Part shown: piece after piece, positions 1 through 64,000 of the stretch
Numbering within the stretch: the stretch's first letter is position 1
Layout: the number at the start of each line of letters is the position of its first letter
NCBI GenBank assembly: GCA_963704725.1
Contig: OY969934.1
Location: 3,008,001-3,072,000, forward strand
Length of the DNA: 64,000 nucleotides
Origin: an uncultured Actinomycetes bacterium
GTDB taxonomy: Bacteria > Actinomycetota > UBA4738 > HRBIN12
Direction of reading: 5' to 3'
Translations under genes and position numbers: made by a program
The notes under the pieces: generated by a model
The model's input: the letters and a program-made list of their open reading frames with translations, nothing else
The model's database searches: none
Told to the model about the DNA's origin: nothing

Positions 1-1
1 C

Positions 2-1282
2 GCGAACCCGCAGCCGCTGGATCGCCCGGCCTCGCCGGAGGAGCTGAACCGGCGCGCCGGCAGGACCATCACGCCGAGAGGCATCGGCGGCGAGGAGGCC
101 CTGCGCATCTGGGCCGAGGTCCTCGCGCCGGCCACGATCACGACGGACCACCCGAGCTTCGTGGCGTTCGTCCCCGGCGCGCCGACGAAGGCGAGCGTCC
201 TGTTCGACCTCGCCGTCAGCGCCTCCGAGATCTACGGGGGGAGCTGGCTGGAGGGAGCGGGCGCGGTCTGGGCCGAGAACCAGGTCCTGCGCTGGGTCGC
301 CGATCTCGCCGGCCTGGGACCCGAGGCCGGTGGGTGCTTCGTGTCCGGCGGGACCGCCGGCAACCTGTCGGCCCTCGTGGCGGCGCGGTTCGCCGCCCTC
401 GCCGGCAGCGACCGGGCCCGCCCGGACCGGTGGCGGGTCGTCTGCGCCGACACCGCGCACTCCTCGGTGGCCTCGGCGGCGCGGGTGATGGACGCCGAGC
501 TCGTCACCGTGCCGCACGACGAGCGCGGCCGCCTCACCGGCCCTGCTCTCGAGCGGACCCTCGACGCGACGCAGGCCGAGGGCGCCTTCGCCGTCGTCGC
601 CAGCGCCGGCTCGACGAACGCCGGCGTGATCGACGACCTGGAGGGCGTGGCCGCGGTGTGCCGGCGGCGTGCGCTGTGGTTCCACGTCGACGGGGCGTAC
701 GGCGGGGCCGGCCTCCTTGCGCCGAGCGTGCGCGGGCGGTTCCGCGGCATCGAGCTCGCCGACTCCTTCATCGTCGACCCGCACAAGTGGCTGTTCGCCC
801 CGTTCGACTCGTGCGCGCTCGTGTACCGCGATCCGGCGATGGCCCGCGCCGCGCACCGCCAGGACGCCTCCTACCTCGACACGCTGAACGCCACCTCCGA
901 GTGGAACCCGAGCGACTTCGCCCACCACCTGTCCCGGCGCCCCCGCGGCCTCCCCCTGTGGTTCTCCCTCGCGACGTACGGATCCGACGCGTACCGCGAA
1001 GCGGTCGAGCGCGTGCTCGACCTGACACGGGCGACGGCCGAGGAGATCCGGCGGCGCCCCGAGCTGGAGCTGGTCCTCGAGCCCGAGCTCTCGGTCGTCC
1101 TGTTCCGCCGGCTCGGCTGGTCGCCGCAGGACTACGAGTCGTGGTGGCCCCGGGCCCTCGCCGCGCAGGTCGGGTTCGTGCAGCCGTCCTCGTGGGAGGG
1201 CGAGAAGGTGGCGCGCCTGTGCTTCGTCAACCCCCTCACGACGATCGACCACGTCCGCGCGATCCTCGGCACGATGTCGTGA
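2..1282 (+). CDS. PLP-dependent (group II) amino-acid decarboxylase, 5' partial
   Basis: Frame open from window start; motifs SGGTAGNL, HSSV, HVDGAYGG, DPHKWL (PLP lysine). Confidence 0.9.
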   Translation, partial: ANPQPLDRPASPEELNRRAGRTITPRGIGGEEALRIWAEVLAPATITTDHPSFVAFVPGAPTKASVLFDLAVSASEIYGGSWLEGAGAVWAENQVLRWVADLAGLGPEAGGCFVSGGTAGNLSALVAARFAALAGSDRARPDRWRVVCADTAHSSVASAARVMDAELVTVPHDERGRLTGPALERTLDATQAEGAFAVVASAGSTNAGVIDDLEGVAAVCRRRALWFHVDGAYGGAGLLAPSVRGRFRGIELADSFIVDPHKWLFAPFDSCALVYRDPAMARAAHRQDASYLDTLNATSEWNPSDFAHHLSRRPRGLPLWFSLATYGSDAYREAVERVLDLTRATAEEIRRRPELELVLEPELSVVLFRRLGWSPQDYESWWPRALAAQVGFVQPSSWEGEKVARLCFVNPLTTIDHVRAILGTMS

Positions 1283-1950
1283 GTGGCGTCGGGGCGGTCC
1301 TGCTGGACCTGTACGACACGCTCGCGTGGACCGACTGGCCGGCGCTGCGGGCCGGGCTCGAGGACCGCTTCGGCCTGAGCGAGCGGGATCTGCTGCGCGC
1401 CTTCACGACCACGCGCGAGGCCCGCAGCGTCGGCGCGTACGGCAGCGCCGAGGGCGACCTGGCGGCGATCCTCGAGGCCGCGGGCATCGCCCCCGAACCC
1501 GACCTGGTGCGCGAGCTCGACGCCGAGCGCACGAGGATCCTCCTCGGCACCGGGGTCCACCTGTGGGAGGACTCGATCCCCACGCTCCGCGAGCTCCGGC
1601 GTCGCGGCGTGCGGACCGCGGTGGTGAGCAACTGCGACCACGCCACCCGCCCCATCGTCGAGCACCTCGGGCTCGGGGCGGAGACCGACGCCGTGGTCCT
1701 GTCCTTCGAGGCCCGAGTCGCCAAGCCGGATCCGGGCATCTACCTCGCGGCGCTGGATGCCCTTGGCGGGATCGATCCGGCGGACGCGACCTTCGTCGAC
1801 GACCAGACGCGCCACTGCGACGGGGCGCGAGCCCTGGGGATCACGCCGTACCTGATCCGGCGCGACGACGTCGACCCGGTCGAGGGTGTGAGCGAGCCCG
1901 GAGGCCACCGGGTGATCCGGAGCCTCCGGGCCCTGCTGGAGCTGCTGTAG
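1279..1950 (+). CDS. HAD-superfamily hydrolase/phosphatase
   Basis: GTGA overlap with upstream stop; LLDLYDTL (DxD), VVSN, AKPDPGIY, FVDD motifs. Confidence 0.88.
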   Translation: MSGVGAVLLDLYDTLAWTDWPALRAGLEDRFGLSERDLLRAFTTTREARSVGAYGSAEGDLAAILEAAGIAPEPDLVRELDAERTRILLGTGVHLWEDSIPTLRELRRRGVRTAVVSNCDHATRPIVEHLGLGAETDAVVLSFEARVAKPDPGIYLAALDALGGIDPADATFVDDQTRHCDGARALGITPYLIRRDDVDPVEGVSEPGGHRVIRSLRALLELL

Positions 1951-1953
1951 AGC

Positions 1954-2817
1954 TCAGCCCACCCGGCGCTTGATCTCCTCGAGCCGGGCGATCCGGGCCT
2001 CCGTCGGCGGGTGCGTCGAGAACAGGCTCGCCAGGCTGGCGGCCGCCTGACGCCCCCGGAACGGGTTCACGATGAACAGGTGCGCCTGGGCCGGACTGAC
2101 GCTCGCCGGCACCGGCACCTGCTTCGCCGTGGCCTCGAGCTTGCGGAGCGCGCTGGCGAGCGCGTCCGGGTCGTGCGACAGGAGCGCGCCCGACTCGTCG
2201 GCCTGGTACTCGCGCGAGCGGCTCACGGCCATCTGGATGATCGCGGCCGCGACCGGAGCGAGGATCCAGGCGAAGAGCATGCCGAAGGCTCCGAAGGGGC
2301 TGTTGCGGTTGTCCCCGCCGCCGAAGAAGAGCGCGAACCGCGCCAGGAACGTGATGCTCATCCCGATGCCCGACGCGATCGAGCTGATCAGGATGTCGCG
2401 GTTGGCGACGTGGGAGAGCTCGTGGGCCAGGACGCCCCTGAGCTCGCGCTCGTCGAGGATCTGGAGGATCCCCCTCGTCACCGAGACGGCGGCGTGCTGG
2501 GGGTTCCGGCCGGTGGCGAACGCGTTCGGCTGCTGCATCTCCGAGATGTAGATCCTCGGAAGGGGCATGTTGCTCGCCTGGGTGAGCTCGCGGACGATCC
2601 GGTACAGCTCCGGCGCCTCCTGCTCGGTCACCGGCTTGGAGCGGGTGCTCCCGATGGCGATCTTGTCGCTGAACCAGTACATCGAGAAGTTGAAGACCAG
2701 GGCGATCGCCAGCGCCAGCACCATGCCGCCGGTGCCCCAGATCGAGCCGACGAGCACGAACGCGCCGCCGAGGGCGGCGATCAGGATCCAGGTCTTGACC
2801 CTGTTGAGACCGATCAT
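1954..2817 (-). CDS. htpX: Zinc metalloprotease HtpX
   Basis: PNAFATGRNP, HELSH (HExxH), SRSREYQAD, STHPP; AGGAGG-like RBS. Confidence 0.95.
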   Translation of the reverse strand: MIGLNRVKTWILIAALGGAFVLVGSIWGTGGMVLALAIALVFNFSMYWFSDKIAIGSTRSKPVTEQEAPELYRIVRELTQASNMPLPRIYISEMQQPNAFATGRNPQHAAVSVTRGILQILDERELRGVLAHELSHVANRDILISSIASGIGMSITFLARFALFFGGGDNRNSPFGAFGMLFAWILAPVAAAIIQMAVSRSREYQADESGALLSHDPDALASALRKLEATAKQVPVPASVSPAQAHLFIVNPFRGRQAAASLASLFSTHPPTEARIARLEEIKRRVG

Positions 2818-2898
2818 GGTTCGGATCCCTCCTTTACCGGACCATTCGCCGACCCTCGGGCCCGGGTTCTAGCGCTCAAGCAGCGTAGCGGTAGCGCT

Positions 2899-2941
2899 CC
2901 GGTCGCGAGGGCGCCTCGCGACCTCGCGACCTCGCGACCGG
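2899..2941. terminator. Hairpin with triplicated 8-mer downstream of nuoN2
   Basis: ccggtcgcgagg (2899-2910) pairs with cctcgcgaccgg (2930-2941); cctcgcga x3 at 2914-2937. Confidence 0.45.
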
Positions 2942-2942
2942 C

Positions 2943-4409
2943 CTAGGGCCCGACCAGCGTGGACAGCGGCGGGAAGTGGGCCAGGAGCTCCGGCCACACC
3001 CCCACGGCCACGACCGCCACGCTCGTCAGGACCGTGACCGCCGTGACCAGGGCCGGTGAGACGAGCGGCCGGTCGTGCTCGGGTTCGGCGAAGAGCATCT
3101 GCCTGGGGACGGCCAGGTAGTACACGAGGCTGACGACCGAGTTCACCAGCATCACGACGGCCAGCGTCGTCCCGATCCCTCCGCGCTCGATGGCCGCCTT
3201 GAACACGAGGAACTTGGCCCAGAACCCGCCCAGGGGCGGGATGCCGGCCAGCGAGACCATGAACACGGTCATCGCGAACGCCATCACCCCGGCCCGTCGT
3301 CCCAGGCCGGCGAAATCGGCGATCAGCAGCCCACGCGACTCGCGCGACATGGCGATCACGACCGCGAACGCCCCCAGCGTCATGATCGCGTAGATCAGGA
3401 TGTAGGTGACGGCCGCCGAGAACGCGTCCTGGTTGATGGCCCGGTCGGCCGAGACCAGCGCGAACGGCAGCAGCATGTACCCGGCCTGGGCGATGCTCGA
3501 GTACGCGAGCAGGCGGACGACCTGGCGCTGCTGGAGGGCGACGAGGTTGCCGATCGTCATCGTCGCGATCGACAGCGCGGCGAAGATCGGCGTCCAGAAC
3601 TCGTGCTGGTGGGGGAACGCCACGAACATGAGCTGGAGCAGTCCGGCGAACCCGGCGGCCTTCGACGCCGTCGCCAGGAACGCCGCCACCGGGACCGGCG
3701 CGCCCTCGTAGGTGTCCGGCGCCCAGAACTGGAACGGCACGGCGCTCACCTTGAACGCGAAGCCGGCCACGATGAACAGGATGGCCGCGAACACGAGCGT
3801 CTCCTGCCCCGCGGCGATCGGCTCGGAGAGCACCCGCCCGATGCCCTGGAGATCGAGCGTGCCGGTCACGCCGTACACGAGGCTCATGCCGTAGAGCATC
3901 ACGGCCGTGGACAGGACGCCGATCAGGAAGAACTTGATGCCCGCCTCGTTGGAGCGCGGGTCCGACTTGCGGAAGGCCGCGATCAGGAACCCCGGCGCGC
4001 TCACCATCTCCAGGGAGATGAACAGCATCAGCAGGTTCCGCGAGCTCGGCATCAGCAGGCACCCGAGGAACGACGTGAGGAGCAGGAAGTAGTACTCGCC
4101 CTGGTAGAAGCGGCCGTCCCGGAAGTACCGGAGCGACACCATGAGGACGATGAGCGCCACGGCCAGGAAGAAGATCTTGAACAGGACGGCGAAGTCGTCC
4201 ACCACGAACATCCCGCCGAAGGTGGTCCGTCGCTCCCCGATCAGCGTGAGCACCGCGACGAGGGACGCCAGCACCCCGGCCAGGCCGAGGGGCATCGTGA
4301 GCCACTTGCGGCGCTGCGACAGGAACGCATCGGCCACCAGGACCAGCAGGAGCGTCCCGGACAGGATCAGCTCGGGCAGGATGGCGTGGTAGTCGATGGC
4401 CTGGTTCAT
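2943..4409 (-). CDS. nuoN: NADH-quinone oxidoreductase subunit N (second cluster)
   Basis: EAGIKFF, FKVSAVPFQFWAPDTYEGAP, RLLAYSSIAQAGY. Confidence 0.95.
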   Translation of the reverse strand: MNQAIDYHAILPELILSGTLLLVLVADAFLSQRRKWLTMPLGLAGVLASLVAVLTLIGERRTTFGGMFVVDDFAVLFKIFFLAVALIVLMVSLRYFRDGRFYQGEYYFLLLTSFLGCLLMPSSRNLLMLFISLEMVSAPGFLIAAFRKSDPRSNEAGIKFFLIGVLSTAVMLYGMSLVYGVTGTLDLQGIGRVLSEPIAAGQETLVFAAILFIVAGFAFKVSAVPFQFWAPDTYEGAPVPVAAFLATASKAAGFAGLLQLMFVAFPHQHEFWTPIFAALSIATMTIGNLVALQQRQVVRLLAYSSIAQAGYMLLPFALVSADRAINQDAFSAAVTYILIYAIMTLGAFAVVIAMSRESRGLLIADFAGLGRRAGVMAFAMTVFMVSLAGIPPLGGFWAKFLVFKAAIERGGIGTTLAVVMLVNSVVSLVYYLAVPRQMLFAEPEHDRPLVSPALVTAVTVLTSVAVVAVGVWPELLAHFPPLSTLVGP

Positions 4410-4437
4410 CGTCGGGTCGCCGTCTCGCGCACCTCGA

Positions 4438-5976
4438 TCAGCCGCCGAACAGGCGCAGGATCGCCTCGACCGGTTCCTGGGTCACGCCGAGGATCAGCCG
4501 GGGGAAGACCCCCAGCGCGACGACGGCGACCAGCAGCGGCGCCCACGAGACCCACTCCACGGCCAGGACGTCCGGGAAGCTCTCGCCCCGCCACTTCTCC
4601 GGGAGCGTGCCCATGTTCACGCGCTGCAGCATCCACAGGAAATAGCCCGCGGTCAGGATCGTCCCCACGCCGCCCGCCACCATGAACACCCGGAACAGGC
4701 CGGTGTTCAGCGTCGCCATCGGGTTGTAGCTCGACAGCAGGGCCATCACCTCACCCCAGAACCCGGCCAGGCCCGGCAGCCCGAGCGAGGCGATCGCCAC
4801 GAACGCGAAGACGCCGCCCAGGTACGGGAGCTTCTGCATCACCCCGCCGCCGATCTCCGCGATCTCGCGCGTGTGGTACCGGTCGTAGAGCGAGCCCACG
4901 CAGAAGAACAGCATCCCGGTGATGACCCCGTGGGCGACCATCCCGAAGATCGCCGCGTTGATCCCGATCGTCGTGAGCGTGGCGATGCCGAGCATCACGA
5001 ACCCCATGTGGCCGACCGAGCTGAACGCGATCAGCCGTTTCAGGTCCTTCTGAGCCAGGCAGGCGAGCGCCGCGTACACGATCGCGATCGCCGCCAGCGC
5101 ACCGATCCAGGGCGCGTACTTCTGGGCGCCGTAGGGCAGGACCGGCAGCGCGATCCGGATGAACCCGTAGGTCCCCATCTTCAGCATGATCCCGGCGAGC
5201 AGCACCGAGCCGATCGTGGGGGCCTCGGTATGGGCGTCGGGCAGCCACGTGTGGAACGGCCACATCGGCACCTTGACGGCGAAGCCCAGCCCCACGGCGG
5301 CGAACACCACGAGCTGGAACGCGTGGGAGAACCCGCCACCCGACGCGAAGTTCTGCAGCGCCACGATGTCGAACGTGTGCTGACCGCCGCCGAGGTCCGA
5401 CCGGAAGTACATCGCCAGGAACCCCAGCAGCATGAAGACGGACCCGAACAGCGTGTACAGGAAGAACTTGATCGCCGCGTACTCGCGGTTGGCGCTGCCC
5501 CAGATGCCGATCAGGAAGTACATCGGGACCAGGACCAGCTCCCAGAAGACGAAGAACAGGATGAGGTCGAACGCGATGAAGGTGCCGGCCATCCCGGTCT
5601 CGAGCAGCAGCATGAGCCCAATGAACGCCTTCGTCTTCCCCGGCTTGGGGACGAAGTGCCACGTGTAGATGGCGCACAGGAACGACAGCGCGAACGTGAG
5701 GACGTACAGGGGCAGGGAGATGCCGTCGATGCCCACGTGGTACTGGGCGCCGATCGCGGGGATCCACCGCGTGTTCAGCTCGAACTGCAGGCCGCCGGAC
5801 CCGCCGTAGTCGAAGCCGAACGCCAGCACGATCGCGACCACGAGCGCCGCGCCCGTGAACACGATGCCGAGCGCCCGCACCGCGCGCTCGTGCCGGCGCG
5901 GGACGAGCGCGATCACCAGCGCCCCCGCCAGCGGCAGGAACGTGGCGATCGTGATCGCCGAGTTCTCCCAGGTCAT
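4438..5976 (-). CDS. nuoM: NADH-quinone oxidoreductase subunit M (second cluster)
   Basis: FFVFWE, KVPMWPFHTWLPDAHTEAPT, LKMGTYG. Confidence 0.95.
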   Translation of the reverse strand: MTWENSAITIATFLPLAGALVIALVPRRHERAVRALGIVFTGAALVVAIVLAFGFDYGGSGGLQFELNTRWIPAIGAQYHVGIDGISLPLYVLTFALSFLCAIYTWHFVPKPGKTKAFIGLMLLLETGMAGTFIAFDLILFFVFWELVLVPMYFLIGIWGSANREYAAIKFFLYTLFGSVFMLLGFLAMYFRSDLGGGQHTFDIVALQNFASGGGFSHAFQLVVFAAVGLGFAVKVPMWPFHTWLPDAHTEAPTIGSVLLAGIMLKMGTYGFIRIALPVLPYGAQKYAPWIGALAAIAIVYAALACLAQKDLKRLIAFSSVGHMGFVMLGIATLTTIGINAAIFGMVAHGVITGMLFFCVGSLYDRYHTREIAEIGGGVMQKLPYLGGVFAFVAIASLGLPGLAGFWGEVMALLSSYNPMATLNTGLFRVFMVAGGVGTILTAGYFLWMLQRVNMGTLPEKWRGESFPDVLAVEWVSWAPLLVAVVALGVFPRLILGVTQEPVEAILRLFGG

Positions 5977-5994
5977 CGGTCTCTCTTCTCCCTC

Positions 5995-7980
5995 TCAGAT
6001 CCTCGTGAAGACGACGGCCAGGATCACCACGCCGGTGAACAGGAACGCCGCGTAGCGCTGCACGTTGCCCGACTGGACGTACCGCAGGAGCCCGCCGGTG
6101 AAGCCGGCGAGGTTGGCCGCGCCGTTGACGGCTCCGTCGATCACGTTCCGGTCGATCCAGGAGATCGCGCCCGCGAACGCACGAGCCAGCGCGGCCATGC
6201 CGTTCACGACGCCGTCGAGCACGTTCTGGTTGGTCCAGTAGACGGCGGCCGCGACCTCGTCCCGGATCGGCCGGATGACGCCCTTCCAGTAGACGTCGTC
6301 CAGGTAGTACTTGTTCTCCAGGAGCGTGTAGCCCGGTCCCAGCGACCGGATCGGGTCGCGCTCCTTCCACTCGCGATACACGAGATAGCCGCCTCCGACC
6401 CCGATCGCGACGACGCCGATCGAGAGCGCGGCGATCCACGGCACGAACTCGACGGCCTCGGGCTCGTGCAGGAACACCCAGTCGAAGAACGGCGCCCCGA
6501 GGGCCCCGGCTCCCAGCAGCCCGACGAACACCGTGGCCGTCCCCAGCGCGACGAGCGGACCGGTCATCGAGACCGGCGATTCGTGGGGGTGGCCTTCGCC
6601 CCGGTACGTGCCGAAGAAGGTCTGCATGACCATCCGCGTGGTGTAGAAGGCGGTCAGGATCGCCGTCAGCACCATCACGGCGAAGAGGATCTCGTGGCCG
6701 TGCGACGCGCCGACGAGCAGCTCGTCCTTCGACCAGAAGCCCGAGAGCGGAGGGATCCCGGCCAACGCGGCCGAGCCGACGAGGAACGTCCAGAACGTGA
6801 CCGGCATCGGCTTCCGCAGCCCGCCCATCTCGCTCATGTCGTTGGTGTGGCAGGCGTGGATCACGGACCCCGAGCCGAGGAACAGCAGGGCCTTGAAGAA
6901 GGCGTGGGTGAACAGGTGGAAGAAGGCGGCGTCTCGGCCGGCCACGCCGACCGACATGATCGCCACCATGTAGGCGAGCTGTGACACCGTCGAGTACGCC
7001 AGCACACGCTTCACGTCGTTCTGCACCAACGCGAGGAGTGCCGCGCCCAGCATCGTGATGCCCCCGACGATGCCGACGACCTGGAGCACGTAGGGCTGGG
7101 CGTTGACGAAGACCTCGAACATCCGTCCCACCAGGTAGACGCCGGCCGCGACCATCGTCGCGGCGTGGATCAGGGCCGACACGGGCGTGGGGCCGGCCAT
7201 GGCATCCGGGAGCCAGACGTGCAGCGGGAACTGGGCCGACTTGCCGATCGTGCCGCCGAACAGCAGGAGCGCCGCCAGCGAGACGAGCCCCACCGACAGC
7301 CTCCCGCCGGCCACGATCTCCCCGATCTCGCGGATGTTGGAGGTTCGGAACCCGGTCGCGGCCACCAGCACGAAGATCCCGAACATGAACGGGACGTCGC
7401 CGATGCGCGTCGTGATGAAGGCCTTGATAGCGGAGCCGGAGTTGACGGCGTCCTCCCACCAGTGCCCGATCAGCAGGTAGGAGCAGACCCCCATGATCTC
7501 CCAGCCCACGAGGAGCTGGAACAGGTTGTTGGCGACGACGACGTTCAGCATGGCGCCGGTGAACAGCGACAGCACCACGAAGAACCACGTGTAGCGCTGG
7601 TCTCCGTGCATGTAGCCGACCGAGTACACGTGGACGCAGAGCGACACGCCCGTGACGACGATGAGCATCACGGCGGTGAGCCCGTCGACGAGCTGCCCCA
7701 GCTCCATCCGGAGCGGACCGATCTGGAACCAGCTCACCGAGCTCTCGTACGTGGCGCCGCCGTGCTGCACGAACTGCCACAGCACACCGATCGACATCAG
7801 GAAGCAGACGCCGACCGCCGTGATCCCGTAGACGGCCCCCTTGCCCGGGGTCCGCTTCCCCACGAACAGCGTGAGCGCCGCCGAGACGAACGGCAGCACG
7901 ATGATCAGCCAGGCGTGGTCGACGAACCAGTTCGGGGCGGCCACGGCTTGCTCGGCCTGCAGGAGGGTCGCGCCTACCAC
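5995..7980 (-). CDS. nuoL: NADH-quinone oxidoreductase subunit L (second cluster)
   Basis: [42 protein letters not shown]; exact start uncertain. Confidence 0.95.
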
Positions 7981-8276
7981 TTGAGGAGGTTCACCTCGTC
8001 CACGTTGATCGTCTCGCGGTTGCGATAGATCAGGATCACGATCGCGAGCCCGATGCCCACCTCGGCGGCGGCCACGGCGATCACGAACAGCGCGAACACC
8101 TGCCCGGTGAGGTCGCCGAGCGCCTGGCTGAACGCGATGAGGTTGACGTTGACCGCGTTCAGCATCAGCTCGATCGACATGAGCACGAGCACGGCGTTGC
8201 GACGGGCCAGCACGCCGTACACGCCCGTGCCGAACAGGACGGCCGAGAACGTCAGCGGCAGGAAGAGACGGATCAC
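7974..8276 (-). CDS. nuoK: NADH-quinone oxidoreductase subunit K (second cluster)
   Basis: [21 protein letters not shown]; GTG overlaps nuoJ stop. Confidence 0.93.
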
Positions 8277-8773
8277 GTCCGGTCGTCCCTGCGCGAGAGC
8301 ACGATCGCGCCGATCAGGGCCGCGAGCAACAGGAACGAGATGACCTCGAACGGCAGCACGAAGTCGCTGAAGATCGACAGGCCGACGCTGGCCGCGCTGC
8401 CCCCGCTCGGATCGATCCGCGGGCCGTCCCACGGGAACGCTCCCTGGATCATGAAGATGAGGCCCGCCACGATCGCCAGGCCCACCAGGAACGCGACGCT
8501 CCGCCGCTGGTTGTCGAGCGCCTCCCGCCCGATCGGCGCCTTGGTCAGCATGAGCCCGAACAGGAACAGGATCACGATCGCGCCGACGTAGATCAGGATC
8601 TGCACCCACGCCACGAACTCCGCCGACAGCAACAGGTATACCCCCGCCACCATCGAGAGCGTCAGCACGAGATACAGCGCGGCATGCACCACGTTCCGCG
8701 CCGTCACCAGCCGGAACGCCGCAACGACCCCCACCAACCCCATCACGACGAACGCGTACTCCTGCCCGCTCAC
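8273..8773 (-). CDS. nuoJ: NADH-quinone oxidoreductase subunit J (second cluster)
   Basis: [30 protein letters not shown]. Confidence 0.93.
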
Positions 8774-9663
8774 GCCCCACCGGCCTTCTTCCGAGCCGCG
8801 ATCATCGCCGCCCGCTTCGCCGACCCCTCGGCCACCCGCCGGTCCTTCCCCTGCCCCAACTGCTCGGCGAGCACCCGCTCGTACGTCTCCTGATCCGGCT
8901 CCACCTCGGCGTGGGGAGCCGCAGCGGCCGCTGGTGGTCCCACCGCTGCTGGTGACGGAGCGTCCTGCGCGGGCGCGGTGGCGCCCGGAGCGACTGCGGG
9001 TGCCGGCGCCGAGGCTTGCGGTGGAACGGTCGGCGCAGGGGTGGTGGCGGAGGGCGACTGTGAGGCGGCTACGACCGCCGGTGCGGCCGCGGACGGTGGC
9101 GCCGCCGCCGAACCGGAGCCCGCAGCCGCCACCCCGGAGCCGTCGGCCGGACCTGTCTCGACAACCGCCCCCACCTCGAGAGCGGGAGGCGGGAGGACCG
9201 TGTACGTCCACTCCTCCAGCTTCTCCTTCTCGTGCGTGAGGAGGTCGATCTCGTACTCCGCGTACTCGAACTCGGGGCTCCAGAAGAGCGCGTCGAACGG
9301 GCACACCTCGACGCAGATGCCGCAGTACATGCAGAGCGCGTAGTCGATGGCGAACCGGTCGAGCACCTTGGCCGACCGGGCCTTGCCGCCCGAGGCCGGA
9401 TCGTGCGTCTCCTTGTGGGCGTCGATGTAGATGCACCAGTCCGGGCATTCGCGCGAGCACTTGTAGCAGACGGTGCAGTTGGCCTGCTTCAGCGCGATCA
9501 CGCCGCGGGTGCGGGGGGGCAGGTCCGGCTTGACCTCCGGGTACTGCTGGGTGATCGAGCGCCGGAGGGCGTGCTTCAGCGTGACGGCGAGACCCTTGAC
9601 CAGGCCGAGGCCCGTGCCCTGCACGTCGGGCGAGCTCAGCGTGTCCCTCTCTTCGATGGCCAC
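8770..9663 (-). CDS. nuoI: NADH-quinone oxidoreductase subunit I (second cluster) with Ala/Pro linker and C-terminal ~40-aa extra module
   Basis: [12 protein letters not shown] and [12 protein letters not shown]; GGAGG RBS before GTG 9663; ~130-aa C-terminal extension. Confidence 0.92.
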
Positions 9664-9671
9664 TCCGCCTC

Positions 9672-10679
9672 CTACACCGCGACCTTCACGACGCCCACGA
9701 CCAGCACCTGCAGCAGGGCCAGCGGGATCAGCGCGAGCCAGGACCCGCGCTGGAGCTGATCCTCGCGCATCCGGGGATAGGTCGCCCGCAGCCAGATCAC
9801 GAAGAACGACAGCGCGCCGATCTTCGCGGCCATCCACAGCGGGTCCGGGATGAACGCCAGGACCGGCGGCGCCTGGTACCCGCCCAGGTACAGCACCGAG
9901 GCCACGGCGGACAGGGCGACGATCCCGCCGTACTCGGCCAGCAGGAAGAACGCGAACTTCAGGCCGGTGTACTCGGTGAGGGCGCCGAAGATGATCTCGG
10001 AGTCGGCGACCGGCATGTCGAAGGGCGGGCGCGTGAGCTCGGCCAGCGCCGCGACGACGAAGATGGCGAACCCGATGGGCTGGGTGAGGACGAACCAGTA
10101 TCGCTGCTGGGCCTCGACGATCCCGATCATCGAGAGCGTCCCTGCCTGCATCACCACGGAGGCCGCCGCGAGCACGATCGGCAGCTCGTACGCGATCAGC
10201 TGCGCGGCGGCGCGGAGCGCCCCGATCAGGGAGAACTTGTTGGCCGAGGCCCATCCCGCCATCAGCACGCCGATCACGTTCACCGACGTGATCGCGATGA
10301 CGAAGAAGATCCCGACGTCCAGGTTCAGGATGAAGATCTCGTTCGAGAACGGGATCACCACGAACAGCACGATGTACGGAATCAGGGCGACCGCCGGCGC
10401 CAGCGAGAAGACCCAGTGGTCGGCCGCCGCCGGGACGATGTCCTCCTTCTGCACGAACTTCACGCCGTCGGCCACGAGCTGGGCCCACCCGTGGAACCGC
10501 CCCGCGTACATCGGTCCCAGGCGAGCCTGCATGTGCGCCAGCACCTTGTGCTCCATGTAGCCGACGCCGAGCGGGGCCACGAGGAAGAACACGAGGACGA
10601 TCGCGGCCTTGACGACGAGCACCATCCAGTACGCGCCGAGCCACTGGTCGACGAAGCTCACCCCGGCCTCCCCGATCAC
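9672..10679 (-). CDS. nuoH: NADH-quinone oxidoreductase subunit H (second cluster)
   Basis: [36 protein letters not shown]; alternative GTG start at 10661. Confidence 0.95.
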
Positions 10680-11197
10680 TCCTCCTCTTCCTCCTCGCCC
10701 TCCGCGGCGCCCGGCCAGGGCTTGACCACGCGGGACATCAGGGGGAAGTCCTTGCGGAGCGGGTGGCCCTCGAAGGGCTCGGGCAGGAGCAGGCGGACCG
10801 GTTGGGGATGACCCTCGAACGTGACGCCGAACATCTCCATCGTCTCGCGCTCGTGCCAGTTGGCGGCGGGGTAGATGTCCGAGATCGTGGGGCAGACGAG
10901 ATCGTCCGCCGGCAGCCGCACCTTGACGCGGACGTTGTGGTGCAGGCGCGTCGAGAAGACGTGGGTCACGATGTCCATCCCCGCGTCGCCGCGGTCGACG
11001 CCGGAGGTGAAGTCGCAGTAGTCGCAGGCGAACTCGGGCTCGTCGCGTAGGAAGGTCATCAGCTCCCGGTACCGCGAGACGCTCACCGTCACGACCGGGT
11101 GGCCGAACGAGTCCTCGAAGGCGAGGACGTCGTCGCCGAACTGCGCCCGGAGGCGCGTCTCGACCTCAGGAGGTGGCAGCGGGCGTGAGCTTGCCAC
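10676..11197 (-). CDS. nuoC: NADH-quinone oxidoreductase subunit C (second cluster)
   Basis: [29 protein letters not shown]; no NuoD domain fused. Confidence 0.92.
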
Positions 11198-11678
11198 TCC
11201 ACTTCTCCCTGATGTCTTCCTTCTCGATCTTCTCCTGCAGCCGGATGATGCCCTGGAGCAGCGCCTCCGGCCGGGGCGGGCAGCCCGGGACGTACACGTC
11301 GACCGGGATGATCTGGTCGATGCCCTTCAGGACCGAGTACGAGTCCCAGTACGGGCCGCCGCAGTTGGCGCAGGAGCCCATCGAGATCACGTACTTGGGC
11401 TCCGGCATCTGGTCGTACAGGCGCTTGATCACCGGCGCCATCTTGTCGGTGGGCGTGCCGGCCACGACCAGCAGGTCCGCCTGGCGCGGGCCGTGCGCGA
11501 ACGGGATGACTCCGAATCGGATGAAGTCGTGCTTGGAGGTCGAGGCCGCGATGAACTCGATCGAGCAGCAGGCCAGCCCGAAGTTGAACACCCACAGCGA
11601 GTACTTGCGGCCCCAGTTCAGGAGGAACTTGACCGGCTGGATCTGCGCGAGCGGCGTCTTCTCGGTGATCAGACCCAT
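11166..11678 (-). CDS. nuoB: NADH-quinone oxidoreductase subunit B (second cluster)
   Basis: [27 protein letters not shown] (N2 ligands). Confidence 0.95.
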
Positions 11679-12034
11679 CGCAGGACCCCCTTGCGCCACG
11701 CGTACAGGAGCCCGATGCCCAAGATGCCGATGAAGATCGCCATCTCGACCACCGCCTGGTACCCCAGGGGCTCGAAGATGCCGGCCCACGGGAACAGGAA
11801 CACCGACTCCACGTCGAAGATCACGAACAGGAACCCGAACACGTAGTACCGAACCTGGCTCTGGGACCAGCCCTCGCCGACCGGGTCGATCCCGCATTCG
11901 TAGGTCGTCAGCTTCTCGGGCAGCTGACGACGGGGTGCGATCAGCCGCGCGGCCCCGAAGGCGACGGCAACGAGCCCGACGCCAGCGACCAGGACCGCGA
12001 GGACGACCCCGTACGACTCGTAGTAGGTCCCCAC
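11669..12034 (-). CDS. nuoA: NADH-quinone oxidoreductase subunit A (second cluster)
   Basis: [15 protein letters not shown]; GTG 12034 preferred over ATG 12076 because a promoter and Rex-like box lie between them. Confidence 0.9.
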
Positions 12035-12036
12035 GC

Positions 12037-12072
12037 TTGTGAACGGTTTCCCGAGCAGCGCGGATTCTAGCA
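12037..12072 (-). promoter_or_regulatory. Extended -10 promoter (TGcTAGAAT) plus degenerate Rex box for second nuo operon
   Basis: 12064-12072 reverse complement tgctagaat; TTGTGAACGGTTTCCCGA at 12037-12054 (2 mismatches to TTGTGAA-N4-TTCACAA). Confidence 0.6.
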
Positions 12073-12082
12073 ACATCGCCTC

Positions 12083-13090
12083 TCACGCCCCTCGGGCCGC
12101 GCACCGCGCGGCGAGGAACTCGGCGAGCTGGACGAGGGCGCGCAGGGCCGGCCCGTCGGGGAGCCGCTCGGCCAGCGCGTGGGCCCGGTCCACCTCGGCG
12201 ACAACGGCCGCCCGGGCCACGGTCAGGTTCTCGGCGTCCAGCACGATGTCGAGGGCGCGCCGCAGGCGGTCCCCTTGGGGCGGACCCGGTCGCAGGAGCT
12301 CGTCGAGCTCACCGGCCCGGTCCCCGTGCGACAACGCGTGGAGCACGGGGTAGGTGTAGACGCCCTCCCGAAGGTCCTGGCCCGGCTCCTTCTGCAGCTC
12401 CTGCTCCGTCGCCGTGAGATCCATGATGTCGTCGGAGAGCTGGAAGGCGAGCCCCAGCGCCTGGCCGAACTGCTCCAGCACGTCCAGGGACTCACCAGGC
12501 GCGTCCGAGAGCATCCCGCCGAGGCGGCAGGACGTGGCGATCAGCGCACCCGTCTTGCGGCGGATGATCTCCATGTAGGAGTCGACCGACTGCTCCAGTC
12601 GGCCGGCCGCCTCCACCTCGCGGATCTGGCCGTCGCACAGGGTGGCGATCGTCCGGGCCAGGAGGGCGCAGATGTCGGTCCCCAGGTCCGTCGCGATGTC
12701 GGAGGCCCGCGCGAACAGGTAGTCGCCGGTCAGGATGGCCACGGTGTTGTTCCACCGGATGTTCGCCGCCGGCACGCCGTGCCGGGAGTCGGCCTCGTCG
12801 ATCACGTCGTCGTGGTACAGCGTCGCCTGGTGCACGAGCTCGATCGAGACCGAGCCCGGGATCAGCCGTTGGTCCGTGGGGTCGCCGAAGTACCCGGCCA
12901 GGAGCACGAGCATCGGCCGGAAGCGCTTGCCGCCCGCCGAAAGGAGATAGCGGGCGGTCGCCTCGAGCATCTCCGAGTCCGCCCGCACCGCCTTCTCGAG
13001 CGCCTCCTCCACGTGGTCCAGGCGCGAGCGGATCTCGCGCTCCAGCACCGGGTCGGGCGCCTCGAGGCCGGGGATGACGAAGCGGCTCAC
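12083..13090 (-). CDS. Long-chain polyprenyl diphosphate synthase (HepT/GrcC-like)
   Basis: [28 protein letters not shown]. Confidence 0.92.
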
Positions 13091-13124
13091 CGGACCGACC
13101 CTATCCGCTCGGTGCGGCTCCGGC

Positions 13125-14570
13125 TCACCATCGGAGCACCGCCGCCTGGTCCAGGAAACCGGCCACCAGCCCGGGGAACACGCCCAGCACCAGCACCAGC
13201 ACCGCCGGTACCGCCACGACCAGCCTCGGCAGGAGCGTCTCGTCGGTCTCCGCGTCCCCCTCGGGCTCCTGCATGAACATGAGGACGACGACCCGCAGGT
13301 AGAACGAAGCGGCGACGACGCTGCCGAGCACGCCGATGAGCACGAGCGGCCATGCGCCGGCCTGCGTGGCGGCGCGGAAGACGTTCACCTTGGCGATGAA
13401 CCCGGCGGTCGGGGGGATCCCGGTGAGCGACAGGAGGAACAGCGCCAGGAGGCCGGCCAGGACCGGGCTCCGGCGGCCCAGGCCCGCGTAGGCGGTGAGC
13501 GAGGTCCGCTGCTCGCCCCGGGCGGAGACCAGCATCACGACGCCGAACGCGCCGATGATGGTGAGCGCGTAGGCGCCGAGGTAGTAGAGCCCGGCGCTGA
13601 TCCCGGTCTGGCCCGCGGCCACCAGCCCGGTGAGGACGAAGCCCCCGTGGGCGATGCTCGAGTACGCCAGGAGCCGCTTGATGTCGGTCTGGGCGATGGC
13701 CAGGACGCTCCCCACCACCACCGAGACGGCCGCGAGGCCCCACAGCATCGGACGCCAGTCCAGGGTGAGCGGTTGCAGCGCCACGTTGAACACCCGCATC
13801 AGCGCCGCGAACGCGGCCACCTTCGTCCCCGCGGACATGAAGGCCGTGACCGCGGTCGGAGCCCCCTGATAGACGTCCGGCGTCCACATGTGGAAGGGGA
13901 CGGCGGAGACCTTGAAGGCGAAGCCGACCCCCAGCAGCCCCACCGCGGCGAGCGCGAGCGCCAGGCCGTCGGTCCGTCCGGCCAGGGCGTGCGAGATCGC
14001 CGCCAGGCTCGTGGACCCCGTGGCGCCGTAGGCCATGGCCACGCCGAACAGGAAGAACGCCGAGGAGAAGGCGCCGAGGAGGAAGTACTTCATCGACGCC
14101 TCGACCGAGCCGAGCCGTGGGCTGAAGCCCGTCAGCACGTACAGGGAGAGCGACAGGATCTCGAGCGCGAGGAACACCACGATCAGGTCCGACGCCACCG
14201 CGATCAGGGTCATGCCCGACGTCGCGAACAAGACCAGCGGGTAGAACTCGTTGCGGGCCTCGCCCGAGCGCTCGAAGTAGTGGTGGCCGAGGACCAGGCC
14301 GAACGCGGCGGTGGCGAGCAGGATGAGCCGGACGATCACGCCGAACCGGTCGACGGCGACCGAGCCGGCCAGCACCGTGAGGCCCCCGTGCCAGTCCCAC
14401 AGCGCCACCGACGCCGTCGCCGCCCCCGCGACGCCGGCGAGCGACACGAACAGGAGCGCGAGCGGCTCGACGCGCCGAAGGGCGGCCCCCCCGAGCAGGA
14501 CGAGGATCCCCGCTCCGACCAGGAGCAGCTCGGGGATGACGGGCCCGAGGTCGACGGCCGGGGTCGTCAC
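13125..14570 (-). CDS. nuoN: NADH-quinone oxidoreductase subunit N
   Basis: EASMKYF, FKVSAVPFHMWTPDVYQGAP; GTG overlaps nuoM stop. Confidence 0.95.
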   Translation of the reverse strand: MTTPAVDLGPVIPELLLVGAGILVLLGGAALRRVEPLALLFVSLAGVAGAATASVALWDWHGGLTVLAGSVAVDRFGVIVRLILLATAAFGLVLGHHYFERSGEARNEFYPLVLFATSGMTLIAVASDLIVVFLALEILSLSLYVLTGFSPRLGSVEASMKYFLLGAFSSAFFLFGVAMAYGATGSTSLAAISHALAGRTDGLALALAAVGLLGVGFAFKVSAVPFHMWTPDVYQGAPTAVTAFMSAGTKVAAFAALMRVFNVALQPLTLDWRPMLWGLAAVSVVVGSVLAIAQTDIKRLLAYSSIAHGGFVLTGLVAAGQTGISAGLYYLGAYALTIIGAFGVVMLVSARGEQRTSLTAYAGLGRRSPVLAGLLALFLLSLTGIPPTAGFIAKVNVFRAATQAGAWPLVLIGVLGSVVAASFYLRVVVLMFMQEPEGDAETDETLLPRLVVAVPAVLVLVLGVFPGLVAGFLDQAAVLRW

Positions 14571-16147
14571 GGAGTCTGCCCCGATGCATCCCGACCCAGC
14601 GCGATCCCGCTCGGCGGCCGGTACTCCGGCTGGATCCCTGCCCGCAGACCCCCCGGCAGCCCGGCCTGATCGATCCGCACCGTCTGCACCCACTGGACGA
14701 CGCCGTCGGCGCTCGGGTTGATCCGGTCCAGGACGACCTTGGGGTACACCCCGATGAACAGCATGACCGCCACCACCGGCACGATCGCGGCGATCTCCCG
14801 GGGGAGCAGGTCGCGCAGGCCCCGGAACCGCCCGCCGTCCGGCCCCTGGAACGTCCGCTGGTACGCCCAGAGCATGTAGATCGCCCCGAGGACGACGCCG
14901 GTCACGGCGATCGCGCCGAACCAGCGGTTCGACCCGAACGCCCCCAGGATGACGAGGAACTCGCCGACGAAGTTGTTCAGCCCGGGCAGGCCGATCGAGG
15001 AGAGCGTCGCCACGAGGAAGGTGGCGGCGAGCCACGGCGTGATCTGGGCCAGGCCGCCCATCTCGCCCATCTCCCGGGTATGGGTCCGCTCGTAGAGCAT
15101 CCCGATCGCGAAGAACAGGAGCCCCGTCGACAGCCCGTGATTCACCATCTGGATCACGGCGCCGCTCACGCCCTCCGGCGTCAGGGTGAAGATCCCAAGG
15201 ATCACGAACCCCATGTGGCTCACCGAGGAGTAGGCGACGAGGCGCTTCACGTCCGTCTGCATCATCGCGACGACCGCCCCGTACACGATCCCGACCAGCG
15301 CCAGCACGACGATCGCGTCGGCGAAGTAGCGGGACGCCTCGGGGAACAGGTCCAGGTTGAACCGGAGGAGCCCGTACGGCCCCGCCTTGAGCAGCAGCGC
15401 TGCCAGGACGATCGAGCCCTTCGTGGGCGCCTCGGTGTGCGCGTCGGGGAGCCACGTGTGGAGCGGGAAGATCGGGACCTTCACCGCGAAGCCGACGAAG
15501 AACGCGACGAACAGCCATCGCTGCGCCGTCACCCCGAGCGAGAGCTGCTCGAGCTGCCGGAGGTCGAAGCTGCCTCGCCCGAACTGCTGGGCGCTCTGGA
15601 ACCACAGGTACAGCGTCCCCACCAGGATGAAGGCGGACCCGAGCATCGTGTACAGGAAGAACTTGAGGCTGGCGTAGACGCGGCGAGCCGAGCCCCACAC
15701 CCCGATGATGAGGAACATCGGGACGAGCAGGGCCTCGAAGAACACGAAGAACAGGAGCAGGTCGAGCGCGCAGAACGAGCCGAGCACCACGGTCTCGAGC
15801 AGCAGGGCCAGCGCCATGTACGCGCGCACGCGGTGCGAGGTGCCCCACGCCGCGATCAGACCGACCGGGAACATGAACGCCGTCAGGACGATCAGCCACA
15901 CGCTGAACCCGTCGACGCCGACCAGGTACGACAACCCCGCCGAGCGGACCCAGGCGACCTTCTCGACCAGCTGGTAGCCGGAGCGTCCGGGGTCGAACGC
16001 GCCGAGGACCCCGAGCGCCACGACGAGGTCGGCCACCATCACGGCGAGCGTCAGCCATCGGGCGTGCGCGTCGCGCATCGATCGCCACAGCAGGAGCACG
16101 GGCACGCCGGCCAGCGGCAGGAAGATCACGACGGTCAGCCAGGGCAT
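14567..16147 (-). CDS. nuoM: NADH-quinone oxidoreductase subunit M
   Basis: FFVFFE, KVPIFPLHTWLPDAHTEAPT, AYSSVSHMG. Confidence 0.95.
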   Translation of the reverse strand: MPWLTVVIFLPLAGVPVLLLWRSMRDAHARWLTLAVMVADLVVALGVLGAFDPGRSGYQLVEKVAWVRSAGLSYLVGVDGFSVWLIVLTAFMFPVGLIAAWGTSHRVRAYMALALLLETVVLGSFCALDLLLFFVFFEALLVPMFLIIGVWGSARRVYASLKFFLYTMLGSAFILVGTLYLWFQSAQQFGRGSFDLRQLEQLSLGVTAQRWLFVAFFVGFAVKVPIFPLHTWLPDAHTEAPTKGSIVLAALLLKAGPYGLLRFNLDLFPEASRYFADAIVVLALVGIVYGAVVAMMQTDVKRLVAYSSVSHMGFVILGIFTLTPEGVSGAVIQMVNHGLSTGLLFFAIGMLYERTHTREMGEMGGLAQITPWLAATFLVATLSSIGLPGLNNFVGEFLVILGAFGSNRWFGAIAVTGVVLGAIYMLWAYQRTFQGPDGGRFRGLRDLLPREIAAIVPVVAVMLFIGVYPKVVLDRINPSADGVVQWVQTVRIDQAGLPGGLRAGIQPEYRPPSGIALGRDASGQTP

Positions 16148-16148
16148 C

Positions 16149-18023
16149 TCAGAACCTCAGCCCCAGATACAGGAGCAGCGCGACCGCGCCGAGCAGGAAA
16201 CCCAGGGCGTAGGAGCGCACGAAGCCCGACTGGATCGCCGGGGCCAGGCGCGAGGCCCGTCCCACCTCCGCGGCCACCTCGTTCACGGCGCCGTCGACCA
16301 CCCGGTCGTCCACCGCCCGCAGGCCGCGGCCGAGCCCCATCCCGGGGGCGCGGACCAGCCACCCGTAGAGCGCGTCGACGTAGAAGGCGTTCGCCAGCCA
16401 GCCGGCGAGCTCCGGCTGGCGCTGCGGGAAGGCCTCCCAGTCCACGCGCCCGGACGCCCAGATCCACCAGGCGAGCGCCACGGCGGCCACGGCCAGCACG
16501 ATCGAGATCGCGACCAGGACCGCCTCCGAGGGCCCCGTCCCGGCGGTCCGGGCGACGCCGACCACCGGCTCCAGGAACCTGCCGAGCACGCCACCCTCCG
16601 ATTTCAATCCGAGCACGAGGCCCGACAGGAGCGCGCCGGCCGCGAGCACGGCGAGCGGGGCGTTCATCGACCACGGGGCCTCGTGCCCGTGGGCCCGGCG
16701 ACGGGAACGCCCGAAGAAGGCCAGGAACAGGGGCCGGGCGATGTACAGGGCCGACAGGAACGCCCCCACCGACGCGACCGCCCACGCGGCGCCCCGGCCG
16801 CTCTGGGAGGCGAAGCTCACGATGTGGTCCTTGGCGAAGAACCCCGCCAGGGGCGGGATGCCGGCGAGCGCCAGCGCCCCGATGGCGAACCAGGCCGCCG
16901 AGACCGGCATCTCGGATCGCAGCCCGCCCATCTTGCGCAGGTCGGTCTCGTCCTCCAGCCCGTGCATCACATTGCCGCTCGTGAGGAAGAGCAAGGCCTT
17001 GTAGAAGGCGTGACAGACGAGCAGGAGCATCGCGCCGGAGGAGAACCCCATCCCGGCGGCGAAGAACATGAAGCCGATCTGGCTCATCGTCGAGTAGGCG
17101 AGCGTGCGCTTGATGTCGAACTGACCGATCGAGGCCAGGGCCGCGTAGATGGCCGTGGCCAGCCCGATCACCAGGACGACCGGGAGCGCCACGTCGGACA
17201 ACGCGAACAGCGGCGTCGAGCGCACGACCAGGTACACGCCGGCCGTGACCATCGTCGCGGCGTGGATCAGCGCCGAGACCGGGGTCGGCCCCTCCATCGC
17301 GTCGGGGAGCCACACGTGCAGGGGGAACTGGGCGGACTTGCCCACCGCCCCCGCCAGCAGCAGCAGCGAGATCGCGGTCGCGGCGCTCTCGGAGATCTGC
17401 GTGCCCGCCCCGCCGAGCACGTCGGCGAAGTCGAGCGACCCGACGTGTACGAAGATCAGGACGACGCCGAGCAGCATGGCCGAGTCGCCGATCCGGGTGG
17501 TGACGAACGCCTTCTTCGCCGCGCTCGCGGCGACGGGCCGCTCGTGCCAGAACCCGATCAGCAGGTAGGAGCAGAGCCCGACGCCCTCCCACCCCAGATA
17601 GAGCAGGAGGTAGTTGTTCGCCAGGACGAGCACCAGCATGAAGAACACGAACAGGTTGAAGTAGGCGAAGAACCGGCCCACCCGCGGGTCGTGCTCCATA
17701 TAGCCGATGGCGTACACGTGGATCAGCGTGCCGACCCCCGTCACGACCATCACCATCGTCATCGAGAGCGGGTCGAGGAGCAGGTTCGCCTCGAGACGGA
17801 AGCTGCCGGCGCTGATCCACGCGAACAGGTCGACCACGTGGTGGCGGCCCTCGGCGGGGAGCGAGAGCAGGTCCAGGAGCACCGCGACCCCGATCGCGAA
17901 CGACGCCCCGACGAGCGCCGAGGCGAGCCACCCGGCGCGCTTCCCGAGCCGCCCCCCGAGGAACAGGTTGGCGGCCGCCCCTGCCAGCGGGAGGGCCGGG
18001 ATCAACCAGGCGGCGTCCAGCAT
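16149..18023 (-). CDS. nuoL: NADH-quinone oxidoreductase subunit L
   Basis: [37 protein letters not shown]. Confidence 0.95.
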   Translation of the reverse strand: MLDAAWLIPALPLAGAAANLFLGGRLGKRAGWLASALVGASFAIGVAVLLDLLSLPAEGRHHVVDLFAWISAGSFRLEANLLLDPLSMTMVMVVTGVGTLIHVYAIGYMEHDPRVGRFFAYFNLFVFFMLVLVLANNYLLLYLGWEGVGLCSYLLIGFWHERPVAASAAKKAFVTTRIGDSAMLLGVVLIFVHVGSLDFADVLGGAGTQISESAATAISLLLLAGAVGKSAQFPLHVWLPDAMEGPTPVSALIHAATMVTAGVYLVVRSTPLFALSDVALPVVLVIGLATAIYAALASIGQFDIKRTLAYSTMSQIGFMFFAAGMGFSSGAMLLLVCHAFYKALLFLTSGNVMHGLEDETDLRKMGGLRSEMPVSAAWFAIGALALAGIPPLAGFFAKDHIVSFASQSGRGAAWAVASVGAFLSALYIARPLFLAFFGRSRRRAHGHEAPWSMNAPLAVLAAGALLSGLVLGLKSEGGVLGRFLEPVVGVARTAGTGPSEAVLVAISIVLAVAAVALAWWIWASGRVDWEAFPQRQPELAGWLANAFYVDALYGWLVRAPGMGLGRGLRAVDDRVVDGAVNEVAAEVGRASRLAPAIQSGFVRSYALGFLLGAVALLLYLGLRF

Positions 18024-18027
18024 CCCC

Positions 18028-18329
18028 TCATCCCCTCAGCACGGCGGCGTCGTCCACGCTGGCGCTGCGCCGTCGCCGGTAGACGTTCACGATGATGGCC
18101 AGGCCGACCACGACCTCGGCCGCCGCGACGACCATGGAGAAGAACGCCAGGACCTGGCCGTTCAGGTTGCCGTGCAGCCGGCTGAACGCGACGAGCGCCA
18201 GGTTCACCGCGTTCAGCTGGAGCTCGACCGACATGAAGATGATGAGCGCGTTCTTGCGGACGAGCACGCCCGTCGTGCCGATGGCGAACAGCATCACGGA
18301 CACGATCACGAAGTACGCGATGGGCGTCC

Positions 18330-18333
<4 letters not shown>
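18028..18333 (-). CDS. nuoK: NADH-quinone oxidoreductase subunit K
   Basis: [21 protein letters not shown]. Confidence 0.95.
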
Positions 18334-18910
<577 letters not shown>

Positions 18911-18911
<1 letters not shown>

Positions 18912-19408
18912 TACCGGCCCTCCCCCGTGGCCGGCGCCGTCCCCAGCGGGAGCGGCGGCTCCAGGAGCTGCTCCTTGTCGAGGACGGCCTCCTCGCGCGA
19001 CAGGAAGCTCATCTCGTACGCGCTCGTCAGCGTGAGCGCGCGCGTGGGGCACGCCTCGACGCACAGGCCGCACATGATGCAGCGCAGGTAGTTGATCTGG
19101 TAGTCCTTGGCGTACCGCTCCCCCGGGCTCGTCGGGCTCTCCGGGTCGTTGTCGGCGCCCTCCACCCAGATCGCGTCCGCCGGACACGCGTACGCGCAGA
19201 GCTCGCACCCGATGCACTTCTCCAGCCCGTTCTCGTGCCGGTTGAGGCGGTGGCGGCCGATATGGCTCCGCGGCGGCGGGGGCACGATCTCACGCGGGTA
19301 CTCCTCGGTGACGTCGCGGCGGAAGATCTGCTTGAAGACCGTGCCCATGCCCTTGGCGATGGCCGTCACAGCGCTGCCCAGGTCGACGCGCGGACGCTCC
19401 TCGGTCAC
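18911..19408 (-). CDS. nuoI: NADH-quinone oxidoreductase subunit I
   Basis: [12 protein letters not shown] and [12 protein letters not shown]; no long C-terminal tail. Confidence 0.95.
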
Positions 19409-20526
19409 GAGCTCGCCTCCTCCGACGAGGGCGGGCGCGAGAACAGAGGCCAGATCAACGAGAGCGCCAGCGCGGCCCCCAGCGCGATCAGCACGCCCGT
19501 CACGAAGGGCCCCCTGCCGTAGATCCCCGGCAGGATGACGACGGCCCCCGTCACGAGCACCCACAGCAGGCCCCACGGGATCAGCAGCTTCCAGCCGAAC
19601 GCCATCAGCCGGTCGTAGCGGAAGCGCGGCAGCGTGGCCCGGACCCAGATGTAGCCGTACACGATGACCAGGACCTTGCCGACGAACCACAGCAGCGGCC
19701 ACAGCCACGGCAGGAAGTCCGGCGCCGGGCCCCGCCACCCGCCGAGCCAGAGCGTGGTGGCCACGGCGGCGACCGTGACGGTGTTCAGGTACTCGCCGAG
19801 GTAGAACATCGCGAACTTGATGCCGCTGTACTCGGTGTGGTACCCGGCAACGAGCTCGGTCTCGGCCTCCGGGAGGTCGAAGGGCGGGCGGTTGGTCTCG
19901 GCCAGCCCGGCGACGAGGTACGCCACGAACGAGGGGAACTGCGGGATCACGTTCCACACCGAGTCCTGGCTCGCCACGATCGCCGACATCTTCAGCGAGC
20001 CCGAGTACATGAGGACCGCCACGAGCGCGAGCCCCATGCCCACCTCGTAGCTGATCATCTGCGCCGAGGACCGGATCGCGCCCAGGAGCGGGTAGTTCGA
20101 GCCGCTGGACCAGCCGGCGAGGACGATCGAGTAGACCATCAGCGACCCCATGGCCAGGACCCACAGGATCCCGATGTTGAGGTCGGCGATCTGGAACGGG
20201 ACCCGCCGGCCGAACAGCGTCACGTGCGTCCCGAACGGGATCACCGCGAACGCCAGGAACGCCGGGAGCATCGCGATAACCGGCGCGATCGCGTACACGG
20301 GCCGGTCGGCCAGCGTGGGCGTGATGCCCTCCTTGAAGAAGAGCTTGATCCCGTCGGCCAGCGTGATCAGCGTGCCGAACGGTCCGGCGCGCATCGGACC
20401 CATGCGCGTCTGCATGTCGGCGATCACCTTGCGCTCCATCCACACCAGCATCAGCACCGAGATCAGCAGCAAGAAGAACGTGACCACGACGCGCCCGGCC
20501 AGCAGGATCCAGTCGAGCCAGTCCAT
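19405..20526 (-). CDS. nuoH: NADH-quinone oxidoreductase subunit H
   Basis: [36 protein letters not shown]. Confidence 0.95.
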
Positions 20527-22913
20527 CAGGCCGCCCCCTCCGCCGCGACCGCCTCGACGGCGACGGGCTCCACGAAGCCGCCTCCGAGCACGGTGTTCGC
20601 GGCAAGCCCGGGCTGGTTGAACGGCACGAACACCGCGCCCTGCGCGACGTCGGCGGTCACGCGGACCGCGAGCTCGGCCTCGCCGGCTCCCGTCTTGACG
20701 CGGACCCGGCCGCCGTCCGCCACGCCCCGCTTCTCCGCATCCTCGGGATGCAGCTCGGCGAACGGGTCGTCCTCCAGGCCCGCCTTGAGCTCGGCCGCGC
20801 CCTCGGAGAGACGGCCCTCGTCGACCAGGAGCGGGTAGCTGAACAGCGTGAGGTCGCCGAGCAGCGTCGGCGGGCCGGTGCCGGTCCACGCGTCCGTGCG
20901 CACCGCCGTCTCGCGCGGGGCGAGCAGGCCCGCGGCCTCCTCCCGCAGCTCGTCCACCGTCTCGAACCCGAGGTCACGGCCCATCGCCGCCGCCAGCCCG
21001 GCGAAGATCTCCCAGTCCGGCCGGGACACGCCGGCGGGATCCCGGACGGGGCGGATGCGCTGCGACCGCCCCTCCCAGTCGCTCACCGACCCATCGCGCT
21101 CGGCCCAGGCGGCCGCGGGGAGGAAGGCGTCCGCGTACGGCTCCAGGTCACCGAGCTCCAATCCCTGCACGACCTTGAACCGGGCGTTCTCCAGGGCCCG
21201 CCGGGCCAGCTCGGCGTCGGGCACGTCGCGCAGCGGATCGACGCCGAGCAGGAAGAGCACATCGACCTCGCGCCGGGCGCAGGCCTCCAGGATCTCGCGG
21301 CCCGAGCGGCCGGGCTCGGTGGCGGCGAGCGGGCCCCACACGATCTCGACCTCCGCCCGCTCGGCCTCGTTCGCGACGCGCCGGCCGCCGGGCAGGAGGG
21401 CCGGATGCACCCCGGCGCGGAGCGCCCCCCGATCGCCGGCCCGGCGCGTGACGAAGCCGAAGCGCGCCCCGAACCGCTGCGCGACCGAGAGCGCCACGTC
21501 GGCCGCCAGCGGGTGCTCGGCCAGGCGCTCGCCGGCGAGCACGACGGCCTCGCCGCCCGCCTCGGCCAGCGCCGCGGCGACCCGCTCCTCGAACCCCTCG
21601 CCGTTCCCATCGGCGTCGTGGATCCGGTTCAGCACGTACGACTGGTGCTCGGGGCGGCACAGGCGGTGCTCCGCGACGTCCCGCAGCCGGGTGGCCCGCG
21701 GATGGACGACGAACACCCTCGCCCCGCGGCGCGCCGCCTTGCGGATCCGCAGGTGAAGGATCGGCACCTCCTGCTCGGCGTCGAGCCCGGCCACGAGGAT
21801 GACCTTGGCCCGCTCCACGTCCCGGTAGGTCGTGCGCATCGGGGCGGACGCGGCGAGCTCCTCGGCGCTGCCGCCGAGGAACGCCCGCCGGTGGTCGAGA
21901 TCGTTCGTCCCCACGACCGCGCGGGCCAGCTTGGACAGGGCGTACGCGTCCTCGTCGCCCAGGCGACCCCCCGCGAGGAACGCCACCCGGGCCCCCGACA
22001 TCCACGACGCGACCGAGGACAGGACCTCGCCGAACGACGCCGGCTCCAGGCCCCGGTCGCGGATCAGCGGCGTCGTGATCCGGCCCTCGAGATCGGGGTG
22101 GCGGAACGCGTACCGGCCCTTGTCGCACAGCCAGGCGTCGTTGACCTCGACGTTGTCCCTGGCCAGCACTCGGACGACCCGGCCGCGCCGCAGGTCGATC
22201 TTCACGTTGCACCCGGCGCTGCAGTGGCCGCACACGGAGTCCGCGCTCGACAGGTCGAAGGGTCGGGCCACGAACCGGTACGTCTCCGACGTCAGCGCGC
22301 CCACCGGGCAGATCTGCACGGTGTTCCCGCTGAAGGGGGAGCGGAAGTCCTCGCCGGCCGCGATCGAGACGCGCTCGCCGGCGCCGCGCGCGAACAGCTC
22401 GATGAACCGGTCGCCGCTGATCTCGTCGCAGAACCGCGTGCACCGCGCGCACAGCACGCACCGCTCGCGGTCGAGGTTCACGAGCGGGGAGAGCGGGATC
22501 GGCTTGCGGTACGTGCGCTTTGGCTCCACGTACCGGCTCTCCCCCGGGCCGAACGCCAGCGCCTGATCCTGCAGGGGACACTCGCCGCCCCGATCACAGA
22601 TCGGGCAGTCGAGGGGGTGGTTGAGAAGCAGGAACTCGAGGTTCGCGACCTGCGCCTCGTGCGCGACCTCGGACGTGTTCTGGGTCTTGACGATCATGCC
22701 GTCCCCGACCTCGGTCGTACACGAGGTGAAGAGCTTGCGCTGTCCCTCGAGCTCCACGTAGCACTGGCGGCACGCCCCCACCGGCGCGAGGAAGGGGTGG
22801 TCGCAGAACCGGGGGATCTCCAGCCCGAGCTGCTCGGCGGCGCGGATGATCAGCGTGCCCTTGGGGACGGTGACCTCCTTCCCGTCGATCGAGAGCGTGA
22901 CGGAGTCGCTCAT
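20526..22913 (-). CDS. nuoG: NADH-quinone oxidoreductase subunit G
   Basis: [45 protein letters not shown]. Confidence 0.95.
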
Positions 22914-24247
22914 CCCAGGACCTCGGTCAGCCCGGACTCGGCCTCGGCGCGCGGCTCGACGCCCGGCCCCTCCCCGGTGAAGGGACAGCGGCGCTCCACG
23001 ATGTGCCGCTCGTACTCCTCCCGGAAGTGCTTCAGGCTCGACTGGATCGGGCTCACTGCGCCGTCGGCCAGGGCGCAGAACGCTCGGAACAGCATGTTCC
23101 GGCCCAGGTCGTCGAGCAGCGGGAGGTCCTCGGGGCGTCCGTAGCCGGTCTCGATGCGATCGAGCACGCGCCGGGCCCACCACGTCCCCTCGCGGCAGGG
23201 CGTGCACTTGCCGCAGGATTCGTGCGCGTAGAACGCCACGAGCCGCCGCGTCGCCTCGACGATGCAGTCGGTCTCGTCCAGGACGATGATGGCGCCGGTG
23301 CCGAGCAGCGAACCGGCCGCGGCCACCGACTCGAAGTCGAGCCCCACGTCGAGATGCTCGTCGGTCAGCATGGGCGTGGACGAGCCGCCGGGCGTCCACG
23401 CCTTCAGGCGGCGGCCGCCGAGCACCCCGCCCGCGTGATCCTCGAGCAGCGTCCGCAGCGGCGTGCCCATCGGGACCTCGTAGTTGCCGGGGCGCTCGAC
23501 CTTGCCCGAGACGCTGAAGACCTTCGTCCCCGGCGACTTCTCCGGACCGATCTTCGCGAACCACTCGGGCCCGTTGCGGAGCACGTGCGGCACGTTGCAC
23601 AGCGTCTCCACGTTGTTGATCAGCGTGGGGCAGGCGAACAGGCCTTCGACGGCGGGGAAGGGTGGCCGCAGACGCGGTTGCCCCCGGTCGCCCTCGAGCG
23701 AGGACAGCAGCGCCGTCTCCTCGCCGCAGATGTAGGCGCCGGCGCCCCGATGCAGCACGACGTTCAGCTCCCACCCGCTGCCGAGCACCGAGTCCCCGAA
23801 GACCCCTTCCCCGTACGCCTCCCGGAGCGCGCGCTGGAGCACCCGGCCGGGGTGCAGGAACTCACCGCGGCAGTAGATGTAGGCCTCGTGACTGCCCACC
23901 GCGTAGGCGGCGATGGCCAGGCCCTCGAGGAACTGGTGCGGCTCCCGCTCCACGAGCTCCCGGTTGTTGTACGTGCCCGGCTCCGACTCGTCGAAGTTGG
24001 AGACCACGTAGGTGGGCTTGCCGGTGTTCTGCGGCACGAAGGACCACTTCACGCCGGTCGGGAACCCCGCGCCCCCGCGCCCCCGGAGACCCGACGCCTT
24101 CACGGTGTCGATCACCTCGGCCGAGGTCATCCCCAGGGCGGACCTGAGCCCGTCGTAGCCGCCCTGGGCCTGGTACCCGCCGATCGGGATCACGTCCGGG
24201 TCCCCCCAGTTCCTCGTGACGATCTTGGTCACGGCGTCGGCGGTCAC
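22910..24247 (-). CDS. nuoF: NADH-quinone oxidoreductase subunit F
   Basis: GRGGAGFPTGVKW, GAGAYICGEETAL, HESCGKCTPCREG. Confidence 0.96.
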   Translation of the reverse strand: MTADAVTKIVTRNWGDPDVIPIGGYQAQGGYDGLRSALGMTSAEVIDTVKASGLRGRGGAGFPTGVKWSFVPQNTGKPTYVVSNFDESEPGTYNNRELVEREPHQFLEGLAIAAYAVGSHEAYIYCRGEFLHPGRVLQRALREAYGEGVFGDSVLGSGWELNVVLHRGAGAYICGEETALLSSLEGDRGQPRLRPPFPAVEGLFACPTLINNVETLCNVPHVLRNGPEWFAKIGPEKSPGTKVFSVSGKVERPGNYEVPMGTPLRTLLEDHAGGVLGGRRLKAWTPGGSSTPMLTDEHLDVGLDFESVAAAGSLLGTGAIIVLDETDCIVEATRRLVAFYAHESCGKCTPCREGTWWARRVLDRIETGYGRPEDLPLLDDLGRNMLFRAFCALADGAVSPIQSSLKHFREEYERHIVERRCPFTGEGPGVEPRAEAESGLTEVLG

Positions 24248-24810
24248 GCGTCCTCCAAACCCGCCAGGATCCGCGACGCGTGCTTGAAGTCGGCGGGTGC
24301 CTCGCCCTGCGCGGGAGGCGGGACCTCGCCGGCCCGCAGCCGCACGATCAGCTCGCGCATGCGCTCCGGCGTCACGCGGTCGTGGTTCGCGAAGTCGATC
24401 TGGACCACCGGCGCGGCGTCGCACGCCCCGAGGCACTCCTCCTCGTGCACCGAGAACACGCCGTCGTCCGAGAGCTCGCCGCCGTGCGGGATCCCCGTCG
24501 CCCGATGCGCGGCCTCGTAGACGTCCTTCGCACCGCGCAGCGCGCAGGACAGGTTGGTACAGACGCTGACCAGATGCGTCCCCGTCGGACGGAGCCGGAG
24601 CATCGTGTAGAAGCTCGCGACGGCCTCGACCTCCGCGGTCGTGATGCCCAGCCACCCGGCGACGACCCGCAGCCCGTCGGGGGTCACGAAGCCCTCCTCC
24701 GACTGGACGAGGTACAGGAGCGGCAGGATCGCGGAGCGCTCGCGTCCGGCCGGGTACCGACCCTTGATCTCCTCCGCCCGCTCGCGGAGCTCGTCGGAGC
24801 GCATCGCCAT
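24244..24810 (-). CDS. nuoE: NADH-quinone oxidoreductase subunit E
   Basis: VASFYTM, CTNLSC, ECLGACDAAP. Confidence 0.94.
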   Translation of the reverse strand: MAMRSDELRERAEEIKGRYPAGRERSAILPLLYLVQSEEGFVTPDGLRVVAGWLGITTAEVEAVASFYTMLRLRPTGTHLVSVCTNLSCALRGAKDVYEAAHRATGIPHGGELSDDGVFSVHEEECLGACDAAPVVQIDFANHDRVTPERMRELIVRLRAGEVPPPAQGEAPADFKHASRILAGLEDA

Positions 24811-26114
24811 CAGCGATCCACCCCGCCCATCACGGGGTCCATGCTCGCCACGACCGCGATCGCGTCGGCCACCAGGCCCCCCTCGACCATGTGCGGCAAC
24901 GCCTGGAGGTTCGCGAAGGACGGGTCGCGGATCCGAACGCGGTACGGACGGTGCCCCCCGTCCGCCACCACGTAGAAGCCGAGCTCGCCCCGGGGCGACT
25001 CGACCGGCAGATAGGTCTCGCCGGCGGGGACGGAGATCCCCTCGGTCACCATCTTGAAGTGATGGATCAGGGCCTCCATCGACTCCTCCATGATGTGGCG
25101 GACGTAGGCGGTCGAGTTGCCGATCCCGTCGGGGCCCACCTCGAGCTGCGCCGGCCACCGGACCTTGGGGTCCTCGACCATCACCGGACCCGGCTCGCGC
25201 AACCGGTCCATGCACTGCTCGACGATCCGCAACGACTGCTTCATCTCCTCGATCCGCACCTCGTACCGCGCGTAGCAGTCCGCTCCCTCGCGCACCGGCA
25301 CGTCGAACTCGTAGCTCTCGTAGCCGCAGTAAGGCTCCTGCCGCCGGACGTCGCGGGCGACGCCGGCTGCGCGCAGCGCGGGCCCGGTCACGCCGTAGCG
25401 CAGGGCATCCTCCGCGGCGAGCAGGCCGACGTCCGCGTTGCGCTCGATCCAGATCGGGTTCTTCGACAGGAGGGACTCGTACTCGCGGATGCGGCCGGGC
25501 ATCACGTCGAGCCAGTCGGCGATGCGATCCGTGCCTTCCGGCGGCAGGTCCATCACGACCCCGCCGATCCGGACGTACGAGTGGTTCATGCGCAGGCCGG
25601 TGGCGGCCTCGAAGACGTCGAGGATCATCTCGCGCTCGCGGAACCCGTAGAGCATCATGCTCACCGCGCCGAGCTCCATCCCCGACGTCGCGAGCCACAC
25701 CAGGTGCGAGGCGATCCGGTTCATCTCCATGAACAGGACTCGAAGCACCTGGGCCCTGGGTGGCGCCTCCACGCCCAGCAACCGCTCGGCGGCGAGGCAG
25801 TACGCCGCCTCGTTGAAGAACGGGGAGAGGTAGTCGGCGCGCGTGACGTAGGCGACGCCCTGCTGCCACGTCCGGTACTCGGTGTTCTTCTCGATGCCCG
25901 TGTGCAGGTACCCGACGATCGGCCGGCACGCGACGACGGTCTCGCCGTCGAGCTCGAGCAGGAGCCGGAGCACGCCGTGCGTGGACGGGTGCTGCGGGCC
26001 CATGTTGATGACCATCGTCTCCTGACGGAGCTCCCGGGTGGATCGGGCATCCTCCGCCGAGACGCCGAAGACGTCCGCGTTGCCGGCGTCCGGCACGGGG
26101 GTCCGCTCGCTCAC
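24810..26114 (-). CDS. nuoD: NADH-quinone oxidoreductase subunit D
   Basis: [39 protein letters not shown]. Confidence 0.96.
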
Positions 26115-26604
26115 GGCGTCCTCCGGTCGATCGGCGGGATGAACGCGCCCCGGTACGCGGTGTTCACGCCCCCGAGCTCTTCGTCCTTGCGGAGCGGCCA
26201 CCCCTCCCAGCCATCGGGGAGCAGGATCCGGCGGAGGTCCGGGTGGCCGGTGAAGTCGATCCCGTAGAAGTCGTACGTCTCGCGCTCGTGCCAGTCGGCG
26301 GTCGGGAACATCCCGGTGACCGAGGGGACCCTGGCGTCGTCCTCGGGCAGGCCCACCTTGACGCGAAGCCGGTGGAGGTGCGCCGAGGAGAAGAGCTCGT
26401 AGGCGAGCCAGAAGCGCGGATCCCGTCCCGGCCAGTCGGTGGCGGTCACGCTCGACAGGAAGTCGAAGGACAGGTCCGGGTCGTCGCGGAGCCGGCCGAG
26501 CGCGGCGACCAGCTCGGTCCGCTCGAGCACCAGCGTGACCTCGTCGCGGACGACGACCACCTCGGGGTGGCGGACCCGGAGCGAGGCGGCGAGATCCGGT
26601 GCCC

Positions 26605-26608
<4 letters not shown>
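26111..26608 (-). CDS. nuoC: NADH-quinone oxidoreductase subunit C
   Basis: [30 protein letters not shown]. Confidence 0.93.
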
Positions 26609-27112
<504 letters not shown>

Positions 27113-27123
<11 letters not shown>

Positions 27124-27550
27124 CGACGAGCTCCCGCTCCTCGGTCGGGCCCTCGACCGCGACGTTCTCGTGACGGCGGCGCTCGTCACGCTCCCAGTCC
27201 AGTCCGCCCGTCCGCCAGATGTAGACGTAGGCCACGAACACGAGCCCGATGAACACGGTCATCTCGACGAGCCCGAACAGCCCGAGGCGGCGGAAGCCGA
27301 CCGCCCACGGGAACAGGAAGATCGTCTCGATGTCGAAGATGATGAACAGCATCGCCACGACGTAGAACTTCACGCTGAACCGCTCGCCCTTCGGCAGGCG
27401 CTCGGGCTCGATGCCGCACTCGTAGGGCGCGAGCTTGGCCGGATTCGGCCGGTCGGGGCGAAGCAGCGAGGACACCCCGAGAGAGAGCACCGCGAACAGC
27501 ACGGCGAGCGCCGCCAGGATCAGGATCGGCAGGTACTGGGACAGCTCCAC
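27113..27550 (-). CDS. nuoA: NADH-quinone oxidoreductase subunit A
   Basis: [16 protein letters not shown]. Confidence 0.94.
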
Positions 27551-27569
27551 CTGGACCCCCTGGCCTCGG

Positions 27570-28823
27570 CTACGACACCCGGGCGAGCCGCTCGAGCCCG
27601 TACATGATCTTGTCCTGGACGTCGCCCTCGCGGCCGTCCGTGAGGTTCCCCATGACCCGGAGGGCGAATCGCATCAGCCACTCCTGCGGAAGCCCGTAGT
27701 CGGTGAGCGCGCGCATCACGACCGGGTGCCCGATGGCGCGCACGAAGTTGGTCCCGATGCGGAAGTACCGGGCGTACCGCTCGCGAAGGATCGACGGGTA
27801 CAGGTGCGCGATGCCCGGCCGGTCGCGAAGGAGCGCGTCGTGGATCAGCTCGGCCGCGAGCTCCCCCGACTCCATCGCGTACGCGATGCCCTCGCCGTTG
27901 AACGGGTTCACGATCCCGGCGGCGTCGCCGACGACGAGCATCCCGGGAACGGCCTGCGGCGCCCGGCACATCCCCATCGGCAACGGCCCCGAGAGCACGC
28001 GGCCCTCCGCCGTCTCCTCGTTGACGTTCCAGTCCTCCGGGAGCATGCGCGAGAACGCGTCGAACACCCGCTGGGCCGAGACGTCGCGGAAGTTCTTGAA
28101 CGTGTTCAGCAGCCCGGCGCCGAGGTTCACGGAGCCGTCGGCGAGCGCGAACAGCCACCCGTACCCGGGCATCAGGGCGTCGCCCTCCCACAGGTCCATC
28201 CAGACCTCGAGCCACGGGCCGGGGTGGCGGTCGATCCGGTAGTAGCGGCGGGCCGCGATCCCGAGCGGCTTCGACGGGTCCCGGCGGACGCCGGCCTGGC
28301 CGGCGAAGCGCGAGGCCGCGCCGTCGGCCGACACGACGAAGCGGGCCCGCACGTCCACCTCCTCGTCGTGCTCGAGGTCGCGCACGCGCGCCCCGGTGAC
28401 CCAGCCCTCGTCGACGGCCGGGGCCAGAGCCTCGGTCCGTTCCCGGAGCGCCGCGCCGGCCTTCTGCGCCCGCCGCGCCAGCAGCTCGTCGAAGCTCGAG
28501 CGCGTCATCGTCAGGCCGTACCCGGGGAAGTCGTCCAGGCTCGGCCACGGGAGCTCGAGGACGGTCTTGCGCGAGTAGATCCGGAGGCCCTCGTGCCGCT
28601 CGAACCGGGGGTCCTCCGTGTCGACGCCCATCCGCTCGAGCTGCACGATGGCCCGCGGCGTGAGCCCGTCCCCGCACACCTTCTCGCGGGGGAAGCTCGC
28701 CTTCTCGACGAGCGTGACGTCGATCCCGTGCCGCGCCAGGTGGTACGCCGTCGCCGACCCGCCGGGCCCGGCGCCGACGATCAGGACGTCGGTCTCGATG
28801 TGCGCGTTCGACCCACCCGGCAC
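27570..28823 (-). CDS. Geranylgeranyl reductase family protein (MenJ-like menaquinone reductase)
   Basis: VGAGPGG, FPREKVCGDGLTPRA, GYGWLF, GDAAG-NPFNGEGI; heads the nuo operon. Confidence 0.88.
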   Translation of the reverse strand: MPGGSNAHIETDVLIVGAGPGGSATAYHLARHGIDVTLVEKASFPREKVCGDGLTPRAIVQLERMGVDTEDPRFERHEGLRIYSRKTVLELPWPSLDDFPGYGLTMTRSSFDELLARRAQKAGAALRERTEALAPAVDEGWVTGARVRDLEHDEEVDVRARFVVSADGAASRFAGQAGVRRDPSKPLGIAARRYYRIDRHPGPWLEVWMDLWEGDALMPGYGWLFALADGSVNLGAGLLNTFKNFRDVSAQRVFDAFSRMLPEDWNVNEETAEGRVLSGPLPMGMCRAPQAVPGMLVVGDAAGIVNPFNGEGIAYAMESGELAAELIHDALLRDRPGIAHLYPSILRERYARYFRIGTNFVRAIGHPVVMRALTDYGLPQEWLMRFALRVMGNLTDGREGDVQDKIMYGLERLARVS

Positions 28824-28840
28824 CGGCTATTCCCCCACGC

Positions 28841-28890
28841 TTGTGAATTGCTTCACAAGGATGCTAACCGCCTTGTGAAGTTCGTCACAA
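28841..28890. promoter_or_regulatory. Two Rex operators flanking the -10 box of the menJ-like/nuoA-N promoter
   Basis: TTGTGAATTGCTTCACAA (28841-28858, perfect) and TTGTGAAGTTCGTCACAA (28873-28890, 1 mismatch); minus-strand TAGCAT at 28861-28866. Confidence 0.88.
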
Positions 28891-28934
28891 ACCCTATGCC
28901 CGGGCCGTCGAACGGCACAACCGGGGCCGCGTCG

Positions 28935-29375
28935 CTAGCCGCGCGCGTGGTCCCAGGCCGCGATGCGGTCGGGAACGACCCGGAGGAAGCCCAGACCCCG
29001 AACCTCCTCGGCGAACCTGGGGAACCCGTCTCCTGCCAGGAGGGGACGGTACTTCTCGTGCCACGCGGAGATCGGCTTACGCAGCTCCGCGTGCTCGGCC
29101 GGCAGCAGCTCGGCCCGGCCCCGCAGCTCGATGCCGGCGATCTCCACCCAGGCCCGCCCGAGGTCGATCGTGAGCGCGACCCGGGGGTCCGTCGACGCGT
29201 TCGCCCAGGTGCGGCCCTCGCGCCGCGTCGAGACGTAGATCGCGTCCTCGGGCCACACGAACCACAGCGGCACGACGTGCGGGGCTCCGTCGGGGTCGAG
29301 CGTCGCCACGGTCACGACCGGGAGCCCGGCGAACATCCGGCGCGCGGCGGCGACGTCCACGTCCCGGACCTGCAT
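28935..29375 (-). CDS. Pyridoxamine 5'-phosphate oxidase-like (split barrel, FMN/F420-binding) protein
   Basis: VATLDPDGAPHVVPLWF, DPRVALTID, LRGRAE; ATG overlaps upstream stop. Confidence 0.85.
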   Translation of the reverse strand: MQVRDVDVAAARRMFAGLPVVTVATLDPDGAPHVVPLWFVWPEDAIYVSTRREGRTWANASTDPRVALTIDLGRAWVEIAGIELRGRAELLPAEHAELRKPISAWHEKYRPLLAGDGFPRFAEEVRGLGFLRVVPDRIAAWDHARG

Positions 29376-30265
29376 CAGCCCACCCCGGGGCCGAGCCGCA
29401 GCAGCCCGGCGATCTCGACGAGCGCGGCGCCGGCCTCGGCGTGGAGCGGGGCTCTCTCGAGGGCGGCGACCGCCCGGCCGACCAGCTCGCCGATCCGCCC
29501 GACCCCGTCGGCCCCGGCCTCGCCGTCGAGGGCGTCGTCGCGGAGCTGGAAGGCCTCCCCCACGAAGCGCGCGTACACCGCGAGCGGACCCTCCACCGCC
29601 GGCGGGGCCTCCGCGAGCGCCGTCCCGACCAGCACCGGTCCCTCGGCCGTGTACGAGCTCGTCTTCAGCGCGGCCACGCGCGGCGTCGCCCGCCCGGCGG
29701 GCCCGGACGCGACGTCCAGGAACTGACCCGCCGCCATCTCCGTGCGCATCCGATCGAACCGCTCCAGTGCCAGCGCGAGGGGCCCGGGAGCCGCCCCGCA
29801 GGTCCGCAGGAGCTGCTCGGACAGGACGGCGGCGAGGTCGCCGACCAGGATCGCGACGGACGAGCCGTAGGTGGCGGGGTCGACGCCCATCGGGGCCTCC
29901 GCCGCGAACCGGGCCGGCGTGGAGGCGATTCCCCGCCTGCGGTCCGACCCGTCCATGACGTCGTCGTGGACCAGGGCGAAGGTGTGCAGGAGCTCGAGCG
30001 CCGCCGCCGCCCGGACGATCGAGGGCCCGTCCGTCCCACCGGCGGCCCGGTGCGCCCACCAACACAGGGCGGGTCGGATCCGCTTCCCGCCCGCGGCCAG
30101 GAGCCGAAGGAGCTCGTCCACGAGCACCGCCGCCGCCGGATCCATCCCCGCCAGCTCCGCCCGGCGGTCGGCGAGGAAGGCCGACAGGACCGGCTCGACG
30201 CGGTCCCGAACCACGTCGAGCCGAGCCATCGAGATCCGCGGCTCGTCGACGGCGCCTGCCACCAC
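29375..30265 (-). CDS. Short-chain polyprenyl (GGPP/FPP) synthase
   Basis: GGKRIRP, HDDVMDGSDRRRG, GQFLD, LKTSSYT, FQLRDD; alternative start 30229. Confidence 0.88.
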   Translation of the reverse strand: MVAGAVDEPRISMARLDVVRDRVEPVLSAFLADRRAELAGMDPAAAVLVDELLRLLAAGGKRIRPALCWWAHRAAGGTDGPSIVRAAAALELLHTFALVHDDVMDGSDRRRGIASTPARFAAEAPMGVDPATYGSSVAILVGDLAAVLSEQLLRTCGAAPGPLALALERFDRMRTEMAAGQFLDVASGPAGRATPRVAALKTSSYTAEGPVLVGTALAEAPPAVEGPLAVYARFVGEAFQLRDDALDGEAGADGVGRIGELVGRAVAALERAPLHAEAGAALVEIAGLLRLGPGVG

Positions 30266-30354
30266 CCGTGGAGTATCCCAAGGCGACGGCGTTCCCCAAC
30301 CCGTGCGGCCGGCGACGACTGCTATCGTTCATCCCCGCACACCAACGGGACCCG

Positions 30355-32184
30355 ATGACCCGCTTCCAGAAGCTCGCGATCGCGACGACGACGGCGACCG
30401 TCCTTCTCGTCGCGGTGGGGGGACTCGTCCGGGCCACGGGCTCGGGCCTGGGCTGCCCCGGATGGCCCACCTGCTTCGGCCGGCTGATCCCACCCCTCCG
30501 CTACCACGCGATCATCGAGTACAGCCATCGGCTGCTCGCGACGATCACGGTGGTGCTCGTCTGCATCCAGGCGCTCCTCGCCTGGCGCCGGCACCGCCGC
30601 GAGCCGCGCATCCTGCGTCCGGCGCTCGCCGCCGTGGCGCTCGTGGTGTTCCAGGCGGCGCTCGGCGGCGTCGTCGTGGAGGGCGGGCTCGAGGCGACGG
30701 TGGTGGCCCTGCACTTCGCGACCGCGATGACCCTGCTCGGCGTGCTGGTGTACCTCACGACGACCGCGTTCGGCGCGGCGGGGGAACCGGCGGTGCGCCG
30801 CGCGACGGACGGCTCCGGCCCGTCGTTCGCGCGCCTGTCCCTCGGCACGGCCGCGGCGGCCGGGGTCCTGCTGGTCGTCGGCGCCTACGTCCGGGCCGAG
30901 GGCGCGGGGCTCGCGTTCCGGGACTGGCCGCTCATGGACGGCCGCCTCGTGCCCACCCTCGGCGGCAGCGCCACCCTGATGTTCCTCCACCGCGTCCTGG
31001 CCGCCGCGGTGACCGTTCTGGTGGTCTGGCTGGCCATCCGCGCCAGGACGATGGCGGAGCGGTCGAGGGTCCTGGTGGTCCTGTCGACGACGGCCCTCGC
31101 GCTGTTCGTGGCCCAGGTCCTCGTCGGGGCCGCGAACGTGTGGTCGAGTCTCTCGGCCGCCGCGGTGACGGCGCACGTGGCGGTCTCGGCGCTCGTCTGG
31201 GCCGTGCTCGTCGCGATCGCCACCGTCAGCCGGCGGTTCGCCGTCCCCGGCCGTCAGAATCCGGCCGATGGCGACGTCCGGAGCAACGGCAAGCGCGGGT
31301 CGCTGCGACAGACCACCGGCGCGTACTTCCAGCTCACGAAGCCCCGCGTGATCGAGCTCCTGCTCGTGACCACCGTACCGGCCATGGTGCTGGCGGCCCG
31401 GGCGATGCCGTCGGCGTGGTTGATCCTGGCGACGCTGCTCGGCGGTGCGCTCGCCGCGGGATCGGCCAACGCGATCAACTGCTATCTCGACCGCGACATC
31501 GACGAGGTCATGCGCCGGACCCGGCGGCGCCCCATCCCCACCCACGCCGTCGACCCCGACCGCGCGCTCGCCTTCGGCTACGTCCTCGGCGCCATCTCCT
31601 TCTTCTTCCTGGCGATCGCGGTGAACGTGATGGCGGCGAGCCTCGCGCTTTCGGCGATCGCCTTCTACGTCTTCGTGTACACGATGTGGCTGAAGCGCAC
31701 CAGCGAGCAGAACATCGTGATCGGCGGGGCCGCCGGCGCCGTCCCCGTGCTCGTGGGGTGGGCCGCGGTCACCGGGACCGTCGGCCTGCCGGCGTGGATC
31801 CTGTTCGCGATCGTCTTCGTGTGGACCCCGCCGCACTTCTGGGCCCTGGCGATGCGGTACCGGGGCGACTACGCGGCTGCAGGGATCCCCATGCTGCCCG
31901 TCGTCCGGGGTCCGGCGGAGACCCGGCGCCGGATCCTGCGGTACTCGCTGGTGCTGTTCGCGACCTCGCTCGCGCTGCTGCCGCTCGGCCACCTCGGGCC
32001 CCTGTACGGAGCCACCGCGGTCGTGCTGGGCGGATGGTTCGTGTGGCGGGCGCTCCGGCTGTGGCGGAGCGCCTCACCGGCCGAGCCGATCCGGCTGTTC
32101 CGGTACTCGATCGTGTACCTCTCGCTGCTGTTCGCCGCGGTGGCCGTGGACGCCCTGCTCCCCGCGGGCCGGCTGCTCGCCTAG
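30355..32184 (+). CDS. ctaB: Heme A synthase (CtaA/COX15) - heme O synthase (CtaB) fusion
   Basis: N-half GSGLGCPGWPTC, IEYSHR; C-half LTKPRVIEL, DRDIDEVMRRTRRRP, WTPPHFWAL. Confidence 0.9.
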   Translation: MTRFQKLAIATTTATVLLVAVGGLVRATGSGLGCPGWPTCFGRLIPPLRYHAIIEYSHRLLATITVVLVCIQALLAWRRHRREPRILRPALAAVALVVFQAALGGVVVEGGLEATVVALHFATAMTLLGVLVYLTTTAFGAAGEPAVRRATDGSGPSFARLSLGTAAAAGVLLVVGAYVRAEGAGLAFRDWPLMDGRLVPTLGGSATLMFLHRVLAAAVTVLVVWLAIRARTMAERSRVLVVLSTTALALFVAQVLVGAANVWSSLSAAAVTAHVAVSALVWAVLVAIATVSRRFAVPGRQNPADGDVRSNGKRGSLRQTTGAYFQLTKPRVIELLLVTTVPAMVLAARAMPSAWLILATLLGGALAAGSANAINCYLDRDIDEVMRRTRRRPIPTHAVDPDRALAFGYVLGAISFFFLAIAVNVMAASLALSAIAFYVFVYTMWLKRTSEQNIVIGGAAGAVPVLVGWAAVTGTVGLPAWILFAIVFVWTPPHFWALAMRYRGDYAAAGIPMLPVVRGPAETRRRILRYSLVLFATSLALLPLGHLGPLYGATAVVLGGWFVWRALRLWRSASPAEPIRLFRYSIVYLSLLFAAVAVDALLPAGRLLA

Positions 32185-33125
32185 CCCGAGGCGCCCGACG
32201 GGCCCGAGCCGCCCGATCCGCCGCCGACCACGACCGCGCCGTTCATCGTGGGATGGACGTCGCACTGGAAGTAGTACTGGCCCGCCGGCAGGGGTGGGAT
32301 CGCGTACCGCGCCGTGTCCGGCCCCGTGACGAGGTCGCCCTGGAACAGCCGCTCCCCGAGGTTCGAGTCCGAGTAGATCGAGATGTTGTGCTGCGTGGCG
32401 GGGTCGCGGTTGTCGAACGTGATCGTGGTGGGCGCGTCCGCCGGCAGCTCGATGCGGTCGGTGTCGAACGCGATGTTCTGCGCGGTGACCGTGATGCCAC
32501 CGCCGCCTCCTCCGCCCCCGGCGGTCGCCTCGATCTGGCCGGTCATGTTGGGGTGGACGACGCATCGGAAGTAATAGGTGCCGGCATCGAGCGCGCCGAC
32601 GGCGTAGTCGGCCTTCGCCGGCCCCGTGATGAGCTCGCCGTCGAACAGCGGGGTGCCCGAGAAGTCCGGGTTGTCGAAGATCTGGACGTTGTGCTGCGTG
32701 GCGGGGTCGCGGTTGTCGAACGCGATCGTGAACGGCTGCCCGGCGGGAACGGACAGGCTCGTCTGCTGGAACGCGATGTTCTGCGCGACGAGCGGGATCC
32801 CGGCCCCCGGCCCCGGGCCGCCCCCGGGATGCTCCTCGCCGCCGGCGAGCACGGCGAGCGCGATGCCACCGGCGAGCATGGCGATCCCGGCCGTCGCGCC
32901 GGCCATCGCCGCGATCGTCGAGCCCCGCACCTGCGGGCGGGCGGCGGCGAGCGACGCCACCAGGACGATGCCGCCCGCCACGACGGTCGCCACGGTCGTC
33001 GCGCCGGTGCCGCGCACGCCGAGGAGGACGCGCGAGAAACCCCACAGCGCGAGCGCGACCACGGCCAGGATCCCGATCGGCAACAGGATCGGCAGCACGA
33101 GCCGGTCTCGGGTGGTTGGCCTCAT
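32181..33125 (-). CDS. Membrane-anchored protein with two tandem cupredoxin (type-1 Cu) domains
   Basis: 3 hydrophobic N-terminal segments; HNVQIF..YYFRCVVHPNM and HNISIY..YYFQCDVHPTM. Confidence 0.85.
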   Translation of the reverse strand: MRPTTRDRLVLPILLPIGILAVVALALWGFSRVLLGVRGTGATTVATVVAGGIVLVASLAAARPQVRGSTIAAMAGATAGIAMLAGGIALAVLAGGEEHPGGGPGPGAGIPLVAQNIAFQQTSLSVPAGQPFTIAFDNRDPATQHNVQIFDNPDFSGTPLFDGELITGPAKADYAVGALDAGTYYFRCVVHPNMTGQIEATAGGGGGGGGITVTAQNIAFDTDRIELPADAPTTITFDNRDPATQHNISIYSDSNLGERLFQGDLVTGPDTARYAIPPLPAGQYYFQCDVHPTMNGAVVVGGGSGGSGPSGASG

Positions 33126-33950
33126 CGCACCACTCTGGTGCGGACGTCGCGTTCGACCTGTCCGAGCGCGAGCGCGTCCCACCCCGTCTGCTCTCGCGCG
33201 TGCCAGTTGAAGAAGATCACGGTGATGAACCCCCACAGGACGAGCCCGCCGACGATCTTCATGATCGAGCCCCGCGATCAGCTGGTCGTCCAGCGCGGAC
33301 AGCCCCCACGTCCGGGGGAACGTCCCGTAGACCGGGTACAGGAGCGTGTGTCCGAACGTGAGGAACGAGGCGGGGATCGTCGGCGCGAGCGACTGCAGGA
33401 ACAGGTACAGCATCTGTCCCGGCGGGGCGAGCGCCGGGCGCTCGGGGAGCGGGGACAGCACCGGCCACCACATCACGATGGCCGAGCCGAAGATGAGGAC
33501 GTGGAGCCCGAAGTGGACCCACTCCGACCCGACCGAGGCGTCGACGACCTCGGGCCAGTGCGTGAACAGCAGCAGGCCGTTGAACACGACGAGCGCCACG
33601 ACCGGCCGCGTGAGGAAGCCGAAGACGGCGCCGACCGGCTTGGGACGGAGCAGGCCGCGCCACATCCACGACGGCATCCCGGCCAGCACGAGGGGGGCGC
33701 CGGCCAACGTGAAGAGCATGTGCTGCACCATGTGGACCGAGTACAGGGAGCGCTCGGCCAGGTCGTGGATGGGCCAGTCGGCCCCGACCCACAGGACCGC
33801 CAGGCCGCACGAGAACAGCGCCGTCCGCCGCCGGCGCTCGTCCCGCTCGACCGGCGCGGTCGGGACGTGGTGGCGGACCTCGCTCAGGTACAGGAGCCAG
33901 ATCCCGCCGAGGAGCAGCCACACGGACGGATGGGGGTGCCAGGGGGGCAT
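33122..33950 (-). pseudogene. ctaG: Cytochrome c oxidase assembly factor CtaG (caa3 type), 1-nt frameshift near 33266
   Basis: HMVQHMLF, THWP, WWPV, DDQLIAGL; removing one base restores IMKIVGG..W and a TGA at 33122 overlapping the next ATG. Confidence 0.8.
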
Positions 33951-33955
33951 GCCCG

Positions 33956-34303
33956 CTACCTCGCGAAGGTCCGGAAGATCATCAGGACGACCAGGAACAG
34001 CGTGACCGCTCCCGCTAGGCCCATCATGAAGAACCGCGAGTAGGTCCGGCTGTCGAACCGCAGGTGCATGAACCACAGGACGACGAGCGAGAACTTGATC
34101 AGCGCGAACACGAACAGGAGCGGGATGAGCAGCCCGTGCTCGCGCACCCAGTCGACGTAGTAGATCGCGATCTCCGCCGCGGTGATGGCGCCGAGGACGA
34201 GCGCGATCCGGATGTACTCCCTCGGGCCGGGATGACGCGTGTGGCCCCGCGGGAGCGGCGCGACCGCCTCGACGGGCTCGACCCGGGTTCGCTCCGTCGC
34301 CAT
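33956..34303 (-). CDS. Cytochrome c oxidase subunit IV family protein
   Basis: KFSLVVLWFMHLRFD motif, 3 TM. Confidence 0.88.
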   Translation of the reverse strand: MATERTRVEPVEAVAPLPRGHTRHPGPREYIRIALVLGAITAAEIAIYYVDWVREHGLLIPLLFVFALIKFSLVVLWFMHLRFDSRTYSRFFMMGLAGAVTLFLVVLMIFRTFAR

Positions 34304-34932
34304 CAGCCCGGTCCGTTCCCCGTCGGGATCAGGTAGACGACCGTGAAGATGACGATCCACACGATGTCGACGAAGTGCCAGTACAGCCCGACGAGCTCGA
34401 CGGCCTGCGCGCGGTCGGGGCCGAGACGCCCGGCGAGCGAGAGCGACAGCAACGTGAGGAGCATGAGGATGCCCACCGCCACGTGCGTCCCGTGGAACCC
34501 GGTGAGGACGTAGAAGGAGGTCCCGAACACGTTCTGCTTGAGCGTCAGGCCCTCGCGGACGAACGACGTGAACTCGTAGACCTGCCCGCCGATGAACGTC
34601 ATCCCCAGCATCGCCGTCGCCAGGAGCCACACGCGCGAGCGCGCCACGTCACCCTTCTGGATCGCGGCCAGCGCCAGCACCATGGTGAGCGAGCTCGCCA
34701 GCAGGACGAAGGAGGAGACGGACGTGTACGGGATGTCGAAGACGTCGTTCGGGTAGGGCCCGGTGACGCTCGCGCCCCGGTAGAGCACATACGTCGAGAT
34801 GAGCGCGCCGAACAGGAGACAGTCCGACGCCAGGAACAGCCAGATGGCCAGCTTCGTGTTCGGCAGGCCCGTGCTCGTCGCGTGCTCCTCGACGACGGGG
34901 GGGCGGATCTCGGCGTGCTCGGCGGTGGCCAT
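34303..34932 (-). CDS. ctaE: Cytochrome c oxidase subunit III
   Basis: WLFLASD, LLASS, TGFHGTHV, GLYWHFVDIVW. Confidence 0.93.
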   Translation of the reverse strand: MATAEHAEIRPPVVEEHATSTGLPNTKLAIWLFLASDCLLFGALISTYVLYRGASVTGPYPNDVFDIPYTSVSSFVLLASSLTMVLALAAIQKGDVARSRVWLLATAMLGMTFIGGQVYEFTSFVREGLTLKQNVFGTSFYVLTGFHGTHVAVGILMLLTLLSLSLAGRLGPDRAQAVELVGLYWHFVDIVWIVIFTVVYLIPTGNGPG

Positions 34933-34939
34933 CAGGGGG

Positions 34940-36808
34940 TCACTCCGCGGAGGGCTCCAGGACCCAGCCGTAGAAGCCGGCGAGCAGGACGACGAGCCCC
35001 ACGCCCACGAGCGCCCAGTTGAAGATGAGCCCGTAGCCCACGATCGGCAGCCCCAGGGACGCGATCAGCGGGTAGTACGACGGACCGGGCAGGTGGATGG
35101 CGTGCCCCCCGTGCTCGCCCCCGTGATCGGCCTCGCCCGAGCCCCCCGCCGGCACCGGCACGACCCTGCCCCCGTGGGTCTCGGCGTACTTGCGGTGCCA
35201 GAGCTCGTCGAGGGAGTGCACCACCGGGATCTCGTCGAAGTTGTGCGCCGGCGGGGGTGACGAGGTCAGCCATTCGAGCGTGCGGGCGTCCCACGGGTCG
35301 GCCTCCATCTCCCGCGGCTTGCGGAAGCTCGAGACCGCGTTCACGAGGAACACGAGGACGCTGACGGCGATCAGGAACGCCCCGATGGTCGCCACGAGGT
35401 TCCAGAACGCGAGGCCGAGCGAGGCCGGGTAGCTCTGGATCCGCCGGGGCATGCCCTGGAGGCCGAGCACGTGCATCGGCCCGAACGTCATGTTGAAGCC
35501 GATCAGCATGATCCAGAAGTTCAGCTTGCCGAGGCGCTCGGAGAGCATCCGGCCGAACACCTTCGGCCACCAGTAGTACATGCCGCCGAACAGCCCGAAG
35601 ATCGCCCCGCCGAACAGCACGTAATGGAAGTGGGCGACGATGTAGTACGTGTCGGTCTGCTGGTAGTCGGCCGGCACCACAGCGTGCGAGACCCCGGACA
35701 GCCCGCCGATCACGAACATCGCGATGAAGCCGACGGCGAACAGCATGGGCGTGGCGAATCGGATGTCCCCGCGCCACATCGTGCCCATCCAGTTGAAGAT
35801 CTTCACCCCCGTGGGCACCGCGATGATCATCGTCGAGATCCCGAACGCCGTGTTCGCGATGGGCCCCAGCCCCACCGCGAACATGTGGTGGGCCCACACG
35901 CCGAAGCCGATGAACCCGATGGCGATCCCGCTGAACACGACGAACTGGTAGCCGAACAGCGGCTTGCGCGAGAACACCGGCAGGATCTCGGAGACGATGC
36001 CCATCGCCGGCAGGACGAGGATGTAGACCTCGGGGTGCGCGAACAGCCAGAACAGATGCTGCCACAGCACGGGCGAGCCCCCGGCCGCCGGGTCGAAGAA
36101 GTGCGTGCCGAACCGCCGGTCGAAGAAGAGCTCGACGAGCCCGATCGTCACGATCGGGAGCGAGAACGCGAGCAGCAGCTGGACGACGAGCCCCATCCAG
36201 ACGAACACCGGCAGCCGGAACAGCGTCATCCCGGGGGCGCGCATGTTCAGGATCGTGACGGCCAGGTTGATCGCCGAGACGGTGGACGCGATCCCCGCGA
36301 TCAGCAGGCCGAGCGCGTAGAAGGTCATCCCCCGCGTCGGATCGAGCACCGAGTTCGGCGGGTAGCCGAACCAGCCGCCGTTGGGGGCGCCGCCGAGGAA
36401 CCAGCTCGAGTAGATGAAGATGCCGGCCGCGAGGAACGCCCAGTAGCTGAAGGCGTTCAGCCTGGGGAAGGCCACGTCCCGGGCCCCGATCATGAGCGGG
36501 ATGAAGTAGTTGAAGAACGCGGCCGACAGCGGCATGACCACGAGGAACACCATCGTCACGCCGTGCATCGTGAACAGCTCGTTGAAGACCGCCGGCTTCA
36601 CGATGTTCTGGTCCGGCCGGGCGAGCTGCACGCGGATCAGGAGCGCCTCGGACCCGCCGACCAGGAAGAACATGAAGGACGTGACCCCGTAGAGGATCCC
36701 GATCTTCTTGTGATCCACCGTCGTGATCCACGACCAGAAGCCCGAGGTCGCCGAGGGGCGCCGGAGCAGGCCGCGGGGTCGGTCCACAGGAACGCTCACA
36801 CTCGCCAT
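34940..36808 (-). CDS. ctaD: Cytochrome c oxidase subunit I (A1 type)
   Basis: DHKKIG, TMHG, HPEVY, WAHHM, AHFHY, GMPRR. Confidence 0.96.
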   Translation of the reverse strand: MASVSVPVDRPRGLLRRPSATSGFWSWITTVDHKKIGILYGVTSFMFFLVGGSEALLIRVQLARPDQNIVKPAVFNELFTMHGVTMVFLVVMPLSAAFFNYFIPLMIGARDVAFPRLNAFSYWAFLAAGIFIYSSWFLGGAPNGGWFGYPPNSVLDPTRGMTFYALGLLIAGIASTVSAINLAVTILNMRAPGMTLFRLPVFVWMGLVVQLLLAFSLPIVTIGLVELFFDRRFGTHFFDPAAGGSPVLWQHLFWLFAHPEVYILVLPAMGIVSEILPVFSRKPLFGYQFVVFSGIAIGFIGFGVWAHHMFAVGLGPIANTAFGISTMIIAVPTGVKIFNWMGTMWRGDIRFATPMLFAVGFIAMFVIGGLSGVSHAVVPADYQQTDTYYIVAHFHYVLFGGAIFGLFGGMYYWWPKVFGRMLSERLGKLNFWIMLIGFNMTFGPMHVLGLQGMPRRIQSYPASLGLAFWNLVATIGAFLIAVSVLVFLVNAVSSFRKPREMEADPWDARTLEWLTSSPPPAHNFDEIPVVHSLDELWHRKYAETHGGRVVPVPAGGSGEADHGGEHGGHAIHLPGPSYYPLIASLGLPIVGYGLIFNWALVGVGLVVLLAGFYGWVLEPSAE

Positions 36809-36824
36809 GGCTCTCCCATCACCC

Positions 36825-37946
36825 TCATCGCAGCGTGTTCAGGAACGCGATCAGGTTGTCGATCTGGTCCGGGGTGAGCGCAGGGTTCAGCACCATCCAC
36901 GATCCCGCCTCCACTGCCTGCGGGTTCCGCAGCCAGCGCTCGAGGTTCGCGTCGTTCACGGGCATCGTGCAGCCCCGGAAGCATCCCCGGCTCATCAGGT
37001 GCGTGAGGTTCGGCGCGCTGTTGGATCCCACCACGTCCTTGCCGTTCTCGTCCTTCAGGCCGTTCACCGTATGGCACGCCGTGCACCGGCTGACGAAGAT
37101 CTGCGCTCCGTCCGCGGCGGGCCCGCCCGCCTCCGGCGTCGCGGCGGCGGCCTGCTGGTCCCGGACCCATTGCTCGAACTCCTGCGGCGTCTGGGCCACG
37201 ACCTGGAACTTCATGTACGCGTGCGAAAGGCCGCAGAACTCCTTGCACTGCCCGGTGTAGATGCCCGGCTGGTCGGCCTCGAGCCACAGGTGGTTCGTCT
37301 GGCCGGGCACGACGTCCTGCGTCCCCGCCAGCTCGGGCACCCAGAAGGAGTGGACGACGGCGTCCCCAACCGCAGCCTCCTGCGGCCCCTGCGGCGCGCC
37401 CGGCTGGCACTCGCTGGGCGAGGGCTGCTGCTGCTCCGGGGTCCCGGCCAGCCCGACGGCGCACAGGGTGAGGTACACGGGCCGGCCGGTCGGGATGTGC
37501 AGCTCGTTCGCCGTGGTGAAGTCCTGGTCGCGATAGCTGAACTCCCACCACCATTGGTGGCCGAGCACGTCGATCCGCATCGTCCCCGGGCTCGGGTCGC
37601 GGGCCAGGTCGAAGATCGTGGCCACCGTCGGGACGGCCACGCCGGCCAGGATCACCGCCGGCAGGATCGTCCACGCGATCTCGAGCCGCGTGTTGCCGTG
37701 AATCTGCGGCGGGATGCCCTCGCGCCCCTTGCGATGGCGATACCGGAAGACGAACACGAGCAGCATGCCCTCGACGAGCACGAAGACCCCGGCCGCGATC
37801 CAGAACACGGGGACGAACAGGTCGTAGGACTTGCGCGCGAACTCGCCCGCCGGCTTCAGGGAATCCTGCGTGGCGTTCGGAGCGCAGGCGGCGCCGACCG
37901 CGGCCAGGGCCACCAGGCCGACGGCCAGCAACGTCTTCCTTCGCAC
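36825..37946 (-). CDS. ctaC: Cytochrome c oxidase subunit II with C-terminal cytochrome c (caa3 type), lipoprotein
   Basis: Lipobox-like GAAC, HQWWW, HSFW, CKEFCGLSHAYM (CuA), CTACH. Confidence 0.92.
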   Translation of the reverse strand: MRRKTLLAVGLVALAAVGAACAPNATQDSLKPAGEFARKSYDLFVPVFWIAAGVFVLVEGMLLVFVFRYRHRKGREGIPPQIHGNTRLEIAWTILPAVILAGVAVPTVATIFDLARDPSPGTMRIDVLGHQWWWEFSYRDQDFTTANELHIPTGRPVYLTLCAVGLAGTPEQQQPSPSECQPGAPQGPQEAAVGDAVVHSFWVPELAGTQDVVPGQTNHLWLEADQPGIYTGQCKEFCGLSHAYMKFQVVAQTPQEFEQWVRDQQAAAATPEAGGPAADGAQIFVSRCTACHTVNGLKDENGKDVVGSNSAPNLTHLMSRGCFRGCTMPVNDANLERWLRNPQAVEAGSWMVLNPALTPDQIDNLIAFLNTLR

Positions 37947-38103
37947 CTTCCCCGGACCCCTCCGCGCCGATCTCAGCCGGGCAGGAAACCCGCGCACTGT
38001 AGCACCGTTCAACCGGACGCCCGGCCCGAGAGCCACCACCAGCTACCCGTACCACTCGCGCGGGGCGACCAACCATCGGCGAAGCGTGGATGTCGACGGC
38101 GGA

Positions 38104-38841
38104 TCAGATCGGCGGGTTGAAGTCGCTGATGGCGCGCAGGACCGGACCGAGCAGGCGGGTCCAAAGGTCGGTCACGACCAGGACCCCGATCGCGATCATG
38201 ACGACGCCCGAGACTCCGGCGAACCAGTGGTAGTTGCGTTTCACGAACGACAGCGCCCCCATGAGACGCCGTAGGCCGAGCCCCACGAGCAGGAACGGGA
38301 GCCCCAGCCCGGCCGAGTAGGCCAGCAGGAGCAGGGCGCCTCGGAGCGAGCCCCCCTGCGCGGCCGCGATCGTCAGGACCCCAGCCAGGACGGGACCGAT
38401 GCACGGCGTCCACCCGGCCCCGAACGCGACGCCGAGCGGGAACGCCCAGACCGGCCCCGGGCGGACCCGCTGCAGCAGCGGCCTCCGCTCCGTGAACAGG
38501 GAGGGCGAGCCGAGGCGCAGCGCGTACAGGAGCATCAGCACGCCGAACGCGATGATGACCGCCCCGGAGATCCGGACGCCGGCGGACGACTTGAGGATGC
38601 GGGTCATCGCGCCGGTGAAGGCGCCGAGCGCGGTGAACACCGCGGCGAAGCCTCCGATGAACAGGAGGATGGGCACCGTGGGCCGGCGCACCTGCTGCGC
38701 CTCGCCGCCCGCCACGAAGGACAGATATCCGGGGACGAGCGGGAAGACGCAGGGCGAGGCGAACGAGACGACCCCCGCCGCGAACGCCAGCAGCGGCGCC
38801 CACCACGAGGCCAGACCCTCCTGGACGAAACCCGCCAGCAC
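38104..38841 (-). CDS. ccdA: Cytochrome c biogenesis protein CcdA
   Basis: SFASPCVFPLVPGYLS, GWTPCIGP; TAGACT -10 just upstream (leaderless-like). Confidence 0.93.
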   Translation of the reverse strand: MLAGFVQEGLASWWAPLLAFAAGVVSFASPCVFPLVPGYLSFVAGGEAQQVRRPTVPILLFIGGFAAVFTALGAFTGAMTRILKSSAGVRISGAVIIAFGVLMLLYALRLGSPSLFTERRPLLQRVRPGPVWAFPLGVAFGAGWTPCIGPVLAGVLTIAAAQGGSLRGALLLLAYSAGLGLPFLLVGLGLRRLMGALSFVKRNYHWFAGVSGVVMIAIGVLVVTDLWTRLLGPVLRAISDFNPPI

Positions 38842-38932
38842 GGCGGCAGTCTAGGGTCGGGCGTGCGTCGGGACGGATCGGCGTCCGGGGTTGCGGTGAT
38901 CGCCGCACCTTGCGATAGTGGGCGCTTCTTGC

Positions 38933-38950
38933 TTGTGAAGGTTTTCACGA
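38933..38950. promoter_or_regulatory. Rex operator in ccdA / Rieske-cyt b divergent region
   Basis: TTGTGAAGGTTTTCACGA, 1 mismatch to consensus; TAGAAT at 38998-39003. Confidence 0.72.
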
Positions 38951-39067
38951 GCCGGAGCGGCGGGTACGCCGTCCTCGGGGCCAACGAGGTCGGTGTGTAG
39001 AATCCGGCGGCGAGAACGGGGCGACGACGAACCAGGGAGCTGCGATCCGCGACATGGTGGGGTTCGC

Positions 39068-39418
39068 GTGAGGGTTCCGCAGGGGCTCGTGAAGCTGAAG
39101 GAGCGGGCCGAGCCGATCGTCAAGGGCTTCGAGTGGACCTGGACGAAGGCCGTGGTGTTCTCGGTCGGGTTCGCCTTCTTCTGTGTGATCTCGATGGCCG
39201 TGATCCCCTCGTTCTGGCTGTACTTCGCGGAGCAGAAGCTCGGCTGGGGGGGCCTGTCGGGGACCTCGAACTGGCGCCCGCTCGCCCGCGACTTCATCGC
39301 CGCCAACCTGGCGACGGGCCCGTTCGTGACCGTCGTGGTGATCGCGGCGATCATGCAGAACTGGCGCCGGAAGCTCCGGGGGGCCTCCGCGGATCGACCG
39401 ACCGGCGGATACCGGTGA
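39068..39418 (+). CDS. Hypothetical 2-TM membrane protein, first gene of Rieske/cyt b operon
   Basis: Strong GC3 bias, two hydrophobic segments; start 39068 or 39089. Confidence 0.7.
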
Positions 39419-39438
39419 GGCTCGGGGTGGGGGTGTAG

Positions 39439-39837
39439 ATGCCGTTCACGAAGACCGAGGTGGACGTCCACACCGACTACGTGGTCGAGGCCGTGGACCC
39501 GTCGTGGCTGGCCAAGGGCGTGAAGTCGCCCAAGCACCTCATGCTCGACCCCGACAACTGCATCCTGTGCCGCGCGTGCGAGGACGTCTGCCCCTGGAAC
39601 TGCATCTACATGATGTCCACGGGCATCGTCCGGGACGCGGCGGACGACGCCGTGGAGGCGGAGATCGACCAGGCCTACTCGGTGTTCGTCGTCGACGACA
39701 ACGCCTGCACGCGGTGCTCGGTGTGCGTGGACCGATGCCCCACCGACACGCTGTACTATGCGCGGCTGCCCGAGGCCTCGGGCGGGCAGCGCACGATGGC
39801 GGCCGTTCCCGAGTCGCAACGGGCCGAGGCCGAGTAG
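39439..39837 (+). CDS. 2x[4Fe-4S] dicluster ferredoxin
   Basis: [12 protein letters not shown] and [12 protein letters not shown]. Confidence 0.92.
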
Positions 39838-39863
39838 CGGCCGGGACAAGGAGAAGGAGTCGG

Positions 39864-40634
39864 GTGAAGCTCAAGCCGCCCTCGCCCAGCGAGGTGCTGG
39901 ACCGGGTCCGCGAGACCGAGGCCTGGAAGTCGATCTTCCGGCCCGGCTCGATCTTCCGCAAGGGCTACAAGGACACGTCGCGCGACCGTGCGCTCGCGAC
40001 GATGAACAACGTCCTGTACCACCTGCACCCGGTCAAGATGAAGCGGCACGGGCTGAAGCTGACCTACACGTTCTGCCTGGGCGGCCTGTCCTTCTTCCTG
40101 TTCATCCTGCTCACGGTCACGGGCATCTTCCTCATGTTCTTCTACCGGCCGGCTGCCGAGCTCGGCGCCGCGCAGGCCTACTCGGACATGCAGAACATCC
40201 GGACGTCGGTCTTCTTCGGCGACCTGGTACGCAACCTGCATCGGTGGGGAGCGCACCTCATGGTGCTCAGCGTCACGCTGCACATGGCCCGCGTGTTCTA
40301 CACCGGGTCGTACAAGCCGCCTCGGGAGTTCAACTGGGTGGTCGGGGTCGTGCTCCTGTTCCTCACGCTCGGCCTCTCGTTCACCGGCTACCTGCTCCCG
40401 TGGGACCAGCTCGCGATCTGGGCCGTCACCGTGGGGACCTCGCTCGCCGGCTACTCCCCCCTCATCGCCAAGCAGGCGAACTTCCTTCTGCTGGGCGGGG
40501 TGGTGGTGGGACCGGACACGCTCTTACGGTGGTACGTCTTGCACGTGTTGGCCTTACCGTTCGTCCTGGTGATCTTCCTCGCCGTGCACTTCTGGAGGAT
40601 CCGCAAGGACGGCGGCATCTCGGGACCGCTGTAA
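39864..40634 (+). CDS. petB: Cytochrome b N-terminal part (cytochrome b6-like)
   Basis: [40 protein letters not shown]; AAGGAG RBS. Confidence 0.92.
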
Positions 40635-40643
40635 GAGGGGGAC

Positions 40644-41561
40644 ATGGCTCGCGAAGACACGCCGCTGGACCAGGAGACCTTCGACCGGGTCCTGGCCGAG
40701 GAGCTGGGCAAGGGCACCGACCGACGCGTGGCGGAGGGGCGGGCTCGGTCGGCTGCGGTTCGGGCGTTGAAGGCTAAGGAAGGTGGCGGCTCTCCCACAG
40801 CCGCTCCGGCCGCCGCAACGCCGGCTCCGACCGCGCCGGCAGCCGGAGATGGTGGCGCGGCTTCGGGCGGCGCGGAGTCGCCGGCTCCTGCGGCGGCCTC
40901 CGCTCCGGTGGGCCCACCCACGCCCGTACCGGCGGCGGTCGCTCCGGCGGCGGCTGCGGCTGCTCCGGCGCCCGTCGCTGCAGGCGGAGCAACCGCCACG
41001 ATCGCGCCGGCTCGGCAGGCGCCGGCGCCGACGGGGAACGTGCCGGAGGCGAAGAAGGGGGCGCAGGAGAAGCACCGGCTCCTGGCCTTGGTGCCGCCGG
41101 AGGGGATCCAGCGGGTCGAGCGGGAGCAGGGGGACCGGATCAACGTGTGGCCCCACCTGCTGATCGAGGAGTTCGTGGCGATGTTGCTCGTGCTCGTCGC
41201 GCTCGTGATCTTCTCGACGTTCATCAACGCGCCGCTGCGCGAGCTGGCCAACCCCAACCTGACGCCGAACCCGTCGAAGGCGCCCTGGTACTTCCTGGGG
41301 CTCCAGGAGCTGCTGCGCTACTTCCACCCCATGATCGCGGGGGTGCTGTTCGCTCCGACCCTGGTGCTGCTCGCGCTGGCCGTCGTGCCGTATCTCGACC
41401 GCAACCCCAGCACGCGCCCGGGTGATCGCAAGATCGCGATCACGCTGTTCACGATGCTGATGATGTTCGGCGCGACGCTGACGATCATCGGGTCGTTCTT
41501 CCGCGGCACCGGCTACAACTGGGTGTGGCCGTGGGCGCAGGGGGTGTTCTTCGAGCTGTGA
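40644..41561 (+). CDS. petD: Cytochrome b C-terminal part (subunit IV-like) with N-terminal ~40-aa module and Ala/Pro linker
   Basis: [28 protein letters not shown] (PEWY equivalent), PYLDRNP. Confidence 0.88.
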
Positions 41562-42295
41562 CCGGCGTCCTGGCCATCTCGAGCGGCACCGTCGCGGCGA
41601 TCGTCGTGATCGTGATCTTGGACCTGTTCGCCATCCTCTTCGGGCTGTCCTTCGTCCGCGCCCGCCGCGAGCAGCGCGCCGCCGAGGCCGCGGCCACCGC
41701 GGCCGCGCTGGGACGACCCGCCCCCAAGGCGGCGAAGCCGACGAGCCGGCGCGAGTTCTTCCGGAGGTCGCTCGTGGCGTCCCTCCTGATCTACGGGGCG
41801 CAGTTCGGCGGGGCGACGCTCGCGTTCCTGTGGCCGAGCCTGAAGGGCGGGTTCGGCTCCGTGATCAACGCCGGCAAGGTCGCCGACATCAAGTCGGAGA
41901 TCGACAGCTCGCACCAGCCCTTCTACTCGGGCATCGGACGCTTCTACATCGTCGAGTACGCCGGGCGGCCGAGCGGCGACGTCGACTACGAGGCGGAGGG
42001 ACTCTCGGTCCAGGGCGTCATGCCGCTGTACCAGCGGTGCGTCCACCTGGGCTGCCGGGTCCCGTACTGCGAGCAGTCGCAGTGGTTCGAGTGTCCCTGC
42101 CACGGATCGAAGTACAACACCGCCGGGGAGTACAAGCTCGGGCCGGCGCCCCGGGGCATGGACCGCTTCCACGTCGAGGTCACCTCGGCCGGCGACGTCA
42201 TGGTCGACACGTCGGAGGTCGTCCTCGGCCCGCCGCGCGGGACCGACACGCTCCACCGTCCCCAGGCCGGCCCCTTCTGCGTGGCGCCGGGATGA
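41558..42295 (+). CDS. petC: Rieske 2Fe-2S subunit
   Basis: CVHLGC and CPCHGSKY; SRREFF Tat motif after an N-terminal TM. Confidence 0.93.
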
Positions 42296-43047
42296 TGCTG
42301 GCGCTGTCGCAGGCACAGGGCGTCATCCTCGCGATCGGCGGGGCGATCTTCCTCGGCATCGCGGGCGGCGTGCTGGTCCTGCGGGGCCGGCGTCAAGCCG
42401 CCGCCGCGGCCCTCGACATCCCCCGCGGGATGCGGCCGGGCCCCTCCGACGCGGACCTGGAGACGCCGCTCTTGCTGAAGTTGCAGAGCTGGGGCGTCGT
42501 GCTCGTCGTCTTCCTCGTGGTGTGGGTGCCGGCGACGTGGCTCTTCGAGCCCGACCGGAACCTCGGCCAGGAGCGCGCGCTCAAGTCCGACTCGATCGCC
42601 CGGGGCAGCCACGGCGTCCAGCTCTTCAGCGAGGAGAACCAGACCGGCATCGGCTGCGTCCGCTGTCACGGACCCGAGCTGACGGGCTCGGTCATCCCCG
42701 ACACCCGGCAGGACCCGGCCGTCCCCTTCGTGACGCCGAACCTGACGACGGTGTGCGGCGGTCCGTTCACGGGACACCCGGCCATCTACGGGCTGAACGA
42801 CATCTACACGACGATCGAGCAGGGGCGGAGCCTCATGCCGTCGTGGAGCATCCGGTTCGCCGGAGCGCTCGACGATCAGCAGATCAACGACATCGTGAAC
42901 TACATCGTGAGCATCCAGGACGAGACCGTCGTCACGAACGACCACAACGTCTGCACGAACCCGGACGCCCAGCAGGCCGCGGTGGATCAGTTCCTGGGCG
43001 GCGACCTCAGCAAGAAGCCGAACCCGACGTCGAACGTGGAGCTGTGA
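42292..43047 (+). CDS. Membrane-anchored monoheme cytochrome c
   Basis: Two TM, CVRCH, distal [18 protein letters not shown]. Confidence 0.88.
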
Positions 43048-43793
43048 TGCTGGCTGCGTCGTGCGTCGGGTTCGAGATCCCCTGCGAGACCCTCCTCAAG
43101 GGCGGGCTGGCGGTCGTGATGGGGTTCGTCCTGTTCGTCGGCAGCGTGATGCTGCTGCTCTCGGCCGTGTTCGGCCGGAAGATGGCGTATCTCGTCGTGG
43201 CCGTGGCGTTCTTCGGGTGGATGACCATCATGTCGACGATCTGGCTCACCGGGTTCTTCATCTCGCAAGGCCCGACGACGCCTCGGAACCTCGGCCCCCG
43301 GGGGACCGACCCCACGTGGGTGGTCGAGTCGCTCGGGACGAACCCCGAACCCGTCTACGACCAGTACTCCAGCTACCCGGACGGCGACGCCTGGCGGATA
43401 CCCGGCGACAACGAGAACGACAGCTCGTCGGTGCAGTCGGTGACGTCGGCGGCGCAGGCGTTCCTCGTGGAGAAGGGGAACGAGGAGCTCGGCGTGGGCG
43501 AGTTCGACCCGGACGCGCTGGCGACGACCGACTTCACCATCGACCGGATCGAGTTCGCCACGGCGGGGGGCGTGTCGCTGGCCGCGGCGCAGGGGTACTT
43601 CACCGGGGGAGGCCCCAGGGTCACGCTCTACATGCGCCACGACTCCGGCAGCGTGCCCCGGTACTCGTGGATGTTCCTGATCGGCTCGGTGTTCGGGCTC
43701 GCGGTCCACATCCCGTTCCTGGACCGGGCCGAGCGCTCGCGCAAGGAGATCCTGACGGGCGGGACGGCCCCGCCGTGGTACGGACCCGCCTAG
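43047..43793 (+). CDS. Hypothetical membrane protein of the Rieske/cyt b operon
   Basis: TGATG coupling; 2 N-terminal TM, acidic soluble domain, C-terminal TM. Confidence 0.78.
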   Translation: MLAASCVGFEIPCETLLKGGLAVVMGFVLFVGSVMLLLSAVFGRKMAYLVVAVAFFGWMTIMSTIWLTGFFISQGPTTPRNLGPRGTDPTWVVESLGTNPEPVYDQYSSYPDGDAWRIPGDNENDSSSVQSVTSAAQAFLVEKGNEELGVGEFDPDALATTDFTIDRIEFATAGGVSLAAAQGYFTGGGPRVTLYMRHDSGSVPRYSWMFLIGSVFGLAVHIPFLDRAERSRKEILTGGTAPPWYGPA

Positions 43794-43807
43794 GAGGACT
43801 CACACAG

Positions 43808-43918
43808 ATGCTGGCTCAGGAAGCTCGGCTGCTCGACCAGGGCGCGGTGCAGTTCGTGATCTTCGGGATCATGGTCGTGGTGATCTTCATCGCGCTCTGG
43901 TTCACGATCGCCAAGTAG
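43808..43918 (+). CDS. 36-aa single-TM small protein
   Basis: AGGAGG at 43792-43797; MLAQEARLLDQGAVQFVIFGIMVVVIFIALWFTIAK. Confidence 0.7.
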   Translation: MLAQEARLLDQGAVQFVIFGIMVVVIFIALWFTIAK

Positions 43919-43923
43919 CGCCT

Positions 43924-44595
43924 TCACCCCGTCGCCGAACGCCCCTTCCGCTTCACGTCGGCCAGGGCCACCTTGCGCTGCTCGTAGTAGGTCAGGATCT
44001 GGAGCTCCACCGCGAGGTCGACCTTGCGCACGGACACGCCGTCGGGGACCGCGAGGGCCACGGGGGCGAAGTTCAGGATCGAGCGGATCCCCGCTTCGAC
44101 CATCGCGTCCGCCACCTCTTGGGCCGCGGACGCCGGGGTCGAGATCACGCCGATCACCGCGTCGTGCTCGCGCGCGATGGCTCTGAGATCCTCGATGGGG
44201 CGGATCCGGAGCTCGCCCACGGTCTCACCGATCTTGGCCGGGTCGTTGTCGACGAGGGCCGCCGCGCGGAAGCCCCGCTCCGCGAACCCCCGGTAGTTGG
44301 CGAGGGCGTGCCCGAGGTTGCCGATCCCGGCGATCACGATCGGCCAGTGCTGTGTCAGCCCGAGCTCGCGCCGGATCTGGTGGATCAGATACGCGACGTC
44401 GTATCCCACGCCGCGGGTCCCGTAGGAGCCGAGGTGCGACAGGTCCTTGCGTACCTTGGCGGAGTTGACCCCCGTGGCCTCGGCCAGCGCCTCGGAGGAG
44501 AGCGTGGGGACCCCGCCCTCGGCGATCTCGACGAGGGCCCGCAGGTACAGCGGGAGGCGGCTCACCGTCGCCTCGGGGATCGGCCGGTCGGTCAC
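43924..44595 (-). CDS. rex: Redox-sensing transcriptional repressor Rex
   Basis: IPEATVSRLPLY, VRKDLSHLGSYGTRGVGY, GIGNLG, ILNFAP. Confidence 0.97.
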   Translation of the reverse strand: MTDRPIPEATVSRLPLYLRALVEIAEGGVPTLSSEALAEATGVNSAKVRKDLSHLGSYGTRGVGYDVAYLIHQIRRELGLTQHWPIVIAGIGNLGHALANYRGFAERGFRAAALVDNDPAKIGETVGELRIRPIEDLRAIAREHDAVIGVISTPASAAQEVADAMVEAGIRSILNFAPVALAVPDGVSVRKVDLAVELQILTYYEQRKVALADVKRKGRSATG

Positions 44596-44603
44596 GCCGC
44601 GGG

Positions 44604-44640
44604 ATGATAGTGCATTCGTGAACGCGGTTCACGAATGCAC
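44604..44640. promoter_or_regulatory. rex promoter with 14-bp perfect inverted repeat (Rex-box-like)
   Basis: GTGCATTCGTGAAC-gcg-GTTCACGAATGCAC (44610-44640) abutting minus-strand TATCAT (44604-44609). Confidence 0.6.
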
Positions 44641-44647
44641 GAGCGTC

Positions 44648-44884
44648 TCACCCCCGGAGGGCCCGGGCGAGCGCGCGTGGGTCCACTCGGATCTCGAACG
44701 CCTCGTCCCCGTCGACGAGCACGACCGGGATGCGGATGCCGTACTCGAGCTCGAGCGCGTCGTCGCCGGTGATGTCGACCTCCCGGTACTCGAAGCCGGT
44801 CCGCTCGCGCTCGGCCAGGATCACCTCGCGAGCCTCGTCGCACAGGCCGCAGCCCGGCCGCGAGTACATCAGGACCCGGTGCAC
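44648..44884 (-). CDS. Glutaredoxin-like protein (DUF836 type)
   Basis: YSRPGCGLCD, IPVVLVDG; directly upstream of rex. Confidence 0.88.
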   Translation of the reverse strand: MHRVLMYSRPGCGLCDEAREVILAERERTGFEYREVDITGDDALELEYGIRIPVVLVDGDEAFEIRVDPRALARALRG

Positions 44885-44947
44885 GAACGCGGATGCTACC
44901 GGCCGGCTCACGGGGAACGCACAGGTGCCTGTGATAGGAAACGCGGC

Positions 44948-45520
44948 ATGAGGGAGGAGGACGTCCAGGACCTCGAGCTTCACCGGCTCCTGTCCGCGCG
45001 CGACCGGGCGGCGTTCGACGAGCTGTACCGGCGGTACGGGGCCGCAGCTCACGGCCTGGCGCTCCGTGTCACGGCCCAGGAGGCGCTGGCCCAGGAGGTG
45101 GTGCAGGACGCCTTCCTTGCGCTGTGGCGGGCGCCCGAGGCCTTCGACCCGGCCCGGGGTGCCTTCCGTTCGTTCTTCCTCTCGCTGGTCCACCACCGGG
45201 CGGTCGACGTGGTCCGGCGCGAGGAGCGCCTGCGGAACCGGGCCGAGCGGGCCTCGAACCTCGAGCCGGTTCGTGGCGAAGATGTTGCGGACGAGGTCGT
45301 CGAGGGCGCCTACCTGAACGTCCGGAGCAAGCAGGTTCGGGAGGCGCTCACGACGCTGCCTCCGGAGCAGCGACAGGTGGTCGAGCTGGCATACTTCGGC
45401 GGCTACACCCAGGCCCGGATCGCGGAGTCCCTCGGGATCCCGATCGGCACCGTGAAGACCCGGACCCTCGCGGCGATGCGCAAGCTGCGGCGGGCCCTCA
45501 TCGAGGAGGACGGGGCGTAG
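44948..45520 (+). CDS. ECF RNA polymerase sigma factor, SigK-like
   Basis: AQEVVQDAFLALW, FDPARG, LAYFGGYTQ, GTVKTR. Confidence 0.9.
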   Translation: MREEDVQDLELHRLLSARDRAAFDELYRRYGAAAHGLALRVTAQEALAQEVVQDAFLALWRAPEAFDPARGAFRSFFLSLVHHRAVDVVRREERLRNRAERASNLEPVRGEDVADEVVEGAYLNVRSKQVREALTTLPPEQRQVVELAYFGGYTQARIAESLGIPIGTVKTRTLAAMRKLRRALIEEDGA

Positions 45521-46254
45521 TGCAGGACCACGAGCGGATCGAGGAGCTCCTCGCCGGATACGCGCTGCTCGCGCTGTCCGGACAGGACGCCGAGGAGGCC
45601 GACCGGCTCCTCACCGATCACGTTCCGGGATGCCCCGCCTGCCGGCAGACCCTGTCCGACTTCCGCATCCTCTCGGGGGACCTGGCGCTCGCCGCCGACC
45701 CCGTCCCGCCGCCGGATCTCACGCTTGCGCGGATCCACCGGGCCATCGACGAGGTCCCCCTCACCGGCCGTCCGGCCCGGCGCGGCTCGTTCCTCGCGCT
45801 CGCGGCCGGGGTGGTGGCCCTCGTCGCCATGGGCGGTCTGTCGTTCGTCATGGCCGGCCGGGCGAGCAACGCCCAGGACAGCACGGCCACGGCGCTCGAG
45901 GCGCTCGTCGCGCTGCAGTCGCCCGGCTCCGCCTCCGCGCAACTGGAGCCGAAGGGCGGCACGCCGTCGTCCTCGGGATTCCTCGAGATCTCACGGCCCG
46001 ATGCCGGGGTGAGCTACCTCGTCGCCTGGGAGTGCCCCGACCCGGATCCCAGCTACGAGTACGTGCTGTGGCTGGGCAAGGGCGGCGAGTTCACCCCGAT
46101 CGCGAGGTTCTCGCCGTCGGACGGGCGGGTCCTGCTCCGGCTCCCGGTCGACGTCACGGCCTTCGACGCGATCTGGATCACCGAGGAGGTCGCCGGGGTC
46201 ACGCCGGCCACCCCGAACACGTCGCGGCGATCCTGGAGCGGACTGCTCGGCTGA
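45520..46254 (+). CDS. Anti-sigma factor (ZAS HxxxCxxC, RskA-like)
   Basis: HVPGCPAC, single TM, C-terminal YVLW..ITEE; coupled to sigma stop. Confidence 0.85.
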   Translation: MQDHERIEELLAGYALLALSGQDAEEADRLLTDHVPGCPACRQTLSDFRILSGDLALAADPVPPPDLTLARIHRAIDEVPLTGRPARRGSFLALAAGVVALVAMGGLSFVMAGRASNAQDSTATALEALVALQSPGSASAQLEPKGGTPSSSGFLEISRPDAGVSYLVAWECPDPDPSYEYVLWLGKGGEFTPIARFSPSDGRVLLRLPVDVTAFDAIWITEEVAGVTPATPNTSRRSWSGLLG

Positions 46255-46269
46255 CGCCCGCCGGGCGCC

Positions 46270-47673
46270 TCAGAGCCGGGAGGCCCCGCTCACCGTCAGC
46301 ACGATGCCCACCACCGCGATGGCCGCGGCCGAGGCCACGGGCACCAGGCGGGCGAACCGTCCCGACATCCGCCGCTCGACGACATGGCGGGCCCGCAGGG
46401 CCAGGACGCCGACGCCCACGAGCGCCGCGGCCAGCCCGAGGCTGAACGCCCCGATCAGCGCCAAGCCGTAGGCGACCCGATGCAGCGCCACCGACGCGAG
46501 CAGCACGATGAGGGCGGTCGGCGACGGGAGGATCCCCCCGGCCACGGCCAGCGCCACGAGCCCCTTCCGCGAGAGCACGGGGGCCCCGAGCACCTCGTGC
46601 ACGTGTCCGTGCGGATGCTCGTGCGTCGCCGGACCGTGGACGTGCCCGGCGCCGTGATCGCCCCACGCGCCGAGCCGGGCCACGAGGAGCGTCACCCCCA
46701 GCCCCAGCGCGATCACGCCGGACGCGAGCCCGAGCCACGGGTAGACGCGCTCGGGGGCGAACACGCGGGTCGCCGACATCACCACGACCCCGAGCGCGAG
46801 CACCGATGCCGAGTGCATCACGGCGACGGCCCCACCCACGGCCACGGCCGTTCGCGCCCGGCCGCCGGCGCCGACCAGGTACGCCCCCATCAGGGTCTTG
46901 CCGTGGCCGGGTCCGAGAGCGTGGAGCGCGCCGAACCCGAACGCGAGGACGAGCGCGAACAGCATGACCGGGCCCGTCCGCTCGACGAGGTCGGCGAACG
47001 CACCGCCCGTCACCCCGGGCCGCTCCGAGCCACCGCCGCCGCCCTCCGCGGCAACCGCGGTGCTCGCGCCGGGGGCGAAGCGCAGGTGGGCCTCTCGCAC
47101 GTCGAGGGGGCTCGACAGCAGATCCGCGGGGTAGGAGCGGAGCCGGTCCGACGAGCTGACCGCGGGGACGCTCGAGCCGCGGACGGTCACGCCGTTCGTG
47201 CCGGTCGCGGTCACCTCGTGCCAGCCGATCCGATCCATGAAGTTCGCGTCGCGAAGGACGAGCGCCCCGGCATCCGGCGCCTCGCCGGAGAACGTCGCCT
47301 CCAGTCGCAGGATGTGGAGCCCGCCCTGCCCTGGAAGGAGTTCCACGTGGGCCGCGGTCCCGGCGAGCGCGACCGGCCGGCCGTCGATCGTGAGCATGAG
47401 GCCGGCAAGCAGCTCGGGAGCCCGGGCGGTCGCCCAGGCCGAGCCCTCGGCGTCCGAGACCGTGCCGTCGCCGTCGGCGTCGAGCTCCGGCATCGCCTGG
47501 ACGGTCGGGATCTCCGCCATGTCCAGCACGTACTCGACGCGGACGGCCCCCGGCGACAGCACCACCTCCGCGGACGTGTTCACCGTGAAATTCCCGAGGG
47601 GATGGGCCAGCGCGAGCGCCGGCACCAGCAGGACGGACCCCACGACGCCGAGGAGCAGCAGCGCCCGTCTCAT
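46270..47673 (-). CDS. Nickel/cobalt transporter (NicO/RcnA-like) with N-terminal extracytoplasmic domain
   Basis: Signal peptide then AHPLGNF; HALGPGHGK, His-rich loop, GGILPSP. Confidence 0.85.
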   Translation of the reverse strand: MRRALLLLGVVGSVLLVPALALAHPLGNFTVNTSAEVVLSPGAVRVEYVLDMAEIPTVQAMPELDADGDGTVSDAEGSAWATARAPELLAGLMLTIDGRPVALAGTAAHVELLPGQGGLHILRLEATFSGEAPDAGALVLRDANFMDRIGWHEVTATGTNGVTVRGSSVPAVSSSDRLRSYPADLLSSPLDVREAHLRFAPGASTAVAAEGGGGGSERPGVTGGAFADLVERTGPVMLFALVLAFGFGALHALGPGHGKTLMGAYLVGAGGRARTAVAVGGAVAVMHSASVLALGVVVMSATRVFAPERVYPWLGLASGVIALGLGVTLLVARLGAWGDHGAGHVHGPATHEHPHGHVHEVLGAPVLSRKGLVALAVAGGILPSPTALIVLLASVALHRVAYGLALIGAFSLGLAAALVGVGVLALRARHVVERRMSGRFARLVPVASAAAIAVVGIVLTVSGASRL

Positions 47674-49010
47674 CGTCCCGCCCCGAGCTCGGCGAGCGCG
47701 CGCTCGGCCTCCCGCGCGTGCAGGATCGAGAAGTGCGGGTTGGTCTCGAGCGCCTCCTGCAGCAGGCGCCGGGCGGCGCCGTCGCGACCGCGGGCGCGCT
47801 CGATCATCCCCGCATGGAACAGGAAGGTCGCGTTCCGGGTGCCGAGCCGCAGCGCCCGGTCGGCCATCCTCGCCGCGTCGTCGTACCGACCGCCGGTGTA
47901 CAGAGCCCACGCGTAGGCGTCGGCGACGTGGACGCTGTGGCGGCGGGCCCACTCGGCCTTCGCCGCGGCCAGCGCCGAGCGCGCGTCGCCGTGATCGGCG
48001 TCGAACAGCGCGATCTCGAGATCGACGTTGACGCCGCTCTCCTGCGCGATGGCGCGCGTCGCCTCGACCACCGCGTACTGCTGGCGCGCCAGGTCCTGCT
48101 GTCCCGTCGAGGCGTACAGATCTCCGAGCGCCGTGACGAACTCCACGGACGGGTAGACGGCCACGACGTCCGCGTAGCGGCGGATCGCCGGCTCGACGTC
48201 GCCGCGCGCCCACGCCACCTTGGCCAGACCCGCAGCGTTCGGCACGTACGAGGACGCCAGACCGAGCCCCCGCCGGTACCAGCCGGCCGCGGCCCGGACG
48301 TCCCCCCGGCCGAACTCGAGCTCCCCCAGCTGGTAGGCCGCCCACGCGGCGTCCGCGGGCGTGCCCGACGCGTCGAACGCCAATCGCATCGCGTCGATCG
48401 CCCCGGAGACGTCGCCGAGGAGCTCCCGCGCGTACGACGCCCTCGCGTACGAGGCGACGTCCGGGCGCGTGTCGACCATCGTCTGGAACGTGGTGAACGC
48501 CTCGTCGTACCGCCCGAGCTCCAGGAGCGCGTCGCCCTCGACGCCGTACACGTCGGCGTCGTAGGGATCGATGGCCTCGGCGGCGCGGCCGCGCTCGAGG
48601 GCCTGGGAGAAGTCGTGCCGGGCCAGGGCCAGCGCGCCGAGACCGAGCTCGGCGTCGGCGTTGCCGTCGGGGTGCAGCCGGAGCGAGCGCTCCAGCGCGC
48701 CCTGGGCCTTCGGGTACCAGGTGGGATCCGCCGTCACCCGCGCCTGCGTGACGTACGCGAGCCCCAGGGACGCGTAGCCTCGCCAGTCGTCGGGCACGAC
48801 CCGGAGCCGGTCCTGCAGGGCCTCGATCGAGGACCGCAGCGACCCGGTGGCGACCGCCGGCCGTAGGAGCGTCGAGCTCGACGCGCCGGACGCGAGCGCC
48901 CGGTCCCCGGGACCGCCGTCGGAGCCCCCGCCGAGGTTCAGCACCGCGGCGCCCGCCAGCAGGGCCATCGCGGCGACCCCGATCGTCGCCGCCTTCACGA
49001 CTGCCTTCAT
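47670..49010 (-). CDS. Exported tetratricopeptide repeat protein
   Basis: Signal-like N-terminus; repeated TPR helices (GDALLELGRYDEA, DAYAWALY, FHAGMI). Confidence 0.85.
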   Translation of the reverse strand: MKAVVKAATIGVAAMALLAGAAVLNLGGGSDGGPGDRALASGASSSTLLRPAVATGSLRSSIEALQDRLRVVPDDWRGYASLGLAYVTQARVTADPTWYPKAQGALERSLRLHPDGNADAELGLGALALARHDFSQALERGRAAEAIDPYDADVYGVEGDALLELGRYDEAFTTFQTMVDTRPDVASYARASYARELLGDVSGAIDAMRLAFDASGTPADAAWAAYQLGELEFGRGDVRAAAGWYRRGLGLASSYVPNAAGLAKVAWARGDVEPAIRRYADVVAVYPSVEFVTALGDLYASTGQQDLARQQYAVVEATRAIAQESGVNVDLEIALFDADHGDARSALAAAKAEWARRHSVHVADAYAWALYTGGRYDDAARMADRALRLGTRNATFLFHAGMIERARGRDGAARRLLQEALETNPHFSILHAREAERALAELGAGR

Positions 49011-49075
49011 GCCTCGCTCCTCCAGAGGTGGTGAGGAGGGGCCCGGCGGGCGCCGGACCCCTCCCCGTGCTGCCG

Positions 49076-50464
49076 TCAGTGCGGGTCGGCGTCCGAACCC
49101 GAGTGCGGGTACGCGACGTAGGGGAACGACGAGTTGAAGGGCACGTCGTTCGCGTCCACGCCGTCGCCGATCGTGTCGGCGATCGCCTGGTGCTCCGGCA
49201 GGAGCACGCCGAGCACGACGCGCAGCGAGTCGTCGATGATGTCGTCCGACAGGCGCCGGCCGTTCGGGAACCCGGCGAGATCGCCGCCGAGCACCCCGAG
49301 CGTCGAGCACGCCGTCGAGCAGGGGTCGATCGACATGTTGAGGCGGAGCATCTCGCTGGGCGTGCCGTTCTCGGGCTGGTTGAGCCCGGCCACGCCGGTC
49401 AGGAAGACGCTGATCAGGTCGGCCCGCTGGATGCCGTCCGTGTCCGGGTCCGAGTCCGGGATGTCGAGCCCGTACACCGCGTTCAGCAGGTGCGGCAGCT
49501 CTGGATCCTGGACCAGCGGGAGCGCCGCCGGGTCCTGCGTGGGCTTGGAGGAGTTGAAGTAGTCCTTCAGACCCACCGGGATGACGACCTCGTTCACGAG
49601 CGGCATGCCCAGACGCGAGACCTGGACGTACTTGCCTTGGCTGTTCGTCGATCCGTCGGGACGCTGGATCCGGACGCTCTTGCGAGAGGTGGTGCTCCAG
49701 ATCCCGATGATCGGGTTGGCGTCGGCGTCGCCCGCCATCGCGAGATCGTCCTTCGGCACCTGCAGGGCGATCGTCTGGACGTTGAACCCGGCGAGCGTGT
49801 CGTCCCCGACCTCGCTCAGGTTCGCTCCGTACAGGAGGTCGAACACCCGCAGGTCGAGGAAGAACGCGTCGTCGGACTGACCGGTCCAGGTACGGCCGGG
49901 GCCGAAGCTCTCGACCGCCGCGTCGAACAGGTTGGCGTTGTAGTTCGGCATCGAGGCCGCGCCCACGTTGTTCGGCGCGGAGACGGCGTTGTGAACGAGG
50001 ACCCGCCTGCGGCCCGTCGACTTGTCGATCAGGGTCAGGTCGTACGTCTGGTAGAAGTTCAGGTCCGCGTCGTTCAGCGACGTGACCGGCCCGGTGTTGT
50101 ACAGGAACGTGTTCGGGTTCCGCGTGTGGTTGGTGAAGACCCACTCGTACACCAAGTCGGGCTTCGCGTCGTGGTCGTTGTCGATGTTGACGTCGTACTT
50201 CGCGCCCTCGGCCCAGGAGTAGAAGTTCGGGCCGCCGGCCGGCTCCTCGAACGGGAGCCACGAGGCGATGATCGAGACGGTGTCCGGGCGGTCCTCGCTG
50301 ACGAACGCCCACACGTCGGTAGTGTCGATCTGCGGGTCCGCGGACACGAGCGGCGCCTCACGGTGGCTCGACGTCCTGCCCTCGATCGGCGCGAGGGCCA
50401 ACAGGCCGGCCGCCAGGGCGAGGCACGCCGCCGCCGCGAGGGCGCGCGTGCGCAGAGGCTTCAC
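49076..50464 (-). CDS. DUF4331 domain secreted protein
   Basis: SSHREAP, DDAFFLDL, QVSRLGMPLVNE, GFPNGRRL, FPY. Confidence 0.88.
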   Translation of the reverse strand: MKPLRTRALAAAACLALAAGLLALAPIEGRTSSHREAPLVSADPQIDTTDVWAFVSEDRPDTVSIIASWLPFEEPAGGPNFYSWAEGAKYDVNIDNDHDAKPDLVYEWVFTNHTRNPNTFLYNTGPVTSLNDADLNFYQTYDLTLIDKSTGRRRVLVHNAVSAPNNVGAASMPNYNANLFDAAVESFGPGRTWTGQSDDAFFLDLRVFDLLYGANLSEVGDDTLAGFNVQTIALQVPKDDLAMAGDADANPIIGIWSTTSRKSVRIQRPDGSTNSQGKYVQVSRLGMPLVNEVVIPVGLKDYFNSSKPTQDPAALPLVQDPELPHLLNAVYGLDIPDSDPDTDGIQRADLISVFLTGVAGLNQPENGTPSEMLRLNMSIDPCSTACSTLGVLGGDLAGFPNGRRLSDDIIDDSLRVVLGVLLPEHQAIADTIGDGVDANDVPFNSSFPYVAYPHSGSDADPH

Positions 50465-50580
50465 AAGCAACGGGATTCCTCCTTCGGAAGAGAGTGCGTC
50501 GACGACCTCCGCCCCGAGGACCGGCACTTCCGGCCCCCGCACCCCCACCTCCTTCGCTCCTCGGGCGCGGTCAGCGGTGC

Positions 50581-50606
50581 TTCGCGATGCGCCGCAGGTC
50601 GGATCA
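50581..50606 (-). promoter_or_regulatory. Candidate SigK-type ECF promoter for DUF4331 operon
   Basis: Minus strand TGATCC-N15-GCGAA, resembling the mycobacterial SigK consensus CCATCC-N15-CCGAA as recalled. Confidence 0.45.
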
Positions 50607-50639
50607 CCTTTCGGTGCAGGAGCGGCGGGAAGAGGCGGT

Positions 50640-51344
50640 TCAGGCCGAGACGTCGACCCGATCGGCCGGTCGCGGCGAGGACCGCGAGGCGCGCAGGAAC
50701 CCCCAGAACATGATCGAGATCCCGGCCAGGAGCGAGACGGAGAACGGGACGAGATGGCCGAGGGCGGCGAACGCGGACCCGAAGCCCGCGATCACGGTCG
50801 CTCCCAGCGCGATCACCAGGGTCCCCATGAACCGGTCGCGGAGCTCCGGCCGGCCGCGCATGCGCCACGCCGACCACAGCGCCCCGCCGACGAGGACGAG
50901 GTAGGCCGGGATCGAGACGAGCTGCGGGAGCCGGTGGGCCGCCGAGCCGTCGCCGAACACGTCCTTGCCGGAGGGGAGGTCGTGGGCCAACGCGGCCGCC
51001 GAGGGCGCCGCGGTCCGCACCACGGCGATCGTGTAGGCGGTGACGAACACGAGCAGGACGTACAGCGCCGAGCGGATCGCGCGGGGGCGAACCAGGAGGT
51101 CGAGCTCGCCTTGCGCCAGGAACGGCACGTTCAGCACCGCGCCGAGCGACCAGTAGGTCCGGAACTCACCGGAGGTCCAACCGCTCGCGGCGCCGAGCGC
51201 CACGCACAGCGACGCGACCGCGTACATCAGGAGCGCCACCGCCCAGAACGCCTGGTACGAGCGGCGGTGCCGGGCGAACTGCCGTCCCAGCAGGGTGGCG
51301 AACGCGATCGCGACGATCGCGGCGAGAGCGGGGAACACCCACAT
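50640..51344 (-). CDS. Hypothetical multi-TM membrane protein
   Basis: ~7 hydrophobic segments; TATGCT -10 at 51354-51359. Confidence 0.78.
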   Translation of the reverse strand: MWVFPALAAIVAIAFATLLGRQFARHRRSYQAFWAVALLMYAVASLCVALGAASGWTSGEFRTYWSLGAVLNVPFLAQGELDLLVRPRAIRSALYVLLVFVTAYTIAVVRTAAPSAAALAHDLPSGKDVFGDGSAAHRLPQLVSIPAYLVLVGGALWSAWRMRGRPELRDRFMGTLVIALGATVIAGFGSAFAALGHLVPFSVSLLAGISIMFWGFLRASRSSPRPADRVDVSA

Positions 51345-51436
51345 GCGCCGGGCAGCATACCCGTGGTCCCCGGCCGAGCCGCCCGATCGGATCGACCCTC
51401 GGCGGGAGCGGGGAACCGCGCTGTTAGCATCGCCGT

Positions 51437-52252
51437 GTGGTCCCCCCCGACCCACCGCCCGCCGGCCCGAGGATCGTCTGCTCCACGGTGAGCGTGTTCT
51501 CGCTGCCCCTGCACGCCGCCTTCCCGCTGCTGGCCGAGGCTGGGTTCAACCGCGTCGAGATCATGGTGACGAAGGACCCGGACACCCGGGACCCGCACCG
51601 GCTCCGGGAGCTCGTGGAGGACCACGGCGTGGCCATCGAGGCCATCCACGCCCCGTTCCTGCTGATGACCCGGAGCGTCTGGGGAACGGAGCCGGTGGGC
51701 AAGATCGACCGGGCCCTCGAGCTCGCCGAGGAGGTGGGCGCGTCGCTCGTGGTGGTCCACCCGCCCTACCGGTGGCAATCGAGGTACCGCGCCTGGTTGC
51801 GGGATCGCCTTCCCGAGCTCTCCGAACGGACCGACGTCGCGGTGGCCGTGGAGAACATGTTCCCCGTCCGCGTGCGGGGGCGGAAGGTCGGCGCCTTCCA
51901 CGCCGTCCGCACCCTCGAGGACCTCGAGGGGTTCGACCACGTGGTGTTGGACACGAGCCACGCGGCCGTGTCCGGGCTCGACCTTTTCGAGGCGCTGTCC
52001 AACCTGGGAAGCCGGCTCCGCCACGTGCACCTGTCCAACAACGCCGGCCGTGGATGGGACTCGCACCTGCCGCTCGAGGAGGGCGTGCTCCCGCTCGACC
52101 GGTTCCTCGACGCGCTGGCGGCCGAGGGGTTCGCCGGGTCGGTCTCGCTCGAGCTCGACCTCCGTCGCTACGCCGCCGATCCCGCCGCCCTGAAGGCGGC
52201 CCTGATCCGGAACCGGGAGTTCTGCGCCTCCCGGCTGCCCCTGCCGGCCTGA
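51437..52252 (+). CDS. Sugar phosphate isomerase/epimerase (AP endonuclease 2 TIM barrel)
   Basis: AIHAPF, VVVHPP, AVENM, LDTSH, HVHLS, DSHLP, SLE. Confidence 0.88.
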   Translation: MVPPDPPPAGPRIVCSTVSVFSLPLHAAFPLLAEAGFNRVEIMVTKDPDTRDPHRLRELVEDHGVAIEAIHAPFLLMTRSVWGTEPVGKIDRALELAEEVGASLVVVHPPYRWQSRYRAWLRDRLPELSERTDVAVAVENMFPVRVRGRKVGAFHAVRTLEDLEGFDHVVLDTSHAAVSGLDLFEALSNLGSRLRHVHLSNNAGRGWDSHLPLEEGVLPLDRFLDALAAEGFAGSVSLELDLRRYAADPAALKAALIRNREFCASRLPLPA

Positions 52253-52340
52253 TCGAGACCCGTCCGGGGCGGGTGGAACGGACCTCCTCGCAGTTGCGTC
52301 AGAGGGCTAGCATCCGGCTCAGCCGAGAGGGGAGAAGCTC

Positions 52341-54092
52341 ATGTCCGTTCGCGCCTTCCGTTCCACACGCGCGCAACGAAAGGTCGTCGCGGCGTCAGTG
52401 ATCGCCGTCGCACTCGCCGCCACGTTGCTCGCGGCTCCGGCACCCGCCGCGACGCCCTGCAGCGGCCCACCCGCGACCTTCCCCACCAGCCAGATGAGGG
52501 CCGGGATGGCCGGCGTCGGCTACACGGTGCTGCAGGGCACCACGATCGTCCCGTTCGACGTGGAGATCCTCGGCGTCCTGCCGAACGCCATCTACCTCGG
52601 CGTCGACGTGGTCGCCGCCCGGATCACCGGACCGGCGAGCTTCCTCACCACCACCGGAGGCGCCGTGGCCGGGATGTCGGGCTCGCCCGTGTACCTCGGA
52701 GGACGGCTGGCCGGAGCCGTGGCCTGGGCCATCGCCGAGGACCGGCAGATCTTCGGCCTGACGGCCGCGGAGGACATGGTCGGGATGTTCACCCTTCCCG
52801 GTGCGGCGCAGGACGGCTCGATGCCGGCCCGGCTCCCGCTCACGGCGAGCGTCCGCAGGGCCGCGACGGCCGCGGGCGCCCCGCTCGAGCCCGGCGCCAC
52901 GCTCGAGGCGCTCCCCGTGCCGCTCGGCGTCTCGGGGCTCTCCGGCATGCCGCTGACCCGCATCGAGCATCAGTTCGCCGACCACGGGATCGCCGTGCAG
53001 GCCTTCCGGGCCGGCTCGGTCGCCGCGCCCACCGCCGGCTCGATCGACCCGACCCGCTTCCAGCCCGGCGACGGCCTCGGCGTCGCGCTCACGTACGGCG
53101 ACGTCTCGTACTACGGCTTCGGCACCGCGACGGCCGTCTGCGGCGACGTCGTCATCGGGTTCGGACACCCGATGTTCTGGGGCCTCGGGCGCGTCTCGCT
53201 CGGGATGAACGAGGTCAACGTCATCGCCATCGACAACGGGACGTTCTTCGGGACCAAGATCGGGACGCTGGGGGCGGCGCACGGAGCCCTGACCCAGGAT
53301 CGGTTCTCGGGGGTGGCCGGCGTGTTCGGCGAGCTGCCGGCGATCGTCCCGGTCACGAGCGACTTCTCGAGCCCCGACACGGGCCTGTCGCGCGAGGGCG
53401 AGACCGATGTGGCCTGGGACCAGGACTACTTCGTGGCCGACGCGACGTACTCGCACGTGTGGTCGAACCTCACGTACGTCGAGCAGCAGGACGGGCCCGG
53501 GACGTTGGCGCTCGGGTGGACGATCTCCGGGACACGAGAGGACGGGACGCCGTTCACGATCTCGAACCGGCTGATGGGCTTCAACGAATCCACCGTGAGC
53601 TCTGAGGCGTACGCGCTCTCCAACGCGCTGTACACGCTGGCCTTCAACCGCTTCGAGGACATCTCGTTCACCGGCGTCGACGTGACCGGGACCGTCACGG
53701 AGGCGAACCTCACCGCGCCGATCGCGCGCGTCCGGGTCTCGAGCCCGCTCGACCCGTCGCTGCGGGAGCGCGGGGTCGTCCGGGCCGCGCCCGGCGACGT
53801 CGTGACGGTCGAGGTCACGCTGGCCCCGATCGACGGTCCTGCGGTCGTGAGCACCTTCAGCATCCGGGTGCCGCGGCACGCCCGAGGCCACGAGCAGGTC
53901 ACCCTCGCCGGGGGCCGTGGCCGTCTCAACCCGGGCCGCGACGTGAGCAGCCTCGACGAGTTGATCGCGATGCTGAACAGCGGCGACCACAAGAACGATC
54001 TGATCGTGAACGCGTTCGGGCGGGCCACGACGCACGTCCAGGACGTGATCGTCCGGGGACGGGGCGGCTTCTCGATCCAGGTGGTTCGCTGA
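52341..54092 (+). CDS. SpoIVB-like peptidase S55 domain secreted protein
   Basis: Signal peptide; AGMSGSPVY, LAGAV, GFGHPM, QDR. Confidence 0.85.
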   Translation: MSVRAFRSTRAQRKVVAASVIAVALAATLLAAPAPAATPCSGPPATFPTSQMRAGMAGVGYTVLQGTTIVPFDVEILGVLPNAIYLGVDVVAARITGPASFLTTTGGAVAGMSGSPVYLGGRLAGAVAWAIAEDRQIFGLTAAEDMVGMFTLPGAAQDGSMPARLPLTASVRRAATAAGAPLEPGATLEALPVPLGVSGLSGMPLTRIEHQFADHGIAVQAFRAGSVAAPTAGSIDPTRFQPGDGLGVALTYGDVSYYGFGTATAVCGDVVIGFGHPMFWGLGRVSLGMNEVNVIAIDNGTFFGTKIGTLGAAHGALTQDRFSGVAGVFGELPAIVPVTSDFSSPDTGLSREGETDVAWDQDYFVADATYSHVWSNLTYVEQQDGPGTLALGWTISGTREDGTPFTISNRLMGFNESTVSSEAYALSNALYTLAFNRFEDISFTGVDVTGTVTEANLTAPIARVRVSSPLDPSLRERGVVRAAPGDVVTVEVTLAPIDGPAVVSTFSIRVPRHARGHEQVTLAGGRGRLNPGRDVSSLDELIAMLNSGDHKNDLIVNAFGRATTHVQDVIVRGRGGFSIQVVR

Positions 54093-54109
54093 GGCCGCCG
54101 GCGACGGTC

Positions 54110-54146
54110 CGAACGGGGCGGGGTCGCGACGACCCCGCCCCGTTCG
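54110..54146. terminator. Bidirectional terminator-like hairpin
   Basis: 17-bp perfect arms cgaacggggcggggtcg / cgaccccgccccgttcg between convergent genes. Confidence 0.8.
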
Positions 54147-54159
54147 CGTTACCCCTGCC

Positions 54160-54777
54160 TCACTCGTTGAACGGCGCGACCAGGGGGTTGGTCCCCGCGT
54201 AGAGGCCGTCGGGGTTCGGGTACCACAGCCACACGTGCAGGGTCACCAGGTCCGGGTGCCAGAAGCGGAACGGAGCTCCGGTCTCGGGGCTGGCGGTCGG
54301 GCACGCGGCCTCCACGGCCTGGAACACGAACGTGCCGTCGCGGTAGTGACACGCGGCGCCGAACGAGCCGTAGGTCGCGCCCTCCAGCGGCGGCGTCACC
54401 GGCGTCTCGGTGAACACCCACTCCAGCGCGCCGAGCTGCCAGGCCGACCCGCGTCGAAGGTAGACCAGGGCCGCCGGGCGGCGGACGTCGAAGTCCGTCA
54501 CGGCGGGGTTCAGGTAGTGGTAGCCCATGTCCGGGATCATCCGCGTGATGATCACGTACCCGGCCTTCCTCGCGGCCCGCAGGTTGAGCGCGTACGGGGC
54601 CGTTGCCTCCCTCGCGCTCGCGAGCTGGGCCGCGAGCTCGGGCGTGACCTCCACACCGGAGCTCGGCGCGAGCACCCGACCGCGGGCCTCGTCGCCGGCT
54701 CCGACGGCGACCGACGTGCCGCCGATCGCGCCCACGAGCAGCGCGGCCGACAGGGCGATGACGAAGATCCTTCTCAT
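54160..54777 (-). CDS. Hypothetical secreted protein
   Basis: Signal peptide; MGYHY, LHVWLW.PNP.G motifs; GGAGAGGAG RBS. Confidence 0.8.
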   Translation of the reverse strand: MRRIFVIALSAALLVGAIGGTSVAVGAGDEARGRVLAPSSGVEVTPELAAQLASAREATAPYALNLRAARKAGYVIITRMIPDMGYHYLNPAVTDFDVRRPAALVYLRRGSAWQLGALEWVFTETPVTPPLEGATYGSFGAACHYRDGTFVFQAVEAACPTASPETGAPFRFWHPDLVTLHVWLWYPNPDGLYAGTNPLVAPFNE

Positions 54778-55010
54778 GTCGCTCCTCTCCCGTAAGGGTT
54801 GAGGCCTTCGCGGCCTCCCTGCGCGCGCTCGAGCAGGCTAGTTCGCCGACCGCCTCCCGACGGGGTGACGCCCCATACGGACGGAACGTGTCGTCCGTCA
54901 CTCCCGGCGCTCTCTTCGTCCCCGCTGCCGAGGCTCGAGGTCGTGGCCGTCGCGCCGACGCGCGGCGGCCGAGGCGGAACCGGTCTCCCGGCCGCTGCTA
55001 GCCTGCGCGG

Positions 55011-55163
55011 GTGCGCCGGGTCACGTTGATCACGCTCGTGTGCCTGTTCCTGCTGCTCACGGGGACGGCGATCTACCAGCTCGTGCTGGCGAACCGGGGC
55101 ACCGAGCGGTTCCCGGGGCCGGCCCCCGGCACCCCGCTTCCGACGACGTCGGCCACCGGCTGA
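55011..55163 (+). CDS. 50-aa single-TM small protein (absent from ORF track)
   Basis: VRRVTLITLVCLFLLLTGTAIYQLVLANRG..; TGcTAGCCT extended -10 six nt upstream. Confidence 0.6.
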   Translation: MRRVTLITLVCLFLLLTGTAIYQLVLANRGTERFPGPAPGTPLPTTSATG

Positions 55164-55170
55164 GGCGCGC

Positions 55171-55923
55171 TCAAGGACCGCCCGTCTGCTCGAGGTAGTT
55201 CTCGATCAGCCGGGCGACGTCCTCGCCCCGCGCCCCGGTGAGCAGGTCCGTCCCGTGGTCGTCCGAGGGAACGATCTGGAGCCCGCCCTTGGGAGGCGGG
55301 GACTGCTGGTACAGGGTCTCGGCGTCGCGGGCGGCCGAGGCGTCCCCGACGCCGGCGATGAAGAGCTTGCCCGCGGTGATCTGGGTCAGCACGGACGCGT
55401 CGGCCACCAATCCCTCGATCGAGACGGGCGCGGAGAGCGTGACGACGGCTCGCACGTCCGAGCCCAGGCGGCTCGCGGCCACCAGGGACGCCGTGCCGCC
55501 CATGCTCGCGCCGACGAGCGAGACCGAGGTCGCGCCCTGCGCGTGCACGAAGTCGATCGCGCCGAGGACGTCCTGCCAGATGGTGGAGATGTCGGTCTCG
55601 CCGCCCGAGCATCCGCCCTGCCCCCCGGGGCAGTAGCCGCGGAAGTCGTAGGTCAGGACGAGGTACCCGTCGTCGGCGAGACGCCCGGCGAAGGCGAACC
55701 ACGACGTCTGATCGGCCGGGCGCATGTGCGACAGCACCACCGCCGACGTCCCGTCACCGAACAGCCGGCCCTCGAGGTGGACGCCGTCCGCCGAGGGGAA
55801 CGAGACCGCCCGGGAGCCGGAGAGGTCGGGCGGCGAGCTCTCCCCGGAGCACGCGGCGAGCAGGGTCGCCGCGATCGCCCCGAGGACAAGGGCGCCGATC
55901 CGCCGGCGTGGGGTCGCGTGCAT
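55171..55923 (-). CDS. Alpha/beta hydrolase lipoprotein
   Basis: LAAC lipobox, DFRGY, GASMGG, DHG. Confidence 0.88.
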   Translation of the reverse strand: MHATPRRRIGALVLGAIAATLLAACSGESSPPDLSGSRAVSFPSADGVHLEGRLFGDGTSAVVLSHMRPADQTSWFAFAGRLADDGYLVLTYDFRGYCPGGQGGCSGGETDISTIWQDVLGAIDFVHAQGATSVSLVGASMGGTASLVAASRLGSDVRAVVTLSAPVSIEGLVADASVLTQITAGKLFIAGVGDASAARDAETLYQQSPPPKGGLQIVPSDDHGTDLLTGARGEDVARLIENYLEQTGGP

Positions 55924-55943
55924 CGCCCCCCCGGGCCGGGTCC

Positions 55944-56045
55944 CTACCGGCCCTGTTGGCGCCGCTGCCAGCGGGTTCGCTTCAGAAGCTTCTTGTGCTT
56001 CTTCTTCCGCATCTTCTTGCGGCGCTTCTTGATGAGCGACGGCAC
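55944..56045 (-). CDS. AURKAIP1/COX24-domain small basic protein (ribosomal protein bS22)
   Basis: MPSLIKKRRKKMRKKKHKKLLKRTRWQRRQQGR; GAGAGGA RBS. Confidence 0.9.
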   Translation of the reverse strand: MPSLIKKRRKKMRKKKHKKLLKRTRWQRRQQGR

Positions 56046-56069
56046 GCGCTTCCTCTCTCGGTGTCCGGT

Positions 56070-56960
56070 TTACTCCGACCCGAACAGGTTCCGGAGGTCG
56101 ACGCGCTTGGCGCGGAAGCTCTCCTCGAGCCGGACGGACCCCAGTCTAAGCGCCTTGGGCCCGGCTGCCACGGGCGAGATCAGCCGCAGGACGCCGTCCT
56201 CCGGAGTGTGCTCGAGGAACCCCAGGCCCGTGTAGGCGCCGGCCCCGTCGGAGAGCCCCACCAGGAGCCGGTGCAGGTGGGCCAGGTCGAACATCGGGGG
56301 CAGGGCCGGCATGAACACGGTGGGCTTGACCCGGAAGCGGTGGAGCTCGGTGGCGAAGTATCGGGCCATGGACCGCTCCCGGTTCTCGGCGCGCTCGTCG
56401 ACCGTGGTCGGAACGACGCCCGGATGGACCGCCAGCGGCACGACCTCGGTATCGAAGAAGCGCTGGATCACGCCGAGGAGCGGGAGCAGCTCCTCTCCCC
56501 GCTGCAGTCCGACGACCAGGTCCGGCCGGAGCAGCTCCACCTTGTGGTACTTGAGGATCTGCCCCTGGATCCCGGACACGAGACCCGAGGTGTCGACGAT
56601 GACCAGGTCGGCGCCCTCCTCGAGGGCCGTGCGGTGCAACGTCGCGATGCCGGCCAGGATCGGCAGGAGATGACCCTCCGGCGAGGTCGAGCCGACGAAG
56701 GAGAGCCGGTCGGCGACGGCGAACCGATCGGGCTCCAGGTCGGCGGGGGAGGCCACGCGCTTCAGGGCGATGGTCGCCGGCGGCCCCACGGACTTCTCGC
56801 CGACGTCCGCGTCCAGGTAGGCCGGGGATCGGCCCGCCGCGAGCGCGGCGGTGAGCAGCGACCGCGAGAGCGTGCTCTTGCCCGTGTCGAGCCCGCCGAC
56901 CAGCAGGACCGTGTGCTTGGTCCTCACCGCATCGTCGACGAGCGCCTCGTACTCGTTCAC
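56070..56960 (-). CDS. Clp1/Grc3-like polynucleotide 5'-hydroxyl kinase
   Basis: GGLDTGKST P-loop, DADVGEKSVGPP, VDTSG, RAENRE. Confidence 0.85.
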   Translation of the reverse strand: MNEYEALVDDAVRTKHTVLLVGGLDTGKSTLSRSLLTAALAAGRSPAYLDADVGEKSVGPPATIALKRVASPADLEPDRFAVADRLSFVGSTSPEGHLLPILAGIATLHRTALEEGADLVIVDTSGLVSGIQGQILKYHKVELLRPDLVVGLQRGEELLPLLGVIQRFFDTEVVPLAVHPGVVPTTVDERAENRERSMARYFATELHRFRVKPTVFMPALPPMFDLAHLHRLLVGLSDGAGAYTGLGFLEHTPEDGVLRLISPVAAGPKALRLGSVRLEESFRAKRVDLRNLFGSE

Positions 56961-57153
56961 GTCCGCCTCCGGGTCTCCCCGAAGGGCGGTTCGAGCGCGT
57001 GGGTGCAGCTATGTGGCCGTCGGGTCCCTCCGCCGGCGCGTCCGTACGGTCGTCTCAGGATGGGTGGATGCGGGCAACGGTGAGCCGTTCACGCGATCGA
57101 GCCGAGCCTTCGGGTCGGATGTGTGCATTCGGCACCCATCCTAGTCGAGGCCG

Positions 57154-58005
57154 CTACGAACGCGCTCCGCGCTCGACCTCGGGGAGGCGGCCGGCGATCG
57201 CCTGGAAACACGGCCAGTAGTCCTCCGGCCGGACGTTGTCGTCCATCACGATCACGGTCTCGGTCCGGCCCTGGGCCTTGGCCACGATCAGGGCGGGGTC
57301 GTTGACGTCGGCGATCGAGACGGTGTCGACTCCGCGCTCGATCGCCGCGCCGGCGAAGCCGTGGTCGGCGAAGACGAGGTCGGGCACCTCGTCATCGAGC
57401 ATCCGGTTCATGGGGTCGCCGCTGTGCGTGTGCCGCGCGCTGGCCTCGTCCGTGAGCAGGGCCAGCCCCTCGAGGTAGCGGATCTGCCACGGGTGATCGC
57501 GTTCCGGGTCCTGCCACCGGAGCGTGTCCGCCGGCCGCAGGATCTCGACGCCGCGCGCCACCAGCTCCCGTCCCACCGCCGTGTACAGGTGGGCCAGGCC
57601 GACGGGATGGCCGGTGGCCAGGATCACGCGCTCGCCCCGCTCGCACGCGAGCGCCAGCCGGTCGCCCACCGCTTCGCATGCCTCCAGCACCAGCTCCGGA
57701 TCGATCGGCACGGGTCCCGTCCGCACGCTCGGGTCGGGCACGAATCCGGCCGCCCGGCCCACGAGCTCGAGGACCTCCCCCGCCGAGAACGCCTGCATGC
57801 CCGTCATGCCGAATTGCTTGTCGGGATCGAGCTCCACGAGCTTGCGGATGTTGCCGAGCACATTGTCGAAGGGGTGGGTGACCTCCTCGCACGCGATCCG
57901 CCCCTCGATGATCCCGAGCACCAGCTCGGCCCGGTCGACCGGACGGGGGGTCCAGCGATCGTCGATCGCCGGGAGGCGGGCGGCGTGCGAGCCGATGACG
58001 TCCAT
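57154..58005 (-). CDS. Actinobacterial 'Phosphatase' family protein (PF15698-like)
   Basis: ATGHP, HTHS, ADHGFAGAA, DVNDP, MDDNV. Confidence 0.78.
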   Translation of the reverse strand: MDVIGSHAARLPAIDDRWTPRPVDRAELVLGIIEGRIACEEVTHPFDNVLGNIRKLVELDPDKQFGMTGMQAFSAGEVLELVGRAAGFVPDPSVRTGPVPIDPELVLEACEAVGDRLALACERGERVILATGHPVGLAHLYTAVGRELVARGVEILRPADTLRWQDPERDHPWQIRYLEGLALLTDEASARHTHSGDPMNRMLDDEVPDLVFADHGFAGAAIERGVDTVSIADVNDPALIVAKAQGRTETVIVMDDNVRPEDYWPCFQAIAGRLPEVERGARS

Positions 58006-58046
58006 GCTCTCCACTGTACGGGAGCCGCACCGGTACGCTGCCCCGC

Positions 58047-58710
58047 GTGGACCTGCGAGGCGCCGTCGTCGTCGTGACCGGCGCCTCCTCCGGCATCGGC
58101 GAGGCGACCGCACTCCGATTCGCCCGGTGCGGCTCGGCGGTCGTGCTCGCGGCGCGACGGGTGGAGCGGCTCGAGGCGCTCGCCGAGCGTATCGGTTCGA
58201 ACGGAGCTCGCGCGCTGGCCGTGCGCTGCGACGTGGAGGAGCCGGCCGAGGTCAGGGCCCTCGTCGCGCGGACCCACGAGGCGTTCGGCCGCTGCGACGT
58301 GCTCGTGAACAACGCCGGGATCCCCGGTGGTGGGCCCTTCCGCGGGCTCGACGCCGAGCACATCGAGCGGATCGTCCGCGTGAACCTCCTCGGCGTCCTG
58401 CTCGTGACGAAGGCGTTCCTCCCGTCGATGCTCGAGCGAGGCCGGGGTCACGTCGTCAACGTGGCGTCGCTGGCCGGGCGCTTCGCTACGCCCGGATCGT
58501 CCGTCTACGGCGCGACCAAGCACGGGGTGGTGGCGTTCAGCGAGTCGCTGTACCACGAGCTCCGGCCGTTCGGGGTCCTGGTCACCGTGGTCAACCCGTG
58601 GTTCGTCTCGACCGAGGGGTTCCCCCAGTCCGACATCCCCCGCCGGCTCCTCATGCCGGCCGACCGGGTAGCTCGCACCATCGCCGACGTGGTCCGTCGC
58701 GGGCGAGTTC
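58047..58710 (+). pseudogene. SDR oxidoreductase, C-terminus apparently replaced by island sequence
   Basis: TGASSGIG, NNAG, YGATK; SDR-like sequence ends at ADVVRRGR (~58706), then frame runs antisense through the PIN gene to 59312. Confidence 0.7.
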
Positions 58711-58895
58711 ATCCTCCCAGTTCCCGTCCGCCTCTCGATCTGTCACCGCCGCGATTCGAGGCGATCCCTGTCCCACGCGGTCATCGAAGTCGCGGACGCT
58801 ACCCGGCGACAGTGACACAGCCCCATGGGCGCGCGCGTGGACGGCATCCGAAAGCCACGCGCTCCGAGGCCAGCGCCCTCTGGCCTATCGCCGAC

Positions 58896-59345
58896 CTATG
58901 GGAACAGGCGCCTCACGCGACCCAGGCGATTGACGCCGTAGATGTACCCGCCACTGGGATCTTCGGAAACGATCTGGAGGATCCTCGGGAGCGCTCGCAC
59001 GAAGGCCTGCCCCATCTGCTCACCCGTCATTCCCTTCGAAGGATGCAGGCAGAAGCAAGGCACTCCGGCTTCGATGACGGCTCGCTGTTCGCCTGGTCGA
59101 TACCGGATGCGATCGTCCTTCATCAAGACGACCCAACGCCGTCGACCGGCCTCGCGAAGCCAAACCTGGTCGTCCGTGTCCTGCGGGAAGACGTCGTCGT
59201 GAGCGATCACGGCAGCGTGGACAGCGCGGAGCCGCTCCGGCACTTTGCGCCGCCCCAGGCTGCGGTCGCAGAAGAGCTCAGGCTGCGAGGCGCTCGGGCT
59301 CGAGGAGCCTGACCTCGAGCCGGACGGCCGCCTGGATCTGGTCAA
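58896..59345 (-). CDS. PIN-like toxin, VapC45 (Rv2019)-type
   Basis: FCDRSLG, DDQVWL..AG, VLMKDDRIRY; start uncertain. Confidence 0.78.
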   Translation of the reverse strand: MTRSRRPSGSRSGSSSPSASQPELFCDRSLGRRKVPERLRAVHAAVIAHDDVFPQDTDDQVWLREAGRRRWVVLMKDDRIRYRPGEQRAVIEAGVPCFCLHPSKGMTGEQMGQAFVRALPRILQIVSEDPSGGYIYGVNRLGRVRRLFP

Positions 59346-59985
59346 GGCTCAGTCCGTAGTCGCCGGCGAGGTCCTCGAGGGATTCACCGGCCGAGAACCG
59401 CGAGAAGACGTCCTCCGTCCGGATCCCGGTTCCCGCAACGACGGGAGCTCCGAACGCCCGCCGAGGATCGACGACCACGATCCCCTCCCCGGGAGCCGCC
59501 CCGGGCCACCAGCGGGTGGCGAAGCGGTCCCGCCCCCACTCCATCTCGCGGAGGTAGCGCATGACGGCTTCAGGAAACGCCTTCTGCCCGCCCCGGCTGA
59601 GGTTCACGAGATGCACCTCACCAGCCGACTTCTGCTGGTACTCCCAGAAGAGCTCCTTGCCGTCGGTGAGGATCCGCTCGCTGGCCAGAAGGTGGTCTGC
59701 ATTCGTGTGGCGAGCGGCGTACTCGAGGGCCTTCCGGACCCGCTGCATCGGCACGCCGATCTGACGAAAGCCCGCGAGGGTCAGCGCCTCCATGAGGTTG
59801 ATGAACGAGAGCACGCGGGAGGACTCGCTCGTCGGTGCGATCACGGGCTTCGCCCTCGCGACGCCGCCGCTGACGGGGTACCGGTAGCCCTTGACCCAGT
59901 TCTCGAGGGTTCTCCGCGGGACCCGCGCAAGCCGAGCCGCCTCCGGCAGCGCGTAGAGCTCGAGATCGAAGCGAGGATCGGTCAT
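59278..59985 (-). CDS. HTH + DUF433 antitoxin, VapB45 (Rv2018)-type
   Basis: LYALPEAARL..TLENW, SFINLMEA, DPRRAFGAPVV.GTGIR, GESLEDLAGDYGL. Confidence 0.85.
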   Translation of the reverse strand: MTDPRFDLELYALPEAARLARVPRRTLENWVKGYRYPVSGGVARAKPVIAPTSESSRVLSFINLMEALTLAGFRQIGVPMQRVRKALEYAARHTNADHLLASERILTDGKELFWEYQQKSAGEVHLVNLSRGGQKAFPEAVMRYLREMEWGRDRFATRWWPGAAPGEGIVVVDPRRAFGAPVVAGTGIRTEDVFSRFSAGESLEDLAGDYGLSLDQIQAAVRLEVRLLEPERLAA

Positions 59986-60173
59986 CTCGGCGCGGATCCT
60001 TCCATGAGCCACCGACACGGCCGTCCGAAGCATACGGGCTGGCGTCGTAGCCACACGTAGGTGGCGAGCCATCAGGCCGATCGAGCCTCGCGGCCCACAA
60101 CCCGCGAGCCAGGCGATATCCATTTCGGTATCGGCCTCGGCGCCGAAGCCCGAACGCGGGTGATACTCCCCCC

Positions 60174-61112
60174 GTGGTCCGCCCCGCCGACGACGACGAT
60201 CGCCTCCGAGCCTCGGCCTTCGCGTTCCTCGCGGGGCTCGCCACCAAAGCCGGCGTCGTCTCCTGGCACGACCTCCAGCGGTTCGAGCACGAGGGCCGCC
60301 GGATCCCGCTCGTCGGCCAGACCGGCATCCGCAAGGTGCGCGGGTACGAGGCCGCCCTGACGATCCTCACGACCTACCGCCTCCGCCCGCAGGACCGCCC
60401 GTACGAGGACGACATCGGGGCGGACGGCTACCCGAGATACAAGTGGCGCGGCACCGACGCCGGTCACGCCGACAACCTCGCGCTCCGCCGGGCGATGGAG
60501 CTCGGCAAGCCGCTCGCGTGGCTCGAGGGCGTCGAGCCCGGCGTCTACCTCGTCCACGTCCCCGTCTGGCTCGTCGACGAGGAGCCCGAGCGGCACCAGT
60601 TCGTCCTGGCGCTCGACGAGACCATGCGCGAGCAGTGGCGGCCGGAGGCGCTCCTGACCGCCCCGGACCTCGCCCTGCGGCGCGAGTACGCCCAGGCGGT
60701 GGTCCGCCGGCGGCTGCACCAGCCGATGTTCCGCCGGCGCGTGCTCGCGGCCTACCGGACCCAGTGCGCGCTCTGCCGGCTCCGCCACGGCGAGCTCCTG
60801 GACGCTGCGCACATCAAGGAGGACTCAGACGGCGGCGAGCCGGTCGTCCCGAACGGGATCGCGATGTGCGCGATCCACCACCGCGCGTTCGACTCGTTCG
60901 TGCTCGGCGTGCGCCCCGACTACGTGATCGAGGTCCGCCGCGACGTGCTCGACGAGGCGGACGGCCCGACGCTCCGCCACGCGCTCCAGGGCGTCCACGG
61001 CTCGAGCCTGCTCGTGCCATCGAGGCGCTTGGCGAGGCCGGATCCCGGAGTTGCTCGAGGCGCGCTACGAGCGGTTCCGGGCGGCCGGCTGACGAGCCAC
61101 GGGGGACGGTAA
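60174..61112 (+). CDS. HNH endonuclease, putative restriction enzyme (COG3440-like); probable +1 frameshift near 61044 (natural stop 61092)
   Basis: RLHQPMFRRRVLAAY, CALC, DAAHI, NGIAMCAIHHRAFD. Confidence 0.85.
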   Translation: MVRPADDDDRLRASAFAFLAGLATKAGVVSWHDLQRFEHEGRRIPLVGQTGIRKVRGYEAALTILTTYRLRPQDRPYEDDIGADGYPRYKWRGTDAGHADNLALRRAMELGKPLAWLEGVEPGVYLVHVPVWLVDEEPERHQFVLALDETMREQWRPEALLTAPDLALRREYAQAVVRRRLHQPMFRRRVLAAYRTQCALCRLRHGELLDAAHIKEDSDGGEPVVPNGIAMCAIHHRAFDSFVLGVRPDYVIEVRRDVLDEADGPTLRHALQGVHGSSLLVPSRRLARPDPGVARGALRAVPGGRLTSHGGR

Positions 61113-61154
61113 GAACACTAAAGTCTTTAATGTACATGCTATGCTCTGGCCACC

Positions 61155-62597
61155 ATGAGCAGGATCTCGACCGTCGAGCAGCTCCGGCTCTTCCCCGAAG
61201 AACGCCTCCTCGAGGTGCTCCGGACGCGGCCGGAGGACCAGTGGTTCGATCGGACGAGCGCCCGTACGACCGCCCGCCATCTGGCCGACCTGATGGCCGG
61301 CTTCGCCAACGCGGAAGGAGGCCTGATCGTGATCGGGATCCACGGCGGGCAGGTCGAAGGTATCGCCGGAGCAGGTCGGCTCGCGAACGACTGGCGCCAG
61401 GCCGCCATCGACCTCACAGAACCGCCTGTCCGGCACCGATTCGAGTCGGTGCCTTGCACGAACGCCTCCGGTCAGGCGGACGAGGTCCTCGTCTGCGAGA
61501 TCGAGTCGAGCGAGACGGTTCACACGAACAGCCGCGGCGAGACCTTCCTCCGGGTGGGCGACGAGAACCGGCGTCTCGGCGTCGTTGCGGCTCAGGAGCT
61601 CCGCTTCGACAAGGGCCAGTCGATCTTCGACGGGACCGCCGCAGATGGTGCGACCCCCAAGGACCTCGATCCCGACCTGGTGGACCGGTACCTCCGGCGC
61701 ATCCACGCCGCCGATCGCGACCGCGCGCTCGCCGCTCGCGGCCTCCTCGTACCCCGGCGGGGCCGACTCGCCCCCTCGGTGGCCGGCCTGCTGGTGCTCG
61801 GCCGCGAACCGCAGAGGACGCTAACCCAGGCGTCGGTGCGACTGCTGCGGTTCGCGGGAGCCTCCCGGGAGACCGGAGCCCGGTCGAACGTCCTGCGCGA
61901 CCGTCGTCTGGAGGGCCCACTCCCACGACAGGTCGATGCCGCCAGGCGACTGCTGCGACGATGGCTCCCTTCGGCCATCCGCCTCGGGCCGGCGGGGCGC
62001 TTCGCTCCGTCGCCGCTGATCCCGCAGTTCGCATGGCTCGAGGCGATCGTGAACGCCGTCGTTCACCGCTCCTACAGCCTGGGAGGCGACCACGTCCGCG
62101 TGGAGCTGTTCGAGGACCGCCTCACGGTCGAGAGCCCGGGACGACTGCCCGGCCTCGTTCGCCTGGAGAACATCCGATCCACGAGGTTCGCCCGCAATCC
62201 CCGGATCGCCAGAGCGATGAACGACCTCGGCTACGGACGCGAGCTCGGCGAGGGCGTCGACCGCATGTTCCAGGAGATGGAGCTTGCCGGCCTGCCCGAT
62301 CCCGTCTTCACACAGGGACCGGCGTCGGTGCTCGTAACCCTTCTCGCGGATCCCCTGGCCGGGCGGGTGCTGCGGAGCCTTCCCGTCGGCTCCGAACGCT
62401 TCGTCGAGTTCCTGATGCGAACCGGTCGCGTCACAACGTCGCAGGCGGTGGATCTGTTCGGGGTTTCGCGGCCCACGGCCCTCGGGTACCTTCACCAGCT
62501 CGAAGGACTCCACCTCCTCGAGCACGTCGGATCCTCGGCCAAGGACCCCAGAGGGTTCTGGCGTCTTCGACGGGCGGAGCAAGAAAGCGACTCGTGA
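61155..62597 (+). CDS. AlbA_2/Schlafen domain + HATPase_c_4 + HTH protein (COG2865-like)
   Basis: EDQWFD, GFANAEGGLIVIG, EAIVNAVVHRSY, ESPG, RNP.IA, GEGV. Confidence 0.85.
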   Translation: MSRISTVEQLRLFPEERLLEVLRTRPEDQWFDRTSARTTARHLADLMAGFANAEGGLIVIGIHGGQVEGIAGAGRLANDWRQAAIDLTEPPVRHRFESVPCTNASGQADEVLVCEIESSETVHTNSRGETFLRVGDENRRLGVVAAQELRFDKGQSIFDGTAADGATPKDLDPDLVDRYLRRIHAADRDRALAARGLLVPRRGRLAPSVAGLLVLGREPQRTLTQASVRLLRFAGASRETGARSNVLRDRRLEGPLPRQVDAARRLLRRWLPSAIRLGPAGRFAPSPLIPQFAWLEAIVNAVVHRSYSLGGDHVRVELFEDRLTVESPGRLPGLVRLENIRSTRFARNPRIARAMNDLGYGRELGEGVDRMFQEMELAGLPDPVFTQGPASVLVTLLADPLAGRVLRSLPVGSERFVEFLMRTGRVTTSQAVDLFGVSRPTALGYLHQLEGLHLLEHVGSSAKDPRGFWRLRRAEQESDS

Positions 62598-62816
62598 TCT
62601 CCGGCTCGTCAGGTGCTCGAAGGCTCCGGGCATGGTGCCCGACGTCAGACCCTCGCCACTGACAACGAGCCGTCGAGCGGCGGGCAACCTCTCGGGAGCC
62701 GTCGATACCCATTTCGATATCGGCCGCCGCGGCCAGATCGCGGGGTAGCGGCGGTTGACGCGTCCCAGGGTCATCGCTACCATGCCGTAGGAATCTGTCT
62801 TACAGAGGCCCGACCC

Positions 62817-63065
62817 ATGAAGCCAGCGCGAACCGTCACGATCTCGCTCCCCCCCGAGCTCGCTCGCCGAGCCGAGCGGACGGCGCGCACCGAGGGGCGG
62901 ACCAGGAGCGAGCTGTTCCGCGAGGCCCTGCGTCAGTACCTGGATCGTCGCGACCGCTGGGACCGGATCTTCGCCGCGGGCGAGCAGGCCGCCGCCCGCA
63001 TCGGCGTCCGTGAGGAGGACGTGGCGACGGCCGTCCAGGAGCGCAGGCGCAGCCGAGCCGGGTAG
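62817..63065 (+). CDS. Ribbon-helix-helix (CopG) antitoxin
   Basis: TVTISLPPEL..RTRSELFREALRQY. Confidence 0.85.
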   Translation: MKPARTVTISLPPELARRAERTARTEGRTRSELFREALRQYLDRRDRWDRIFAAGEQAAARIGVREEDVATAVQERRRSRAG

Positions 63066-63475
63066 TGCGGGTCCTGCTGGATACGAACGTCCTGATCTCG
63101 GGCATCCTCTTCCGAGGTGTGCCGAGAACGTTGCTCGAGCGCGCGATCCGGGGGGAGTTCGACCTCGTCACGAGCCCCGCGCTCCTGGACGAGCTCGAGG
63201 ACGTCCTCGTCCGAAGCTTCGAGCTCCCACCGGAGTTCGCGCGCGCCGTGCGGACGGAGCTGGAAACCCTGGCCGAGGTCGTCGTGCCGGCCGACGCGCC
63301 GGCCATCTCTCGCGACCCCGACGAAGACCAGGTCCTGGCGACCGCGGTCGTTGGGCAAGCCGATGCGGTCGTGACGGACGACCAGGATCTGCTCGTGCTC
63401 GAGACCCACCAGGCGATCCCGATCATCCGACCCGCCGACCTGGCCGCGCGTCTGAAGCACGCGGAAGACGGCTGA
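63065..63475 (+). CDS. PIN-family toxin (TIGR00305/COG1569 type)
   Basis: RVLLDTNVLISG, RDPDED, VTDDQDLL; TAGTG coupling. Confidence 0.9.
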   Translation: MRVLLDTNVLISGILFRGVPRTLLERAIRGEFDLVTSPALLDELEDVLVRSFELPPEFARAVRTELETLAEVVVPADAPAISRDPDEDQVLATAVVGQADAVVTDDQDLLVLETHQAIPIIRPADLAARLKHAEDG

Positions 63476-63570
63476 GAGATGGCCGAGCGATCGACGTCGG
63501 TGGGACATGGCGCGACCCTTCGACGCCGCAGTGACAGACGAAGGAACGCAGGCAGACGACCCCCGACCCA

Positions 63571-64000
63571 GGCCACGCCGACAACGTCGCGCTCCGCCGG
63601 GCCATGGAGCTCGGCAAGCCCGAGCAGGTCTCCTCGCCCTCGACGAGATCAGGCGCGAGGCGTGGCGGCCGGAGGCGTTCCCGGCTCCCGCGGACCTCGT
63701 CCGCCGGCGTGAGTACGCCGAGTGGACCGTCCGCCAGAGGTTGCACCAGCCGCTCTCCCGCCGCCGGGTGCTCCAGGCCTATCGGACCCAGTGCGCCCTG
63801 TACCGCCTCCGCCCCGGCGAGCTCCTGGACGTCGCGCACATCAAGGAGGATTCGGACGGCGGCGAGCCGGTCGTCCCGAACGGGATCGCCATGTGCGCGA
63901 TCCACTACCGCGCGTTCGACTCGTTCGTGCTCGGCGTGCGCCCCGACTACGTGATCGAGGTCCGCCGCGACGTGCTCGACGAGTCGGACGGCCCGACGCT
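63571..64000 (+). pseudogene. Degraded second copy of the HNH endonuclease gene (runs off window)
   Basis: Matches 60462-60973 with deletions; CALC>CALY and HHRAFD>HYRAFD. Confidence 0.85.

Follow-up and report, generated by a model that had tools for sequence, protein, structure and literature searches.

A 40-residue two-helix module on flexible arms of respiratory and redox proteins in Actinomycetota: a candidate common docking tag

Module copies and host genes

The window, by which we mean the whole stretch of 64,000 nucleotides that was analysed, encodes a NuoI2 protein and a cytochrome b subunit IV that carry related copies of one 40-residue module, each joined to its host by an Ala/Pro-rich flexible linker. 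The genes and features concerned are as follows.

8273-8773, minus strand, nuoJ2; the GTG start overlaps the nuoI2 stop (GTGA)
8770-9663, minus strand, NuoI2 gene, 297 aa; GTG start at 9663 with GGAGG ahead of it
8776-8895, minus strand, module copy 1, the last 40 residues of NuoI2; profile match E 5e-29
8896-9174, minus strand, Ala/Pro-rich flexible linker of NuoI2, 93 aa
9175-9663, minus strand, NuoI2 core with two CxxCxxCxxxCP motifs; Fer4 families match, NuoI models score below their cut-offs
9672-10679, minus strand, nuoH2
10676-11197, minus strand, nuoC2
11166-11678, minus strand, nuoB2
11669-12076, minus strand, nuoA2
18911-19408, minus strand, canonical NuoI of a complete nuo operon; start taken over from the original prediction
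39439-39837, plus strand, 2x[4Fe-4S] ferredoxin, first gene of a ferredoxin / cytochrome b6 / subunit IV / Rieske operon
39864-40634, plus strand, split cytochrome b (b6-like); start approximate
40644-41561, plus strand, cytochrome b subunit IV gene, 305 aa
40668-40787, plus strand, module copy 2, N-terminus of subunit IV
40788-41069, plus strand, Ala/Pro-rich linker of subunit IV, 94 aa
41070-41561, plus strand, membrane core of subunit IV (PetD-like); PF00032, 35.6 bits against a cut-off of 20.7
41525-42295, plus strand, Rieske iron-sulfur protein

The module was found on NuoI2 and on subunit IV with the sequence and at the coordinates that the original prediction had given. The canonical NuoI, said there to lack it, indeed has neither linker nor module, the open reading frame that ends at 18911 being without a tail. 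NuoI2 is a divergent NuoI (TIGR01971, 91.4 bits, under the cut-off of 113), and is assigned to the NuoI / complex I 23-kDa subunit by its two 4Fe-4S motifs and by the location of its gene between nuoH and nuoJ. The host of copy 2 is a cytochrome b6f subunit IV / cytochrome b C-terminal part, as judged by the PF00032 match and by a gene directly 3' of a split cytochrome b; against the cyanobacterial equivalog TIGR01156 it scored 20 bits and did not reach the cut-off of 127.

The genes around NuoI2 are ordered nuoA2-B2-C2-H2-I2-J2 with no nuoD, nuoE, nuoF or nuoG between nuoC2 and nuoH2, and this order was kept in all 21 related loci that had enough flanking sequence. The description of the complex as 'NuoDEFG-less' is correct for the operon but not for the genome, which has a second nuoD homologue (a Complex1_49kDa locus) at G000:C1:403892-404626. 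A set of nuo genes without nuoE, nuoF and nuoG, and with nuoD encoded elsewhere, is characteristic of actinomycete nuo2, and the operon itself is of this already known type. We take it to correspond to the Streptomyces-type second complex I operon (nuoA2-N2 without nuoEFG, nuoD2 elsewhere), from which the name nuo2 is adopted; the two agree in the order A2-B2-C2-H2-I2-J2, in the lack of D, E, F and G, and in having a second nuoD at another locus of the genome.

Similarity of the copies and selection on the module

The two window modules were aligned by BLASTP without gaps, with 26 of 40 residues identical and 33 of 40 positive (E 6e-17). Different codons are used at 13 of the 26 identical residues, and comparison of the copies gave a dS of 0.98, a dN of 0.31 and a dN/dS of 0.32 (Nei-Gojobori, own script). 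The codon differences and this ratio bear out the earlier proposal of protein-level selection, and they indicate that the window copies are old paralogues under purifying selection and not a recent conversion tract.

The linkers behave differently from the module. In 14 distinct NuoI2 orthologues they measure 62-93 aa (32% Ala, 20% Pro), with a mean identity of 27% in the linker vs 67% in the module, while in 22 distinct subunit IV orthologues they measure 55-98 aa (40% Ala, 21% Pro). Overall, identity among orthologues is 67-83% in the module and 27-43% in the linkers. The module lies at the C-terminus of NuoI and at the N-terminus of subunit IV, and it is a real, autonomously conserved and position-independent domain.

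Predicted fold and family identity

AlphaFold2 predicted the helix-turn-helix shape that had been proposed for the module, in the form of a helix(5-17)-turn-helix(22-42) hairpin with a mean pLDDT of 90.5. The hairpin is made up of an acidic, conserved first helix, a turn containing an invariant Gly, and a basic second helix with a stripe of Ala (A25, A29 and A32 in NuoI2-module numbering); the NuoI2 module has a pI of 9.8 and its second helix a charge of about +6. The shape, a two-helix hairpin of 40 residues, is generic, and polyanions instead of protein could be the ligand of the basic second helix. A natural three-module protein (P0152), modelled by AlphaFold2 without an alignment, gave a pLDDT of 62.6 and a pTM of 0.26, too poor for module packing to be judged. 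A complex prediction of the ferredoxin with the NuoI2 and subunit IV modules scored 0.00 in both of its runs, which had no controls and a three-chain design unlike that for which the tool is calibrated, so that the score carries no weight on binding either way.

The original prediction recognised no named family in the module, and the searches of Pfam and NCBIfam, which gave no usable match, agree with it. No Pfam family matched the window modules at E <= 10, and a sequence search of the PDB with a 28-row profile returned six chains (E 0.035-1.2), all of them short chance stretches. Foldseek found no PDB match to the module model at E <= 0.001 (best E 3.6), a hairpin of 44 residues being an uninformative query, and the ESM Atlas held no usable match to a four-module protein (P0127). 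Comparison by eye ruled out a Pup-like tag, which shows no resemblance to the module and has different ends. Against GpA_nuclease (PF20454; cut-off 22.5) three-module tails reach a summed 23.8-24.8 bits, with no single stretch significant and the match confined to positions 235-269 of the 294 in the profile, and the window copies did not match this family; we read the scores as chance matches added together, which contaminate precomputed annotations. By these searches the module appears as a domain of ~40 residues that is absent from curated family libraries. A literature search, with supplements outside its scope, found neither a tethered module on NuoI2 nor the motif strings of the module, and we know of no description of one.

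Spread among genomes and a third copy

Scanned with the module profile up to E = 10, the complete 3.45-Mb genome yielded three copies and nothing else. The pair on NuoI2 and subunit IV was confirmed, and the number of copies per genome is corrected from two to three. The third belongs to a single-pass membrane anchor protein encoded 312 kb away; with the anchor part as query only its own family was matched, comprising 495 proteins, all unnamed. This third host adjoins a protease-tilS-hpt-ftsH cluster and not respiratory genes. In 13 of 15 loci compared the anchor-only gene is directly upstream of a metalloprotease-like gene, after which come tilS, hpt and ftsH (gene names assigned by eye).

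This arrangement would suit a tag for assembly, quality control or regulation, by which a chaperone, a protease such as FtsH or a kinase jointly controls the biogenesis or turnover of respiratory subunits, and the turn of the module often carries Ser or Thr. The adjacency may be historical, however, because the metalloprotease-tilS-hpt-ftsH cluster is widespread in actinobacteria; Ser/Thr is not invariant, some copies reading GKPER or GKGER; and tandem arrays of three to four modules and module-only proteins would be odd for a degradation or targeting tag. We regard such a tag as improbable. A phosphorylation loop as the universal function was ruled out by the variable turn.

The module is retained in 40 of 41 relatives and is carried there by orthologues, so that neither the absence from relatives nor the match to a characterised family that would have refuted the original prediction was seen, and 4001 database proteins match it at E <= 1e-3, forming 354 clusters at 50% identity. 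The carriers include some soil and saline actinobacteria; the module was seen in Egicoccus sp. AB-alg6-2 and in Nitriliruptor-labelled MAGs, and cultured Nitriliruptor/Egicoccus strains exist. With the 28-row profile it was detected in 105 of 301 sampled Actinomycetota genomes. The ferredoxin-b6 operon is present in 95 of these 105 module-positive genomes and the module in 10 of 178 genomes without the operon, counts that overstate the link because kin are not independent. The distribution of the module is nested within lineages that carry the ferredoxin-b6 operon.

The possibility that the module has no function, its similarity reflecting low complexity, chance or a recent artefact of conversion, draws on the low-complexity linkers beside it and on some weak Pfam matches to the tails that are clearly spurious. 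It is already refuted by the similarity of the copies, of whose identical residues half are in different codons, by retention in relatives and by the spread through the phylum, and the confident fold prediction also speaks against it.

Host proteins, topology and multivalency

The host range extends far beyond NuoI2 and subunit IV. It comprises NuoI (with one to four tandem copies), NuoC, subunit IV, membrane-anchored cupredoxins, FdxA ferredoxin, anchor-only proteins that consist of an anchor, a linker, a module and no more, and module-only tandem proteins of three to four modules. Nitriliruptoria-type NuoI (n=118) has three modules in 115 cases and four in 3, and one soluble ferredoxin of the FdxA_Actino type carries two. 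The module is not specific to the NuoEFG-less complex, since NuoC of an operon containing nuoD also bears it.

Among the 145 best representatives the nameable host domains were Fer4/NuoI (11), cupredoxin (4), NuoC (3), subunit IV (2), NuoJ (1, in a NuoI-NuoJ fused frame), DUF4234 fused to NuoI (1) and FixP_N (1); no domains of other pathways were found in this set, except for weak matches to GpA_nuclease (2) and Filo_VP35 (1). As had been expected, nameable hosts are almost only respiratory or redox proteins, a restriction that rests on a nameable minority because ~120 of the 145 have no recognisable host domain, many being metagenome fragments.

The NuoI2 and subunit IV modules had been placed in the cytoplasm, and this agrees with the cytoplasmic location of the module wherever topology can be inferred, N- or C-terminal alike; in cupredoxin hosts it occupies the cytoplasmic tail while the redox domain is outside the cell. 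Hosts all lie at or near the membrane, and helix 2 is net positive (one Lys is nearly invariant, and Arg or Lys is frequent), which would be consistent with a basic Ala-rich helix that binds the head groups of anionic lipids, polyphosphate or nucleic acid and so anchors or orients the tails instead of docking proteins. Against this, the acidic helix 1, the Gly turn and the Ala stripe point to a hairpin that is folded and has a specific surface. The module also lacks the large hydrophobic residues that insertion into a membrane would call for, and a 90-residue tether is needless for proteins already in the membrane. Binding to polyanions or membrane has a small likelihood in our view.

Lineage-wise co-variation of the copies

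A tree of the modules required 11 host changes vs 5 lineage changes, 5 being the minimum, and a clade of three subunit IV modules was rejected (p-AU 0.0004). In one lineage group a 4-residue deletion is common to the modules of NuoI, NuoC, subunit IV and DUF6941-like hosts. The module copies cluster by lineage and not by host. The clustering, with the shared deletion, suggests functional coupling among the copies of one cell, but lineage-wise clustering could also arise without a shared ligand, via repeated domain replacement or gene conversion.

Discussion

The data are best accommodated, with a probability of about 0.45, if the module is a common docking tag, a sticker on a spacer, whose carriers share one target. 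The module, a domain that folds independently, is displayed by electron-transport proteins in the cytoplasm at the ends of Ala/Pro-rich flexible tethers of 55-130 residues, and every copy in one cell would recognise the same target, either other copies or one shared partner. Such a target could keep the NuoEFG-less complex-I-like enzyme near the ferredoxin-containing Rieske/cytochrome b6 complex, and anchored cupredoxins, the FdxA-type ferredoxin and anchor-only proteins would join the same neighbourhood at the cytoplasmic membrane face. The analysis shows the domain with its predicted fold, its hosts, its cytoplasmic placement, its multivalency and the co-variation of its copies by lineage; the role in docking between proteins, with co-localisation as the effect, is inferred. 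Taken singly, docking by association of module with module is doubtful and docking through one common partner slightly more so, and we lean slightly towards the former.

A related proposal is that the module does not self-associate and instead fishes for one soluble enzyme or carrier and keeps it close to the membrane complexes, much as the peripheral subunit-binding domain (PSBD) does in E2 cores. The target might be an electron-input module serving the NuoEFG-less complex, the acidic operon ferredoxin or a dehydrogenase. The architecture is like that of the PSBD, with a two-helix domain of ~40 aa between or after Ala/Pro linkers, and nuo2 has no electron-input module of its own. The module is basic in its NuoI2 copy and the ferredoxin encoded in the subunit IV operon acidic (pI 4.4, charge -12), and a ferredoxin gene accompanies subunit IV at all loci examined, the distant L038 and L041 included. 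Recruitment is nevertheless unlikely, as the module is also on the cytoplasmic tails of cupredoxins with extracellular redox domains and on a NuoC whose operon includes nuoD, and a ferredoxin that itself bears modules fits recruitment of the carrier better than binding of ferredoxin by the module.

The common docking tag could be extended to a multivalent sticker-and-spacer network, in which module carriers form a dynamic two-dimensional respiratory patch on the cytoplasmic membrane face; we hold this extension to be speculative and rather unlikely. Its members would include NuoI tails bearing as many as four modules, dimers of subunit IV and cupredoxin anchors, together with anchor-only proteins, module-only cross-linkers and the module-bearing ferredoxin. 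A second tail motif, of the IPEHLLKRS type, is unrelated to the module (hhalign negative) and may have the same role in other lineages.

Bacterial respiratory complexes and their soluble carriers are known to be kept close by rigid supercomplexes or to meet by free diffusion. Here complex I subunits, a b6-type complex, copper proteins and a ferredoxin all bear one uncatalogued domain of 40 residues on flexible arms; if true, a sticker network would organise an entire electron-transport chain without the rigid contacts of a supercomplex. Co-variation across hosts within each lineage is the genetic signature expected of a common docking system for such a chain, and the module offers a handle on the electron donor of nuo2. 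Thousands of annotations as 'hypothetical', 'IF-2', 'DedD', 'RodZ' or 'GpA nuclease' rest on module tails and can be corrected. Docking is directly testable, as the domain is tiny, the tails are deletable and a carrier strain is named (Egicoccus sp. AB-alg6-2).

Comparison with known systems

The PSBD (E3_binding, PF02817), which in the E2 chains of 2-oxoacid dehydrogenases docks other enzymes to the core, resembles the module in its 35-40 residues, its two helices and its Ala/Pro-rich flexible linkers. Its hosts are acyltransferases (E2), whereas those of the module are NuoI, NuoC, subunit IV, cupredoxin and FdxA. Membership was rejected, with an hhalign probability of 0.07%, and a scan of the genome with PF02817 found three true PSBDs, none of them at the modules.

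SHOCT (PF09851), a short C-terminal domain on many bacterial, often membrane, proteins, is likewise a short terminal helix-Gly-helix element that follows a linker. Its weak, partial matches to short-variant tails scored 15.5-16.6 bits, below the 27-bit cut-off, with eight columns of the LAExxxKG type aligned, and the long-variant module was not matched. Membership was again rejected (hhalign probabilities of 0.6% and 0.2%; three SHOCT sites in the genome scan, none at modules), and SHOCT is not tied to respiration.

Small helical elements, C-terminal on one protein and N-terminal on another, also unite subunits in PKS/NRPS docking domains (PMC9113145), which serve here as an analogy. Docking domains of that kind form complementary head/tail pairs, whereas here the same module occurs at either end and in tandem. 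In CoxG of Mo-CO dehydrogenase, a tethered accessory protein by which a soluble enzyme is coupled to the actinobacterial respiratory chain, a flexible linker bridges membrane and cytoplasm (PMC12202499). CoxG is reported to shuttle quinone via a lipid-binding domain, whereas the module is a 40-residue hairpin displayed on many hosts.

The two copies of the module in the window

The ~40-residue module is carried in the window by NuoI2, the NuoI of the nuo2 operon, and by subunit IV of a split cytochrome b complex, whose layout of module, Ala/Pro stretch and core is the mirror of that of NuoI2.

8770-9663, minus strand: NuoI2, 297 aa; two-cluster ferredoxin-like core, Ala/Pro-rich stretch of 93 residues, C-terminal module
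8776-8895, minus strand: module copy of NuoI2, its last 40 residues
39439-42295: Rieske/cytochrome b6 operon
40644-41561: subunit IV, 305 aa (PF00032); Ala/Pro stretch of 94 residues between N-terminal module and membrane core
40668-40787: module copy of subunit IV, N-terminal 40 residues

The identity of 26/40 residues claimed in the original prediction was confirmed by BLASTP (ungapped, E 6e-17), and 13 of the 26 identical residues are encoded by different codons (dS ~1, dN/dS 0.32), in agreement with the protein-level selection proposed. The canonical NuoI carries no such tail, as had been stated. The supposed helix-turn-helix shape was also supported, as AlphaFold2, supplied with the module alignment, predicts two helices (residues 5-17 and 22-42) joined by a turn, with a mean pLDDT of 90.5.

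The nuo2 and ferredoxin-b6 operons

The description of a complex lacking NuoDEFG was upheld in part. The gene order nuoA2-B2-C2-H2-I2-J2 without nuoD-G was found in the window, where it is of the known actinomycete nuo2 type, and in all 21 related loci with enough flank; however, a second nuoD homologue (Complex1_49kDa) is located elsewhere in the genome (G000:C1:403892-404626), outside the window and far from both nuo operons, and is the probable source of the quinone-site subunit of nuo2.

Every related locus kept the order ferredoxin-b6-subunit IV-Rieske, even the distant ones with 39-49% ferredoxin identity, the first gene always encoding a conserved 2x[4Fe-4S] ferredoxin with a conserved C-terminal tail. 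Among 301 genomes of the phylum, which include kin that are not independent, the ferredoxin was found in 123 and the module in 105 (both in 95, module only in 10, ferredoxin only in 28). The constant first gene of the operon suggests a ferredoxin subunit of a b6-type complex in many Actinomycetota.

Anatomy of the module

The consensus runs D-Q-E-T-(Y/F)-x-R-(V/L)-(L/I)-A-E, then four optional residues, then K-G-x-x-x-R-V-A-x-(G/A)-R-A-K-A-A-x-x-x-A. The turn Gly and three Ala at i, i+4 and i+7 of helix 2 are invariant and one Lys is nearly so. Identity among orthologues is 67-83%, and the linkers (55-131 residues, 52-61% Ala+Pro) are little conserved. The first helix is acidic, with a charge of about -3, and the second is basic, with about +6; recruitment of a partner by the module fits these data, given a basic module and an acidic co-operonic ferredoxin. 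Binding of a polyanion is also possible.

A third copy on a membrane anchor

A profile of the two window copies detected one further copy only in the 3.45-Mb genome, 312 kb past the subunit IV copy and outside the window.

G000:C1:3360926-3361048 (L002 1501-2114), minus strand: third module copy

Its host, of ~200 aa, starts with a short external peptide and a single TM helix, and carries the module at its end on an Ala/Pro linker of ~110 residues; the Arg-rich residues following the TM helix place the C-terminus in the cytoplasm. The anchor family numbers 495 proteins and is unnamed. The module was present on 92 of 97 further anchor homologues, the remaining five being truncated or shifted in frame within the linker. 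A metalloprotease-like gene lies just downstream of the anchor-only gene in 13 of 15 loci, followed by tilS, hpt and ftsH (genes named by eye). A tRNA-Thr(CGT) gene lies directly upstream in 5/6 loci tested (L005 932-1008, L011 2173-2247, L019 2156-2232, L022 892-968, L071 3374-3448), where the window's genome instead has a histidine kinase gene.

Frame changes inside the repetitive linker, leaving the module out of frame, were seen at loci L007, L010/L077 and L060 and in database proteins P0406, P0408, P0415, P0418 and P0429; these could be assembly errors or real slippage.

Host proteins and topology

Hosts were read from the open reading frames of 20 distant loci and from the 145 best representatives.

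NuoI: C-terminus, one to four module copies
NuoC: C-terminal extension, operon continuing with nuoD
Subunit IV: N-terminus
Membrane-anchored cupredoxin: signal peptide-cupredoxin-TM-modules, or module-linker-TM-cupredoxin
FdxA_Actino-type soluble ferredoxin (104.5 bits): two modules
DUF6941-like protein (weak match)
Anchor-only proteins: membrane anchor, linker and module
Host-less arrays: three or four modules and nothing else

Nitriliruptoria-type NuoI carries three copies in 115/118 proteins and four in 3/118, and a long-variant NuoI with three modules occurs in the unpublished genome G181. Pfam domains among the 145 representatives were Fer4 (11), cupredoxin (4), Complex1_30kDa (3), Cytochrom_B_C (2), Oxidored_q3 (1), DUF4234 (1, fused ahead of NuoI) and FixP_N (1); ~120, many of them fragments, had no domain. 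Weak matches to GpA_nuclease (2) and Filo_VP35 (1, E 7.6e-4) were taken as chance.

The module is cytoplasmic in all placements whose topology can be deduced. The cytoplasmic side of NuoI, NuoC and the PetD N-terminus follows from known structures, as the original prediction also had it for NuoI and the subunit IV N-terminus; for single-pass hosts it follows from positive-inside residues and signal peptide position.

Several unusual arrangements were observed. P0219 has a DUF4234 membrane domain joined to the front of NuoI2, and P0212 is a single frame in which the tail and module of NuoI2 continue into NuoJ2. An acidic protein encoded between nuoC and nuoD (L042 1014-2063, minus strand) contains twice a ~60-residue unit of the type ...GSGPDGW..K.T...V.HT.DS...W..A..WF.D...A.AAGF.HWDP and has no Pfam match; P0256 is a fusion in which this protein follows NuoC and its module.

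Distribution

The module was kept in 40 of 41 related genomes, mostly in two to three copies each, the exception being an 87% complete genome. A 28-row profile detected it in the 105 positives among the 301 evenly drawn phylum genomes, a tally that includes unpublished genomes, with all or almost all members positive in five of the larger families (f1 16/16, f9 20/20, f14 18/21, f15 12/12 and f18 20/21), and did not find it in many other families of that sample. At E <= 1e-3 the long form matched 4001 database proteins and the short form 1839, many of them fragments; module proteins formed 354 clusters at 50% identity among 1.84 billion representatives. The window's own order is known from MAGs only, all 80 named records reading 'Actinomycetota/Actinomycetes bacterium', and the short form is present in Nitriliruptor-labelled MAGs and one named Egicoccus strain.

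Evolution of the copies

In a maximum-likelihood tree of 28 modules, the modules clustered by lineage and not by host, lineage labels requiring 5 changes (the minimum for six labels) and host labels 11. Forcing the three subunit IV modules, a group named after the tree was seen, into one clade cost 49 log-likelihood units (p-AU 0.0004); the subunit IV module is N-terminal in all three groups. A four-residue deletion is common to the modules of NuoI, NuoC, subunit IV and DUF6941-like hosts in families f15, f18 and f53. The lineage-wise grouping indicates that copies within one genome were either replaced together or evolved together, and saturated dS in the window's genome argues against recent conversion. 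By either route the copies within a cell stay similar, which would be expected of modules that encounter a shared ligand or one another.

Possible role

Judged from sequence and model, these features together are those of a tethered interaction domain, since a folded, conserved 40-residue unit sits on a long, variable, flexible tether, occurs at either terminus, in tandem arrays, on bare anchors and in bare arrays, has electron-transfer proteins as its nameable carriers and co-varies between copies within a genome. The modules may bind one another or one common partner; a homotypic network fits a little better with the module-bearing ferredoxin and module-only arrays. A role as an assembly or turnover tag is possible.

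Comparison with known families and a second tail motif

As originally supposed, the module falls outside named families, with no match in Pfam (E <= 10), NCBIfam or PDB sequences. Two look-alike short two-helix domains were rejected by comparison with profiles built from the window's genome and relatives: the peripheral-subunit-binding domain (PF02817, probability 0.07%) and SHOCT (PF09851, 0.6% and 0.2%). The precomputed 'GpA_nuclease' (PF20454) label on NuoI tails (P0128, P0275 and many NuoI) is probably an annotation artefact, as weak matches of tandem modules add up at profile positions 235-269.

In families f24, f32, f38 and f42, where the operon is present and the module absent, subunit IV starts with a T-E-I-P-E-H-L-L-K-R-S type motif, often doubled and likewise on an Ala/Pro arm. 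The motif also heads a membrane-anchored monohaem cytochrome c adjoining the operon, and is present on a few other proteins.

Motif sites: L165 1389-1607, L166 1923-2105, L167 1236-1511, L180 1492-2313, L181 745-1797, L182 730-1929; also L183, L179 and L185

Comparison of this motif with the module revealed no relation. It thus seems that tail motifs shared by respiratory subunits on their cytoplasmic side have evolved on more than one occasion.
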